64,000 nucleotides of DNA from an uncultured Planctomycetota bacterium (GTDB lineage Bacteria; Planctomycetota; Planctomycetia; Gemmatales; Gemmataceae), in NCBI GenBank assembly GCA_963849325.1, contig CAWKHF010000008.1, positions 128,001 to 192,000 on the forward strand, read 5' to 3'. The position numbers were made by a program, and so were the translations under genes. Under the pieces are notes generated by a model that made no database searches, was not told the DNA's origin, and saw only the letters and a program-made list of their open reading frames with translations. This document shows positions 1-64,000 of the stretch, piece by piece (the first letter of the stretch is position 1; every line of letters starts with the position of its first letter).

Positions 1-361
1 GACCGCCCCGGCTGAGAGCAAGGCCGGGGCAATTGTCAGGATCTGAATCTTGCTCTGGAGCACCTCATCGAGAGCGAGCCGGAAGAGGCTCAGCTTCTGG
101 ACCTCGGCTGGGTTGGTCCGCAGGCGATTGCCGATTCCCTGCACCGGCCACTTCAGGAGTTTCATCGCCTCGATGGTCATCATCCGGTGAGCCAGTTCAC
201 TGAGTACATGCGTCGAGGTGAAGCCGAGGAGTCGTCCCTGCTCAATGCTCCGCACCAACTGCGCAAGCCGCTCCCAAGAGAGGGTGCGGCTGGAAGTAGT
301 AAGTCAGCGTGTTGGCATCAATGAACACCGAGGTTCCAGCCGGGAGGTCATCAAAGGTCAT
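1..361 (-). CDS. PIN-domain (VapC-like) toxin; runs off window start; apparent frameshift near 255
   Basis: N-terminus MTFDDLPAGTSVFIDAN (PIN first-strand Asp). Continues in another frame as GFTSTHVLSELAHRMM. Start overlaps the antitoxin stop (ATGA). Confidence 0.8.
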
Positions 362-579
362 GGCTCCTCCGAGGGTGGCGGGTAGTCCAACTCGGGATCC
401 ATCGCGCAGAAGTCGGCCAACTCCACACTCCCGTTCCACCCCAGGATGCCGTAGGCTCGAAGAAGCGGCGTCTCTCCCTGCTGGAGATGGAGGCGTACCC
501 GCTCCTGCTCCTTCAGCGGTAGCGGCTCGACCGGCTTGAGGACGCCGTTCTCGTAAATCGCTTCAAACGTCAAAGACAT
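358..579 (-). CDS. AF2212/DUF104-family antitoxin
   Basis: MSLTFEAIYENGVLKPVEPLPLKEQERVRL signature; directly upstream of the PIN gene. Confidence 0.85.
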   Translation of the reverse strand: MSLTFEAIYENGVLKPVEPLPLKEQERVRLHLQQGETPLLRAYGILGWNGSVELADFCAMDPELDYPPPSEEP

Positions 580-624
580 GGCGGACCTTCCCTTGGTAAG
601 AAGACCAATGAGTACGCCGCTATT

Positions 625-1255
625 TTACCCGATCACTTCCTCCGTCGCCGCGCCGTGTTGCTCCAGCAACCCGCGATACCACGTCTCCGCCTGTGCCGCT
701 TGTCCGGATAGCGCCTTCGTGCCCCAGATCAGCGACAGCGTGCGCCGCGTGTCAGCTCGTCGTTTTGGTGCGCTGAGCATCCTTGACGGCGTTGGCGCAC
801 GGCCCGTCCGCGTCGAACAGGCACAGCAGGCCGCCCAGGTCAATCGTTTGCCCCGAGGCGTTGAAGACGTAGGACGCCCCGGCCGGAGCCACGCCGACAC
901 GCAGCGGCTCACGGGTTTGGTCCAGATCGACCACGCTGATCGGCAAACCGCTGTGCAGCGACACGATGTTGCAGGCATCCACGGCCAGGTTGATCGATGA
1001 CAGCACCTTGTCACTCGCGGCCCGGAGCAGGTACTCCGAGGCCGGCTTGCTGCGTCCGGTCGGCTTGAAACCGCCGTGACGCAGCAAGGCCCGCACGGCT
1101 TCGCGCACGCCGTCGTCGCTGTGCAACGGCGCCTCGGCATCGAGGACCAGCAGCGCCCGCAGCTCCGGCGGCGACGGCATTTCGCCCAGCGGACGCGGGA
1201 ACGTCGTCACGAAGGCTCGGAGGTCCAGCAGGGGATGCGCGTCGAGGGTGAGCAT
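625..1255 (-). CDS. B3/B4 domain (PheRS beta-related) tRNA-editing-like protein; frameshift near 760
   Basis: GGFKPTGRSKPASEYLLRA, INLAVDACNIVS, GLPISVVDLD and DADGPCANAVKD motifs; C-terminus lies in the 625..1140 frame. Confidence 0.75.
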
Positions 1256-1262
1256 GAGGTTG

Positions 1263-2525
1263 TTACTTGGTGGAGTCCGTGCCGATGCAGTACAGGTTGT
1301 GCAGAGCGCGGATGAAGATTTGGCCGTGCGCGATCGCCGGCGAGGCGTAGCATTCCTCGTCGAGCTTGTTTTTGTACAACACCTCGAACTTGGCATTGGC
1401 CTTGAGAATGTACGTGATGCCGTCGTCGTCGAGGAAATACAGATGATTGTCCGCCAGGACCGGCGAGGCGCTGACGTGACGGGCCAATTTCTCCTTCCAC
1501 AGTCGTTCGCCTGATTGGGTTTCGAGGCAACTGAGATAGCCCGTATCCGAGACGACATAAAAGTGTCCGTTGGCGGCGATGGGCGAGGGCACATAGGAGG
1601 CGCCGTCGCGGCGGTTGACCTTGTGGGGGATGTGCCAGCGGATGTAATTGCTCTTGGTGATGTTGCCGCTGCCTTCGGGGCTGATGCCCATTAAATGATA
1701 TTCGGGGAAGCCGGTCGTCAGGAACAACACGTCATCGAGGTAAACGAGGCTGGCGACGTACTGCTCGGTTGGGCCGTCGATGATCCACAGCCGTTCGCCG
1801 GTGTCGGCGTCGTAGCCGGTGACGCACTTGCTGCCGCTGAGCACCAACTGCGTCACTTCCGGCCTGTTCCGGGCGTGGATCAGGATGGGCGTGCAGTACG
1901 AGCGCGTACGGTTGGGACGATCGACGCGCCAGCGCTCGGCGCCGGTCTTCTTGTCCAGGGCGACGAGGTACGCCTTGGCGTCCTGATCGCCGTTGAGGAT
2001 GACGAGGTCCTTGTGCAAGATGGGCGAGCTGCAAAAACCGTGGACCGACAGCAGTTTGCCGGGCGAGCGCGTCCACACCTGTTTGCCGTCGAAGTCGTAG
2101 CAGGCGACCTGCATGTCGGGGTAGGCGAGGAAGGCGACCCAGACGTGTTGGCCGTCGGTGGCGGGCGTGGAGCTGGCGAAGCTGTTGAGCGGATGCTTCT
2201 TTTCGAGCTTGGCCGTCAGGACCACCTGCTGCCAGAGGATTTTGCCGTCGCGGCGGTCCAGACACATCAGCACGCGCTCGCCCTTGCCTTCCAGACAGGT
2301 TGTGACGAAGACGCGATCGCCCCAGACAACGGGAGAGGAATGACCCTTGCCGGGAATGGGCGTTTTCCAGCGGACGTTGTCCGTCGCACTCCAGGTTCGG
2401 GGGATTCCCTTCTCGCTGGATGTGCCGTCGCCGCGCGGACCGCGCCAGACGGGCCATTCCTCGGCGCGGACGACGCCGGCGAGAAGAGAGAGGATGCAAG
2501 TCAACGCGAGGGTCGGCAGTCTCAT
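1263..2525 (-). CDS. Exported PQQ-like beta-propeller (BamB-like) protein
   Basis: Signal peptide; EEWPVWRGPRGDG, GHSSPVVWGDRVF and ASPAIAHGQIFIR repeats; intact 420 aa. Confidence 0.9.
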   Translation of the reverse strand: MRLPTLALTCILSLLAGVVRAEEWPVWRGPRGDGTSSEKGIPRTWSATDNVRWKTPIPGKGHSSPVVWGDRVFVTTCLEGKGERVLMCLDRRDGKILWQQVVLTAKLEKKHPLNSFASSTPATDGQHVWVAFLAYPDMQVACYDFDGKQVWTRSPGKLLSVHGFCSSPILHKDLVILNGDQDAKAYLVALDKKTGAERWRVDRPNRTRSYCTPILIHARNRPEVTQLVLSGSKCVTGYDADTGERLWIIDGPTEQYVASLVYLDDVLFLTTGFPEYHLMGISPEGSGNITKSNYIRWHIPHKVNRRDGASYVPSPIAANGHFYVVSDTGYLSCLETQSGERLWKEKLARHVSASPVLADNHLYFLDDDGITYILKANAKFEVLYKNKLDEECYASPAIAHGQIFIRALHNLYCIGTDSTK

Positions 2526-2604
2526 TCAGGTGTACTCCTGCGAGGTATCCCACAAGGCGGGGCCGCTTGCGGCTTAGCGCCAGGAACGCCAGGCCGCGAG
2601 CGGC

Positions 2605-3546
2605 TCATTCCAGGGCGTGTACGTATCCCAGCGGCGGCAAGGGACGGCGCTGTCCGTCTTCTTCCAACCACAGCCCTTCCTCCGCGACGCATTCGCCGAT
2701 GGCGGCCAATCCGGAGACCGGCGGCGCGCGAAGCAGGGATTGGGCGTCATCGGGCGAGACGGCGAAGACCAGCTCGAAGTCTTCGCCGTCGGCCAGGGCG
2801 TGCTCCAGGGGCGAACGACCGTCGGCCATCGCGCGAGCGGCGTCGGCGATGGGAAGAGCGTCGGCGCGGAGGACGGCGCCGCAGCCGCTCTCGGCGCACA
2901 GGTGGGCGACGTCGGCGGCCAGGCCGTCGCTGACGTCGATCATGGCGTGCAGGGCGACGACGGCGTGCAGGGCCAGCGCTTCGCGGATGCGCGGCGTGAA
3001 GTCCAGGTGCTTGCCCCGCAGACTGCCGCCCAGCGGTCCCGTCACGAACAGCCGGTCGCCGGGACGAGCGCCGCGGCGGCGGACGGCGCCGCGCGGCGTC
3101 GCCTCGCCCAGCAGCGTGACGTTGAGGACCAGCGGGCCGTCCCAGCTGTTCGTATCGCCGCCGACGATGGCCGTGTCGAAGGCGTCGGCCATCTCGCGCA
3201 GACCGAGGTAAAGTTCCTCGGCCAGCGCTCGGCCGCCCCGACGCGGCAGACCGACGCTGACAACGGCGGCGATCGGCACGCCGGCCATGGCGGCGATGTC
3301 GCTGAGGTTGACCGCCATCGCCTTGCGGCCAATCTGCCGGGCCGTGCCCGCCCCTGGCGCTCCGGGGTGGGTCTCGGCCAGGCGGAAACAGCTGCCCTCC
3401 AGGAGCATATCCGTTGTCACCAGGCAGTTCGAGCCATTCGGCCAGCGTAGGATGGCCGTATCGTCGCCCGGTCCCAGCAGCACGCGCTCCGCCGTCGGCG
3501 TTCGCCGCCGCAGCCAATCGATGAAGGCAAACTCACCGCTCGTCAC
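2605..3546 (-). CDS. thiL: Thiamine-monophosphate kinase
   Basis: GEFAFI, GPGDDTA, AVNLSDIAAM, GGDTN, MIDVSDGL and GEDFEL motifs. Confidence 0.95.
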   Translation of the reverse strand: MTSGEFAFIDWLRRRTPTAERVLLGPGDDTAILRWPNGSNCLVTTDMLLEGSCFRLAETHPGAPGAGTARQIGRKAMAVNLSDIAAMAGVPIAAVVSVGLPRRGGRALAEELYLGLREMADAFDTAIVGGDTNSWDGPLVLNVTLLGEATPRGAVRRRGARPGDRLFVTGPLGGSLRGKHLDFTPRIREALALHAVVALHAMIDVSDGLAADVAHLCAESGCGAVLRADALPIADAARAMADGRSPLEHALADGEDFELVFAVSPDDAQSLLRAPPVSGLAAIGECVAEEGLWLEEDGQRRPLPPLGYVHALE

Positions 3547-3756
3547 GGTATGCGTCTCGACTGCCGCGCCGCTTGCGGGTTCGCGCCAAATTATCAGCGG
3601 CGCAGGCTATTTCTCAGGCTACTGACGCCGCGGCCGACACACCAGCGAAAATTATTGTAAAGTTGTCAATAGGCGCTCCGTCGCCGGCTTTCTCCCTTTC
3701 GCCACCAGAAGGCCGACGACGAAGTCCGGCTATTCGGTTGGGACGCGAGATCCTGC

Positions 3757-5619
3757 ATGACTGTCCTCACGGCCTTCCTCTCCCTCGGCGAGCCTTCCTT
3801 CCGCCCGCGTGTCTTCGGTGCCAGCCCGTTTCGCACCGATGGAGAGTTGCTCGCCCTCCGCTTCGCCCCGGATGGCAGTTTGTGGTCCGTCGAGGAGCCG
3901 GGCGTGCTGCGCCACTGGGACCTCCGCATGCGGCAGCAGATCGGCTGGCACGAACTGGCCGATCCGGCGGCGCTGTGGTGCTTCAGCGCCTCGGCCCATT
4001 ACGTCGCGGCCGGCAGCGACGAGCTGTCCGTCTGGGAGACGGCCACGGGCGAGGCGTGCGCCTGCTGGCCGCAGTCGTCGTGGGTGACGGCGCTGGCGTT
4101 TCAGCCGAATGGCCTGCTCCTGGCCAGTGGACACGATGACGGCGTTGTCCGGTTGTGGCACCATGCCGACAAGCGGCTGGCCTACGAGCTGCGGCCGCCG
4201 TTGTCGCCGTCCGGCTCCGCCGCCGGTTCGGCCATCAGCGCCCTGGCCTTCAGTCTCGACGGCCGACTGCTGGCCGTCGCCGACGAAGACCGGAGCATCT
4301 TCCTGTGGCAGGTGGCCGGCGGCGAACTGCGCGGTCGAATGTCCGGCCATACCGACCGCATTCCCGCCCTGGCCTGGCTGCCCGACGGCCGCCGACTCGT
4401 CTCGGCCGGCTGGGACACCACTGCCCGCTTGTGGTACGCGCCCACCGGCGAGCCGATCGTCCTGCTCAACAGCCATGCCGGCCAGGTCCAGGCGCTGGCC
4501 GTCACGCCGGATGGTCAACGCCTGGCCTGCGCCGACTCGGCCCACGCCATCCACATCTGGGACAGCAATCGTTATCGGACGTTGACGGTGCTGCGCGATC
4601 ACGTCAACGAGGTGCGCTGCCTGGCCTTCAGCCCGGATGGGCGCTGCCTGGCCTCGGGCGGCGTCGGCCGGTTCATCCACGTCTGGGACGCCCGCGACGG
4701 CGCCGAGGGGCAGGACACCGCCGATCCGCTGCTGGCGCGGACGTGTCTGGCCGTCAGCCCCGACGGCCGGCGTTTGGCCAGCCTGGGCACTGGCACTCCT
4801 CTGCGCGTCTGGGACACGGCGACGACGCAGCCGATCGTCGAGCTGGAGGACGCCCCAACGCTGCGGGCCTTCGCGGCCAGCCCGGACGGCCGCTGGTTCG
4901 CCGGCAGCCTGGCCGGGCCGGAGGCGCCTGAGGCCAACCGCGATACGCTCGCCCTGTGGCGGGCCGACGACGGCCGACGCGAAAAGCTCCTCGGAGGACA
5001 GGCCGAGCCGATCACCGTCCTCGCCTTCAGCCCGGACTCGGCGACCCTCGCCTCGGCCGGACTGCGCAGCAGCGACGTGTGGCTGTGGGACGTCGCCTCC
5101 GGCGAACCGCTGCTGATGCTGCCCGATGTCGTCGAAGGGTGCAGCGTCGAGGCGCTGGCGTTTCAGCCGAGCGGACGATTGCTGGCGATCGGCGGTATCG
5201 ACTGGCTGGCCGCGCGCGGCGCCGAGGGCCGCATCGTCCTGTGGGACCGCGATCAACGACAAACCGTCGCCATCCTGGCCGGTGGGACCGGCAGTCTGTC
5301 CTTCCATCCTTCCGGCCGCCGCCTGGCCGCGGCGACGCTGACGCAGAGCATCGCCATCTGGGACGTGGACGCCCGGCAACAGCGGCGGGAACTGACCGGC
5401 CATCTCGACGCCGTGACGTGCCTCGCCTACAGTCCCGATGGCCGTTGGCTGGCCTCCGGTAGCGACGATCGCACCGTGCGTCTGTGGGACGCGGACAGCG
5501 GTGCGCCGCGCGGCCTGATGGAGCTGGACACGCAGATCAAGGCGCTGGCCTTCGCGCCGGACGGTCAATCACTCTTCACCGGCAACGGCACAACCAGTTG
5601 TTATCAGCTCCGGGTTTAG
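3757..5619 (+). CDS. WD40-repeat protein
   Basis: Many GH...LAFSPDG..LASG..D.TVRLWD repeats; 620 aa. Confidence 0.92.
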   Translation: MTVLTAFLSLGEPSFRPRVFGASPFRTDGELLALRFAPDGSLWSVEEPGVLRHWDLRMRQQIGWHELADPAALWCFSASAHYVAAGSDELSVWETATGEACACWPQSSWVTALAFQPNGLLLASGHDDGVVRLWHHADKRLAYELRPPLSPSGSAAGSAISALAFSLDGRLLAVADEDRSIFLWQVAGGELRGRMSGHTDRIPALAWLPDGRRLVSAGWDTTARLWYAPTGEPIVLLNSHAGQVQALAVTPDGQRLACADSAHAIHIWDSNRYRTLTVLRDHVNEVRCLAFSPDGRCLASGGVGRFIHVWDARDGAEGQDTADPLLARTCLAVSPDGRRLASLGTGTPLRVWDTATTQPIVELEDAPTLRAFAASPDGRWFAGSLAGPEAPEANRDTLALWRADDGRREKLLGGQAEPITVLAFSPDSATLASAGLRSSDVWLWDVASGEPLLMLPDVVEGCSVEALAFQPSGRLLAIGGIDWLAARGAEGRIVLWDRDQRQTVAILAGGTGSLSFHPSGRRLAAATLTQSIAIWDVDARQQRRELTGHLDAVTCLAYSPDGRWLASGSDDRTVRLWDADSGAPRGLMELDTQIKALAFAPDGQSLFTGNGTTSCYQLRV

Positions 5620-5638
5620 TTAGGGTTTAGGGTATGGC

Positions 5639-5696
5639 CGAGCGGGGGCGTCAGCCGGCTGGTTGGCCTGCACCAGCCGGCTGACGCCCCCGCTCG
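5639..5696. repeat. REP-like palindrome, GAGCGGGGGCGTCAGCC family
   Basis: Inverted arms CGAGCGGGGGCGTCAGCCGGCTGGT / ACCAGCCGGCTGACGCCCCCGCTCG; related copy at 17388. Confidence 0.85.
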
Positions 5697-5719
5697 CCTC
5701 GAAACCCGAGACCCCAAGC

Positions 5720-7304
5720 ATGGCGGACCCTGTGACGCAGACCAGTCCTCCGCCGCCCGGCCGACTGCCCAGCGGCGAACTCGACCTGACCGGCCGAACC
5801 CTGGCCGACTTCCACGTCCTGCGCCATCTCGGCCAGGGCGGCATGGGCCAGGTTTACCTCGCCGAACAGGTCTCGCTGCAGCGCAAGGTCGCCCTGAAGA
5901 TCCTTCGGCCGGAGCTGGCGGCCGACCCCACCGCCCTGCAACGCTTCAAGGCCGAGGCCACCGCCATCGCCCAGGCCACCCACGCCAACATCGTCCAGGT
6001 CTACGCCATCGGCGAGACCGACGGTATGTCGTACATGGCCCTGGAATACGTCGAGGGCCGCAACCTGCGCGAATTCCTGCTCAAGAAGGGTCCGCCCGAC
6101 GTGCTGCTGGCGCTGAGCATTCTCCGCCAGGTGGCGTCGGCGTTGCAGCGGGCCAGCGAGCTGGGCATCATCCACCGCGACATCAAGCCGGAGAACATCC
6201 TGCTGACGCGCAAGGGCGAGGTCAAGGTCGCCGACTTCGGTCTGGTCCGCTGCCTGGCCGGCGATCGTCCGGCCCTCAACCTGACGCAGAGCGGCGTGAC
6301 GATGGGTACGCCGTTGTACATGAGCCCCGAGCAGGTCGAAGGCAAGTCGGTGGATTGCCGTACCGACATCTACTCGCTGGGCGTCACCTGTTATCACATG
6401 CTGGCCGGCCATCCGCCCTTCCAGGGCGATTCGCCGTTCGAGGTGGCCCTGCAACACGTTCGCACCGAGCCGAAGCCGTTGGCGGAAGTCCGCCCCGACC
6501 TGCCGCCGGACCTGGCCGTCCTCGTCCACAAGATGATGGCCAAGGATCCCGCCCAGCGTCACCAGACCGGCTGGGAACTGCTGCAAGACATCGTCCGTCT
6601 GCGCGAGGGGCTGAGCGGACAGACCGGGGCGGTGTCGTCGCTGCTGGAGTCGGCCGAGATGGGGACGGAGTCGCCAACCAGCAGGGCCGCGCCGACAGCC
6701 GTGACGCCGCTCCCCCGCCGCTGGAGGTGGCGCGGGCCGGTCTTCGTCGTCAGCGTGCTGCTGGCCGCCGCCGTCGGCGCCGGCATCGGCTGGTTCCGTC
6801 ATCGCCTGGCCTTCCCGTTGCACGGCACGGTCACTCCCGCGCCGGACGACGAGGGCAAGACGGTCCCGCCGGCGAAAAGCGAGGAGGCCACCCTGCGCTC
6901 CGTCATCGAGCCGTATTTGACGTTCCGGCCGCACCGACGCCGTGGAGACCCAGTTCGGCCTGGTGCTGTGCATGAAGCTGAGCGTGTTCTACCTGGAGCA
7001 CGATCGCCTCGACGACGCCCTGGACCTGTTCCAACGTCTGGAACATCATCGCATGATGATCTACCGCCTACTCGGTCGCATCGGGCGCGGCATGGTGCTG
7101 GCGCTGCAGAGCCGCAGCCAGGAATCGAACGAACTGTTCCGCGAAGTGTACGTCCACGGCCGCGACAAGTCCGGCAAACAGCGCCTCGACAATCTGTGGC
7201 GCGAAGAAAAATGGCGCTACTGGATGCGCAAGGCGCTGCATTACAATCGACAGAACGGCGTGAAACTGGAGGACATTCCCTCCGCGCTGCACAAGTTGAT
7301 GTGA
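5720..7304 (+). CDS. Membrane-anchored Hanks-type Ser/Thr kinase; frameshift near 6940
   Basis: LGQGGMGQVY, VALK, HRDIKPEN, DFG and GTPLYMSPE motifs; TM segment; TPR-like C-terminus in the 6942..7304 frame. Confidence 0.9.
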
Positions 7305-7310
7305 CCTCGA

Positions 7311-7357
7311 AAGCCGCTTGCGGCTTAGCGCGGAGAACGCTAAGCCGCAAGCGGCTT
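7311..7357. repeat. REP-like palindrome, GCCGCTTGCGGCTTAGCG family, between convergent genes
   Basis: AAGCCGCTTGCGGCTTAGCG...CGCTAAGCCGCAAGCGGCTT; other copy at 33300 and a half copy near 2562. Confidence 0.85.
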
Positions 7358-7363
7358 CTCTCC

Positions 7364-8323
7364 TTACGGTTCCTTCTTACGGGCCTTTTCGATCTGGGCA
7401 TCGGTGAGCGTCAGGCGGATGCTCACGTCGTTCTTGTCCGTCCTCAGCTTGAGGTTGTCGATCAGCTGCTTGACGAGGCGGGCGCTGGTGTCCTTGCCGG
7501 CGCCCAGGAAGGCGAGCAGGGGCATCAACTCGTCGAACTTGCCCTTGATCTGGGCGGCGGCCGTCGGATTGCTGGTGTGGACGACCAGCGATAACTGGGC
7601 GTCGTCGCTCAGCTCCAGGGCGCCCGTGATCGATTGCAGGGCGTCGGCGAAGTTCTTGGCCGTGTCGTCGGCCTTGAGCAGTTGCTTGAGCGGATCGGTG
7701 GCGACCATCGCCAACCAGGCGCTTTCGTCGCCCTTGAGATGGTCCAGCGCGGCTTGCATGTCCTTGTTGACGCGCTGGGCCGGCTGATCCGCCCGCTTCA
7801 CGGCGACGGCCGTGTCTTTCGCCGTTGCGGTCATCACCAGCGTGTCCTTGCCGGCGAAGGCGGCGAAGAACGACTTGTTGTCCGAGGTGATCTCCCACAT
7901 CGGCAGCTCGCCCTCCGTGAGGACCTTGAGCCGGCCGGGGTGCTTGCGCGCGTAGTCGGTGGCGGCGGCCCGCGCCTTGTCCGGGTCGAAGCGGCCACGG
8001 ACCACGGCCAGCAGCTTGCCCGTCGTGGCCGGGTTGCCCGATGTGCTGAGGCTGAGAGTGTCGATGTCCTTGAGCGGATCGAGTCCGGCAGCGGTCAAGA
8101 GCTGCCGCAGTTCGTCGTTGCGCCGCAGCAACAGTTGAAGCGGATCGAGGGCGTGTTTTTGCACCACCGGCGTCCGCAACATCTGGCGGACGTTGACCGC
8201 GACCACCACTTCGGCGTCGGCGGGCGTCAGTCGATCCGGTTCGGCTCGCGCCGCCGCCGGCGACGGCGCGGCCAGGCACGGAGCGAGCAGGCAGACAATC
8301 GCGATCATTCGCCGGGTTTTCAT
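7364..8323 (-). CDS. Exported hypothetical protein, paralog of 8346..9335
   Basis: Signal peptide; VNVRQML..PVVQKHAL, GLDPLKDID and VRGRFD shared with its neighbour. Confidence 0.8.
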   Translation of the reverse strand: MKTRRMIAIVCLLAPCLAAPSPAAARAEPDRLTPADAEVVVAVNVRQMLRTPVVQKHALDPLQLLLRRNDELRQLLTAAGLDPLKDIDTLSLSTSGNPATTGKLLAVVRGRFDPDKARAAATDYARKHPGRLKVLTEGELPMWEITSDNKSFFAAFAGKDTLVMTATAKDTAVAVKRADQPAQRVNKDMQAALDHLKGDESAWLAMVATDPLKQLLKADDTAKNFADALQSITGALELSDDAQLSLVVHTSNPTAAAQIKGKFDELMPLLAFLGAGKDTSARLVKQLIDNLKLRTDKNDVSIRLTLTDAQIEKARKKEP

Positions 8324-8345
8324 AAGAGATCGAGTCCTTTCGAGG

Positions 8346-9335
8346 TTACTTGCCCTTTTTCAGTGTTTCCTCAATGAGATCGCTGCTGATACGGCCCTTG
8401 ATGACGACGGCCTTGCCCTTGTTGCTGAGGCGCAGCCCCTTGGCGAACTCCAGGGCGAATTCCAGAGCGGGCTTGGCCTCCTTCTGGTTGCTGGTGATGG
8501 CGGCCAGACCGGCCAGGATCAGCTTGAGTCCGGCATCGGCCGAGTCGCGCAGGTCGCGGGCTTCGTTGACGTTCTTGGTCGTGACGATCAGCTCCAGCTT
8601 GATCTCGTCGCTGAGCGTCAGTCCGCCGCTGAGCGCCTGGATCTTGTCGATCATGTCCTTGACGTCGCCGGGCAGGTTGCCGAGGGCGTCCTTGACCGCG
8701 TCGGTCTTGATGGCCGCCACCGACAGGCTCTGGCTGTCGTTGGCCACTTCCAGGAGCGCCTGGAAGTCCTTGTTCTTCAGGACCGGCTTTTCGCTCTTGC
8801 CGGTCTTCTTGAGGGCATCGACCACGTAATCCTTGCCGGCGGAGGCCAGCAGCGTGTCCCGGTTGGGCAGGGCGACGAAAAACGGAGAATCCAGATCGGG
8901 CACGTTCACTTCGTAGAGCAGCTGTTTTCCGCCCATCAACTTGTGGATCTTGAGGACGTCGCCGTTGTCGCGCGCGACCTCCTCGGCCTTGGCCTTGAAC
9001 TTGGCCAGGTCGAACCGGCCATGCACGATGACGAGGCCGCGGTCCTTGTCGGTGCCGCCGGGCGTGGCGACCAGGATGCGGTCGAGGTCACGGAACGGAT
9101 CGAAGCCGAGATCCTTGAGCACGTCCTGGACCTGGTCGTTGCCGCGCAGCGCTTCCTGGGCCGCCTCCAGGGCGTGCTTCTTGATCAGGGGCGAATCGAG
9201 GATTTGGCGGACGTTGACCTGCAGGACGCTTTCGCTGTCCTCGGGCAGATAAGGATCGAGTTCGCCGGCGCGGCCGGGGACGGCCGTCAGCAGGACGGCG
9301 ACGAGGACGGCCAGGGACAAGCGGTGCGGAGTCAT
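8346..9335 (-). CDS. Exported hypothetical protein, paralog of 7364..8323
   Basis: Signal peptide; VNVRQIL..PLIKKHAL, GFDPFRDLD and VHGRFD. Confidence 0.8.
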   Translation of the reverse strand: MTPHRLSLAVLVAVLLTAVPGRAGELDPYLPEDSESVLQVNVRQILDSPLIKKHALEAAQEALRGNDQVQDVLKDLGFDPFRDLDRILVATPGGTDKDRGLVIVHGRFDLAKFKAKAEEVARDNGDVLKIHKLMGGKQLLYEVNVPDLDSPFFVALPNRDTLLASAGKDYVVDALKKTGKSEKPVLKNKDFQALLEVANDSQSLSVAAIKTDAVKDALGNLPGDVKDMIDKIQALSGGLTLSDEIKLELIVTTKNVNEARDLRDSADAGLKLILAGLAAITSNQKEAKPALEFALEFAKGLRLSNKGKAVVIKGRISSDLIEETLKKGK

Positions 9336-9433
9336 CGGCGTGGGTTCCTTTCGTGAGCTGCGGTCGTCACCGGACCACCGGGTCGAGCGCTACCGGATAA
9401 TACCTTGCGAATCGAAGGCGGTTTCATTAGCCG

Positions 9434-9493
9434 GTTTAGCCGCGACGCGCAGCGGAGCGCGCTGCCGCGCTCCGCTGCGCGTCGCGGCTAAAC
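9434..9493. repeat. REP-like palindrome, TTTAGCCGCGACGCGCAGCGGAGCG family (copy 1 of 6)
   Basis: Near-perfect inverted arms; other copies at 21938, 39589, 55013, 57217 and 59641. Confidence 0.9.
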
Positions 9494-9502
9494 GGAAGGC
9501 GC

Positions 9503-10687
9503 TTATCGGACATGGGCGATAAGGCACTTCAGATAATGCGATTCGAGGCAGGACACCGAAACCGGATGGTCCGGCGCCGGCCCGCGGCGCTGGAGGATCT
9601 GCACGGTGCGCTTGGCCTCGGCGGCCAGCTGCGCCAGCAAGTCCTCTAACATACCCATCGTAATCAGTCCGGAGCAACAGCAAGTCACCAGAATGCCGTG
9701 CGGTTCGAGCAGGCGCAGGGCCAGCGTCTGCAAGCGGCGATAGCCGCGCAGCGCTTCCTCGACGGCGTTCCGCGCCCGCGCGAACTTGGGCGGGTCGAGC
9801 ACGACCACGCCGAAACGCTCGCCGCGCGCGGCCAGGGCGTCCAGCTCGTCGAAGACATCGCCCTGCACGAACGTCAGGTTGTCCAGGCCGTTGAGGCGAG
9901 CGTTGTCGCGGGCCAGTTGCAGGGCCGGCTCGGATTGATCGATGCCGAGTACGGCGGTCGCTCCGGCGCGAGCGGCGTGCAGGCCGAAGCCGCCGCTGTA
10001 GCAGAAGGCGTCGAGCACGCGCCGGCCGCGCGCCAGCCGGGCCGCCGCCTGCCGATTGTCGCGCTGGTCGAGATAGAACCCCGTCTTCTGTCCCTCGGCC
10101 AGGTTGACCAGGAAGCGCACCCCTTCTTCCTCGATCTCGATCGGTCCCGGCGGCGCTTCGCCCCACACGAGTCCGTCGTGCGCTTCGAGTCCTTCGAGCT
10201 GGCCGATGCCGCGCTCGGTGCGCAGGTAGATGCCCGCCGGCCGCAGCAGCTCGGCCAGCAGCTCGACGAGCAGATCGCGTCGCTGGGCCAACCCCAGCGA
10301 CGTGAATTGCAGGGCCAGCCAGCGGTCGTAGCGGTCGATGGTGCAGCCGGACAGGCCGTCGCCCTCGCTGAAGACGAGCCGGCAGGCGCGGCCCGGCCCA
10401 TCGAGATCGAGCAGTCGGCGCAGGTGGACGGCGTCTTCCAGGCGCGTCCGGAAGAAGGCGCGATCGAGGAGCGTGTCGGCGTCCCAGGTGTAGAGGCGGA
10501 CGCGGATCTTGCTGCGGCTGTTGTACAGGCCGCGAGCCACGAAATTGCCGGTGTGCGAGACCAGCTCGACCACGTCGCCGTCGGCCGGCTCTCCCTCGAC
10601 CGCGGCGATGGCCCCGGCGTAGACCCACGGATGACGGCCGTAGAAGGGACGCGCTCGTCGGGGTTGCAAGATCACGCGCGCGGTCAT
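9503..10687 (-). CDS. rlmI: RlmI-family SAM-dependent rRNA m5C methyltransferase
   Basis: PUA-like HPWVY, SEGDGLSG, GQKTGFYLDQRDNR, VLDAFCYSGGF, LDPPKFA and DHP...YLK motifs. Confidence 0.85.
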   Translation of the reverse strand: MTARVILQPRRARPFYGRHPWVYAGAIAAVEGEPADGDVVELVSHTGNFVARGLYNSRSKIRVRLYTWDADTLLDRAFFRTRLEDAVHLRRLLDLDGPGRACRLVFSEGDGLSGCTIDRYDRWLALQFTSLGLAQRRDLLVELLAELLRPAGIYLRTERGIGQLEGLEAHDGLVWGEAPPGPIEIEEEGVRFLVNLAEGQKTGFYLDQRDNRQAAARLARGRRVLDAFCYSGGFGLHAARAGATAVLGIDQSEPALQLARDNARLNGLDNLTFVQGDVFDELDALAARGERFGVVVLDPPKFARARNAVEEALRGYRRLQTLALRLLEPHGILVTCCCSGLITMGMLEDLLAQLAAEAKRTVQILQRRGPAPDHPVSVSCLESHYLKCLIAHVR

Positions 10688-10690
10688 GTC

Positions 10691-10854
10691 AAAAATCCGA
10701 AATCCGAAATCCGAAATCCGAAAGAAATCTCGAAAGAAATCCGAAATGCAAAATTCAAATAGCCGAAACCGATCGATATCGATCGGTTTTGTGCTTTTGA
10801 TGATTCGCACTTTCGAGATTTCCTTCGGATTTCGGATTTCGGATTTCGGATTTT
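10691..10854. repeat. Long imperfect palindrome with heptamer tandem arms (AAATCCG)n / (CGGATTT)n
   Basis: About four heptamers per arm; perfect 24-bp central palindrome AAACCGATCGATATCGATCGGTTT at 10766-10789. Confidence 0.9.
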
Positions 10855-11320
10855 ACTCGTTGGCTCGTTCGACAGCCTCGATGTAGGCGAGGGCGCGGTC
10901 GAGTTCGCGTTTGCTTTGCCGGCTGCGCAAGAGAGAGCGTACGCGCAGCAGCAGTTCGGCCTTGTTGATCGGCTTGGACAGAAAATCGTCGGTGCCGGCC
11001 TCGACGGCGCGCTCGATGTCGCTGGGCTGATCGAGGGCGGTGATCATGAGGATGGCGATGTCGCGCGTGGCCGGGTCGCCGCGCAGGCGCTTGCACACCT
11101 CGAAGCCGCTGATGCGCGGCATCATAACGTCGAGCAGGATCAGGTCGGGGTGCCAGGCGGCGACGACTTGCAGCGTCTGTTCGCCGTCGCCGGCGCTGCG
11201 CAATTCGTAGTCGCTATCGCTCAGGTAGGCTTCGAGCAGCTCCGCCCCCAGCGGGTCATCGTCGGCGATGAGGACGCGCGGCGCGGGGCCGGATGGCGTA
11301 TTCGGGGCGTGAGGTTGCAT
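10853..11320 (-). CDS. Stand-alone receiver-domain response regulator
   Basis: VLIADDD, DLILLDVMMP, MITAL and DDFLSKP motifs. Confidence 0.9.
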   Translation of the reverse strand: MQPHAPNTPSGPAPRVLIADDDPLGAELLEAYLSDSDYELRSAGDGEQTLQVVAAWHPDLILLDVMMPRISGFEVCKRLRGDPATRDIAILMITALDQPSDIERAVEAGTDDFLSKPINKAELLLRVRSLLRSRQSKRELDRALAYIEAVERANE

Positions 11321-11441
11321 GCCCGCCTCCCTCGTTGAGGTCCGCCTCGACGGCTGCTCCCGACGCCGGGACGCCGCCAAACAGGGGCATTATAGCGACG
11401 CTTTGCGGACGATACGAGGGCGAGGCTGGGATGGCGAGGCA

Positions 11442-11920
11442 TCAACCCCGGCCAACGGGGAGCAGTTCGATGGCGTCGCCGACGTGGAGAATCCCTTCCT
11501 CCAGGACGTCGGCCCGGAACCCGCCACGGCCCTTGAGGGCATCGAACACCCCGGCCTCGGTGATGTGTTCCAGATAACCGCATGGGGCGCACGGCCGGAC
11601 GCCGCGGAAGACGGCGGTGCCGATGCGGAAGGTACGGTCTTTCAGGCTCTCCAGCTCAATACCGGCGGTGACGAGGTTGCGCCGGCTGCGGCCGTCACCC
11701 AGGTCGAGGCCGTGTTCGGCACGAACGGCGGTCAGGGCTTCTTCTTCAATCAACGACACCGCCCGTCCGCCGCCCGGCCAGCGCGAGAAGTTGCCACATC
11801 CCAGGAAGTAGCGATCACCTTCCAGCCCGCGGCCGGAACGGCCCGGACCTCGGCGATACTCACCAGAGGCGCACGGGCTACCGGTGCGGTCCAGATGCCA
11901 CGGAGGATACCGATTCCCAT
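11442..11920 (-). CDS. MOSC-domain protein; frameshift near 11830
   Basis: GLEGDRY, SRRNLVT, CAPCGYL, GRGGFRA and GDAI motifs. Confidence 0.8.
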
Positions 11921-11945
11921 AAGGTCCTCAAAGGCAGGTCTGCTT

Positions 11946-12143
11946 CTACGAGCGTCCTTCGGACGGTTTACGGCATCGCAATTCCTCCGGATTGGTCCGC
12001 GGCCCTTCCGGCACGATCATCGGTGTGTCCGCAACAGGGAAGATGTGTCCCAATATCCGGCCGGATTCATCGCATAACTCGATAGGCTGAGAGAGATCGG
12101 GAAGCATTCTCCGCAGCGTTTCATCAAGGATGACTTGCGTCAT
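11946..12143 (-). CDS. Small hypothetical protein
   Basis: 65-aa ORF with SD-like GGAGG; IELCDESGRILGH resembles small antitoxin-like planctomycete proteins. Confidence 0.5.
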   Translation of the reverse strand: MTQVILDETLRRMLPDLSQPIELCDESGRILGHIFPVADTPMIVPEGPRTNPEELRCRKPSEGRS

Positions 12144-13240
12144 GATTCAACCTCCGACCGAAAAGAGGATTCGTAGGCTCTCCCAAACGGGATTCTAATC
12201 GAAATCGACGTCGGCCGGCAAGCCAGTCGAGCGCTCACACCGGCAGCGATGCCGGCAGCACCGCGCGGATTGCTCAGGCAGTGCAGATTGACCGGGTTGC
12301 GCACGGGTTCGCCCAGGACGAGCCGGCGCGCCTCCTCGGCGCCTTTGCGGCGCATCTCGCGGAAGCCCTCGACCGAGTAGAACGCCGTGTGCGGCGTCAG
12401 CAGCACACGCGGATGTCGCCGCAAACGCTCGTCGTCGAGCGGTTCGCGCTCCACCACGTCGAGCGCGGCAAAGGCGACGTGGCCGGAATCGAGCGCGTCG
12501 CACAGCGCCGGCCCATCGACGCACGGGCCGCGCGCCGTGTTGACGACGTAGGCGCCGGCGGGCAGCTGGGCCAGCGTCGCGGCGTTGAGCAGGTGGTGCG
12601 TCTCGCGCGTCAGCGGGCAGTGCAGACTCAGAAACTCGGCGCGCGGCCACAGGTCCTCCAGGCGATGGACGCGCTCGATGCCGAGCGCCTTGTCCAGGCC
12701 ATCGGGCTTGTAGGGATCGTAAAAGACGACATTCATGCCGAGCGATTTGGCGCGGAGGGCCATCGCCGTGCCGATGCGGCCGCAGCCGACGAGGGCGAGC
12801 GTGCGGCCGCGCAGGCGCGGCGTGCCGAAGACCGTGGTCATGTCCCAGTTGCCGGCGCGGATGGCTTGATGGGCGAGGACCAGTCGGCGAGCCAGGGCCA
12901 GAAGCAGCATCAGAGCGTGATCGGCGACCTCCTCGGTGCCGTAGTCGGGCACGTTGCAGACGACGATGCCGTGCCGCCCCGCCGCGTGCAGATCGACGTT
13001 ATCGTAGCCGACGCCGGCCCGCACGATGCCGCGGCAGCGCCGCAGCGCGGCGAGGGTCGCTTCGCCGAGCTTGATGGTGTGAAAGACCAGCAGGGCGTCG
13101 GCCTCGGCGGCGGCGCGGGCCACGTCGCGCTCGTCGTCGGTTTGCAGCAGCCGCACCTCGGCCACCGCGTCGAGGATGTCGCGCTCGACGCCGATTTCCG
13201 CCAGATGATCGGTCACGACAACCAGGGGTCGATTCTTCAT
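12140..13240 (-). CDS. D-isomer 2-hydroxyacid dehydrogenase (CtBP-like); C-terminal limit uncertain
   Basis: GVGYDNVD, NVPDYGTEEVADHA, GCGRIG, HCPLT, NTARG and TPHTAFYS motifs. Confidence 0.9.
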   Translation of the reverse strand: MKNRPLVVVTDHLAEIGVERDILDAVAEVRLLQTDDERDVARAAAEADALLVFHTIKLGEATLAALRRCRGIVRAGVGYDNVDLHAAGRHGIVVCNVPDYGTEEVADHALMLLLALARRLVLAHQAIRAGNWDMTTVFGTPRLRGRTLALVGCGRIGTAMALRAKSLGMNVVFYDPYKPDGLDKALGIERVHRLEDLWPRAEFLSLHCPLTRETHHLLNAATLAQLPAGAYVVNTARGPCVDGPALCDALDSGHVAFAALDVVEREPLDDERLRRHPRVLLTPHTAFYSVEGFREMRRKGAEEARRLVLGEPVRNPVNLHCLSNPRGAAGIAAGVSARLACRPTSISIRIPFGRAYESSFRSEVES

Positions 13241-13467
13241 CAAAGGTCGTTCTCCTCCGTTTGTCGGGCAATGGGCCTATCTTATAGCAAGCCGGTTGAA
13301 GGCATGAGGAATCGGCCGCCTCTAAACTCTTGTTCACATTGCCAGTTATCGGTACAGTACCGAAGGCTCGCCAAGCCGAGTCTACGTTGGCCGCTCATCC
13401 CAGCGTGTTTTCGGCAAGAGCGGCGTGTCGAGGCACCGGAACGATCGGATTCGCTGGAGGATTCGCC

Positions 13468-14199
13468 ATGCCCATCCACGATTGGACGCGCGTCCGTCCC
13501 AATCGCTTCCACGATTTCCATCAAAGATGGACGGTGGCCATCCGCAATGCGCTCAACGCCGGCCAACTGCCGCCCGGCTACTTCGCCATGGTCGAGCAAA
13601 AGACGGGCGGTCCCGAGCCGGATGTCGTTACCCTCGCCCTCGCCCCACCGAGCCATCCTGCGTCCGGAGGGATAGCCATCGACCTCCAGCCGCCGAAGGC
13701 CCGGTTCGTGATGCGCTCCGAAGCCGCGACCTACGCCCGCAAGGCCAACCGCATCACGATCCGGCACCCCGACGGCGACGTGGTGGCGGTCCTGAAGATC
13801 GTTTCCCCGGGGAACAAGGACAGCCGCCATGCTCTGCGTACCTTTGCCCGCAAGGCGGTCGAGTTCCTCGAAGCCGGAATACATCTGTTGATCGTGGATC
13901 TGTTTCCTCCCGGCCGCCGTGATCCGCAGGGCGTCCACAAGGTCATCTGGGACCGCCTGCGCGACGAGCCGTTCGCGCTGCCGCCGGACAAGCCGCTGAC
14001 GGTGGCGGCCTACGCCGTCGGCACCGAGACGGTCGCTTACGTCGAGCCAGTCGCCGTCGGCGATGCCTTGCCCGACATGCCCCTCTTCCTGACGGCGAAT
14101 CGCTATGTGCCGTGCCCGCTGGAGGCGACCTACCAGACGGCCTGGGAGCAATTTCCGGCGCCTTTGCGACAACCTTTGGAGTTACCGCCGGCGCCGTGA
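13468..14199 (+). CDS. DUF4058-like (Uma2/PD-(D/E)XK-like) protein
   Basis: MPIHDWTRV...FHDFHQ, EPDV, IVSPGNK and LPDMPLFL, typical of this planctomycete family. Confidence 0.8.
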   Translation: MPIHDWTRVRPNRFHDFHQRWTVAIRNALNAGQLPPGYFAMVEQKTGGPEPDVVTLALAPPSHPASGGIAIDLQPPKARFVMRSEAATYARKANRITIRHPDGDVVAVLKIVSPGNKDSRHALRTFARKAVEFLEAGIHLLIVDLFPPGRRDPQGVHKVIWDRLRDEPFALPPDKPLTVAAYAVGTETVAYVEPVAVGDALPDMPLFLTANRYVPCPLEATYQTAWEQFPAPLRQPLELPPAP

Positions 14200-14307
14200 G
14201 CGCCGCGATCCCGACCTCGGCCGAGCAGGCCGCTTGCTTGCGTTTTGACGGAGCGACGGCTAAGTTAACCTCCGTGGTGTCCGTCGCCTCCGCCGAGAAC
14301 GTCCGCC

Positions 14308-16967
14308 ATGAAAAAGCACCTGCTCGCTTGCCTGTTCGTCCTCGCTGGCGCCGCGCTCGCTTCGGCCGCGTCGCCCTCCTTGAAGGAGGCGCGCCAGCGC
14401 TGGCTGCACGGCAACTACGGCGAGGCCCGCGAGCAGTACGAGGCGCTCGCCAAGGACGCCAAGCTGCGCCCCGCCGCCACCGTCGGACTCAGCCGAGCGC
14501 TCGAAAGCGAGGGCGAATACGACAAGGCACTCGACGCCGTCGAGTCCGCCCTGAAGGATGCTCCGAAGGACGCCGGTCTGCTGGCCCGCCAGGCGGAACT
14601 GCTGTATCGACGCGGCCGCTGGGACGAGGCCGAGAAAGCCGCCAACGCCGCCCTCGACGCCGACAAGAATCAGTTCCTCGCCCGCTGGGTGCGCGTCTGC
14701 GTCTACCGCGATCGCGGCGACATGAAGAAGGCCGACGCCGAGTGCAAGGGGTTCGTCCGCACCTACACCCAGCGCGATCAGAACGACGATCCCATCAAGG
14801 ATCCCGAGGAGCTGGTGCTGGTCGGCCTGGCCGGCGCCGAGAACGCGCGCTGGAACAACTTGCCCGATCAGTTCACCTTCATCCTGCAGGACGTCTACGG
14901 CGACGCCATCAAGTACGACAAGGCGTACTGGCCGGCCGAGTATCAGGCCGGCCTGTTGCTGCTGGAGAAGTACAACCGGCCCGAGGCGCTGGCCGCGTTC
15001 GACAAGGCGCTGACGATCAACGCCAGCGCCGCCGAGGCGCTCGCCGCCAAGGGCACGGCGGCGCTGATGCAGCTTCGAGATCAAGGAAGCCGAACGATTG
15101 GCCGAGCAGGCGCTGAACATCAATCCGAAACTGCCCGAAGCGCTGCGCCTGCGGGCCGACGTGTACCTGGCCACCGGCGACGCGGCCGCCGCCCTCAAGG
15201 AGCTGGAGCAGGCCCGCAAGGTCAATCCGCGCGACGAGCGCACCCTCGGCCGCATCGCCGCCTGTCTCACTCTGCAGCGCAAGAAGGACGACCTGGCCGC
15301 GCTGACGAAGGAGGTGGAAAAGTTCGACTCGAAGCCGGCCTCGTTTTACTTCGAGATGGGCGAACGGCTGGAGGAGCGCCGCTACTTCGACGAGGCGGAG
15401 ACGTGCTTCCGCAAGGCGGCCGAGCTGCGGCCCAACGTGCCGGGTGCGCTCAACAGCCTCGGCCAGCTCTACATGCGCATGGGACGCGAGAACGAAGGCG
15501 CGCGAAACGCTCGATCGAGCCTTCAAGGCCGATCCGTTCAACGTCCGCGTCTCCAACCTGCGCAAGGTGCTCCGCCACCTCGAAAAGTACGAGACGCTAA
15601 GACCGATCACTTCGAGCTGCGCTACGACCCGAAGAACGATGCCGTGCTGGCCCACTACATGGCCCCGTACCTGGAAGCGATCTACGCCGACCTGGCCGAG
15701 AAGTTCGAGTATCGGCCGAAGGGGCCGATCCTCATCGAGGTCTTCAACAACCACGAGATGTTCAGCGGCCGGACGATCGCCCTGCCGGACCTGCACACCA
15801 TCGGCGCCTGCACCGGCCGGATGATCGCCATGGCTTCGCCTCATGGCCGGGGCATCGCCAAGCCGTTCAACTGGGGCCGCGTCCTCCGTCACGAGCTGGT
15901 CCACATTTTCAACCTCGAACAGACGCATTTCCTCGTGCCGCACTGGCTGACCGAAGGGCTGGCGGTCAGCAACGAGGGTTTCGCCCGGCCGCCGTTGTGG
16001 AACCAACTGCTGCTCGAACGCGTGCCGGCCGGCAAGCTGATGAACCTCGACAACATCGACCTCGGTTTCATCCGGCCGCGCGGGCCGGAGGAGTGGCACC
16101 TGGCGTACTGCCAGAGCCAGATGTACGTCGATTACATCAAGGCCAAGTACGGCGCCGCGTCCGTCGGCCGGATGCTGGCGGCCTACCGCGACGGCCTGGG
16201 CACGGCGGAAGTGATTGAGCGTGTGTGCAAGGTGGACAAGGCGGACGTTCGAGAAGGGCTACCGCGCCTTCCTCGACGAAGCGGTCAAGCCGCTGCAGAA
16301 GGGCAAGCCGGCCGAGAAGAAGCAGACGCTGGCCGAGCTGAAGGCGGCTTACGAGAAGAACGACGACCTGGAAGCCGCCGCCGAGTTGGCCGTGCGCTAC
16401 CTCGAACGCGATCGCGTGCAGGCGCGCAAGCTGGCCGAGAAAGTGCTGGATCGCAAGCGGAACCATCCCAAGGCGACCTATGTACTGGCTCGCCTGGAAC
16501 GACTGGCCGGCAACGTCAAGCGCGAGCGCACTCTGCTCGAAGATGCGCTGCGCAAGGACGATCCCGATCCGCGCGTCCTGCTGGCGCTGGGCAAAATCTA
16601 CTACGATGCGAAGGAGTTCGACAAGGCCGAGGAGATGTTCGAGCGGGGCCGCAAGGCCGAGCCGTTCGAGCCGAGCTGGCTGATGCAGCTGGCCCGCGTC
16701 TACGCTCAGAAGGACGACAAAGCCGGAGCTTATCGGCGTGCTCAAGGAGTTGGTGCAAGACCGACGCGGACGAGCTGGAGCAGCGGCTGCGTCTGGCTCG
16801 ACTGCTGCTGGAGAGCGGACAGGCCGCAGCAGCCGAGACGTATGCACGGCAGGCGATGGAGATCGACGTGCGCAGCAAGGAAGGACGCGACGCTGTTGCT
16901 GAAGGCGCTGACGGAACAGAAGAAGGACGAGGAAGCGACGAAGATCCGCGAGCTTCTGGAGAAGTAG
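14308..16967 (+). CDS. Exported TPR protein with a gluzincin-type metallopeptidase domain; several frameshifts
   Basis: Signal peptide, many TPRs, RVLRHELVH...HWLTEGLAV (HExxH plus downstream EG). Confidence 0.8.
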
Positions 16968-17032
16968 GCGAACGGCCGGCGTAAGCCGGCTGGTTTTGGC
17001 CCGCACCAGCCGGCTTACGCCGGCCGTTCGCC
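16967..17032. repeat. REP-like palindrome
   Basis: GGCGAACGGCCGGCGTAAGCCGGCTGG / CCAGCCGGCTTACGCCGGCCGTTCGCC. Confidence 0.85.
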
Positions 17033-17059
17033 TTTGCAATGCGGTATTTGTGGTGAAGC

Positions 17060-17365
17060 ATGTCCTTTTCCCTCGCACAATTGCAGGAAATCATTCGTAG
17101 CACCTATGACGCCAAGGACCGGCGGCGCGGCGTCGAGGGTACGTTCATGTGGTTCATGGAGGAAGTCGGCGAGCTGGCGGCGGCGCTGCGCAGCGGCAGC
17201 GACGCCGAGCGTGCGGCGGAGTTCGCCGACGTGCTGGCCTGGCTGGCGACGCTGGCCAACATCGCCGGCGTCGATCTGGAAGCGGCCGTGCAGGCCAAGT
17301 ACGGCGGCGGTTGCCCCGGCTGCCGGCGCAGTCCCTGTGTGTGCGATCAGACGGAGAAACCGTGA
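17060..17365 (+). CDS. MazG-like nucleotide pyrophosphohydrolase
   Basis: WFMEEVGELA...EFADVLAWL; C-terminal CPGC..PCVC. Confidence 0.85.
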   Translation: MSFSLAQLQEIIRSTYDAKDRRRGVEGTFMWFMEEVGELAAALRSGSDAERAAEFADVLAWLATLANIAGVDLEAAVQAKYGGGCPGCRRSPCVCDQTEKP

Positions 17366-19825
17366 CGTCGAGAAGTCGAATACGCCCGGCGAGCGGGGGC
17401 GTCAGCCCCCTGTTGCTTCTTCCAACAGGGGGCTGACGCCCCCCGCTCGCCGCGGCGTTCTCCTCTTCTTCCTCATCGGGTTCCTTACCGCGCCCGCCTG
17501 GGCCGCCGCGCCTCCGCACATCCAGGAACCCGTGCGCATCGGCTGGCCCGGCGGCAAGGCGGCGGCCAGTCGCGCAACGGCGTGTGGACGCCGGTGCAGA
17601 TCACGCTCAAGGCCGGGGCCGAGGACGTTACGCCGGGCAACTATCGCGTCGTCGTCGAAACCGCCGACGGCGAGGCCGTGCCTTACCGCTATGCCGTGCC
17701 GGTGCCGGCCATCGCAGCCAATAGCGAACAGATCGTGTTCGCCTACGTTCGGCCGGGCAGCACCGGCGGTACCTTCACCGTCATCTGCGGGACAACGAGA
17801 GGCAGGACGTGCAGACGATCGCCTCTCTGCAGCGCGACCCCAGCGCGCCGAAGAGCGAGGTACTCGAACCGCGCGACGTGCTGTATCTGACGATCGGCTC
17901 GCGTCTGCCGGCGCTGAAGCAAGCGCTGAAGCATCCCGAGCAGCCGGCCGCGGCCGGCGAGGTCGCCGAGGACCAGGAGGACGGCGGCGCCCAGCGCTTC
18001 GCCGCCATCGAGAATGTCGCCGCCCTGCCCGATCGCTGGTTCGGCTACGAGGCCGTGGACGTCGTTCTGCTGACCACGGCCAGCGATAGCTTCGTCAATC
18101 AGCTGTTGGAGATGAACAAGGCGCGGCGCGACGCCCTGCTCGACTGGGTGCGGCGCGGCGGCAAGCTCGTGCTGTCGGTCGGACGCAATCAGCAGGCCGT
18201 GGCTCGCTGGCTGGACAAGGTGCCGCTGATCGACGTTACCTTCCAGGGCAAGGTCACGCGCGCGTCGCTGCCGAGCGTCAAGACGTGGAGCGGCGCCGAG
18301 GCGGCGCAGAAACAGCCGCTGCGTCCGGTCGAAATCGCCTGCGTCCAGCCAGGCCCCAACACCTTCGCACTCGTCTGGGAAGATCCGGCGGCCGGCGACC
18401 TCGAAAAGAGGCCGATCATTTTGCAGGCCGGCTGCGGCCTGGGCCGCGTCCTCCTCGTCGCCTTCGACCTCGACGCGCCGCCGTTCTCGACCTGGGAGGG
18501 ACAGGTCGCGTTCTGGAAGAAATTGCAGGGCGAGCTGATGCCCGCGCCGCACGCGGCCCAGGACAATCCGCCGCCGGGTGGACTAACCGGACCGCGCGAG
18601 CGAGCTAGGCTCCGAACTCAAGCACAGCCTGGAGAGCTTCGAGGAGGTGCCCGTCATCTCCTTCGGCTGGGTCGCCCTGTTCATCCTCTTCTACATCGTC
18701 CTGGTCGGCCCGCTCGACTATCTCATCCTCAAGAAACTGTTCAAGCGCCTCGAATGGACGTGGATCACCTTCCCGGTGATGGTGCTGCTCGTCAGCGTGG
18801 CGGCGTACGCGACGGCGTACTACTTCAAGGGCGACGACCTGCGCATCAACAAGATCGACCTGGTGGAGATCGACCTGGAGGGTCCGGGGCAGGTGTACGG
18901 CACGAGTTGGTTCACGCTGTTCAGTCCGCGCATCCAGAACTACACGGTTGGCCTGGAGCCGGTCGCGCCGGAGTGGGGCGGTCGCTGGGACGACAATGAC
19001 GCCGACGCGCCGGTACCGCCGGTGATGACGGCGACGCTGGATGGGCCGGAGCCGAGCCTGGGCGGCAGCGCGCCGGGCCTGTTTCGCCAGCCCTACGAGT
19101 ACGCCGAGGACGCCGGTGGACTGCGGCGCGTGCCGATCCCGGTATGGGCGACGCGCACCTTCACGTCCTCCTGGCGCGTGCCCCTGAAGGACCGCCAGGC
19201 GCCCGACCGTCCGCCGCCGCTGCAAGCGGAGCTGCGCATCAGCCGCGACGGCAAGGCGCTGAGCGGGGCCGTCGTCAACAACTTGCCGGCGGAGCTGCAA
19301 GGGACCATCTTATTCTTCCAGGGCCAGTGGTATCTGCTGGGCGACCTGGTGCCCGGCGAGACGCGCGAGGTTGGCCCCTTGTTCGAGCGCAACGTCAAGA
19401 GGCACGTCCTGGCCGAGTGGTTCAGCGATCCGGCCGTGCTGCAACCGCGCTTCGGCTCGATGCCGGTCGGGCAGCAGCGTTCATTCCTGCTCCAGTCGTC
19501 GTATCGGCCGTTGCGTTCGCTGCTGTGGCACGACCTCGGCGGCGAGGGGCAGCCCAACAGCGGCCTGCGCTCTCTCGATGAAAGCTGGCGTCTGCTGCCA
19601 CAGGGCGAAGGAGCGCAGCGGCGTTACCGCGATGAGGTCGTGCTGGTCGCGCGCACGCCGCCGCGCATCGACCGGGCCGAGACCGTCACGCAGGACGGCG
19701 TCTCGCCGACGCGCCTGTGGCTGGATGAATTGCCAGGTGCCCGGCCGCAGCGGCCGGCGCTGTCCGGCTTCCTCCAGCAAGAGACGTATGTACGTATTTA
19801 TGTCCCCTTAACTCGATCTCGTTAG
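17362..19825 (+). CDS. Large membrane protein with an extracytoplasmic domain; several frameshifts; start uncertain
   Basis: Signal-like segment; LPDRWFGYEAVDVVLL, DWVRRGGKLV and GLGRV motifs; TM pair FILFYIVLVGPLDY...TWITFP. Confidence 0.7.
17388..17451. repeat. REP-like palindrome, GAGCGGGGGCGTCAGCC family
   Basis: Inverted arms matching 5639..5696. Confidence 0.85.
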
Positions 19826-19863
19826 ACGCCAAGCCGCAATCGGCCAAAGGGGGAATTGTCGCC

Positions 19864-20798
19864 ATGATTGAAACGCGCGACCTGACCAAGATGTACGGCG
19901 AGCTGTACGCCCTCAACCGGCTGACGCTGAAGCTGGAGCGCGGCGACGTGTACGGCTTCATCGGCCCCAACGGCGCCGGCAAGACGACGACCATGCGCAT
20001 CCTGGCGACGCTGCTCAATCCGACCTGGGGCGAGGCGACGGTGTGCGGCTACTCGATTTACAACAACGCCAAGGAGATTCGCCGCCTGATGGGCTACATG
20101 CCGGACTTCTTCGGCGTCTACGACGACATGAAGGTTACGGAATATCTCGAATTCTTCGCCGCCGCCTACCGCATCAAGGGTCCGGAGCGCCGCCGCAAGG
20201 TCGATCAGGTGCTCGACCTGGTGGATCTCGGCTACAAGCGCGACGCCCTGGTGACGAGCCTGTCGCGCGGCATGACGCAGCGCCTGGGGCTGGCGCGCGT
20301 GCTGCTGCACGAGCCGCAGGTGTTGCTCCTGGACGAGCCGGCCAGCGGTCTCGATCCGCGCGCCGCATCGAGATGCGCGGCCTGCTCAAGGAGCTGCGCA
20401 GCATGGGCAAGACGATCCTGGTCTCCAGCCACATCCTGCCGGAGTTGGCCGACATCTGCAACAAGATCGGCATCATCGAGCGCGGCCAGCTCTTGTTCAA
20501 TGGCGACGTGCAGTCGGCCATCCGGCAGGTGCGCCAGCACACCGTCTACTTCGTCGCTGTCGCCGCCGGCCAACGTGACAAGGCCGGCGAGCTGCTCGAA
20601 GCGCACGTCGACATCCTCAAGGTCGAGCCGCGCGAGGAGGACGACTGCCTGCGCGTCACGCTCAACGACGGCGTCCACGACGGCAGTTTCATCCCGGAGC
20701 TGCTGCTGCAAAACGGTCTGCGACTGAAGATGTTCAAGGAAGAAGAGATCGATCTCGAAGACGTGTTCATGGGCATCACGAAGGGCATCACCAATTAA
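19864..20798 (+). CDS. ABC transporter ATP-binding protein; frameshift near 20360
   Basis: GPNGAGKTT, LSRGMTQR, LLLDEP and SSHIL motifs. Confidence 0.92.
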
Positions 20799-20921
20799 CC
20801 ACAGATGAACACAGATGAACACGGATAAGAAAAAATAACGACAATACACTCAGCCAATCCATTTCTATTCATTTCAATAATGTTCTTATCCGTGTTCATC
20901 TGTGTTCATCTGTGGTTAATT
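20793..20921. repeat. Inverted repeat with 10-bp tandem units around an AT-rich spacer
   Basis: AATTAACCACAGATGAACACAGATGAACACGGATAAGAA and its exact reverse complement. Confidence 0.9.
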
Positions 20922-20938
20922 ATTTTTCGGGGAGTGCC

Positions 20939-21925
<987 letters not shown>

Positions 21926-21937
21926 TCCGGAGCCTCG

Positions 21938-22001
21938 GTTAGCCGCGACGCGCAGCGGAGCGCAGGACAAACCCGCGCTCCGCTGCGCGTCGCGGCTAAA
22001 C
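21938..22001. repeat. REP-like palindrome, TTTAGCCGCGACG family
   Basis: Matches the 9434 copy; follows the galE stop. Confidence 0.9.
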
Positions 22002-22044
22002 GGACAAGCGTTGATGTGACCTCGTATCTCGAAGGACTTCACCC

Positions 22045-23647
22045 ATGCGACGCGGCACGGCAATCCTGGCCTTGGTCTTCTTGCTGGCGGCGCTGGTCTC
22101 CGTCGAGGCGAGGCCGCTGCCTACCCGGTCGGTGCGCGAGCTGACTCTGCACGCCGAGACGATCGTGCTGGCCGAGCCTGCCGCGGGGGCGGGCGACCTG
22201 ACACGCTTCAAGGTGGTGGAGGTGATGCGCGGCCGCGGCATCCGGCCGGGCGATACCTTCCTCCTCGATCCGGCAGCGCACCGAGATGCGCGTGTATGAG
22301 CCGGAACAGCAATCGAAGGAGAAGGACAAGCCGCCCCGCGTCGCGCAGGCGCTGCTCTTTCTCGGCCCCAACCGCGGCACACGCGAACAGCCTCGCTTCG
22401 AGCCGATCGGTTCCGGCGTGCGCTTGTGGACGGAAGACCGCACTCTCCTTGTGCCCGTGCAGGTCCGCAACCCCGGTCCTTACTGGTTGACCGTTCAGCG
22501 GGACGTCGATTGGTCCGAGCTGGTACGTCAGGCTCGCGCCGACGCCGCGGCCATTGAGGATCTGTTCGCGCGGAAACAGCTGCGTCCCCTCAACCGCCGC
22601 AATCGAGCGCTGCTGGACTGGGTTCGGCATCATCGGCACGAGTTCGGCGCTCCCACCACGACGGAGCATCCCGACCGGGCGGCGCAGGGCTGGGGGCACC
22701 TGGAGACGGAGATTTTTCAGTGGGTGCTCGATACCTGCGAACCGGCGGACGGCTGGCCGGCGGTCAAGCTCTACGCCGAACTGAATCGCGGGACCAATCC
22801 GCCACTGCACGAGCCGGCCTTCGGCATGGCGCGGGGGCGGGCCTTGCTGTTGCGGGTAGCGACGGCCAACGACGTTCTCGAAGGCGACCGTGTCCGTGCC
22901 CTGGATTTGCTGGGCCATCCCTTCACTCTCTGGGCCGGACCCCTGGAGCGGCTTCCGCAGGTTCAACCGCTCGACGCCAGGGAGCAGATGGAATTGCTCG
23001 ACCGTCTGACGCCGCTGCTGGCCACGCCGTCGGCGCCGCTGCGTGCGGCCGCCGCTGCCGCCATCCGCCGCGCCAGCATTCCCGATGTCCTCCCCGACAC
23101 GCATCCCCATAGCCGCCGCGCCTTGCCGGACCTGGTGAAGGCGTATCGCGCCGAGCCGCCGGGCGAGGCGCGCGACGAGTTGGCCGAAGCGGTGTGCGTC
23201 GTCGGCGGGCCGAAACACTGGCAGGAGTTGACCGGCAATCCGCCCCGCGTGCTGGTCCGTCTGCGCGGCCTGGAGCGACGCGAGCCGCTGGTCTACTTCT
23301 GGCTGAACCTCCTGCCGTGCGGCCAGGCGGTTTACGAGTGTCCCACGCTGCGGCTGGAACGGCTCGACAAGGCGAACAAGGTGGCCGAGATGAAACAGAT
23401 CCCGCTGCCGGTGGTCCATAAAGACAAGGCGTGGGGCGTGGGTTGGGACGGCGACTCGCTGCTGTTCGTGCAGTTCGCGGTGCAAGATTTCAAGCCGGGC
23501 ACCTGGCGCGTGACGGTCCAGGGCACGGCGGGCAAGGACAAAGACAAGCAAAAGTGGGTATCCGAGCCGAAGACATTCGTAATTGAGCCGCCGCCCAAGC
23601 CCAAGGACGAGCGGCCTCATTACGGCAAGAAAGAGATAGCGAAATAG
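22045..23647 (+). CDS. Exported hypothetical protein; frameshift near 22285
   Basis: Signal peptide ORF 22045..22299 joins the 453-aa ORF; HEAT-like helical middle region. Confidence 0.65.
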
Positions 23648-23664
23648 CCGCCCGAGGGAATCTC

Positions 23665-24669
23665 ATGCTCGAACTGACCGCCGACAACGCCGTCGATTAC
23701 CTGCGCCAGCGTGGTTGGGTCGGCGTTGGGCCCGTGCATGTCGAGCCGTTGGGCGGCGGCGTTTCCAACGCCGTGCTGCGTGTCGAGACGCCGGATCGTC
23801 TGTTCGTACTCAAGCAATCGCGGCCGCAGCTGCGCACGCGCGACGCCTGGTTCAGTGACCTCGACCGCATTTACCGCGAGCAGGAGGTGATGCAAATGCT
23901 CGCTCCTCTCTTGCCGCCTTACACGGTCCCCGAAGTATTGTTTACCGATCGTGCCAACTACGTCTTCGTCATGGCCCACGCGCCGCGCAGGGCGCAGGTG
24001 TGGAAACAGCAATTGCTCGCCGGCGCGATCGATTTCGCTGTCGGCGAATACGCCGGGCGCATCCTCGGCCGCATTCACGAGGTCACGGCCCGCGACCCCC
24101 GACTCGTCGAGCGCTTTCGTGATCGCACCGTGTTCGTGCAGCTGCGCGTCGATCCGTTCTATCGCCGCATTCAGGAGCGCCGCCCCGAGGTCGCCGACGC
24201 CGTCGCTCCGCTGATCGACCGGCTGATGTCGGCACAAGAAGGACTGTGCCACGGCGATTACAGTCCCAAGAACATCCTCACGCATGAACACGGCTTCACC
24301 CTTGTGGATTACGAAACGGCGCACCTCGGCGACCCGACGATGGACCTGGGTTTTTGCCTGAGCCACCTGCTGCTCAAGGCGGTGAAGCGCTCGCCAGATC
24401 GGCAGCGGCATTTCGAGCTGACGCGCCGCTTCTGGCAGGGCTACGCGGCGGAAACGACATTTTTGCCACTGGCGGAATTACAGACGCGCGGCATCGAACA
24501 TTGTGCCGTTTGTCTGCTGGCGCGCATCGACGGCACCAGTCCGGTTGAGTATCTGCCGGAGGAGGACAAGCGCTCGGCGGTGCGGCGGCTGGGTTGCCGG
24601 ATACTGTGCGAACATCCGCGGCAGTGGGATGAAGTGCTGGATCTGGCCGAGGAGTTGCTTCCGGTGTAG
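23665..24669 (+). CDS. APH/methylthioribose-kinase-like phosphotransferase
   Basis: LGGGVSN, VLKQ, HGDYSPKNIL and LVDYE motifs. Confidence 0.85.
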   Translation: MLELTADNAVDYLRQRGWVGVGPVHVEPLGGGVSNAVLRVETPDRLFVLKQSRPQLRTRDAWFSDLDRIYREQEVMQMLAPLLPPYTVPEVLFTDRANYVFVMAHAPRRAQVWKQQLLAGAIDFAVGEYAGRILGRIHEVTARDPRLVERFRDRTVFVQLRVDPFYRRIQERRPEVADAVAPLIDRLMSAQEGLCHGDYSPKNILTHEHGFTLVDYETAHLGDPTMDLGFCLSHLLLKAVKRSPDRQRHFELTRRFWQGYAAETTFLPLAELQTRGIEHCAVCLLARIDGTSPVEYLPEEDKRSAVRRLGCRILCEHPRQWDEVLDLAEELLPV

Positions 24670-24763
24670 CGGATGAGTTTGACAGCGAGCGATTCAGCGC
24701 CGATGATAAGGAGTTGGCAACGGGAAAAAAACCAGTTCGATGGCGAGGGGGCAAGGGACGCCC

Positions 24764-25171
24764 ATGAGCAGCAATTGGGTGCCGAATGCGGTGTGCGATC
24801 CTGCCGAGGTGGCTCATCTGGAGAAGGAGGCGGCCAACGATCCCAGCAACGTGGGCGTTGGGGTGATCGATAAGAGAACGGGACAAGTACGGCTCTTCCT
24901 CTACGAGGAAACGAATGTCTTCAGCATGGCCAATCCTCGCCTTCTGGTAGCGGCCGGACATGAAGCCGCGGCGGCAATGGCCGGATTTCCCCTCGACCAG
25001 ACAAGAGGGTTCCTTCTCGGCAAACAAGGGAGCGACTGGCACGTTTTCAACCAATCGCACCTGAATCGACCTGACGCTCAGACCAACACCATGCGGATGG
25101 ACGGTCAGCTCTTCCACGAGATCATCTCGGCCCTCCAGGCTGCGGGGGTCTCGAATCCGGTCATCCACTGA
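24764..25171 (+). CDS. Hypothetical protein
   Basis: Clean ORF with non-shadow composition; no family recognised. Confidence 0.6.
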   Translation: MSSNWVPNAVCDPAEVAHLEKEAANDPSNVGVGVIDKRTGQVRLFLYEETNVFSMANPRLLVAAGHEAAAAMAGFPLDQTRGFLLGKQGSDWHVFNQSHLNRPDAQTNTMRMDGQLFHEIISALQAAGVSNPVIH

Positions 25172-25188
25172 CTCGTTCGGTCGCGAGG

Positions 25189-25734
25189 ATGGCAATGAAT
25201 ACGAATCAATATCAAGGTGATTTCCCGGAGGTTGAGACGGCCATCTACCGCGTGGCCCTTTCTCTGGATTCCTTCCTCTTAAATGGCATTCCCTACGGCG
25301 TGATCCAGCGAGCTGTTTTCAACGGCTTTCTGGAGAAGACAGCTCGCAACTTGCTGACAGAGTTGGCGATCTTGGAACAACAAGCACTGCATATTCCCGT
25401 TGCCGGCCAGACCAAGGTTCGAGAAGTGCTGGCGGCACTTCGGCCAAGATGTCAACAGTTAATCGACCACGTGACGGGATTGAGTTTATTTCGGACTTTC
25501 CCACTCGAACGAGTGTACTCCCTGGTTTCTCAGGTTCCGCTTCTCCGGGAAGAATGTGTGCGCTTGATTCAGGAGTTGGAATGTTCTTATCGCGTCCCGA
25601 AATCATTCTATGAGTCCCGACCCGACTATTCGACCGCCACCATAAATGATTTTCTTACGAATTTGCAATGCCTATTTGCCGAGGAGTGGGCTGCCTCGGC
25701 AGAGAAACATAAGGACGCTGCATCCCAGCTTTGA
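25189..25734 (+). CDS. Hypothetical helical protein, visibly lower GC
   Basis: Clean 181-aa ORF with GAGG upstream. Confidence 0.6.
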   Translation: MAMNTNQYQGDFPEVETAIYRVALSLDSFLLNGIPYGVIQRAVFNGFLEKTARNLLTELAILEQQALHIPVAGQTKVREVLAALRPRCQQLIDHVTGLSLFRTFPLERVYSLVSQVPLLREECVRLIQELECSYRVPKSFYESRPDYSTATINDFLTNLQCLFAEEWAASAEKHKDAASQL

Positions 25735-25739
25735 ACCGT

Positions 25740-27016
<1,277 letters not shown>

Positions 27017-27044
27017 CCGCTTGCAGCTGCCACAAGGTTCAACC

Positions 27045-27929
27045 ATGCTGCCTCGTGAAGTCCTGCGTCAGATACGCCGCCTGCAACTGAAGGCGCGCCG
27101 CGCCGTCGAGGATCTGCTCGGCGGCGAGTATCACTCCGTCTTCAAGGGCAGCGGCATCGCCTTCGAGGAGGTGCGCGAATATCAGCCCGGCGACGACATC
27201 CGCACCATCGACTGGAACGTCACCGCTCGCATGGGCCATCCCTTCATCAAGCGCTTCATCGAAGAGCGCGAGCTAACGGTGGTGCTGATGGTCGATGGCA
27301 GCGGCAGCCAGCAGTTCGGCACGCGAGCACAGCCGAAGCGCGAGGTCGCCGCCGAGCTGGCCGCCGTGCTTGCCTTCAGCGCCATCAGCAACAACGACCG
27401 CGTCGGCCTGGTGCAGTTCACCGACCGCGTCGAACACTTCCTGCCGCCGCGCAAGGGCGTCCGCCACGTCCTGCGCCTCATCCGCGACGTGCTGTTCTAT
27501 CAGCCTCAACACCGCGGCACGTCGCTGCGCGAGGGACTGGATTTCCTCAACCGCGTGCTGCATCGGCGCACCATCGTCTTTCTTTTCAGCGACTTCCTCG
27601 ACCGCCATTTCGAGTCGTCGTTCAAGCGCACCGGGCGGCGGCACGACCTGATCGCCGTGCGCATCAGCGACCCGCGCGAGGAAGAACTGCCGGCCGTGGG
27701 GCTGCTGGAGCTGGAGGATGCCGAGACGGGCGAGCGGCTGCTGCTGGACACCGGCCGCGCGGCGGTGCGCGACGCCTTCCGGGCGGCGGCCCAGCGGCGA
27801 CGGGCGGCGCTGCGACAACTGGCTCGACAGGCCGGTGTCGATCTCATCGACGTTTCGACCGGCGGCGGACATCTCGACGCTCTGATCCGCTTTTTCCGGC
27901 TGCGCGAGCGGCGCCAGAGGAGGCGCTGA
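27045..27929 (+). CDS. DUF58 (MoxR-associated, vWA-like) protein
   Basis: GEYHSVFKGSG, VREYQPGDDIRTIDWNVTAR, EEREL, DGSGS and FSDF motifs. Confidence 0.92.
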   Translation: MLPREVLRQIRRLQLKARRAVEDLLGGEYHSVFKGSGIAFEEVREYQPGDDIRTIDWNVTARMGHPFIKRFIEERELTVVLMVDGSGSQQFGTRAQPKREVAAELAAVLAFSAISNNDRVGLVQFTDRVEHFLPPRKGVRHVLRLIRDVLFYQPQHRGTSLREGLDFLNRVLHRRTIVFLFSDFLDRHFESSFKRTGRRHDLIAVRISDPREEELPAVGLLELEDAETGERLLLDTGRAAVRDAFRAAAQRRRAALRQLARQAGVDLIDVSTGGGHLDALIRFFRLRERRQRRR

Positions 27930-27977
27930 CCATGTCTCCGCCGTGCCGCGATCAACTACTTGAAGGCCGCTCGCGCA

Positions 27978-28081
27978 TTCTCCCCTCTCCCCCGCTTCGG
28001 GGGAGAGGGGTTGGGGGTGAGGGGGCGGCTCCTCCCCCTCACCCCCAACCCCTCTCCCCCGAAGCGGGGGAGAGGGGAGAA
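27978..28081. repeat. Palindromic repeat, CCCCTCTCCCCCG/CCCCCTCACCCC family
   Basis: Nested hairpins; related copies at 33177 and 61868. Confidence 0.9.
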
Positions 28082-28082
28082 A

Positions 28083-29003
28083 ATGGGGAGCCGCGCCGCG
28101 TCCGGCCTGGCCGTGCTTCTCTTCTCCTCGCTGCTGCACGCCGACTATTCCTACCCGCCCCGGGCGCGCGGCGACACGGAAGCTCGGTTGACCGTCCGAG
28201 CGGCAGAGCGTACCGCCGTGCCGGGACTCGGCGAGGTGACGCTGAGCTTGACGGTGACAGGTCCGGCCACGCTCGAAGTCGAAGGGCCGCGCCTGAGCGA
28301 AGCCGCGACGGCGTGGAAGGAGGAACGGTCCCTCAGCACGCGGCTCGTTCAGCAAGAACGAGCGAGGTGGAGCCAGGTCATCCGCCTGAGCCAGAACAAG
28401 CCGGGGCCGGCGCCGCTGCCGGAGGTGTCGATTCGCTTTCGCGGCAGTCCCGACCGGACCTGGGAGGAGGCGACGTGGGTACACATCCTCAAGGAGCCGC
28501 GCGACGTGCCGGGACCGCCGGCGCCGCCGATCCCGCAACCGTCGTGGCTGCGCCGATGGGGACTGGTCCTCACCGCTGGATTGGCAGGACTGTTGTTGGC
28601 GGCATGGGGGGTGAAACGGTGGCGCGGCCGGACAGGGCCGCCACTGTCTCCCGAGCAATGGGCGCTGCGCCAACTGGAGCGCGCCGAGCAGAACCTGATG
28701 CCGCCGCGCGGAGACGCCGAGGTCTTCCATACGGAACTGTCGCACGTCGTTCGCCGCTACCTGGCCGAGCGCTTCGGGCTGCCGGCGCCGCGGCAAACCA
28801 CGGCGGAATTCCTCGATGCGGTTCATCACTCGTCCCCGTTGTCCGCGGAGCAGCAGGCGCTGCTGCGCGACTTGTTCGCGCGCTGCGATCTCGCCAAGTT
28901 CGCACGTCTCCACGCACCGCCGCACGAGTGTCAACGGACGGCGGACCTGGTCCGCGAGCTGTTGCAGCAAACGACGGCGGCGGGCCGCGCCGTCCAGCCG
29001 TAG
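28083..29003 (+). CDS. BatD-like membrane protein (alternative TTG start at 27960)
   Basis: Signal peptide, TM segment, ELSHVVRRYLAERF...QTTAEFL...CDLAKFA; follows DUF58. Confidence 0.7.
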   Translation: MGSRAASGLAVLLFSSLLHADYSYPPRARGDTEARLTVRAAERTAVPGLGEVTLSLTVTGPATLEVEGPRLSEAATAWKEERSLSTRLVQQERARWSQVIRLSQNKPGPAPLPEVSIRFRGSPDRTWEEATWVHILKEPRDVPGPPAPPIPQPSWLRRWGLVLTAGLAGLLLAAWGVKRWRGRTGPPLSPEQWALRQLERAEQNLMPPRGDAEVFHTELSHVVRRYLAERFGLPAPRQTTAEFLDAVHHSSPLSAEQQALLRDLFARCDLAKFARLHAPPHECQRTADLVRELLQQTTAAGRAVQP

Positions 29004-29311
29004 GCGATCGTGCCGAGGGCGGAGGCTGGCGAGAGATGCACGGCCGCGCAAGTTTTTCCCTTTGCAGAGGCAGGTCAATCTAGGGGCTGATCGACAACAG
29101 GGCCAATCTGGATAAAGTGTGGACGAGTCTGCGGTCGAAATAATTTACGGTGAATCAAGGCGATCGGAGAGGATGGGCAAAGAACAGGCCCCGGGGCGGC
29201 GTGTCATGAGTATCCGCTTCGCTTCTCCTTTTCCATTCCAGTTCCGGGCTCTCCCCCGGCCGGGCGGCCCGCCGTGCGCCCGAGGGCCGGTTTATGCAAG
29301 GAGTTTCGATT

Positions 29312-29752
29312 ATGACTCGTGGCGGTAAGATGCTCAGTGTAGTGCTGGTGGCGTTACTCGGCTTGTGGGGCTGTGCCCAGGGTCCGGCGAGTCATTCCGT
29401 CGCCCAGGCCGAACGCATTCACACGCTGGAAGTGAAGTGCTCCAAACTGGAGGACGATTATCGGTCGGTCGCCGGCGCCCGCGACCAGGCGCGCAAGCAG
29501 GTGGCGGCCCTGGAAAGCGAACGGACGCGACTGCAAAAGGAGTTGGCCGAGAAGGTGGCCATCCTCAAGGAGCGCGACGCGCTGCGCCGCCAGGTGGCGA
29601 CCCGCACCAACGAACGCGACAACCTGCAATTGCGCTGCGATCGACTCAAGAAGGGCTTGCAGAGTCTGCTGGGGCAGGACGACGCCATGCTGCCGCTGCC
29701 GCCGCCGACCTCGGCCAGCAGCACGACCCTGCCGTCCGACACGGCCTCGTGA
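29312..29752 (+). CDS. Coiled-coil putative lipoprotein
   Basis: LLGLWGC lipobox-like motif followed by heptad-rich helix. Confidence 0.7.
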   Translation: MTRGGKMLSVVLVALLGLWGCAQGPASHSVAQAERIHTLEVKCSKLEDDYRSVAGARDQARKQVAALESERTRLQKELAEKVAILKERDALRRQVATRTNERDNLQLRCDRLKKGLQSLLGQDDAMLPLPPPTSASSTTLPSDTAS

Positions 29753-29777
29753 GGACATCGGGTTTCCGCAAACCTTT

Positions 29778-29833
29778 CCGAGCCTGAAGCGTAAGCGAAG
29801 AGTGCTGTTCCTTCGCTTACGCTTCAGGCTCGG
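29778..29833. repeat. REP-like palindrome, AGCCTGAAGCGTAAGCGA family
   Basis: CCGAGCCTGAAGCGTAAGCGAAG / CTTCGCTTACGCTTCAGGCTCGG; second copy at 38221. Confidence 0.85.
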
Positions 29834-29837
29834 ATTT

Positions 29838-30977
29838 TTAGCGCACCGGCGGATCGATGACGGCCTTGCGCTTCAGGTCCGCCACAATGCCCTTCATCTC
29901 GCGCTGAAAGACGATGTTGCGCAGCTTGTCGCGGATCTCCTTCTGCACCTTGTCGTCGAACGGGATCGGCCCGGCGTAGTCGCGCTTGACCAGGCGGAGG
30001 ACGTGGAAGCCGCGCGGCCGCTCGATGAGTTGCAGGTCGCCGTCGTGCATGCCGAACAGGATCGGCTCGGCCTCGGGCGGGAAGATTTCGCCGCGTTTGC
30101 GGCCCTGGCCGTCGCCCTTGCGGAAGCGGCCGCTGGTGCCGTTGTCGAACTCGTAGGACAGCGTGGCGAAGTCCTCGCCCTGACGGACGCGGGTCAGCAG
30201 CGACTCGGCGAAGCGGCGGGCGTCGGCGCGCGAGGCGTGCTGCGTGGCGTCGATGAACAGGTCTTGCCAGTGGACGCTGTCGGGCTGGGTGAACTCGTCG
30301 GCGTGGCTGGTGTAGTAGTCGGCGATGTCGGTGTGGCCGATGCGGCTGATGTGCGGCTCGACGCGGCTGTGGATGTACTGCATGGCCATGTAATTGCGCT
30401 GCCACCAGCGCCGCATCACCTCCAGCGACATGTCGTGCTGGCGCATGAAACGACTGAATTCCTCGGTGCTCTCCACGTGGTTTTGTTTCATGATCGGCCG
30501 CAGCCAGCGCTTCTCGAAGTCCTGGTCGGCGGCCTCCCGGAGTTTCGCGATGAAGGCGGCGCCCTGCTTGCCGCCGCGCTCCAGCTTGGCCAGGGCGTCC
30601 TGCAAGAGCACTTCGCGGTCGATGAGCTGCTCCAGGGCTTGCTTGAGGATCTCCTGTTGCTCCTTGAGCGTGCGCGCGGCGTGCAGCTGCTGATAGCAGG
30701 AAGAGCGGACCTCTTCGTCGAGGATCGGTTCGCCGTTGACGACGGCGCAAATGGTGGCGGTGGGGCTGGCGTGCGACGCCTCGGCGGGCGGCTGGATCGG
30801 CAGCTCAATGAGGCAGACGGCGGCTGGATTGGCGCGAGCGGTGTCCGGCTTTTGCGAGCGAGCCACCTCGGGAGCCGCGGGCGGCAGCACCGGCAGCGCT
30901 GAGGGCCGCGCCATGCACCCGCAGGCCGTCAGAACGACCGCGACCCAGGCTCGTGCCAGCCGGCCACGCCATGTCAT
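29838..30977 (-). CDS. SurA/PrsA-like parvulin peptidyl-prolyl isomerase
   Basis: AVVNGEPI, LEQLIDREVLLQDA, GEDFATLS and GFHVLRL motifs. Confidence 0.8.
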   Translation of the reverse strand: MTWRGRLARAWVAVVLTACGCMARPSALPVLPPAAPEVARSQKPDTARANPAAVCLIELPIQPPAEASHASPTATICAVVNGEPILDEEVRSSCYQQLHAARTLKEQQEILKQALEQLIDREVLLQDALAKLERGGKQGAAFIAKLREAADQDFEKRWLRPIMKQNHVESTEEFSRFMRQHDMSLEVMRRWWQRNYMAMQYIHSRVEPHISRIGHTDIADYYTSHADEFTQPDSVHWQDLFIDATQHASRADARRFAESLLTRVRQGEDFATLSYEFDNGTSGRFRKGDGQGRKRGEIFPPEAEPILFGMHDGDLQLIERPRGFHVLRLVKRDYAGPIPFDDKVQKEIRDKLRNIVFQREMKGIVADLKRKAVIDPPVR

Positions 30978-31318
30978 TGCGTCTGTCTCCGGAGAACTCA
31001 GGACCGCGTTGTGCCGAGAGGGCGAACTATACCGCGCGCGCACTGCCGTGCAAGAGGGGTTTGCGGATGGCGGCGGAACGAGGCGGCAAGACTTGCAGGA
31101 TGTGCGGAGCGGGGGGAGGCAGGTAAGCCGGTGTGAGCCGGACAATGGGCAATCGGGGTGTTTGTCGGCCGGCCCGGCGTCCGAATCCATTGCTGGGAGA
31201 CTGGATACCAACGGCAGGACGCAACAGGAGTCGCTCCGAAGCTCTCCCCCGCAAGCCGCGGTCCTAACCGCGCCCAGTCACCGGGGAGCAAGCAGCCGAG
31301 TCAGGGAGGACCATTGGC

Positions 31319-33160
31319 ATGAGACATCGATGTCTTCGCAGTCTGGGTCTGTCACTGGGTTTGCTGGTGGCGGCCCCTGTAGCGTGGTTGACACCCGCGC
31401 TACGGGCCGAACCGCCGGCGCCAGCCATTCAACCGTGGCCGCCGGCGGCGTCGTCGTCGGCGACTACGCCGCCGACAACGCCGCCGAGCGAACTGGCCCC
31501 TATCCTCGTGAACGTACCTCAGCCGTCCGCGCCGGCGAGCACGCCGCCGGCCGTCATCGCGGAGGCGATACCGGCGGTGTCACTGGAGCGGCCGGTCGCC
31601 CTTCGGGACAAGCAGGCCGTCGTGGACGGCGAGGTCCGGCCCACGAGTTTGTTCAACCGCAACAGCGACGCCATCGCCTACAGTCCGGCGGCGGGCGTCC
31701 TCACCGCTCGGCCCCTGCCGCCCGGTCCTTCCCTGGACGTGAACAATCTTCCCTTGCCGTCCGCCACCCTATCGGCGACGCCTCCGCCGGACTGCGCCGT
31801 ATAACGGCTGGCGTCAGCCGCCAGCCGCGCCGGTATCGCCGGGCAGCCCGAGCACGACGATGGCGCCGGTGCCGGGTGTGTCGGCCGTGCCGGGGGTGAT
31901 GGCCGGGCCGGGCATCGCCGGCGCGCCTCTGGGCAATCCCGTGTGCGACGGCTGCGTCGGCGGCGGGGCCTGTAGCGTGTGCGGCCCGGACGCCTGCTGT
32001 GCGCCGGGCTGCTGTGGCGGAGCGTGTTGTGCGCCAGCGTGCTGCGATGGCTGCTGCGGCGGCAACTGGGGCGCCTTCGGCGCCGGCTGCTGCTTCGGCA
32101 ACCGCTGGTATGCCACCGCCGAGTATCTGCTGTGGTTCATTCGCGGACAGCCGCTGCCGCCGCTGGTGACCTCCGGTTCGCCCGCCGATAACCCGCCGGG
32201 CGCGATCGGTCAACCGGGCACCACCGTCCTGTTCGGCGGCAACACCATCGGCAATCCCCTGCTGTCCGGCGGTCGAGTCTTGCTCGGTTACTGGTTCAGC
32301 GACGATCACTGCCTGGGAATCGAAGTCGGCGGCTTCGGTCTGGGCACGGCCTCCAACACCTTCTCGGCCACCTCGGCGGGTTCGCCGTTTTTGGCCCGAC
32401 CGATCGTCAACGCTCTGACCGGGGCGCCGGACATCGAGGCGGTGGCCACGCCCAACGGCCTGACCGGCACCGTCTCCGCCGTCGCGCGCACGCAGCTCTG
32501 GGGCGCCCAGGCCAACCTGCGCAGCAACCTGTGCTGCGGCTGCAACTGGTTCCTCGACGGCCTGGTCGGCTATAGCTACCTCGGTCTGCACGACTCGCTG
32601 GCGATACAGGAGAACCTGGCCGTCGTCAGCTCGCAGAACGCCAACGTGCCGGCCGGAACGACGTTCCAGGTCAACGACAACTTCAGCACCCAGAACACCT
32701 TCAACGGCGGACAAATCGGCGCCGTCGCCGAGTACCGCTGGCGCCGCTGGATCTGCGACCTGCGCACGACCATCGCCTTCGGCGTGACCGACCAGTACGT
32801 GGCGATCAACGGCTCGACGTTGATCGCCACGCCGGGCGTGGGCGTGCAGTCCTACCCCGGCGGCCTGCTGGCCCAGCCGTCGAACATGGGCACCTACAAT
32901 CACTACCAGTTCGGCGTGATTCCCCAGATCGGCCTCAACATCGGCTACCAGTTCACCAACCACATCCGCGGCTTCGTGGGTTACAACTTCCTCTACTGGA
33001 GCAGCGTGGTGCGGCCGGGCAATCAGATCGATACGACCGTCAACCCCAACCAGCTGGCGCCGCCGATACCGGGCGGCCCGGCGCGGCCGGCCTTCAACGG
33101 CTTCAACGGCTCCGACTTCTGGCGCAAGGCATCACCTTCGGACTCGACTTCCGCTGGTAA
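31319..33160 (+). CDS. BBP7-like outer-membrane beta-barrel protein; frameshifts near 31800 and 33120
   Basis: Signal peptide, Pro/Cys-rich linker, AEYLLWF, LARP, NTFNGGQIG, YNFLYWSSVVRPGNQID; terminal SDFWAQGITFGLDFRW after frame correction. Confidence 0.85.
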
Positions 33161-33176
33161 CCGTCCGCTCCGAAAG

Positions 33177-33273
33177 CCCCTCTCCCCCGCTTCGGGGGAG
33201 AGGGGTAGGGGGTGAGGGGGCAGACTCCTCCCCCTCACCCCCTACCCCTCTCCCCCGAAGCGGGGGAGAGGGG
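33177..33273. repeat. Palindromic repeat, same family as 27978
   Basis: Near-identical nested hairpin. Confidence 0.9.
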
Positions 33274-33299
33274 AGAAAACGAGCGGCGCGATCCTGTCG

Positions 33300-33337
33300 G
33301 CCGCTTGCGGCTTAGCGAGGGCTAAGCCGCAAGCGGC
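33300..33337. repeat. REP-like palindrome, GCCGCTTGCGGCTTAGC family
   Basis: Matches 7311. Confidence 0.85.
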
Positions 33338-33558
33338 TTTTTCGTTTCCGTCGGCGCGACCGAATCGGCCGGCATCGTCGCTACACTCCCTGTCCCACGC
33401 GGCCTCGCTGTCTTGCATCTTCTCATTGCGACCCGGCCGCGGCGTCGATGAAACCAGCACGAAATTCAGACGCGCAGCTTGACTTGCACTCCTCCCGTTG
33501 CCCGGCGACGTTCCGGCCCTCCGGAATGGCCGGTCGTTTCCACACCTTGCAGGAGGCC

Positions 33559-35154
33559 ATGCGGACCATGTTCGATTCCCTGTTCCGATTCCTGTCTCGC
33601 CGTCGTCCCGCCGCGGCGAAGCCAAAGCGGGGTGTCGCCCCACACTTGGAAGCGCTCGAGGAGCGCTGGATGCCGTCCACCACCGACGTTTTCAACATGC
33701 CGGCCCTGCTGACCGGCAGTTACGGCGCCATGTCGAGCACCCCGACCGCCATCACCCAGACCCAGAACCCGGCGAACATGCCCGGCTACATCAACGATCC
33801 GGCCTTGCCGCCGCCCGTCGCGGTGGGGCCGGCGGTCGCGGCGCAGCAGGTCTCGGCCACCTTCGCCCCCTTCACGACCGGCGGCAGCGAGTCGGCGACG
33901 GTGCAGCAGTTCAATCCGGCGCTGGGCACGTTGACCGCTGTGGACCTCGTCGTCAACGGCACGCTGACCAGTCACGTCCAGGTCGAGAACCTCGACGGTG
34001 CTCCGAGCAACGTCAACGCCCAGGTCAACGGCAATCTGACGGTGCAGGGTCCGGGTTTCAACGCCGTGACCGTCACTCCCAGCATCAACGAGAGCACCAC
34101 GCTGTCGTCCTCCGATGGCACGCTGGACTATGGCGGCACCAGCGGCCACGACTTCGGCGCGCAGTCGGCCACGGCGACGTCGGGCAACGTGTCCGCCTCG
34201 AACCTGTCGGCCTGGATCGGCACCGGCGCGGTGACGCTGACCGAGAGCGCCCAGTCGTCCTCGACCGTGTCCGGCTCGGGCAACCAGCAGACGCACCTCA
34301 GCACGCAAGCGGGCGGCAACGTGCAGGTGGTCTACGAGTTCACCTCGAACCCGACGCCGACACCGACCCCGACCGTCACGCCGACGCCGACACCGTGCGA
34401 GACGCCGACGCCGACGCCTACTCCCACTCCCACTCCCACGCCGACGCCGACGCCGACCGTCACGCCGACGCCGACGCCCTGTGAGACGCCGACGCCCACT
34501 CCGACGCCGACGCCGACCGTTACTCCAACCCCGACACCAACCCCAACGCCGACGCCGACGCCGTGCGACTGCACCCCGCCGTCCGGCCCCGCCTCCCTGA
34601 GCGGCCTGGTGTACTTCGATGCCGGCGAGGTCGGTCATTACGTCCAGGGCGATCAGCTCCTCAGCGGCGTGACCGTGAACCTCAACGGCCTCACCATCAC
34701 GGGCCAGCAGGTGAGCTTGACGACGACGACGGCGAACGGCCTGTACTCCTTCACCAACTTGCAGCCGGGCATCTACATGCTGACGGACGTGACGCCGTTG
34801 GCGGACGATCCGGGCGCGTTGACGCTCGGTAGTCTCGGCGGCACGGTGACGGGCAGCCAGATGATCGTGGCGGTGCCGCAGGGCGGCAACGGCATGGGTT
34901 ACGACTTCGGCGTGGATCCGATGTGTCAGACGCCCACGCCGACGCCCACGCCGACGCCGACGCCGACGCCGACACCTACCCCGACGCCGACGCCGACCGT
35001 CACGCCCACTCCGACCCCGACGCCGACGCCGACCCCGACGCCGACACCTACCCCGACGCCGACGCCGACACCGACGCCGACGCCGTTCGATCCGTTCATC
35101 CCGACGCCGAGCAAGCGGTTCCTCATTGGGAACGGCTGGCAGTCGCTGGGATGA
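33559..35154 (+). CDS. Secreted/surface protein: LEPR-XLL-type N-terminus, choice-of-anchor-E-like domain, Pro-Thr linkers, SdrD/Cna-B-like domain
   Basis: [33 protein letters not shown]...LSGVTVNL...[13 protein letters not shown]; two (PT)n tracts. Confidence 0.85.
34351..34563 (+). repeat. Coding Pro-Thr tandem repeat tract 1
   Basis: (CCGACG)n with [12 protein letters not shown] variants. Confidence 0.95.
34930..35085 (+). repeat. Coding Pro-Thr tandem repeat tract 2
   Basis: (ACGCCG)n. Confidence 0.95.
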
Positions 35155-35189
35155 TCGCTCGGTAGCTGTCCGCGGCAACTGTCTCCCGA

Positions 35190-35245
35190 CAAGCCGCGAG
35201 CGTCCGCGAGCGGGGCCAACACCGCTCGCGGACGCTCGCGGCTTG
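35190..35245. repeat. REP-like palindrome
   Basis: CAAGCCGCGAGCGTCCGCGAGCGG / CCGCTCGCGGACGCTCGCGGCTTG. Confidence 0.85.
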
Positions 35246-35448
35246 TGTCTTCCTCGGAGTCGAACGGATCGGACGGCCAGTCGACGTGTAGGGGCTATTC
35301 GGTTCGCCGCCTCGTTCGCCGTCGCATTTCGGCCGCGCCGGCTGGGGAGGACGGCGACGGAGGGCCGAAGAGAAGACGTGACGACGGATCGACCCGTGCC
35401 AGGAAGCACCCCGACGTTGAGGAGCCTCAAGGAAGAGAGGGTGAGACC

Positions 35449-36777
35449 GTGACCACGAGAAGCCCCGGGTGGGTCGCAACCCTGGTCCTCCTGCTGTCCA
35501 GCGGCGGCGTCCGCGCCGGCGAGGATCCCTGGCAGGCGATCGCCGCCATCCCCCCGCCGCCCGGCAGCGCCGAGTCCGCTCCGGCCGTGACGCTGGAAGC
35601 GCCGCGCTCGCTGTCCGGCGGGACGACCACGGCCGTCTCGGGCGAGTTCCTCGGCCACGGCCTGGCGCCGGTATCGTACAATGAGCCGTCGGACTCGGTC
35701 CCACCGCCGCCGCCCGATCCGCCCTCCGGCACGCACACGGTCCTGCAAGCGCCGGATTCGGTGCCGCCGCCAACCTCCGGCCCCATGCCGCCGCCGCCGC
35801 CGCCCGGCGACATCGGCGTCAATCAGGGCGTGGTCATCGACAAGCCGTTGCAGCATTCGTTCTGGGACAAGTGCAAGCAATACTTCACGCCCGTCGGCGA
35901 TCGCGCCAGCGCCTCGGGCCGCTGCCTGTTCCAGAGCGACCATTGCTTCGACTACTTCGCCTCGCCCGTCACCAATCCGTTCCTGTTCGAGGATCCGCGG
36001 TCGCTGACGGAAATCAAGCCGCTGTTCCTCTACCAGGGCGCGCCGAGAAGTAATCCGATCTTCCGCGGCGGCAACGCCGAGTTTTACGGCCTGCAAGCGC
36101 GTCTGGCCTTCACGGAACGATGGTCGATGACCATCAACGAACTGGGCTTCGTCACGCTCAATCCGTTCGACCCCGCCGCCGACCCGAGTGGTCGATTCAG
36201 CCAGAGCACCGGCTTTGCCCAGATCGAGATTGGGCCGAAGTATACCTTCCTGCGCTCGGAGGCGTGGAAGACGGTGATGGCGGGCGGCCTGATCTTCCAG
36301 ATCCCGGCCGGCTCGCCGAAGGTGTTCCAGGACACCGGCACGCTCGGCCTGGTGCCGTACCTGTCGGCGGCGAAGAACTTCTGTCTGCCGGCCGGCTGGG
36401 GCAGCTTGAACCTGATGGGCAACACCGGCTACTCGTTCTCCGTGGACAATCAGCGCTCCGAATACTATTACTTGAACGCCCACCTCGATTACAACATCGC
36501 CAACACCAATCGGTTCTTCCCGTTCCTGGAGTTGAACTGGTTCCACTATACGAAGGGCGGCCTGGCCAACGACCCCGGTTTCGGCTTCGAGGGGTTGGAC
36601 CTGGTCAACTTCGGCTCGCACACGGTCGGCGCCCGCGATTTCTTGGGGATCTCTCCCGGCCTCCGCTTCAAGCTCAACGAGCACATCCAGGCCGGCGCCG
36701 CCGTGACCTGGCCGCTGCTCAATCAGAAAGAGATCAACGATTATCGTCTGACGTTCGACATCATTTTCCGGTATTGA
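35449..36777 (+). CDS. Putative outer-membrane beta-barrel protein
   Basis: Signal peptide, Pro-rich linker, SDHCFDYFASPVTNPFLFEDPR, alternating beta strands, terminal DIIFRY. Confidence 0.75.
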   Translation: MTTRSPGWVATLVLLLSSGGVRAGEDPWQAIAAIPPPPGSAESAPAVTLEAPRSLSGGTTTAVSGEFLGHGLAPVSYNEPSDSVPPPPPDPPSGTHTVLQAPDSVPPPTSGPMPPPPPPGDIGVNQGVVIDKPLQHSFWDKCKQYFTPVGDRASASGRCLFQSDHCFDYFASPVTNPFLFEDPRSLTEIKPLFLYQGAPRSNPIFRGGNAEFYGLQARLAFTERWSMTINELGFVTLNPFDPAADPSGRFSQSTGFAQIEIGPKYTFLRSEAWKTVMAGGLIFQIPAGSPKVFQDTGTLGLVPYLSAAKNFCLPAGWGSLNLMGNTGYSFSVDNQRSEYYYLNAHLDYNIANTNRFFPFLELNWFHYTKGGLANDPGFGFEGLDLVNFGSHTVGARDFLGISPGLRFKLNEHIQAGAAVTWPLLNQKEINDYRLTFDIIFRY

Positions 36778-36838
36778 TAGAAAGGGAGGGCCGGCGCACT
36801 CGAAGAAGCTAATCACTCTGGGATCGGGACGGCCAACC

Positions 36839-37048
36839 ATGTTAACGATTCGCCTTGCCAAAGCGGACTGGGCCAAAGCCTGGCGCGCCATGATCGAAGT
36901 CGCGCCCGTGCGTCTCGTCGCCGATGACCCTCTCTACGAAGTCTCGCCGGCCCACCTGGAGTTATTGACCGCGCGCGGCTTCTCTTACGAGGTCGTGCCG
37001 TTGCGGCCGCGACGACCGGAGAAGCGCCGTCATGGCACGCCCGATTAG
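36839..37048 (+). CDS. Small hypothetical protein
   Basis: 69-aa ORF overlapping the next gene. Confidence 0.55.
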   Translation: MLTIRLAKADWAKAWRAMIEVAPVRLVADDPLYEVSPAHLELLTARGFSYEVVPLRPRRPEKRRHGTPD

Positions 37049-37367
37049 AAGCATCGAAATCTACTTGCCGCTGGATTACAACGACGGCCGGCCCATCCCA
37101 GAGTCGAAGTACGTCTCGCTCCAACAAGAGCTGTTGAACCGTTTCGGCGGCGTGACTTCGGTCCAGCGACAGTTTCCTCTTCACGGCGCCTGGCAATCCG
37201 GCGCGGACATCTATCAGGATCGGGTGGTGGTGTTCAGCGTCATGGACTTTCGCGAAGGAACGCAGCTGGAGTGCCTGCGCTACCTGGTGAGGCTCAAGGG
37301 TCGCCTCAAGAAGAAGTTCGACCAGCTGGAGATCCTGATTACCGTGGCGGAGCTGTTAGCGATTTGA
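37032..37367 (+). CDS. Small hypothetical protein, possible ferredoxin-like/PII-like fold
   Basis: [10 protein letters not shown]...RFGGVT...GAW...[11 protein letters not shown]. Confidence 0.65.
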
Positions 37368-38179
37368 ACCGCCGCACGCAATCGGTGATGGCCGTCTCGG
37401 TCGGCAATCGTTCGATGCTGGAGGCGCCGAAGAAGCCGACGACGCCGTGCGTGTTGTACAGGACGTAGGCCGCGTCCTCCGGCTCGGCGATGGGCCCGCC
37501 GTGACAGAGGACAAGGACGTCGGGGTTGATGCTTTTGGCCGCGTCGTGCAGGGTCCTGAACGCGGCGGGCGGCTTGCTCCAGCGTCAGGGCCGTCTTCGC
37601 TCCGATGCTGCCCTTGGTCGTCAATCCCATGTGCGGGATGAGCACGTCGGCCCCGGCCGCGGCCATCGCTCGCGCCTCGTCCTCGGTGAAGACGTAGGGG
37701 CACGTCAGCAGCCCCAGCTCGCGGGCGGCGGCGATCATGTCCACTTCCTTGTCGAAACCCATGCCGGTCTCTTCGAGTCCCTGCCGCATGGTGCCGTCGA
37801 TGAGTCCGACGGTAGGGAAGTTCTGCACGCCGCTGAAGCCGGCCGCCTGCACGTCGCGGAGAAAGCGCTTCATGATGCGGAAGGGATCGGTGCCGCAGAC
37901 GCCGGCCAGCACCGGCGTGTGCTGAACGATGGGCAGCACCTCGCGGGCCATGTCCATGACGATCTGGTTGGCATCGCCGTAGGGCATCATGCCGCTGAGA
38001 CTGCCGCGTCCAGCCATGCGAAAGCGACCGGAGTTGTAGACGATAATCAGATCGATGCCGCCGGCCTCGGCACACTTGGCCGACAGTCCGGTGCCGGCCC
38101 CGCCGCCGATGATCGGCCGGCCCGCCGCCACGCAGGCGCGGAGACGCTGCAAACATTCGTCGCGACTGAAGACGCTCAA
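37339..38179 (-). CDS. TIM-barrel signal-transduction / PEP-hydrolase-family protein; frameshift near 37555
   Basis: [46 protein letters not shown] and [12 protein letters not shown] motifs. Confidence 0.9.
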
Positions 38180-38220
38180 GGCTTGATATCCGCTTCCGTG
38201 TACTCCGGGACGCACTCTTG

Positions 38221-38275
38221 TCCGAGCCTGAAGCGTAAGCGACGGGCATCTCTTCGCTTACGCTTCAGGCTCGGA
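38221..38275. repeat. REP-like palindrome, AGCCTGAAGCGTAAGCGA family
   Basis: Matches 29778. Confidence 0.85.
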
Positions 38276-38362
38276 CAAGAGCTCGCTTGTCCTCTCACTA
38301 GATAATATGAACCTCATTATAACCGTATCCCTGCTCCGCAAACAGACGGAGGCGTTGCACCC

Positions 38363-39595
38363 ATGTCCGTGTTGCTGATCGGTACGCTGGATACCAAGGG
38401 CGTCGAGTTCCAGTTCGTCCGCGACCGGCTGCGCCAGGCCGGCGTCACCCCGCTTGTCCTCGATGCCGGCGTCCTGCACCCGCCGGCCTTCCCGCCCGAC
38501 ATCCCGCGCGAGCAGGTGTATGCCGCGGCCGGGACCAACCTCGACGCCATCCGCCGAGGCGGCGACCGCGGTCAGGCCGTCGCGGCGGCGGCGAAAGGAG
38601 CGGCCCGCATCGCGGTCGATCTCCACGCCGGAGGGCAACTCGACGGCGTACTCGGGCTGGGCGGCTCGGCCGGCACCACCATCGCCACCGCCGCCATGCG
38701 CGCCCTGCCCTTGGGTGTGCCCAAGCTTATGGTCAGCACGCTCGCCAGCGGCCAGGTCCGCCCCTACGTCGGCGTCCGCGACATCCTCATGATGCACTCG
38801 GTCGTGGACATCAGCGGCATCAATCGCATCAGCCGCCTCGTGCTCGCCAACGCCGCCGCCGCCCTCGCCGGCATGGTCCAGCAAACCGCCATTCGCGATC
38901 CACAATGGGCAGGCGGAGAGGACAAACCGCTGGTCAGTGCGACCATGTTCGGAGTGACAACGCCGTGCGTCGAGGCGGCGCGGAGCGCGGCCGAGCGGGC
39001 CGGCTTCGAGGTGCTCGTCTTCCACGCCACCGGCAGCGGCGGCCTGACCATGGAATCGCTCCTCGCCGACGGACAGATCGCCGGCGTGCTCGACCTGACG
39101 ACGACGGAACTGGCCGACGAACTGGTGGGGGGCATTCTCACGGCGGGACGCGATCGCTTGACGGCGGCGGGACTGCGCGGCGTGCCGCAGGTTATTTCAC
39201 TCGGCGCCCTGGACATGGTCAACTTCGGGCCGCCCGAGACCGTCCCCGAGAAGTTCCGCGCCCGCCGCTTCCATGCGCACAATCCGAACGTGACCCTCAT
39301 GCGGACCACGCCGGACGAGAACGATGCCTTGGGCAAGGAGATCGCCCACAAGGCCAGCGCCGCGCGCGGGCCGACCGCGGTGCTGGTCCCGCTGCGGGGA
39401 GTATCGGCGCTGGACGCCGAGGGACAGCCGTTCTGGTGGCCGCAAGCCGACGCCGCTCTGTTTCAGAGTCTACGCAACTGGATGAGTCCGCACGTGCGGC
39501 TGGTGGAACTGGACCTGCACCTCAACGACGCCGCCTTCGCCGAGGCGGCCGTGCGCATCCTGCTGGAGATGATGGGGCGCGTTTCCCCCGTTTAG
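38363..39595 (+). CDS. UPF0261 / Tm-1-like ATP-binding protein
   Basis: GTLDTKG, GGSAGT, LPLGVPKLMVST, TMFGVTTPC, FHATGSGG, GALDMVNFG and HNPNVTLMRT motifs. Confidence 0.92.
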   Translation: MSVLLIGTLDTKGVEFQFVRDRLRQAGVTPLVLDAGVLHPPAFPPDIPREQVYAAAGTNLDAIRRGGDRGQAVAAAAKGAARIAVDLHAGGQLDGVLGLGGSAGTTIATAAMRALPLGVPKLMVSTLASGQVRPYVGVRDILMMHSVVDISGINRISRLVLANAAAALAGMVQQTAIRDPQWAGGEDKPLVSATMFGVTTPCVEAARSAAERAGFEVLVFHATGSGGLTMESLLADGQIAGVLDLTTTELADELVGGILTAGRDRLTAAGLRGVPQVISLGALDMVNFGPPETVPEKFRARRFHAHNPNVTLMRTTPDENDALGKEIAHKASAARGPTAVLVPLRGVSALDAEGQPFWWPQADAALFQSLRNWMSPHVRLVELDLHLNDAAFAEAAVRILLEMMGRVSPV

Positions 39596-39647
39596 CCGCG
39601 ACGCGCAGCGGAGCGCAACGCGCTCCGCTGCGCGTCGCGGCTAAACG
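39589..39647. repeat. REP-like palindrome, TTTAGCCGCGACG family; supplies the stop codon of the upstream gene
   Basis: TAG at 39593-39595 lies within the repeat. Confidence 0.9.
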
Positions 39648-39669
39648 AGAACGGGTTGCTGGACGCTCC

Positions 39670-40104
39670 TTACTTCTTCTCGGTTCCGAACTGGATGCTC
39701 GCTCCCTTGTCACCGCCGATCTCGAAAGACGGTCCCTTGTCACTGTGGAACTGCAACAGCGGTCCCTTGTCGCCGGAGTTGACTTTCACGGACGAACCGT
39801 TCTCCATCTGCACGCTCAGCTGCGGCGGCGGCGGCGGCGAGGGGAGCATCAGCTTGTCGGTGGCCTTTTTGGCGTCGGGCACTTTGTGGGCCTCTTCCTT
39901 GGCCTTGTTGTCGATGATCTGCTGGATCTTCTGCTCGCCCTTCTGCAAGTCGGTGCCGATTTTGTGGGTGTCGAAATCGATCTGCACGCTATGCTGGCCG
40001 GGGACCGAGGCCGGCTGACTGCGTACCTTGTACCAACCGAGATACCAGCCCAGGCCGGCCACCGTCAGGATTCCCGCCGCGAACAACGCCAACATGTTTC
40101 GCAT
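39670..40104 (-). CDS. Membrane-anchored hypothetical protein
   Basis: MRNMLALFAAGILTVAGLGWYLGWY with AGGAGAGG upstream; short C-terminal GDKG repeats. Confidence 0.7.
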   Translation of the reverse strand: MRNMLALFAAGILTVAGLGWYLGWYKVRSQPASVPGQHSVQIDFDTHKIGTDLQKGEQKIQQIIDNKAKEEAHKVPDAKKATDKLMLPSPPPPPQLSVQMENGSSVKVNSGDKGPLLQFHSDKGPSFEIGGDKGASIQFGTEKK

Positions 40105-40769
40105 GATTGGACCTCTCCTCCTTAGAAGGACGAAGGGGGGCCTCTGCACTTCCGCCCCGCGCCTGTACCACAGGCCCAGACGGCAGGTCCAGAGCAACCG
40201 GCCGTCGCCGCGACGCTCCGGCCCGGCGGCGCCGGCGCATCCGGCACAGTCCGTGCAAGCCGCCGCGACGGCGCGGCAAACCGATCTTGACAGGACCCCG
40301 CCCAAAGAGCGTATGCTGCTACAGGCGTCAAAGCCGTCAGCTTGAGCGCCATCCGCTCGGATGGTCGATCCGGTCCAATTTGGGGCGGCAGGAGCCGGAA
40401 GGGTGAGAGGCGCGCCGGACCCGCCGGGCGAGCTATTTGACGTGATCCGTACACCGTGGATAAAATAACAGATGAGCAAGCCGGACTGGATCGGATCGCG
40501 GACGGTCGCGCCACCCCGCCCCGGGCTCGTGACGAGGACGCCTCCGCATCCTTCCATCCTGGACTCGTGTTCCGAAGCCGGAACAGGCCGCCTTCTCTCC
40601 CGTACATTTTGTGGTCCCGGCATGGTTGCCCTGCACGGGAGTAAGGGTGGCGGTCCCGCGGGTCGGCCGCGATTCTCCCCCGTTGGTCCGGCTCGCCGGC
40701 CCGGAACTCCCCCCATCGATTTGTTCCCGGCGCGCCGCTGAGGGCCGCCGTTTTTGGAGGTATCCAGCG

Positions 40770-44015
<3,246 letters not shown>

Positions 44016-44083
44016 GGGTCCGTGGCCGGTGTGGGGGAGGTGCCGTTATTCGACTGGAAGGATTCAGCACCACCGAGGAGGCC

Positions 44084-44380
44084 ATGATCCATCGGGCTGC
44101 GGCTGCCCTCCGATCCGCTGGTTACGACACAGCCGTCTTGCCAGTGCTGATTCGCGCCGACATGCCGGCCGGCTATCGCGGTATGTCGCTGGCGGACGGG
44201 GCCGCCCTGGGGGTGGAAGCCTTTTCTTCGCAGGACATGCTTCATCACGTTCTGGAGGAGGAGTTGCGTCACCAGGGCCAGAAAGCATCCGGTCGTGCCG
44301 AGGAGTTCGCTCCGGGGACGGGGCGGGCATTGGAGGAAGAGGTAGATGCCGAGCGAAAATTCCCTCTCCCCGGAGAATGA
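44084..44380 (+). CDS. Small hypothetical protein inserted in the prkA operon
   Basis: GAGGAGG SD; HVLEEELRH motif. Confidence 0.6.
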   Translation: MIHRAAAALRSAGYDTAVLPVLIRADMPAGYRGMSLADGAALGVEAFSSQDMLHHVLEEELRHQGQKASGRAEEFAPGTGRALEEEVDAERKFPLPGE

Positions 44381-44636
44381 CTTGGCGGCACGGTTGGCCT
44401 TACTCCAGTCGGCCAGCGAGGGCCGGCTTGAGGGCTTATCCTGCCCCCGCTGCCGGAAGGCCGCCGTCTCCGTTTGGTTCACGTGCCGCAGCGCGAACGA
44501 TTACTGGACCTGGTTTCTCTGCGCGGATTGCGGTTGGGAAATGTGCGCTCAGGGCGATCGTCCCCAACACTATTCTCGTCAGCGCGAACGCTCGCCGCGC
44601 GTGGCCACCGGGCCTCCGGGCGGAGTGAAAACCTGA
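44346..44636 (+). CDS. Small zinc-ribbon protein
   Basis: CPRC...CADC; overlaps the previous ORF; GAGG upstream. Confidence 0.6.
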   Translation: MPSENSLSPENDLAARLALLQSASEGRLEGLSCPRCRKAAVSVWFTCRSANDYWTWFLCADCGWEMCAQGDRPQHYSRQRERSPRVATGPPGGVKT

Positions 44637-44652
44637 TGCGGGGGAATTCATC

Positions 44653-45756
44653 GTGGGACAGAAGATCGAACGCGATCATCAGCGCTTCAAGAAGCTGGTA
44701 CGCGGCAAGGTCAAAAGCAACCTGTCCAAGTACATCAGCCGCGGCGAGATGATCGGCAAGAAGGGCAAGGACCTCGTCAGCATCCCGCTGCCGCAGATCG
44801 AGGTGCCGCAGTTTCGCTACGGCAGCAAGGGCTCCGGCGGCGTCGGCCAGGGCGACGGTCAGATCGGTCAGCCGCTCGGTCCCGGCCAGCAGGAGTCGGA
44901 CTCCGGCGCCGGCGATCAGCCCGGCGGACACATCCTCGAAGTCGAATTGACGCATGGAGGAGATGGCCGCCATCCTCGGCGAAGAGCTGGCCCTGCCGCG
45001 CATCGAGCCGCGCGGCAAGAAGAACATCGTCACCACCCGCGACAAGTACACCGGCATCCGCCAGGCCGGACCCGAATCGCTGCGCCACTTCAAGCGCACC
45101 TTCAAGCGCGCCCTGCGCCGCCAGATCGCCTCGCAAGCCTACGACCCCGGCGACCCGATCGTCGTGCCCGATCCGCGCAGGACAAGCAGTACCGCAGCTG
45201 GAAGGACGTGCAGCAGCCGCAGAGCGTGGCCGTCATCATCTACATGATGGACGTGTCCGGCTCGATGACCGACGAGCAAAAAGAGATCGTCCGCATCGAG
45301 GCGTTCTGGATCGACACCTGGATCAAGGCCCACTACCAGGGCGTCGAGACGGTCTACATCATCCACGACGCCGCCGCCCAGGAGGTGGACGAGCACACCT
45401 TCTACCACACGCGCGAATCGGGCGGCACCAAGATCAGCTCGGCCTACACGCTGGCCGACAAGATCATCGCCGCCCGCTATCCGCCGGACCAGTGGAACGT
45501 CTACGCCTTCCACTTCTCCGACGGCGACAACTGGGGCGACGACATTCCCCACTGCATCGAGATGTTGCAGGAGAAACTGCTGCCGCGCTGAACCTGTTCG
45601 GTTACGGGCAGGTGGAAAGCCCCTACGGCAGCGGCGAGTTTTACGAGTACGTCCACGAGATGCTCGGCGAGACGGCCCAACGTGGTGTGCAGCCGCATCC
45701 CCGACCGCGACGCCATCCTCGGCTCGATCAAGGAGTTTCTCGGCACCGGCCGCTAG
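44653..45756 (+). CDS. yeaH: YeaH/YhbH (DUF444) vWA-like protein; frameshifts
   Basis: GGVGQGDG, MMDVSGSM, ESGGTKISSAY, YAFHFSDGDNW and LFGYGQV motifs. Confidence 0.9.
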
Positions 45757-45760
45757 ATCA

Positions 45761-45791
45761 AAGTTCTGAGTTCTGAGTTCTGAGTTCTGAG
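45761..45791. repeat. Heptamer tandem repeat (AGTTCTG)4
   Basis: AAGTTCTGAGTTCTGAGTTCTGAGTTCTGAG between yeaH and spoVR. Confidence 0.9.
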
Positions 45792-45797
45792 TGAAGA

Positions 45798-48543
45798 ATG
45801 GATACGCCATACGATACCACGCTGCCGCCCCATCTGCGCTCGCTGAAGGAGGAAATCGAGGGCTACGCGCGCGACTACGGACTGGACTTCTTCGAGACCA
45901 TCTTCGAGGTGATCGACGCCGACGATCTCAACGAGGTGGCGGCCTACGGCGGCTTTCCCACGCGCTACCCGCACTGGTCGTTCGGCATGTCCTACGAGGA
46001 GCTGCGCAAGGGCTACGACTACGGATTGTCGAAGATCTACGAAATGGTCATCAACAACGATCCGTGCTACGCCTACCTGATGCGCAGCAACCACACGGTC
46101 GATCAGAAGTTGGTGATGAGTCACGTCTACGGCCACTGCCTGGCACCGGAGACACGGATTGAGACACGCGACGGTGTGAAGGCCATCACGGAGATCAGGG
46201 TCGGCGACGAGGTGCTGACGCATACGGGAGCTTATCGTCCGGTGCGGGTTTGCGCGCGCCGCTGGTTCCGAGGCCCCATTTGTCGTCTGACGGTTGCGGG
46301 ATCGAGCGAGCCGGTGCGGATTACCGGAGAGCATCCCGTGTATGTCCTTCGGCCTTCACCTTGCGTCTTGCAAGGACGACAGCGTATTCCGTGCCGGCCG
46401 ACCTGCCAATCCCAGCGGAAGTGCTCCAAGCCGCGTCCCTACGAGTCCTATCAACGGCAATGGCTTCCAGCCGCGCAGGTTCGGGCCGGTGATTTCGTCG
46501 TATTTCCGCGCCGTCGCGCCGCTGCCAAAGCTTCTCCTTCTACCGTTTCCATTCCGTTCGACAAGGTACTCCACCGGCAACATCTGGTTGGAGAGCATCG
46601 AGTTCCTGTGGAGCGCAACCTGGCGAAACTCCTCGGTTATTTCATCGCCGAGGGCAACGCTCAGGAACGCGGTCTGGTCGGCTTCGGTTTTCACGCCGAA
46701 GAACACGACTATCATCAGGAAACAACGGAACTGGCTCGGAAGTTGTTCGGCGTCCGGGTGGGGCGAGACGATTACCTCGATGCCCACGCCACGACGATCC
46801 GCTTCAACTCCCTGGAAATTGCTGCCTGGCTTCGGCAGCATGTGGGAACCCATGCCGCGAAGAAGCGAATTCCCGCCTTCCTCATGGATCATCCCCGGGA
46901 TGAAGTGCTTCAAGCGTGCTTGCAGGGCGTCTTCGCCGGAGATGGTTACTACACGAGCACGTCCGGCCGCAAGTCGGGCACCCTCTCCCTGACGACGATT
47001 TCGGAAACCCTGGCCTACCAAGTACGGACTGCCTGCCTGCGCTGGGGGATCAAATCCACTATTGTCACACGCCGTCGTCCGGATCGGCAGGTCAGCTACG
47101 ATGTGATCTGGTCCGGTGTTTCGGCTCACAAATTGAGTGAGTTGCTCTACGGCCGGGACGTCATCAAGGGGAACCGATCCTTCGAGCGCAGCTGGTCGGA
47201 CGATCATTACCTCTACCAGCCCATTCGCTCCGTCCAGATGGAGCCATACAACGGACTCGTCTACAACTTCTCTGTGGACACGGATGAAAGCTACACCCTC
47301 GCTGCGGGTTTTGTCGTCCACAACTGCGACTTTTTCAAGAACAACGCCTACTTCGGGCACACCAATCGCAAGATGATGGACGAGATGGCCAATCACGGAG
47401 CGCGCATCCGTCACTACGCCGAGCGCTTCGGCGAGGACGAGGTCGAGGCGTTCATGGACCGCTGCATGTCGATCGACGACCTGATCGACGTGCATTCGAC
47501 GGCCATCCGCCGCCGCGAGCCGGTGTCGCGCTACGACTTCAGCCCCGAGCGCGACGACAGCGAGGAGATGCGGGCGACGCGCTTCAAAAGCAAGGACTAC
47601 ATGGATGACTACATCAACCCGCGCGAGCTGCTCAAGAAGGAGGAGGAGGAGCGCCGCAAGGCCAAGGAGCAGACGGCCCGCAGCTTCCCCGAGCACCCCG
47701 AGAAGGACGTGCTGCTGTTTCTGATCGAGCACGCGCCATTGAAGAACTGGCAGCGCGACATCCTCGAAATCGTCCGCGACGAGGCGTACTACTTCGCACC
47801 GCAGGGACAAACCAAGGTGATGAACGAGGGGTGGGCCTCGTTCTGGCATTCGACGATCATGACCCAGAAGGTACTAAACCCTTCCGAGGTGATCGATTAC
47901 GCCGACCACCACTCCGGCACGATGGCCGTGTCGCGCGGGCGGATCAATCCCTACAAGCTGGGCATCGAGTTGTTGCGCGACATCGAGCACCGCTGGAACA
48001 CCGGCAAGTTCGGCAAGGAGTACGACGAGTGCGACGACCTGGAGAAGCGGCGCAACTGGGACAAGCAGCTCGGCCTGGGACGGCAAAAAATCTTCGAGGT
48101 GCGCCGCGTCCATAACGATATTACCTTTATCGACACGTTCCTGACGCCGGAGTTCTGCGTGCAGCACAATATGTTCAGCTTCGCCTGGCAGGAGCAGGCG
48201 GGCGGTTACGTGATCGAATCGCGCGATTTCGAGAAAATCAAGCAACGGCTGTTATTCAGCTTGACGAACTTCGGCAAACCGTGGATTTATGTAGTAGACG
48301 GCAATTTCCGCAACCGCGGCGAGTTGCTGTTGAAGCACCAGCACACCGGCGTCGAACTCCGCCTCGATCAGGCGGCCGACACCCTGGCGAACATCCAGTA
48401 TCATCTGGGGACGGCCGGTCAACCTGCAGACGCTCGTCGAGGGCAAGCCGACCATGCTTTCCTTCGACGGCAGCGAACACAGCATCAAAACCGGAGGAGA
48501 GATCGATGAGCCTCGACGCACTACTTCTGGAAAAACTCGCTAA
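45798..48543 (+). CDS. spoVR: SpoVR/YcgB family protein, intein-containing; frameshift near 48400
   Basis: GFPTRYPHWSFG, KIYEMVINNDPCYAYL, HVYGH|CDFFKNN, YYFAPQGQTKVMNEGWASFWH and NPYKLG motifs. Confidence 0.93.
46137..47324 (+). mobile_element. 396-aa intein with LAGLIDADG homing endonuclease in spoVR
   Basis: CLAPETRI start; ITGEHP block B; LLGYFIAEG and LQGVFAGDG; VYNFSVDTDESYTLAAGFVVHN end; +1 Cys; open and in frame. Confidence 0.96.
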
Positions 48544-48981
48544 ATGGCGACCCGATAGCGGCCGGTCCACGCTCGACGTGGCCGACGCCGCCGGCGGCTG
48601 GGCCGTCGCCTTTACCGCCGAATGCGTGGATGGGATTGGCTGCCGGCTGTGGGAGTTGGCCCTGCGCCGCACGGCCGAGACGTCTGCCCCTCGATCCGAA
48701 GGCCCGCGCCGGCGAGGTCTGCCGGCGCGTGACGGGATTGCTCGAACCGCTGTGTCTGGTGGAAGTGGACACGGCGCGGAACGTGGCCTTGCTGCGCAGC
48801 GAACAGCCGGGACAACGCGGCGACGACCGCTTCTATTATGAAGTGCTGCTCGAAGGCGACGGCGGCAGCGTCGCTGCGCCGCTATCAGGCGCCGCGTCCG
48901 GACCAACCGCGCCGCCAACAGGTCGCCTTCACCCTCACCCACGAAGCGCTCGCCAAACTGGTCGGCGATCTAACGGCATGA
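48506..48981 (+). CDS. Hypothetical protein; frameshifts
   Basis: MSLDALLLEKLAKWRP...VTGLLEPL.LVEVD...YYEVLL; overlaps the spoVR end. Confidence 0.6.
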
Positions 48982-48983
48982 AC

Positions 48984-49061
48984 TAGGGAATAGGGAATAG
49001 GGAATAGGGAAGAGAGAAAAAGTCTATTCCCTATTCCCTATTCCCTATTCCCTATTCCCTA
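48984..49061. repeat. Inverted heptamer tandem repeat (TAGGGAA)4 / (TTCCCTA)5
   Basis: Seen directly. Confidence 0.9.
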
Positions 49062-49147
49062 CTCCTGTCTTGATCTTTCTCTCCTGACGCACTAGAAGCG
49101 ATGCTCCGGAAGGGACCTCTCCCCTGGGCGTCAAGGAGGCGAAAGCC

Positions 49148-50801
49148 GTGCTCATGCCGCTGCGTCCCGCGCGCCTGGCCCTGTCGGTCGGGTGGTGCCG
49201 TCTGCTGGCCGCTTGCCTGATCGCCGGGGCGGCCGCTCTCCACCTGGCTTACCTGGCCCACGATTGCCCGCTCGACCTCGCCCCGGATGAGGCCCATTAC
49301 TGGGACTGGTCGCGCCATCTCGATTGGAGCTACTACAGCAAAGGGCCGCTCGTCGCCTATCTCATCCGCGGCGGCTGCGAGCTGGCCGGCCGATGGTCCG
49401 TCGCACACACCGGCAATCTCGCCTTCGCCGTGCGCCTGCCCGCCGTCGTCTGCGGTAGTCTGCTGCTCTTGAGCCTGTACGTCCTCACCGTGCAGGTGTA
49501 CCGCCGCGAGACGCTGGCGCTGGCGGTCGTCGGCATGGCCCTGACGCTGCCGGTCATCGCCGTCGGCTCGTCGCTCATGACCATCGACGCGCCGTACACC
49601 TGCTGCTGGGGCTGGGCGCTGGTGCTGGGACATCGCGCCATCTTCCGCGGCTCGAAATGGGCCTGGCCGCTTCTGGGCGTCGTGCTCGGGCTGGGCATGT
49701 TGGCCAAGTACACCATGATCGTCTGGATGCCGTCGGCCGGGCTGTTCCTGCTGACGACGCCGGCGTATCGGCGGTTGTTGTGGGGCCGCGGCTTCTGGTG
49801 CATGGTCGCCGTCGCCGGCCTGTGCTGTCTGCCGATCCTCATCTGGAACGCCCAACACGACTGGGTGACGTTCCGCCACGTCCTGGGGCTGTCCGGGCTG
49901 CATGACATGGCTCAGCCGCGCGACGAGTCGCGCATCCACTGGCTGGGACCGTTGACCTACGTGGGCGAGCAGTGCGCCCTGCTCTTGGTGTACTGGTTCG
50001 TCGTCTGGGCGGCGGCGATGATCGCGCATCGGCCATGGCGCGAGCCGGACGCCGGCATCCGCTATCTGTGGTGGCTGTCGGCGCCGATGTTTCTGATGTT
50101 CGGGGCTTTCAGTCCCAAGACGGGCGGCGGCGAGATGAACTGGCCGGTGACGGCGTACCTGTCGGGCCTGGTGCTGTCGGCGGCGTGGCTGGCGCGGCAG
50201 TTCGATTCGCCGCGGCGCTGGTATCGCGTCTGGACGGCGATCAACCTGGGGCTGGCGTGCCTGGCCGGCGTGCTGGTGACGCTGTTCATGCACCACAGCC
50301 GCTGGCTGTATCCGGTGCTGACGCCGTTGGCCGGGGCACCGACCGCGAACGAACCTCTTCCCGCTGCGCCGCTTCGATCCGACGTGCCGGCTGCGCGGCT
50401 GGCGGACGCTGGCGGCGAAGGTCGATCAACTCCGCGCCGCGATCGCGGCCGACGATGGCGTCGAGCCGGTGCTGGCCGGGTCGAGCTGGAACTTGCCGGG
50501 CGAGCTGGGCGTCTACTGCGCCGGCCATCCCCAGGCGTATTCGCTCGGCCTGAGCATGGGCGACCGCCATAGCCAGTACGATCTGTGGCAAAACCCTCTC
50601 GACAACGGCGACGCTTTCCAGGGCCGGACCTTCGTCGTCGTCAACGGCGATGAGAAGGTGCTGCGCCAGGCGTTCGCCACGGTGGCGACCACGGAGGTGA
50701 AGTACGACGAACAGGGGCAACCGATCTCGTCGTGGCGCTTGTCGGTGTGCCGGGACTTCCGGGGGCGCTTGCCGCGGCCGGAGGGGGTGCGCGATTTTTG
50801 A
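49148..50801 (+). CDS. GT-C glycosyltransferase (ArnT/PMT-like); frameshift near 50360
   Basis: LAPDEAHYWDWSRHLDWSYYSKGP, AVRLPA, TIDAP, LAKYT and WNAQHDW motifs; many TM helices. Confidence 0.88.
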
Positions 50802-50804
50802 TCA

Positions 50805-50858
50805 GAGCCCGCAGCGTCAGCGAGGGTTTTCGCCTGCCCTCGCTGACGCTGCGGGCTC
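50805..50858. repeat. REP-like palindrome
   Basis: GAGCCCGCAGCGTCAGCGAGGG / CCCTCGCTGACGCTGCGGGCTC. Confidence 0.85.
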
Positions 50859-50929
50859 CGTCAGCCGCACCTTCGCCGGATCGTTGGGGAAGTTCTACTT
50901 CTGCTCGAACTCGCGCGGGGTCAGCGTTC
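50856..50929 (-). pseudogene. Remnant copy of the 3' end of the kinase-WD40 gene
   Basis: Translates [23 protein letters not shown] versus the intact [25 protein letters not shown] at 51425-51504. Confidence 0.75.
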
Positions 50930-51106
50930 GGCGGCGTCGGCCTCGCCCCGGCCGCGCATCTTTAACAGCGTGAGGATTTCATCGACCACGTAATCCGTCG
51001 TGAGCAGCGGCAGTCGATTCTCCTTCAGCCAGGCGGCCGCCGCCGCGTGGTTGGGATCGCTGGGCACGACCGACGCATACCAGGCGCTGGTATCGACAAA
51101 GATCAT
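50921..51106 (-). pseudogene. Truncated PIN/VapC toxin (61 codons)
   Basis: MIFVDTSAWYA...DPNH...TTDYVVDEILTLL, then runs into the kinase remnant. Confidence 0.75.
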
Positions 51107-51353
51107 CCCCCCTCGCGCTCTCGTAAAGCACCCGATCATGTTCGCTGCCGGAGAAGCCACCATCGTTCCCTTGCGGCGGCAGCGCCGCGATCCGGGCCAG
51201 CGCCGTCGCCGCGCCTTCGGACTCCACCGAAGGAGTCGCCGCCTCCCGCCGCGTTACCAGAAGGATCTCGACCGTCTCCCCCTCCCGCAGCCCCGGCGGC
51301 GTCAACGGCCGCAAGATCCCATTCTCGTAAACGGCGTCACAAAGGATCGTCAT
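51103..51353 (-). CDS. AF2212/DUF104-family antitoxin; 3' end uncertain
   Basis: DAVYENGILRPLTPPGLREGETVEI; SGSEHDRVLY. Confidence 0.8.
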
Positions 51354-51424
51354 GGCTTCCTCCCGATCGGGCGACGGAATGCATCCACGCGCTCACCCCG
51401 TGTCGCTGTATTCTATCTCCCGGA

Positions 51425-54400
51425 TCATTTCTCCGTCAGTCGTACCTTGGCCGGATCGTTCCGAAAGCCGTACTTGCGCTCGAAATCGGCCGGCTCCAGC
51501 GTTTCTTGCGTGCCATCGTCCTTTTCCACCACCATGACGATGCCGCGTTCGACGCGACTGTTGCCGGTGTAATGGCCGTCGGCCGTGAAGGTCAAACCGT
51601 TGTTTCGCCGGCCCAGCATCCGGACGCCGAGCAGCCGGCCGCTGTCGGTCTCCCAGATGAACAGCCGCTCGCCGGATAGTCCCGCCAGGCGTTTGCCGTC
51701 CGGCGAAAAGGCGATCTGCGACGCGCCGCCTGCCAGCGGCAGCTTGCGCACACGCTCGCGCAGGTCGGCACGCCACAAGTCGATGCCGTCGAAGCAGGAT
51801 TTCGCGAGAAGTCGGCCGTCCGGCGACCAGATCGGATGAGCCAGATACATGCCGTGCCCGTAGGGCAAGAGAGCGCCGTCCTTGCCGTCGGCCAGGTCGC
51901 GCAGCCGATATGCCTCTTTTTCGCTGGGGGCCACCAGCGCCGAGCGTCCATCCGGCGTCAGTTCGAACCAAGAGACCTTCCACTGTTTGGGATCGTTGGC
52001 GAGGAGACTCTTTTCGAGATCCCAAACGTGCCAACCAACCTCCGGGACGTTGAAGGTGAGGAGCCGGCCGTCCGCCGACCATTTCACGCTCTCGGCCGCG
52101 CCGGCGAACGGGCCCAACTCGCGGTCGCGCTTTCCCTTGGCCGCGTCCCAGATCAGCACTCGTTTCTCGCCGGCGGCGGTGGAGGCCAGGTGTTTGCCGT
52201 CCGGCGACCAGGCCAGCGACGTGATCTCGGCCTTGTGTTCGGCCAAGGTGAGATGGAGCGTGCCGCCGGCGTGCCACAATTGCACCGTGTTGTCCGGCCC
52301 TTGAGCGGCCAGGTGCTTGCCGTCCGGCGCCCACGCCATCGGCCAGGTCCTTGGTTCTTCGGCCAGGTTGCTGGCTTCAACTCCGCGAAGACTTGGCCAT
52401 TATTCGCCGAGGCCAGGAAGGTGCCGAAACGCTCCGCCAACGTCAGCGTCCGGCCGTCCGGCGACCAGGCGAAGCCGTAGATGCCCGTGCCGTCGGTCAG
52501 TGTCAGCAGCCGTTTGCCGGTAGCGGCGTCGTAGAGACGGACCCAAGGTTCGCCGTTGGCGCGCGCGATGGTCGTGCCGTCCGGCGACCACGCCATCCAC
52601 GAAGTGCCGCCATCGGCCAGGCGGCGCGACTCCGCGCCGGCGGCGACGTCGATCACCTCGGTGGTTCCGAGTAGATCCCGGTTGAACACCAGGCTGCGGC
52701 CATCCGGCGACCAAACCGGCTCATCGTTCGGCATGACGACCTTGGAATAATGCAAGACTTCTTTGCGGCTTTCCACGTCCCAGACGTGCAGGCCGTCCTG
52801 CTCGGTACAGGCCAGGCGTTTGCCGTCCGGCGACCAGCCGAGCCGTCCGACGGAGGCCGGCGCGGTCAGCCGGCTCACTTCCTTGCCCGTGTCCGCGTCC
52901 CAGATGAGAATGTGGTTGGCGTCGCCGGGCGTCGCCAGGCGTCGGCTGTCGGGAGAAAACGCCGGCCTCTCGCCTGGGCAGGCGACCGGCGGCGCATGCA
53001 GGAGCTTGCCCGTGGTGGCCTCCCAGGTACACAACCGCCCCGCGCCTCCCCAGGACCGCACCTTTCGGCCGTCCGGCGACCAGGCGAGAGCGAAGATGAA
53101 GTCGGCGACGGGGCATTCCAGCGTGCGCAACAGTCGGCCAGTGTCTGCGTCCCAGAGCTGCACGGCCCCGAGCACTAGCCCCGATCCCACCGCCAGCACT
53201 CGTCCATCGGGCGACCAGGCCAGCGACACCGCCCCGGCCACCGGAAAGAGCACTCGCTCCAGCCGTCCGGTCTTCGCCTCCCAGATGTGTACGGTCCCGT
53301 CCCAGCATCCGACCGCCAGGCGCTGGCTATCCGGCCGATAGGCGACGGCCGACGGCGTTCCCGTCTCGCGCCGCGCGATACTCCAGCTGCGCACGCCAGG
53401 TAGCTTGGCCGGCTGCTGCACCAAAGCGAACGCGGAAAGCGGTTCGCCGGCCGCCCGCGGAGCGAGCGGCTCCGGCTCGATGCGCACGCTCGGTTTCGCC
53501 GCCGGACGTTTCTTCGCCTCGTCCTTGTTCTTGCCCTCATCCTGGATGGTGACGCTGCCGCCCTTGGGCACGGGCACCTCGGCCACCTTTTTCCCATCCT
53601 TATCGCGGATGATGACGACGATGGCCGCCACCGCCGCGCCGACCAGCACCAGCAGCAGCGCGGCCGACAACCATCGACGAACGGGCGGCGTCAGGCGGAG
53701 GATCGGACCCTCTTCCGTTGGCGCCAGGCGGATGACGGAACCCTCCTCTGTCTGGATCATCTGACTGAAGGGGTTCTCCTCCATCGACGGACGAGGGCCG
53801 CTCGCCATCTGTACCGTGCCCTCGTTCGCCGGCTGCGTCGCCTCGCGCTCGACGATCGCCAGCTCGTCGGCCACCGCCCTCGCTGTCTTGGGACGCTGCT
53901 CGCGGTCCTTCGCCAGCAAGCGCTCGATCAGCGCCGCCATGCGCGGCGGGATGTTCGGATTGACCTCGCGCGGCGCTTTCGGCGTGTCCAATGCCAGGGC
54001 GGTGAGGATGGACATGGTGTTGGCGCCGCGAAACGGCAGTTGACCCGTCGTCAGTCGATACAGCACCACGCCGAGACTGAACAGATCGCAGCGATAATCG
54101 ACCTTGTCGCCGCGCCTGCTCGGGGGCCATGTACGCCGGCGTGCCGACGATGGCGCCGCTCTGCGTCAGGTGGACCTCCTCGGCGTTGCCGCGGGCCAGG
54201 CCGAAGTCGAGCAGCTTGGCGCGGCCCTGGTGTGCGCTGTCCAGCCAGACGTTGCCCGGCTTGATGTCGCGGTGGATCAGACCGCAGCCGTGGCGCATCC
54301 GCCAGACCGAGGGCGATCTGCCGGCCAATGCGCGCCGCCTGGGCCAGCGTCGGCTGGCGTCCCTTCTTCAACCAGTCGTCCAGCGACATACCTTTGAGGA

Positions 54401-54995
54401 ACTCCATCGCCAGGAAGACGACTTGCCGGTCCTCGCCGACCTGGTAGACGTTGACGACGTGATCGCTCTGGAGCTTGGCGGCGGCGCGCGCCTCGCGCAG
54501 GAAGCGTTCGCGGGCGGTGGGGTTCCGGGCCACCTCCGGCTTCATGACCTTCAGCGCGACGGGGCGTTGCAGATGGATGTCTTCGCCCTGGTAGACCATG
54601 CCCATGCCGCCGGCGCCGAGCACCTTCAGCACGCGATAGCCGCCCAGCCGGCCGATCTCGCCTGGACCCTGCGGCGGAGCCAGGCCGGCCAACGCATCGC
54701 CGTCGCTCTTCTTGTCGTTGGGCAAGCCCCGGCTGGCGTCGTCGCCGGGCGAACGCAACTGCGACAACTTGTCCATCAGTCCGGCCAGTTCCGGCGGATC
54801 GGTGGGCGAGGGAGCGGCGGCTTTGCGTAGCGAACCGATCAGCGTATCGTCCTTGACCAGTCCCGCCATCGTCGCGGTCATCTCGGGGTGCTGTTCGAGA
54901 TAGCGTTCGATAGGCTCGGCCTCCTTCTCGCTCAGTTGGCCGAGGAGGAAGCGTTTGAGGAGCTGTTCGTCGGGAACGGCGTTGTCGGGACGCAT
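51425..54995 (-). CDS. Membrane Ser/Thr kinase with C-terminal WD40 repeats; several frameshifts
   Basis: [25 protein letters not shown] and GTPAYMAPE motifs; TM segment; many LAWSPDG repeats. Confidence 0.9.
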
Positions 54996-55012
54996 ATCGA
55001 AGCCTCCGATTC

Positions 55013-55070
55013 TTGTTTAGCCGCGACGCGCAGCGGAGCGCGGCCCGCGCTCCGCTGCGCGGCTAAACAA
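55013..55070. repeat. REP-like palindrome, TTTAGCCGCGACG family (short deletion in right arm)
   Basis: Matches 9434. Confidence 0.85.
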
Positions 55071-55124
55071 AAGTACGCAGCGAAAGGGCAAAACCTGTCG
55101 CGCGGCAACAAACATTTCTGTTCG

Positions 55125-55690
55125 TCAATCGATCAATCCTTCCAGCTCCGCGCGAGGCGGCGCAGGACGCGGCCGCGCGCCAGGTACACCGCGTTGGGCG
55201 TCAGACCGAACTCGCGGGCCACGTCCACCGCCGGCCGTCCCTCCACCACCGTCGCCCAGAACGACCGCCAGGTGGCCGGCGCGAACTCACTGCGGATCAA
55301 GTGCAGGGCACGGCTACAGAGGTGGGAGCGATACTCCGCCTCCTCCACGGCGGCGGGTCCGTCCTCGCCCACGCGCTCGGCCAGCTTCGCCTCGACGTCG
55401 CCCAACGGCACGGCGATGCGCCGCCGCCGCCAATCGCGCCACTTGTTACGCGTCAGAGTGAACAACCAGGCCCGGAAGCTGCGCTGGCGGTCGTAATGGA
55501 AATGAGGCAGAGCTTGACAGAGACCGAGGAACACTTCTTGCACCAGGTCGGCGGCGTCCGCCGATTGCAGGCCCAGTTGCCGCGCCGAGTAGTAGAGAAG
55601 CGGAGTATAGAGATGGACGAACTGTTTCCAGGCGGCGGCGTCGTCCGGCCGCCGCACGCGCTCCAGCAACGTCGCCGGCGTCGAGTGCAT
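55125..55690 (-). CDS. ECF sigma-70 factor, kinase-associated; frameshift near 3' end
   Basis: STPATLLERV, AWKQFVHLYTPLL, DAADLVQEVF, SFRAWL and AVYLARGRVLRRL motifs. Confidence 0.9.
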
Positions 55691-55767
55691 GGATGGTCCC
55701 CGAAACCGATAATTTGGATCGAGAACCAGCATACTCGACCGCGAAGGGCGAGGGAAGTGCCTGACCA

Positions 55768-55814
55768 ACCCGGAGCGCCAGCGACAGGTTTTCCCGTCGC
55801 TGGCGCTCCGGGCT
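55768..55814. repeat. REP-like palindrome
   Basis: CCCGGAGCGCCAGCGAC / GTCGCTGGCGCTCCGGG. Confidence 0.85.
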
Positions 55815-55828
55815 AGTGCGGGAGAAAA

Positions 55829-56866
55829 TCACTTCCCCATCAGCTTTTCGAGAACGTACATCTCCAACCCCTCGTAATTGCGCTCGCCGCGGTACTGTTC
55901 GACCTTGGCCGCATCGACCGAGCGCACCACCTCCAGCAGACGCAGGAACATCTGCCGGCTGTTGGCGAGGTGCCTGCGTCTGGTCGGCCTGCTTCGTCGT
56001 GCGCATCGCCTTGACGTCCAGGCCGATGCAGCCGTCGTAGCCGGCCGCGCTCCAGCACCCAGACCGGGTTGAAGGCCCGCCGCAGATCGACCGAGCCGAA
56101 CGTCTTGTCCTGGTCGTATTTCAAGCCGTTCTGGTCGTTGAGATGGACGCTCCACAGCTTCTTGTGCCACAGGGCGTAGGCCATGTCGTCGGACGGATCG
56201 AGGCCGGCCAGGATCGAGTGGGCCGACTCGATCAGCACGCCGCAGCGCGACGGATCGCTGGCGCGGTAGCACAGGGCGAGGAAGTGGCCGGGCGTCGGCA
56301 GGTACGCCTGGTCCATCGGCTCGTTCGGCTTCATCTCGCCGAGGATGCGGATGTTCGGGTCGTGGGCCAGCAGGGCGTTGACCGCGTCCAGGATGCGCTC
56401 GTAGGACGTCGACGGGATCCTTGGCCTCGCGGATGTAGGTGCCCTCGCGGGCCAGCCACAGGACGATGTCGCGGCAGCCGAGGCCGTTGGCGATGTCGAT
56501 GGTGCGCTTGGAGCGCTCGATGGCGTACTTGCGCTCGGCGGCGCTGTTGGAGGTGTAGCCGCCGTCGATGGTCTTGGGGTGCTCCCACAGGCGCGGGGCG
56601 AGGAACTCGCAGAACAGCCCCTCGCCGTCGAGCATTTTCTTGACCTTGGCGACGCCCTTCTGCGTCTCGGCGGGGCCGAGGTCGGCGGGCACCACGTCGT
56701 CATCGTGGAACTGCACGCCGTCGAAGCCGAGTTTCTTGTATTCGCGGATTTTGGCGGCGAAAGCGACCTCCTTGCGCACCGGCGGGCCGAAGGGATCGGC
56801 GCCGGTGCTGATGTTCCAGGGGCCGAAGGTGAAGCGGTAGCTGCGCGGCTTGGAGAGAGCGGCCAT
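55829..56866 (-). CDS. xylA: Xylose-isomerase-like TIM-barrel protein; frameshifts
   Basis: FTFGPW..GADPFG, QFHDDD, VLWLAREG, EMKPNEP, ESAH, HLNDQNGLKYDQD motifs. Confidence 0.75.
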   Translation of the reverse strand: MAALSKPRSYRFTFGPWNISTGADPFGPPVRKEVAFAAKIREYKKLGFDGVQFHDDDVVPADLGPAETQKGVAKVKKMLDGEGLFCEFLAPRLWEHPKTIDGGYTSNSAAERKYAIERSKRTIDIANGLGCRDIVLWLAREGTYIREAKDPVDVLRAHPGRGQRPAGPRPEHPHPRRDEAERADGPGVPADARPLPRPVLPRQRSVALRRADRVGPLDPGRPRSVRRHGLRPVAQEAVERPSQRPERLEIRPGQDVRLGRSAAGLQPGLGAGARPATTAASAWTSRRCARRSRPTRRRHLANSRQMFLRLLEVVRSVDAAKVEQYRGERNYEGLEMYVLEKLMGK

Positions 56867-56986
56867 TCAAGTTTTCTCCTTTGACGGTCGATGAATGCGG
56901 GAGTATTCTATTGTCTGCGACCGCCCCGAGAGACTCGACTCAGGGATGTAGGATTCGTGCGGTCGTGTTCTTTCCCCGGGTGCAAC

Positions 56987-57271
56987 GTGGATCGTTTGAC
57001 GATCAAGTGTGCCAGTTGCGGCCAGGCGTGGTTGGCCGCCGCCCCCTTTTCGGTGTACGAGCAACAAGCCGTGGAGTCGTGTCCCTGTCCGCACTGCGGC
57101 GCCTACACGCTCTGCTGCCGCGAGCCGAGCGACCTCGTTCCACTCGTCGCCCTGGTCACAGCCCGGCCAGGGCACGGACCCTGCACGCGCACTGATGTGC
57201 CTTGGCATTGTAGTTCGTTTAGCCGCGACGCGCAGCGCGAACGCGCTTCCGCTCGCTGCGTTCGCGGCTAA
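56987..57271 (+). CDS. Small Cys-rich (zinc-ribbon-like) hypothetical protein
   Basis: CASC...CPCPHC...CC; stop lies in a REP; start uncertain. Confidence 0.45.
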   Translation: MDRLTIKCASCGQAWLAAAPFSVYEQQAVESCPCPHCGAYTLCCREPSDLVPLVALVTARPGHGPCTRTDVPWHCSSFSRDAQRERASARCVRG

Positions 57272-57273
57272 AC
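57217..57273. repeat. Degenerate REP-like palindrome, TTTAGCCGCGACG family
   Basis: Partial match to 9434. Confidence 0.8.
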
Positions 57274-57282
57274 TGATTCGTC

Positions 57283-58298
57283 TCACATCCGCACTTCCAG
57301 CGCCCGCGCGATCTTGCGGCAGTCCGCCATCATCTGGCGGAAGGCGGCCGGCGTCAGCGACTGGTAGCCGTCGCTCAGCGCCTTGTCCGGGTTGGGGTGG
57401 ATCTCGACGATCAGTCCATCCGCGCCCGCCGCCACCGCCGCCCGCGCCATCGCCGCCACCAGGCTGGCCTTGCCGGTGCCGTGGCTGGGATCGACCACGA
57501 CCGGCAGGTGCGTGTGCTGGTGCAGATACGGCACGCTCGCCAGCGGCAGCGTGAAGCGCGTGTGGTCCTCGAAGGTGCGGATGCCGCGCTCGCACAGCAT
57601 CACCTGCGTGTTGCCCGTCTTGAGGATGTACTCGGCCGCCAGCAGAAACTCGTCCATCGTCGCCGACGGGCCGCGCTTCAGCAGCACCGGCAGGCTCGAT
57701 TCGCCGACCGCCTCCAGCAGCGGATAGTTCTGCATGTTGCGGGCGCCGACCTGCAACACGTCGGCGTAGCGCGACACCAGCTCGACGTGCTCCTTGGCCA
57801 TCACCTCCGTGACCACCGCCAGGCCGGTCGCCTCGCGCGCCTCGGCCAGCAGCTCCAGGCCCTTCTCCTTGAGTCCCTGGAAGCTGTACGGACTGGTGCG
57901 CGGCTTGAACGCCCCGCCGCGCAGGCCGGCCGCTCCCGCCTCCTTGACGGCGTGGGCGACCTCCAGGATCTGCTCGCGGCTCTCGACCGAACAGGGCCCG
58001 GCGATGACGCCGATCTGTCCGCCGCCGACGCGCAGGCCGCGCGACGTCGACCACGGTCGGCTCTTTCTTCACCTCGGTGCTGGCCATCTTGTACGGCGCC
58101 AGGATCGGGCACCACTTTCTCCACCCCTTCCAGCGTCTCCAGCGCTTGCTTGGCGCCGTCGCGCTTCTCGCCGAGGGCGGCGACGACGGTCAGCTCCGTG
58201 CCTTCGATGACGTGGCTGCGCAAGCCCAGCTGCTCGATGTGCTCGATCACCTGATCGATTTGCTCTTTCGGAGCGCCCTCTTTCATGACGACGATCAT
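57283..58298 (-). CDS. aroF: DAHP synthase, class I-beta, with N-terminal regulatory domain; frameshifts ~58040-58110
   Basis: [60 protein letters not shown] and ALSDG motifs. Confidence 0.93.
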
Positions 58299-58374
58299 GG
58301 CCGTGTCTCCGGCAAGGGAAGGGCGAACGGCCGGCATCCGCCGGCCGCCGGACGCCGGCCGTTCGCCGACATCG

Positions 58375-58412
58375 AAAAAGAGAGGCCCCGATGAGATCGC
58401 ATCGGGGCCTCT
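58375..58412 (-). terminator. Intrinsic terminator
   Basis: Minus strand AGAGGCCCCGATG-CGATCT-CATCGGGGCCTCT followed by CTTTTT. Confidence 0.8.
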
Positions 58413-58451
58413 TACAATTGGCTGCACCCGACGGCAGCCCGTCGGCTGCGT

Positions 58452-58484
58452 CTAGTGCAGCCTCACCTGGTCGCTATTACACAC
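58452..58484 (-). CDS. Putative 10-aa micropeptide MCNSDQVRLH
   Basis: GTG TGT AAT AGC GAC CAG GTG AGG CTG CAC TAG, 8 nt after GGAGG. Confidence 0.45.
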   Translation of the reverse strand: MCNSDQVRLH

Positions 58485-58592
58485 TAAGATCACCTCCTTT
58501 TGCCAGGGTTTCCCCGCCGTCGGCGACAAACCAGCTCACCGACGCGCGGGCTTTAGCCCCTCGCACCACGTTCGTGCGATCCAACCTGGTTT

Positions 58593-58620
58593 ATTGTAAT
58601 CGACCGGGCCAGCGGGTCAA
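58593..58620 (-). promoter_or_regulatory. Sigma70-like promoter
   Basis: -35 TTGACC (58620-58615), 16-nt spacer, -10 TACAAT (58598-58593). Confidence 0.6.
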
Positions 58621-58643
58621 GCGCGGGCGACGAGAAAAAGATA

Positions 58644-58698
58644 CCGAGCCGCGACCGTCGGGGAGCGGAGCTTCCGCTCCCTGACGGTCGCGGCTCGG
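58644..58698. repeat. REP-like palindrome
   Basis: CCGAGCCGCGACCGTCGGGGAGCGG / CCGCTCCCTGACGGTCGCGGCTCGG. Confidence 0.85.
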
Positions 58699-58803
58699 AT
58701 GAGGCCGCAATTTGCTCTGGCAGGCAGCGGGGCGAACGCGCACAATGACGGAGTGGCTGTCCGAAGCAGGAGCAGGATCCCCGATTTGAGGGGAGGATCA
58801 CTT

Positions 58804-59635
58804 ATGTGGGCGAGCTTGGCCTTGATGTCGGCCTTGAATTGGACCCCGGCCCAGGCCGGCCAACTGGAATTGAAGAACGTGCGCGTGACCTATGGCATCC
58901 TCGGCCAGGAGCGCAAGGACACCAACTATTTGCCCGGCGACATGGTCGTGCTGGCCTTCGACATTGAGGGTCTGAAGGTGGCCGCCGACGGCAAAGTGCA
59001 GTACAGCATGAGCATGGAGCTGATCGACAAGGCCGGCAAGTCGGTGTTCAAGAAGGATCCGCAGGAGATGTTGACGGTCAACACGCTGGGCGGCGGCCGA
59101 TTGCCGTCGTTCGCCCTGACCGAGATCGGCACCGACACGGCGCCGGGCACCTACACGATGAACGTGGTAGTCAACGACCTGGCGGCCAAGGACCGTCGGC
59201 GAAGAAGCAGCATAAGTTCGAGGTCAAGCCGAGGCAGTTCGGCATTGTCCGGCCCGGCTTCACCTACAACGACATGAATGAGCGGCAGGTCGGCCGGCCG
59301 CAGATCGCGCCGCCGGTGGCCGTGCCCGGTCAAAACCTGCTGCTCAACTTCGCCGTCGTCGGCTTCGAGCTGCAGCGGCGACAAGCAGGAGCCGAACGTC
59401 AAGGTGACGATGGAGATCAAGGACGAGACCGGCCAGGCCGTGCTGGACAAGCCGTTCACCGGCGTCGGCACGAACATCGACGAGGAGTTCAAGAAACTGC
59501 ACGTCATCCCGTTCCAGTTCCCCATGCAGATCAACCGCGGCGGCAAGTTCCGGATCGTGCTGACGGCCACCGACAAGCACACCAAGAAGACGGCTACCCA
59601 GAGCACTGGATTTCAAGGTAGTCGAGGTGAACTGA
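58804..59635 (+). CDS. Exported hypothetical protein with two Ig-like beta-sandwich repeats; frameshifts
   Basis: GGAGG SD, signal peptide, YLPGD...FDIEGL, PGTYTMNVVVND and GKFRIVLTATD. Confidence 0.7.
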
Positions 59636-59640
59636 GCCTT

Positions 59641-59703
59641 GTTTAGCCGCGACGCGCAGCGGAGCGCGTACTGTCTGCGCTCCGCTGCGCGTCGCGGCTA
59701 AAC
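59641..59703. repeat. REP-like palindrome, TTTAGCCGCGACG family
   Basis: Matches 9434. Confidence 0.9.
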
Positions 59704-59728
59704 GGGTGGGACACGGAGATTCGCACCC

Positions 59729-60344
59729 ATGAGTCAGCTTCTGCAAGATCGCATCGCCCAGTTCCGCAAGATGGCCAACGACGATCCGGACAACGAGCTG
59801 GGCCACTACCGGCTCGGCCAACTGCTGATGGAAGCCCAGCAGCATCCGGAGGCCGATCCAGTCCTTTCGCCGCACCCTGGAGCTGAGTCCGCGCTTCTCC
59901 AAGGTGTATCACCTCCTGGCGCAGAGCCTGCTGGCGGACAACCGCCGCGACGAGGCGATCGCCGTGCTGCGGCAGGGTTTCGAGGTGGCCGACGAGCAGG
60001 GCGACAACATGCCGCGCGAGGCGATGGCGGCCATGTTGGTGGAGCTGGGCGAGCCGGCGCCGGTGTCCAAGAAGAAGGCCGCGACCGGCCCGGAAGGCGA
60101 GGGCGGCTTCCGCTGCCAGCGTCCCGGTTGCTGGGCCGGCAGCCGTGCCCGCCAGCTCGACAAGCCGCCCTTTAAGGACGAGATCGGCCAACGCATTCAC
60201 ACGTCCATCTGTGCCGATTGCTGGATGGACTGGGTGCGCAATTACAGCATCAAGGTCATCAACGAACTCCACCTCGACCTGAGCACGGAACGCGGCCAGG
60301 AAGAGTACGACCGCTACATGCGCGAGTTCTTCGGCCTGGAATGA
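59729..60344 (+). CDS. TPR plus Fe(II)-trafficking (YggX-like) fusion protein; frameshift near 59855
   Basis: N-terminal TPR (DPDNELGHYRLG); C-terminal PPFKDEIGQRIHTSICADCW..W...KVINELHLDL...MREFF. Confidence 0.8.
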
Positions 60345-60355
60345 GGTGGTGAGCG

Positions 60356-61011
60356 ATGCAGGCACAGGAATACCTGGTGCGTTTCGGACTCACCGGCGAG
60401 TTCGGTCGTTTCCGCGCCTCGGCCGTGCGAGATCCTGCGTCGAGGCGAGCGCGTCGTGGTGCGCGGTTCGCGCGGCGTCGAGATCGCCGAGGTGCTGCGC
60501 GAGGCCACGCCGCGACACGCCCAATTCCTTCCCAACACGTCGGTCGGTCAACTTCTCCGCCGGCCCACCCCCGAGGATGAGCAAGCCGAGAGCGCGATGT
60601 GCGGCGCGCGGCCAACAGCTCTTCGAGCGCGGCCGGCGTCTGTCCGCCGAGCTGGAGTTGCCGCTGGAACTGCTCGACGTCGAGGTGCTGCTGGACGGCG
60701 AACACGCCGTGTTGCACCACCTGCGCGGAGCGGACATCGACGTGCGGCCGTTCGTCAGTACGCTGTCGCGCGAGTTCGGGCTGCACATCCTCCTGGTCGA
60801 TTTGACCCGCCCGCAAGAAGCGGCGGACCACGAAGAGGAGTCGCACGGCTGCGGCCGGCCGGACTGCGGCCAGCAGGAGGGCGGCGGCTGCGGCACTTGC
60901 GGCAGCGGCGGCGGCTGTGGCACCTGTGGCCAGGCCGATCCGCGCGACGTGGAACGGCACTTCGCCCAGCTCCGCGAACAGATGGAACGCCGCCGAACCA
61001 CACTGCTGTAA
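60356..61011 (+). CDS. PSP1/RicT-like Cys-rich protein; frameshifts
   Basis: YLVRFG..GEFGRF, VVVRGSRGVEIAEVL, LLDVEVLLDG; CGRPDCG...CGTC...CGTC. Confidence 0.6.
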
Positions 61012-61017
61012 AAATCA

Positions 61018-61164
61018 TTTCACCACGGAAAACACGGAAAAAAGACAAAAGACAAAATTCAAGAGAGGACAGCGATGATTCGCTGGACTTGAGGGGATTG
61101 TTCGGACTGTCTTTCCCTTCTTTTTTGTCTTTTTTCCGTGTTTTCCGTGTTTTCCGTGGTGAAA
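61018..61164. repeat. Inverted repeat with 9-bp tandem units (CACGGAAAA) between convergent genes
   Basis: TTTCACCACGGAAAACACGGAAAAAAGACAAAA ... TTTTGTCTTTTTTCCGTGTTTTCCGTGTTTTCCGTGGTGAAA. Confidence 0.9.
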
Positions 61165-61181
61165 AGGTCTTTTCTTCGTGG

Positions 61182-62574
61182 TCAAGTGAGTTTCTTGAGT
61201 AGTACCAGCGAGCGGCGGCCGCTGCGTTCGTAGCGTTCGCGGCGATCCGGCGGCAGGTCGTCGGGCGTGCCGGGCGTGAAGCCGCCCTTCTGCTGGAAGT
61301 AGTTGAACGCCTGCGTGGACAGGCAGAACATCTGGACCAGACCGGCAGCGCGGGCCTGGTTCTCGGCGTACTGCATGAGCTTGGCGCCGATGCCCTGGTT
61401 CTCGTAGGGCGGATTGACGCACACGCATGCCAGCTCGGCCTGCTGCTGCTGCGGATACAGGTGCAGCGCCGCGCAGGCCACCGGGTTGCGATCGACCTCG
61501 AAGACGAAAAAGTCGTCGATGGAACGCTCGATCTCGGCGAGCGTGCGCCGCACCAGCTCGTCGTTTTCGATGCCGGCCTGGATGAGGGCGTGGATGGCGC
61601 GGACGTCGCGGCGAATGGCGCGGCGAATGGCCTGGTACTCGTTGGCGTGAATGAGCGTGCCGATGCCCTCGTTGGAGAAGACCTCGGCCAGCAGCCCTTC
61701 CTCGACGCGGCCATCAATGATGTGGACGCGCGGCACGCCGCCGCGCGCCGCGCGGACGGCGTGCTCCAGCTTGGAGACCTGCGTCGGCGGAATGTCGCCG
61801 CGCTGCTTCTTGAGGATTGCCTCCGCCTCCTCGACGGACAGTTGCCGTAACAACCGCGACGGCTCGTCTCCCCCCTCACCCCAACCCCTCTCCCCCGAAG
61901 CGGGGGAGAGGGGCTTATTGCTCCCCTCTCCCCCCTCCGGGGGGAGAGGGGTTGGGGGTGAGGGGGGAGGAGCCTGGATGCCCTCGAAAGTGGTCAGGTA
62001 AATCAGCTTGACCGCCTGTAGAGCGCGGGCGACCTCGACGGCGACGCTGTCGGAGTTGAGCCGATACGAGCAGCCTTCGCCGTCGCAGCCCAACGGCGGA
62101 ATGACCGGCACGATGTCCTGATCGAGCAGGGCGTGCAGCAGGGCGGTATCGACGCGCTCGACGCGGCCGGTGTGCTGGTGATCGACGCCTTGTAGGATGC
62201 CGGCGGGATGTGCCACCACGGCGTTGCCGCAGGCGCCGCGCAGGTCGTTGGCGGACAGTCCTTCGAGCATCTCATGCGTGACGCGGTTGGCGGCGGTCAG
62301 GGCCAGTTGCAGCGTGGCGTCGTCGGTGATGCCGGTGCCGTCGAGGTTGGAGGGCGTCTGTCCGGTCTGCTCGGCGAGGCGGCGGACCTGATGGCCGGCC
62401 CCATGCACCAGGGCCACGCCGATGCGTAGGCTGCGTAACAGAGCGATGTCGAGCAGCAGATTGCGGAAGTTGTCGTGCTCGACGATGGCGCCGTCCACGG
62501 CGATGACGAACACCTTGTCGCGGAAGCGCGGCACGATAGCGCAGGATCTCGCGCAGATCGGTCAAACGAAGCAT
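61182..62574 (-). CDS. argA: Amino-acid N-acetyltransferase (kinase-like plus GNAT); frameshift near 62537
   Basis: LREILRY.PRFRDKVFVIA, LVHGAG, GVDHQHTGRVERVD, GVPRVHIIDG, GIGT, AELACVCV and LSTQAFNYF motifs. Confidence 0.9.
61868..61969. repeat. Palindromic repeat (27978/33177 family) inside the argA ORF
   Basis: Encodes about PPSPPTPLPPEGGEGSNKPLSPASGERGWGEGG in frame. Confidence 0.88.
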
Positions 62575-62697
62575 CCATCCTCCCGGCCGCTTGCGGCTTC
62601 GCGCCCACGCCCTAAAATGGGGACACTGTAGTGTACAGCCCGTCGTCTCCGACGGGGAGAGAAGCTCAGGGTCCGCAGCGTCCGCGAGGGATGAAAT

Positions 62698-63777
62698 ATG
62701 CCTGAAAACGTCGTCATTATCGGTTCGGGTCCGGCCGGCTGGACGGCGGCGATCTATGCCGCCCGCGCCAACCTGCAACCGCTCGTCTACGAGGGAGCGA
62801 TCATCGAGGAGAACCGCTTGCAGGGCACGCTGCCCCTGGGCCAGCTCAACCTGACCACCGAGGTCGAGAACTTTCCGACCTGGCCGTTCGTCGATGCATC
62901 CGTGATGGAGCAGTTCTCGCGTTCGGCCCTGCCCGCCGAGCAGTTCTCCATGCTGGAGGGCTACTACCACGGCAAGCACGCCTCGGGCAAGCGCTCGGCG
63001 TTCGGCCCAGAGATGATGGCCTACATGCGGCAGCAGGCGGTCAACTTCGGCACGCGCATCATCACCGACGACATCGTGAAGGTGGACTTTCGCCGCCGCC
63101 CCTTCGTGCTGACGGCGCACGAGGGGCAGACGGTCGAGACGCGGAGCGTGATCGTGGCCACCGGGGCGCGAGCGAATTATCTGGGGCTGCCCTCGGAGGA
63201 CAAGTACAAGAACAACGGCGTCTCGGCGTGTGCCGTGTGCGACGGAGCGCTGCCGCGCTTCCGCAATCGGCCGCTCGTCGTCGTCGGCGGCGGCGATTCG
63301 GCCGTCGAGGAGGGCACCTATCTGAGCAAGTTCGCCAGCACCGTGTACCTGGTGCATCGCCGCGATCAACTGCGGGCCAGCAAGATCATGCAGGCGCGGG
63401 CGCTGGAAAATCCGAAGATCACCATGAAGTGGAACCGCGCCCTCGATGAGGTGCTCGGCAATGACAAGGACGGCGTCACCGGGGTGCGTCTCAAGAGCAC
63501 GGTCGATAAGCAGACGGAGACGCTCGACGTCAGCGGCGTCTTCCTCGCCATCGGCCATACGCCGAACACGAAGTTTCTCGACGGGCAACTGAAACTCGAC
63601 GACAAGGGCTACATCGTGTGGACGAAGCCGCAGCGGACGAACACGAGCGTCGAGGGCGTCTTTGCTTCCGGCGATGTTGCGGATAGTTATTATCGTCAGG
63701 CCGTGACGGCGGCCGGCACCGGTTGCATGGCGGCACTCGATGCCGAACGCTGGTTGGCCGAACAGGGGCATTTGTAA
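62698..63777 (+). CDS. trxB: Thioredoxin reductase
   Basis: [50 protein letters not shown] and [14 protein letters not shown] motifs. Confidence 0.95.
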
Positions 63778-64000
63778 TCATCCCTTATCCCGGCTTCCTC
63801 CGAGAAGACTCGTCCCTTTCCATCCGAACGCGGCCGGGCATGACTGGCCGCTATTGGTAGCGGAACTCGTCGGCGACTTCTTTAAGGGGCGGTGCCGCAG
63901 TGTTGGCACTGCCGCGCGACTGGCGGGGTCTACTCCGTCGAACCATGCCGACGCGAGGGCAGGAGCAGACGTACACCACCTTTGGGTCGCAGGGCCAAAA

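Follow-up and report, generated by a model that had tools for sequence, protein, structure and literature searches.

The window analysed here is a stretch of DNA of 64 kb from a genome of 8.16 Mb (G000). On its minus strand, positions 58373..58620 hold an independent gene for a small RNA of about 210 nt, with its own conserved promoter and terminator. The gene lies in an intergenic region and is missed by ORF- and Rfam-based pipelines. All features named below are on this minus strand. The promoter TTGACC-16-TACAAT that had been reported in a preliminary description of this DNA is present at 58620..58593, with the -35 hexamer TTGACC at 58620..58615, a spacer of 16 nt and the -10 hexamer TACAAT at 58598..58593. 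In a consensus scan it is a sigma-70-type site with 10/12 consensus matches, and the scan returned 2 promoter-like sites in the region vs 0.1 expected. TTGACC and TAnAAT-like hexamers are aligned in most of 17 homologous loci. At the 3' end, the intrinsic terminator (58373..58412) shows the 13-bp stem and U-tract that had been described: 13 pairs, 9 of them G-C, at 58412..58381 with a 6-nt loop, and then a T run that gives the U run at 58379..58375. Of the 13 pairs, all but one show changes in both partners in one or more of 17 sequences. Judged from the positions of promoter and terminator, the whole RNA would span 58373..58586, about 205-215 nt, with its 5' end at about 58586-58579 and its 3' end within the U tract 58379..58373; the covariance-model span on the window copy is 58587..58418 (C8:186418-186587). 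The ATG of aroF, at 58298 on the same strand, follows 74 nt past the delimited end of the RNA stretch, in agreement with the distance of about 75 nt between terminator and aroF given earlier.

Metatranscriptome contigs of 150-270 nt, from four runs of four studies, fell only between 58374 and 58579. Since these contigs come from relatives and are silent on transcript ends and strand, they give a weak hint only to the ends of the RNA. A small share of the sampled words of the RNA was held by 19 RNA runs from 17 studies. Neither the stretches without contig cover nor the small word shares are taken as evidence for absence or habitat.

The RNA is a single-copy gene in many Planctomycetota genomes. 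R1, a family-level covariance model, matched in 126/151 genomes of the family, representing 80 of 90 genera, in 125/151 genomes of the order and in 28/151 genomes sampled across the phylum, the last count being a lower bound. There was nearly always one match per genome, and the genome of the window has a single match of 182 bits. Among the R1-positive loci of a pattern scan, 45/48 carry Planctomycetota-type record titles, from which phylum membership was judged, including Phycisphaerae and Ca. Kuenenia. Isolates are among the R1-positive organisms, Tautonia sociabilis being one. Four genomes from three genera of the family (G130, G062, G099 and G044; 92-100% complete) yielded no R1 match at E<=1, and a scan of these genomes for AAGGAGGTGRT turned up nothing similar in the 20 loci that were inspected of 42 matches. 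Another genome, G001, gave two weak R1 matches only (15.7 and 14.8 bits, E 0.22 and 0.41). Absence from four near-complete genomes of the family indicates that the RNA is not indispensable. Outside the Planctomycetota, the pattern matches (31 loci read) were R1-negative at E<=1 except L158 (10.1 bits, E 0.37) and L148 (9.7 bits, E 0.48), and the weak R1 match of L148 lies elsewhere in the locus than its pattern match. Several of these non-Planctomycetota pattern matches are ordinary genes with a good Shine-Dalgarno (SD) sequence. Clade-conserved look-alikes were noted in Actinomycetota, five Dehalococcoidia, two Alphaproteobacteria and one Myxococcales; they are look-alikes only.

The RNA is strongly folded. 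A stretch of 221 nt folds at -116.1 kcal/mol vs -85.1 +/- 4.75 kcal/mol for 200 shuffles (z = -6.5). Covariation was assessed on 57 sequences, with slid partners and 500 shuffles as controls. In the helices overall, 91.2% of cells were paired vs 32-46% with partners slid, 31/48 pairs changed on both sides, and the observed values were reached by 0/500 shuffles. The first hairpin, P1 (58561..58579), had already been recognized as CGCAC-GAACGTG-GTGCG and is present at 58579..58561 as UCGCAC/GUGCGA with the 7-nt loop GAACGUG, in which ACG is conserved. In P1, 99% of cells are paired and both partners vary in 4/6 pairs; distant lineages retain the loop motif nnACGnn. Homologue folds and pairing counts also bear out the stem CGUCGGUGA/UGUCGCCGACG of the preliminary description. 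Two other local hairpins proposed there, GGGCU-AA-AGCCC and GGGAAACCC, gave way to a different arrangement: in single-sequence folds of 17 homologues, which share the same architecture, the bases of both pair long-range instead, as P2a and P2b around P3. The resulting extended hairpin P2a-P2b-P3 (58502..58557) consists of P2a (58557..58554 with 58505..58502, GCUA(G)/(C)UGGC) and P2b (58550..58546 with 58517..58513, CCCGC/GCGGG), which enclose P3 (58544..58536 with 58528..58518). Paired cells amount to 92% in P2a, 86% in P2b and 87% in P3, where 8/8 pairs change on both sides.

A pseudoknot had been overlooked. The apical loop of P3 (CUGGUU, 58529..58534) pairs with GACCAG at 58467..58472, which is codons 5-6 of the short ORF discussed below, +13..+18 from the G of its start codon; 80-88% of cells are paired. 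In other lineages read, the pseudoknot is retained via different complementary pairs, such as UGAUUGCC/GGCAAUCA, GGACUUC/GAAGUCC, CAGUCAG/CUGACUG and GCUACAA/UUGUAGC. The last hairpin before the terminator, P4-P5 (58420..58462), has 93% of cells paired and 8/18 pairs changed on both sides. Its outer stem P4, GGCUGCAC(U)/(G)GUGCAGCC, is the stem around the stop codon that had been proposed. The inner CCGACGG hairpin was not confirmed in the register proposed: P5 is better drawn as GACGCAGCC/GGCUG-C-CGUC with the loop GACG at 58443..58440, which is the MFE register and is backed by changes in two homologues (G029 and G023). Invariant loop nucleotides are ACG in the P1 loop and GACGG in the P5 loop. 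A purine-rich box, GGUGAGG (58461..58467), abuts and overlaps the 5' side of P4, 3 nt before the last sense codon, and a GAGG- or GGAGG-like box stands at the same place across the lineages read. A further helix between the 5' tail and the SD-start spacer, P0, seemed credible on visual inspection, with 73% pairing in alignment A2. It was dropped, its duplex energy being -3.89 vs -3.88 kcal/mol for shuffles (69 sequences).

A conserved multi-helix domain with a pseudoknot into the first codons is the usual geometry of a translational riboswitch or an r-protein operator. P1, P2-P3 and the pseudoknot indeed covary as a conserved structured domain, with invariant loop nucleotides and a pseudoknot that reaches into the first codons, as expected if the RNA were a switch controlled by a ligand or protein, whose occupied 5' domain would lock the pseudoknot and block or trap the ribosome on the mini-ORF, the output being how stable or active the RNA is. 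The downstream genes, however, are not coherent but belong to unrelated Pfam families, and with a terminator-ended unit no regulated gene is visible. Furthermore, the genomic context suggests no ligand, and the Actinobacterial look-alikes apparently do not have the 5' domain. We consider such a switch unlikely.

Between these structures lies an exposed single strand, predicted to be about 30 nt long, which carries the anti-16S tract and the GUG start. The tract AAAGGAGGUGAUC (58488..58500) is perfectly complementary over 13 nt to the 3' end of 16S rRNA and is predicted to be single-stranded. The earlier claim of an exact match holds for the genome's own 16S rRNA: AAAGGAGGTGATC at 58500..58488 is the exact complement of its 3' end, ...GGATCACCTCCTTTCT. 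The 8.16-Mb genome has just two copies of this 13-mer, the present one and one antisense to the 16S gene, and no ordinary SD of this genome is as long as the tract. In phylum-level sequences (A/G)AAGGAGGUG(A/G)U is near-invariant. Among the candidates examined as internal partners for the tract, none was supported. A 3' anti-SD loop hiding the SD, exemplified by GAUCACCUC in L074, L140 and L082, was significant in 6/68 sequences only (means -11.25 vs -10.8) and found no support in the family of the window, where the terminator loop is AUCUC.

The exposed tract also bears on the question whether the RNA regulates mRNAs in trans through its unpaired stretches, as a dual-function or base-pairing sRNA whose ORF and SD would stabilise or gate it. 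It is stand-alone, terminator-ended, single-copy, conserved and detected in metatranscriptomes, as trans sRNAs typically are, and Rfam files CC2171 and Ms_IGR-5, the nearest families, compared below, as sRNA genes. Conserved unpaired stretches besides the SD tract are, however, only 3-6 nt long, and among the single strands it is the SD that is conserved best. We hold regulation by base pairing to be rather improbable.

The GUG start lies 8 nt downstream of GGAGG and opens the ORF MCNSDQVRLH*, which reads as previously noted at 58484..58452 (GUG UGU AAU AGC GAC CAG GUG AGG CUG CAC UAG). In the family and order, an ORF of 8-20 codons starting from the first NUG 6-9 nt past GGAGG was found in 56/56 sequences, and at the level of the phylum an ORF of 10-17 codons in 18/18 sequences in which the SD was found. 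The start codon varies among AUG, GUG and UUG at SD-typical spacing; this SD-to-start spacing shifts by single bases within 6-9 nt. The distance from the start to P4 is 22 nt (n=48), 25 nt (n=7) or 19 nt (n=1), always 1 mod 3, so that all length changes there are multiples of three. The distance from the start to the P5 loop, in contrast, is spread over all three mod-3 classes (33, 21 and 2 sequences). The 5' strand of the P4-P5 hairpin is made up of the stop and the three codons before it. The stop codon is TAG in 20, TGA in 19 and TAA in 17 of the 56 sequences and always stands at the P4/P5 junction, in the window as UAG at 58454..58452. The pair formed by its G is broken in 23/56 sequences, while the stop codon is kept in all. 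Indels in multiples of three together with a conserved start and stop, the signature sought for protein coding, are thus found here, with 56/56 sequences in one mod-3 class.

These observations weigh on the idea that the RNA is an untranslated structural RNA, in which the SD-like tract would pair with the 16S 3' end or another partner non-translationally and the ORF would be incidental. It would accommodate a tract that exceeds any ordinary SD of the genome in length, and in some lineages the loop of the 3' hairpin carries GAUCACCU(C), complementary to the tract. However, it leaves jointly unexplained that the start-to-P4 distance stays in one frame class in 56/56 sequences, that three interchangeable stops are kept even where this costs a pair, and that AUG, GUG or UUG keeps its SD-typical spacing; the internal anti-SD, moreover, was significant in only 6/68 sequences, none of them in the family of the window. 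We give this possibility a low probability. Frame conservation suggests that ribosomes read to the stop codon, which would also fit poorly with a pure 'parking' role.

Translation for the sake of its product, with the 10-residue peptide (MCNSDQVRLH in the window) as a functional micropeptide, appears equally improbable to us. The conserved start, frame and stop and the indels in threes are what a micropeptide gene would show, and the peptide is fairly constant within the family, as M-C/S-N/S-S/G-N/D-Q-V/R-R-L-x. Between lineages, however, its length (8-20 codons) and sequence differ; MGSPNRRPSS, MDSDFSSQQRGGTA and MTDNCTRRLRL, translated by eye, are examples of a peptide that is not conserved. 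The codons that are conserved coincide with the pseudoknot and P4 strands, and no processing or export genes were linked at the downstream loci examined. As the ORF sequence is largely under the constraint of RNA structure, the frame and the stop signal are the only coding evidence.

The position of the RNA had led to the proposal of a translation-coupled attenuator of the DAHP synthase gene aroF. Indeed, aroF follows on the same strand at the short distance given above, and the gap in the window contains no promoter-like site. DAHP synthase is also found downstream in 11/17 close loci. Of the 32 loci of a wider set, only 3 have DAHP synthase downstream, and Isosphaeraceae or Tautonia stands in their titles; the gene is thus restricted in this position to Gemmataceae- and Isosphaeraceae-like genomes. 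In other lineages, however, unrelated genes stand downstream (Zn-ADH, GDPD, GCS2, an aminotransferase, NADH dehydrogenase subunits, DprA and MraW), in one locus in convergent orientation, and such variable neighbours had been named in the preliminary description itself as an argument against its attenuator. Of the 11 aroF-linked relatives, 8 have an extra, second terminator-ended element and a gap of 200-390 nt before aroF. As a possible antiterminator, pairing of the 3' strand of P5/P4 with the 5' strand of the terminator was no better than shuffles (mean -12.71 vs -12.84 kcal/mol; p<=0.05 in 1/36, terminators being parsed in 36/53 sequences). The peptide MCNSDQVRLH has no Phe, Tyr or Trp codons; that it is free of aromatic residues, as already remarked, can be read directly from the ORF. 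With DAHP synthase lineage-limited and the antiterminator unsupported, the attenuator reading fails: mutually exclusive terminator/antiterminator helices find no support, operon linkage is not constant, and the peptide of the window has no regulatory codons. We regard it as very improbable, and in the annotation of these genomes an attenuator leader should not be assumed for aroF. The other option of the preliminary description, a ribosome-binding small RNA or micropeptide gene, fits the RNA's own promoter and terminator, its one copy per genome and its conserved SD, start, frame and stop.

SD, start, frame and stop position are kept and the peptide is not; the RNA therefore behaves as a miniature structure-gated mRNA. 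Our preferred reading, to which we would give slightly less than an even chance, is that it is a stand-alone mRNA of this kind, the point of which is the engagement of ribosomes rather than the peptide, either to couple the conformation of the RNA to translation or to titrate 30S subunits. A 30S subunit would first dock on the very strong SD. With the GUG in the P site, the pseudoknot, which starts at +13, would lie approximately at the mRNA entry site and the ribosome would be held until the knot opens. A short round of translation would then unzip P4-P5 and end at the P4/P5 junction, leaving the RNA remodelled. In this way the conformation, lifetime or activity of a trans-acting RNA might be coupled to the SD-dependent translation capacity of the cell, or 30S subunits might be titrated. 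The gene unit, its distribution, its fold and the conservation pattern of the ORF are shown by the data, whereas actual translation, the holding of the ribosome at the pseudoknot and this cellular role are what we infer. If true, the Planctomycetota hold a previously uncatalogued, phylum-wide small RNA, the conserved core of which would be ribosome engagement: the strongest SD of the genome, together with a start codon and an ORF of 10 codons that keeps its frame and runs through a pseudoknot.

Comparison with known RNA families gave no Rfam 15 family at threshold on this RNA. Literature searches, the scope of which excluded the original descriptions of CC2171 and Ms_IGR-5, returned no prior account of it. 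The novelty that had been supposed stands as far as the Rfam thresholds are concerned, but complete novelty is softened by sub-threshold matches to CC2171 (RF01867). These reached 22.8-34.5 bits, against a gathering score of 75 bits, on 8/26 distinct homologous places. They were always on the strand of the RNA and spanned SD through terminator, and CC2171 was the only recurrent family on these loci. The window copy gave no CC2171 match at E<=10 and locus L021 none at E<=1. The 5' consensus of CC2171, GAAAGGAGGUGAUCC-AGUG followed by a structured body and a terminator, does recur in the planctomycete RNA, in the window as AAAGGAGGUGAUCUUAGUG; the CC2171 consensus starts cAAcaAucGAAAGGAGGUGAUCCAGUG and shares the extended SD, spacer and GUG. 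Differences lie in the CC2171 Rfam model, which opens at the SD and has no counterpart of P1-P3, in the early codons, which pair with a downstream strand in the CC2171 consensus structure and with an upstream loop in the planctomycete RNA, and in the hosts, which belong to a different phylum. In the parts of the literature consulted, CC2171 is a stand-alone, terminator-ended Caulobacter sRNA that was also validated by Northern blot in Methylorubrum extorquens.

A second likeness was found to the Actinobacterial sRNA Ms_IGR-5 (RF02471), for which the consulted part of the literature lists one copy in Streptomyces lividans. The planctomycete RNA stayed below the gathering score of 45 bits, and no match was obtained on 7 + 20 Planctomycetota loci at E<=0.1 and E<=1. 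As a control, the Actinobacterial loci L148 and L134 scored 115.4 and 99.4 bits with the Ms_IGR-5 model. In turn, R1 gave no match at E<=1 on Actinobacterial loci, except for the weak match on L148 at a different place. The Ms_IGR-5 consensus reads GGAAGGAGGUGGUCC, then UUG, about 11 codons and GUGAGGUGGCUGCCCGCUAG. It follows the same order as the planctomycete RNA: the extended SD comes first, then the short ORF, the GAGG box with GGCUGC behind it, and the stop in the 5' strand of a long hairpin. Within it, GUGAGGUGGCUGC carries a purine box like the planctomycete GGUGAGG. By eye, the Actinobacterial loci have promoter-like hexamers just upstream of the SD, apparently leaving no place for a 5' domain. 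We would read this as a likeness of motifs, homology not being established.

The sub-threshold matches to CC2171 and the motifs shared with Ms_IGR-5 point to what may be a wider class. An old, cross-phylum 'ribosome-bait' RNA class acting on the translation machinery, made up of a Planctomycetota branch, CC2171 in Alphaproteobacteria and Ms_IGR-5 in Actinobacteria, is a speculative and unlikely reading. Its members would be single-copy transcripts with a maximal anti-16S SD, a structure-locked mini-ORF and a GAGG box before the stop. Their job would be to capture or park 30S or 70S ribosomes or to report SD-dependent initiation capacity, rather than to make a peptide or control a neighbouring gene. 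In the portions of the sources at hand, both CC2171 and Ms_IGR-5 are described without an assigned function, and our reading, if it holds, would offer a testable hypothesis for these two orphan Rfam sRNAs with the same layout of SD and mini-ORF.

Identity with housekeeping RNAs was rejected because G000 has its own copies elsewhere: 6S RNA on C9 (72 bits), SRP RNA on C5 (33.2 bits, below the cut-off) and tmRNA on C7 (137.8 bits). ACCAGGUGAGG...GCAGCC presumably resembles SRP helix 8; here the strands ACCAGGUGAGG and GCAGCC pair perfectly with each other, and the likeness was discarded. Three ideas that came up by eye were not conserved across lineages and were abandoned as well, namely that the P1 loop (ACG/CGN) mimics a tRNA-Arg anticodon or codon, that CUU-UGA-C acts as an RF2-like shift site and that the P5 loop pairs with 16S rRNA.

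Among systems of known mechanism, the E. coli rpsO-S15 operator combines an exposed SD with a pseudoknot in the start region, on which S15 traps the 30S subunit. Entrapment operators of this type resemble the planctomycete RNA in the exposed SD and the pseudoknot near the start, with the 30S bound but halted; they have a full-length downstream gene and a known protein, however, whereas the planctomycete RNA has a 10-codon ORF only. In the trpL, pheL and ermCL attenuators, translation of a short ORF with a strong SD remodels hairpins beside a terminator. The planctomycete RNA shares with them the strong-SD short ORF next to remodelled hairpins and a terminator. Unlike these leader-peptide attenuators, it has no regulatory-codon bias, no supported antiterminator and no constant operon. 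Finally, in the Downstream-peptide motif/yfr6, as presented in the portion of the source consulted (PMC2864571), a structured RNA is directly followed by a short conserved ORF. According to the same portion, yfr6-type ORFs show the synonymous-site patterns of a conserved peptide, whereas in the planctomycete RNA the peptide varies and the structure overlaps the ORF.

We consider it quite probable that the mini-ORF RNA is a conserved small RNA in its own right, with a mini-ORF that is translated and gated by structure. At its locus a sigma-70-type promoter (TTGACC-16-TACAAT, 58620..58593, minus strand) matched 10 of 12 consensus positions, and a consensus scan of the region gave 2 promoter-like sites vs 0.1 expected. 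The RNA, about 210 nt long and on the minus strand, is closed by a terminator (58412..58375, minus) of 13 bp with 9 G-C pairs and a 6-nt loop, followed by a T run. The 221-nt stretch folded at −116.1 kcal/mol, vs −85.1 ± 4.75 for 200 dinucleotide shuffles (z = −6.5). The tract AAAGGAGGTGATC (58500..58488, minus) is the exact complement of the genome's own 16S 3' end, ...GGATCACCTCCTTTCT, and a GTG 8 nt past GGAGG opens the ORF MCNSDQVRLH* (58484..58452, minus). All four elements had been read correctly in the preliminary description. The 13-mer of the SD tract had two occurrences in the 8.16-Mb assembly, one in the mini-ORF RNA and one antisense to the 16S gene, and the 12-mer likewise had two. 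Just 5' of the promoter lies a perfect G+C-rich palindrome of 20-odd bp (58645..58698), followed on the minus strand by a T run. It probably terminates the preceding gene, and it gave chance matches to microRNA families in the Rfam search.

The RNA of the window agreed with the family consensus in every feature, despite apparent assembly indel errors. Likely errors of this kind lie in neighboring genes. The frame of aroF (DAHP synthase, with a ferredoxin-like domain and DAHP_synth_1; start 58298, minus) is broken within 57283..58298, the ferredoxin-like domain running from 58298 and the catalytic domain (57816..57283) lying in another frame, and the homologue in a relative (G007) is split over three frames. 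Indel errors are more likely here than pseudogenes since the two assemblies consist of few contigs and are of low completeness (84.7% and 78%). Another indel is likely in a xylose-isomerase-like TIM-barrel gene, named from its translation and not from Pfam, where the frames 55829..56866 and 55840..56703 (minus) overlap.

Concerning the fold, the P1 hairpin UCGCAC/GUGCGA and the P3 stem CGUCGGUGA/UGUCGCCGACG had been paired correctly from the start. The local hairpins GGGCU-AA-AGCCC and GGGAAACCC, also proposed, found no support in single-sequence folds of 17 homologues or in pair counts: their bases pair long-range, as helices P2a (GCUA/UGGC) and P2b (CCCGC/GCGGG), which together with P3 form one extended hairpin. 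Past the ORF, the predicted stem P4, GGCUGCACU/GGUGCAGCC, stood, and its inner hairpin gave way to P5, GACGCAGCC/GGCUG-C-CGUC with the loop GACG, enclosed by P4. The stop codon of the mini-ORF sits at the P4/P5 junction. In 57 family and order sequences, aligned by the covariance model R1 and so favoring its structure, 91.2% of the cells held standard pairs vs 32-46% with partners slid, 31 of 48 pairs changed on both sides and none of 500 shuffles reached the observed pair values. An independent MAFFT alignment of the 17 sequences gave 84.7% vs 33-45%.

The most telling structural element is a pseudoknot that had been missed, in which the CUGGUU of the P3 loop pairs with codons 5-6, GACCAG. 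This complementarity held across lineages that differ in sequence (CUGGUU/AACCAG, UGAUUGCC/GGCAAUCA, GGACUUC/GAAGUCC, UAGGUAG/CUACCUA, CAGUCAG/CUGACUG, GCUACAA/UUGUAGC, UCCGGUUU/GAACCGGA and GUAGAUC/GAUCUAC). A helix of the 5' tail with the spacer between SD and start was unsupported, and an internal anti-SD loop was significant in 6 of 68 sequences, from some lineages only and absent from the window's family. In all likelihood, then, the SD tract is unpaired. In five Planctomycetaceae- or Pirellulales-type loci (L074, L140, L084, L078, L082), the loop of an extra 3' hairpin or of the terminator, 3' of P4-P5, bears GAUCACCU(C), a mimic of the 16S 3' end with complementarity to the SD tract of the same RNA. 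These loops are a lineage-specific masking of the SD. Gaiella-type Actinobacterial look-alikes carry a similar CCGACCACCUC at the 3' side.

The reading frame was kept along with the fold. The first NUG 6-9 nt past GGAGG opened an ORF in all 56 family and order sequences (49 distinct ORFs), with 10 codons in 43, 11 in 10, and 8, 9 and 20 in one each. At the phylum level an ORF of 10-17 codons began 5-10 nt past GGAGG in 18 of 18 sequences whose SD was found by regular expression, at the first NUG in 17 and at the second in L077; in L087, missed by the expression, an 11-codon ORF was read by eye. The start codon varies between GUG, UUG and AUG. The distance from start to the P4 landmark was 22 nt (48 sequences), 25 (7) or 19 (1), always 1 mod 3, so that every length change within the ORF is a multiple of three; the SD-to-start spacing, by contrast, varies by single bases, and start-to-P5-loop distances, which run past the stop, fell into all three classes (33, 21, 2). 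The stop codon (TAG 20, TGA 19, TAA 17) was always at the P4/P5 junction and was kept in all 56 sequences, although the pair of its third base was broken in 23. These patterns mark coding-type selection on the mini-ORF. A rival reading is an untranslated RNA, in which the frame would go unread; frame and stop preservation speak against it. For a micropeptide gene, whose product would be the peptide, one could cite that peptides are alike within the family; between lineages they are unrelated in length and sequence, and the codons that are conserved fall on the pseudoknot and P4 strands. Translation up to the junction stop thus seems to matter, and the peptide itself probably does not. Most Gemmataceae-type sequences also hold a second GUG in the +2 frame, followed at once by UAA or UAG and overlapping codons 1-3 (58482..58477 in the window; GUGUGUAA / GUGUGUAG); this start-stop pair was not seen in other lineages.

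By BLASTN the stretch was present in 17 of 41 genomes, that of the window included. R1, built from 17 sequences (169 positions, 42 pairs, pseudoknot left out), matched the window's own genome once, at the window locus with 182 bits. It matched 126 of 151 genomes of the family (80 of 90 genera; 75 of 88 high-quality genomes), 125 of 151 in the order, where a second family had 9 of 15, and at E<=0.01 28 of 151 genomes sampled across the phylum, for instance 6 of 6 in one family (f4). The phylum-level count is a lower bound, R1 being a family-level model. Nearly throughout, a positive genome had one match. An exact-pattern scan of 185,579 species genomes returned at least 119 stretches; among 80 loci taken for the R1 test, 48 matched at E<=0.024, Gemmataceae with the best scores (about 155-158 bits). 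Their titles were Planctomycetota-type in 45 cases, among them Isosphaeraceae, Tautonia, Singulisphaera, Pirellulales, Blastopirellula, Phycisphaeraceae and Ca. Kuenenia; one was 'uncultured bacterium' and two were labelled Chitinophaga(ceae), with a G+C of 0.69-0.70 over the match. Going by these titles and scores, the window derives from a Gemmataceae-like Planctomycete, and the RNA occurs in no fewer than three classes of Planctomycetota. It is not universal: four genomes of three genera, 92-100% complete, had no match at E<=1, nor was a look-alike found in the 20 of their 42 SD-tract matches inspected, and a fifth genome searched, G001, gave two weak matches only (15.7 and 14.8 bits).

The preliminary description had also considered an attenuator of aroF, in which the RNA would control read-through into the gene. 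In 11 of 17 close loci a DAHP synthase gene indeed came next on the same strand. In the remaining six the next genes were those for DUF4058, a BON-domain protein and a DAO oxidoreductase, two without Pfam match, and an FG-GAP gene in convergent orientation (the scan covered the 116 of 260 listed ORFs with >=150 aa). Among 32 further loci of other lineages (75 of 76 ORFs covered) such a gene followed in three, two titled Isosphaeraceae and one Tautonia; other downstream genes encoded Zn-ADH, GDPD, GCS2, an aminotransferase, NADH-dehydrogenase subunits, DprA, MraW, a carboxyl transferase and a thioesterase. By the criterion that the preliminary description itself had set, variability of the downstream genes, the attenuator is refuted. 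A candidate antiterminator, in which the 3' strand of P5/P4 would pair with the 5' strand of the terminator, was no stronger than shuffled controls (−12.71 vs −12.84 kcal/mol; p<=0.05 in 1 of 36 sequences). The linkage to aroF has the look of synteny passed down in the Gemmataceae/Isosphaeraceae group. Between RNA and aroF, 8 of the 11 aroF-linked relatives have a gap of 200-390 nt that contains a second conserved element, about 120-150 nt long (L004:1265-1420, L007:1753-1910, also L003, L006, L008, L009, L011 and L015) with its own strong terminator, ...AAGCCYCUGGRACCCACGCGGUUCCAGRGGCUUUUUUU. It had no Rfam match in the loci scanned, is absent from the window and may be another small RNA or a true aroF leader. 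In the window a long G+C-rich palindrome, GGCGAACGGCCGGCG...CGCCGGCCGUUCGCC (58322..58371), fills the gap between terminator and aroF; G009 (locus L005) has a similar, duplicated one in the same place. It looks like a REP-like insertion in place of the second element.

Metatranscriptome libraries contain RNAs of this family. In 19 RNA-library runs from 17 studies, a small share (0.05-0.10) of the words sampled from a 601-nt stretch was present, and four of these runs, from four studies, gave contigs of 150-270 nt and 85-100% identity, with summed word depths up to about 70, confined to 58374..58579; the aroF 5' end and the promoter had no contig cover in these four runs. The contigs come from relatives and carry neither strand nor end information, so that their limits are a weak hint to the transcript ends.

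How might such an RNA work? SD, spacer and GUG would lie in a single strand of about 30 nt, its two ends closed by P2a and the pseudoknot. With the GUG in the P site, the pseudoknot would begin at +13. Ribosome footprints and frameshift pseudoknots place the entry of mRNA into the 30S subunit at about this distance, and a subunit anchored by a 13-bp SD-antiSD helix would thus be kept at the start as long as the knot is closed. After ten codons, P4 would be unzipped and, at the stop codon, most of P5 too. A purine-rich GAGG box, kept across lineages 3-6 nt 5' of the last codons, may give a putative second anti-SD contact near termination. Initiation and traverse by the ribosome would then set the fold of the RNA and probably its lifetime or activity; alternatively, the RNA would tie up ribosomes. 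We propose this engagement of the ribosome tentatively, at somewhat short of an even chance. Its rivals are a switch gated by a ligand or protein, which the conserved knotted fold would suit, and a base-pairing sRNA, besides the untranslated RNA, the micropeptide gene and the aroF attenuator taken up above.

No Rfam 15 family reached threshold on the window (search at E<=10). The genome has its 6S RNA (72 bits), SRP RNA (33.2 bits, under the cut-off) and tmRNA (137.8 bits) at other loci, and these identities were rejected. Our literature search brought up no account of such an RNA in Planctomycetota, the motif-discovery papers being covered by their main text. Look-alikes conserved within clades (five in Dehalococcoidia, two in Alphaproteobacteria MAGs, one in a Myxococcales MAG) are leads only, because the search pattern itself selected those features. 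Common to the Dehalococcoidia MAG loci (L095, L123, L138, L164, L165) are a promoter, a small hairpin, AAAGGAGGUGAU and an ORF of 23 codons whose peptide (..HSL...GDGRHQSGHDGV..) stays similar via synonymous changes; they may hold a genuine gene for a small protein and not a form of the mini-ORF RNA.

Two known families resemble the mini-ORF RNA. RF01867 CC2171, a Caulobacter sRNA whose consensus starts cAAcaAucGAAAGGAGGUGAUCCAGUG, was the sole family to recur below threshold, with 22.8-34.5 bits vs a gathering score of 75. It matched at 8 of the 26 distinct homologous places, each time in the part from SD to terminator. According to a preprint (10.1101/2022.01.24.477521), CC2171 was found in C. 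crescentus, no condition that affects it was identified there, and it is Northern-positive in Methylorubrum. Among the pattern matches outside Planctomycetota, the Actinobacterial loci L148 and L134 belong to RF02471 Ms_IGR-5 (115 and 99 bits), which Streptomyces genome papers, in the parts available to us, list as a conserved sRNA without stated function. Its consensus, GGAAGGAGGUGGUCC...UUG...GUGAGGUGGCUGCCCGCUAG, has an extended SD, an ORF of about 12 codons, a GAGG box followed by GGCUGC, and the stop in the 5' strand of a long hairpin, an order of elements that matches the mini-ORF RNA (GGUGAGGCUGCACUAG). Because neither the Rfam models nor R1 bridge the phyla at threshold, we do not claim membership; what CC2171 and Ms_IGR-5 share with the mini-ORF RNA is a likeness of design and, possibly, a distant homology.
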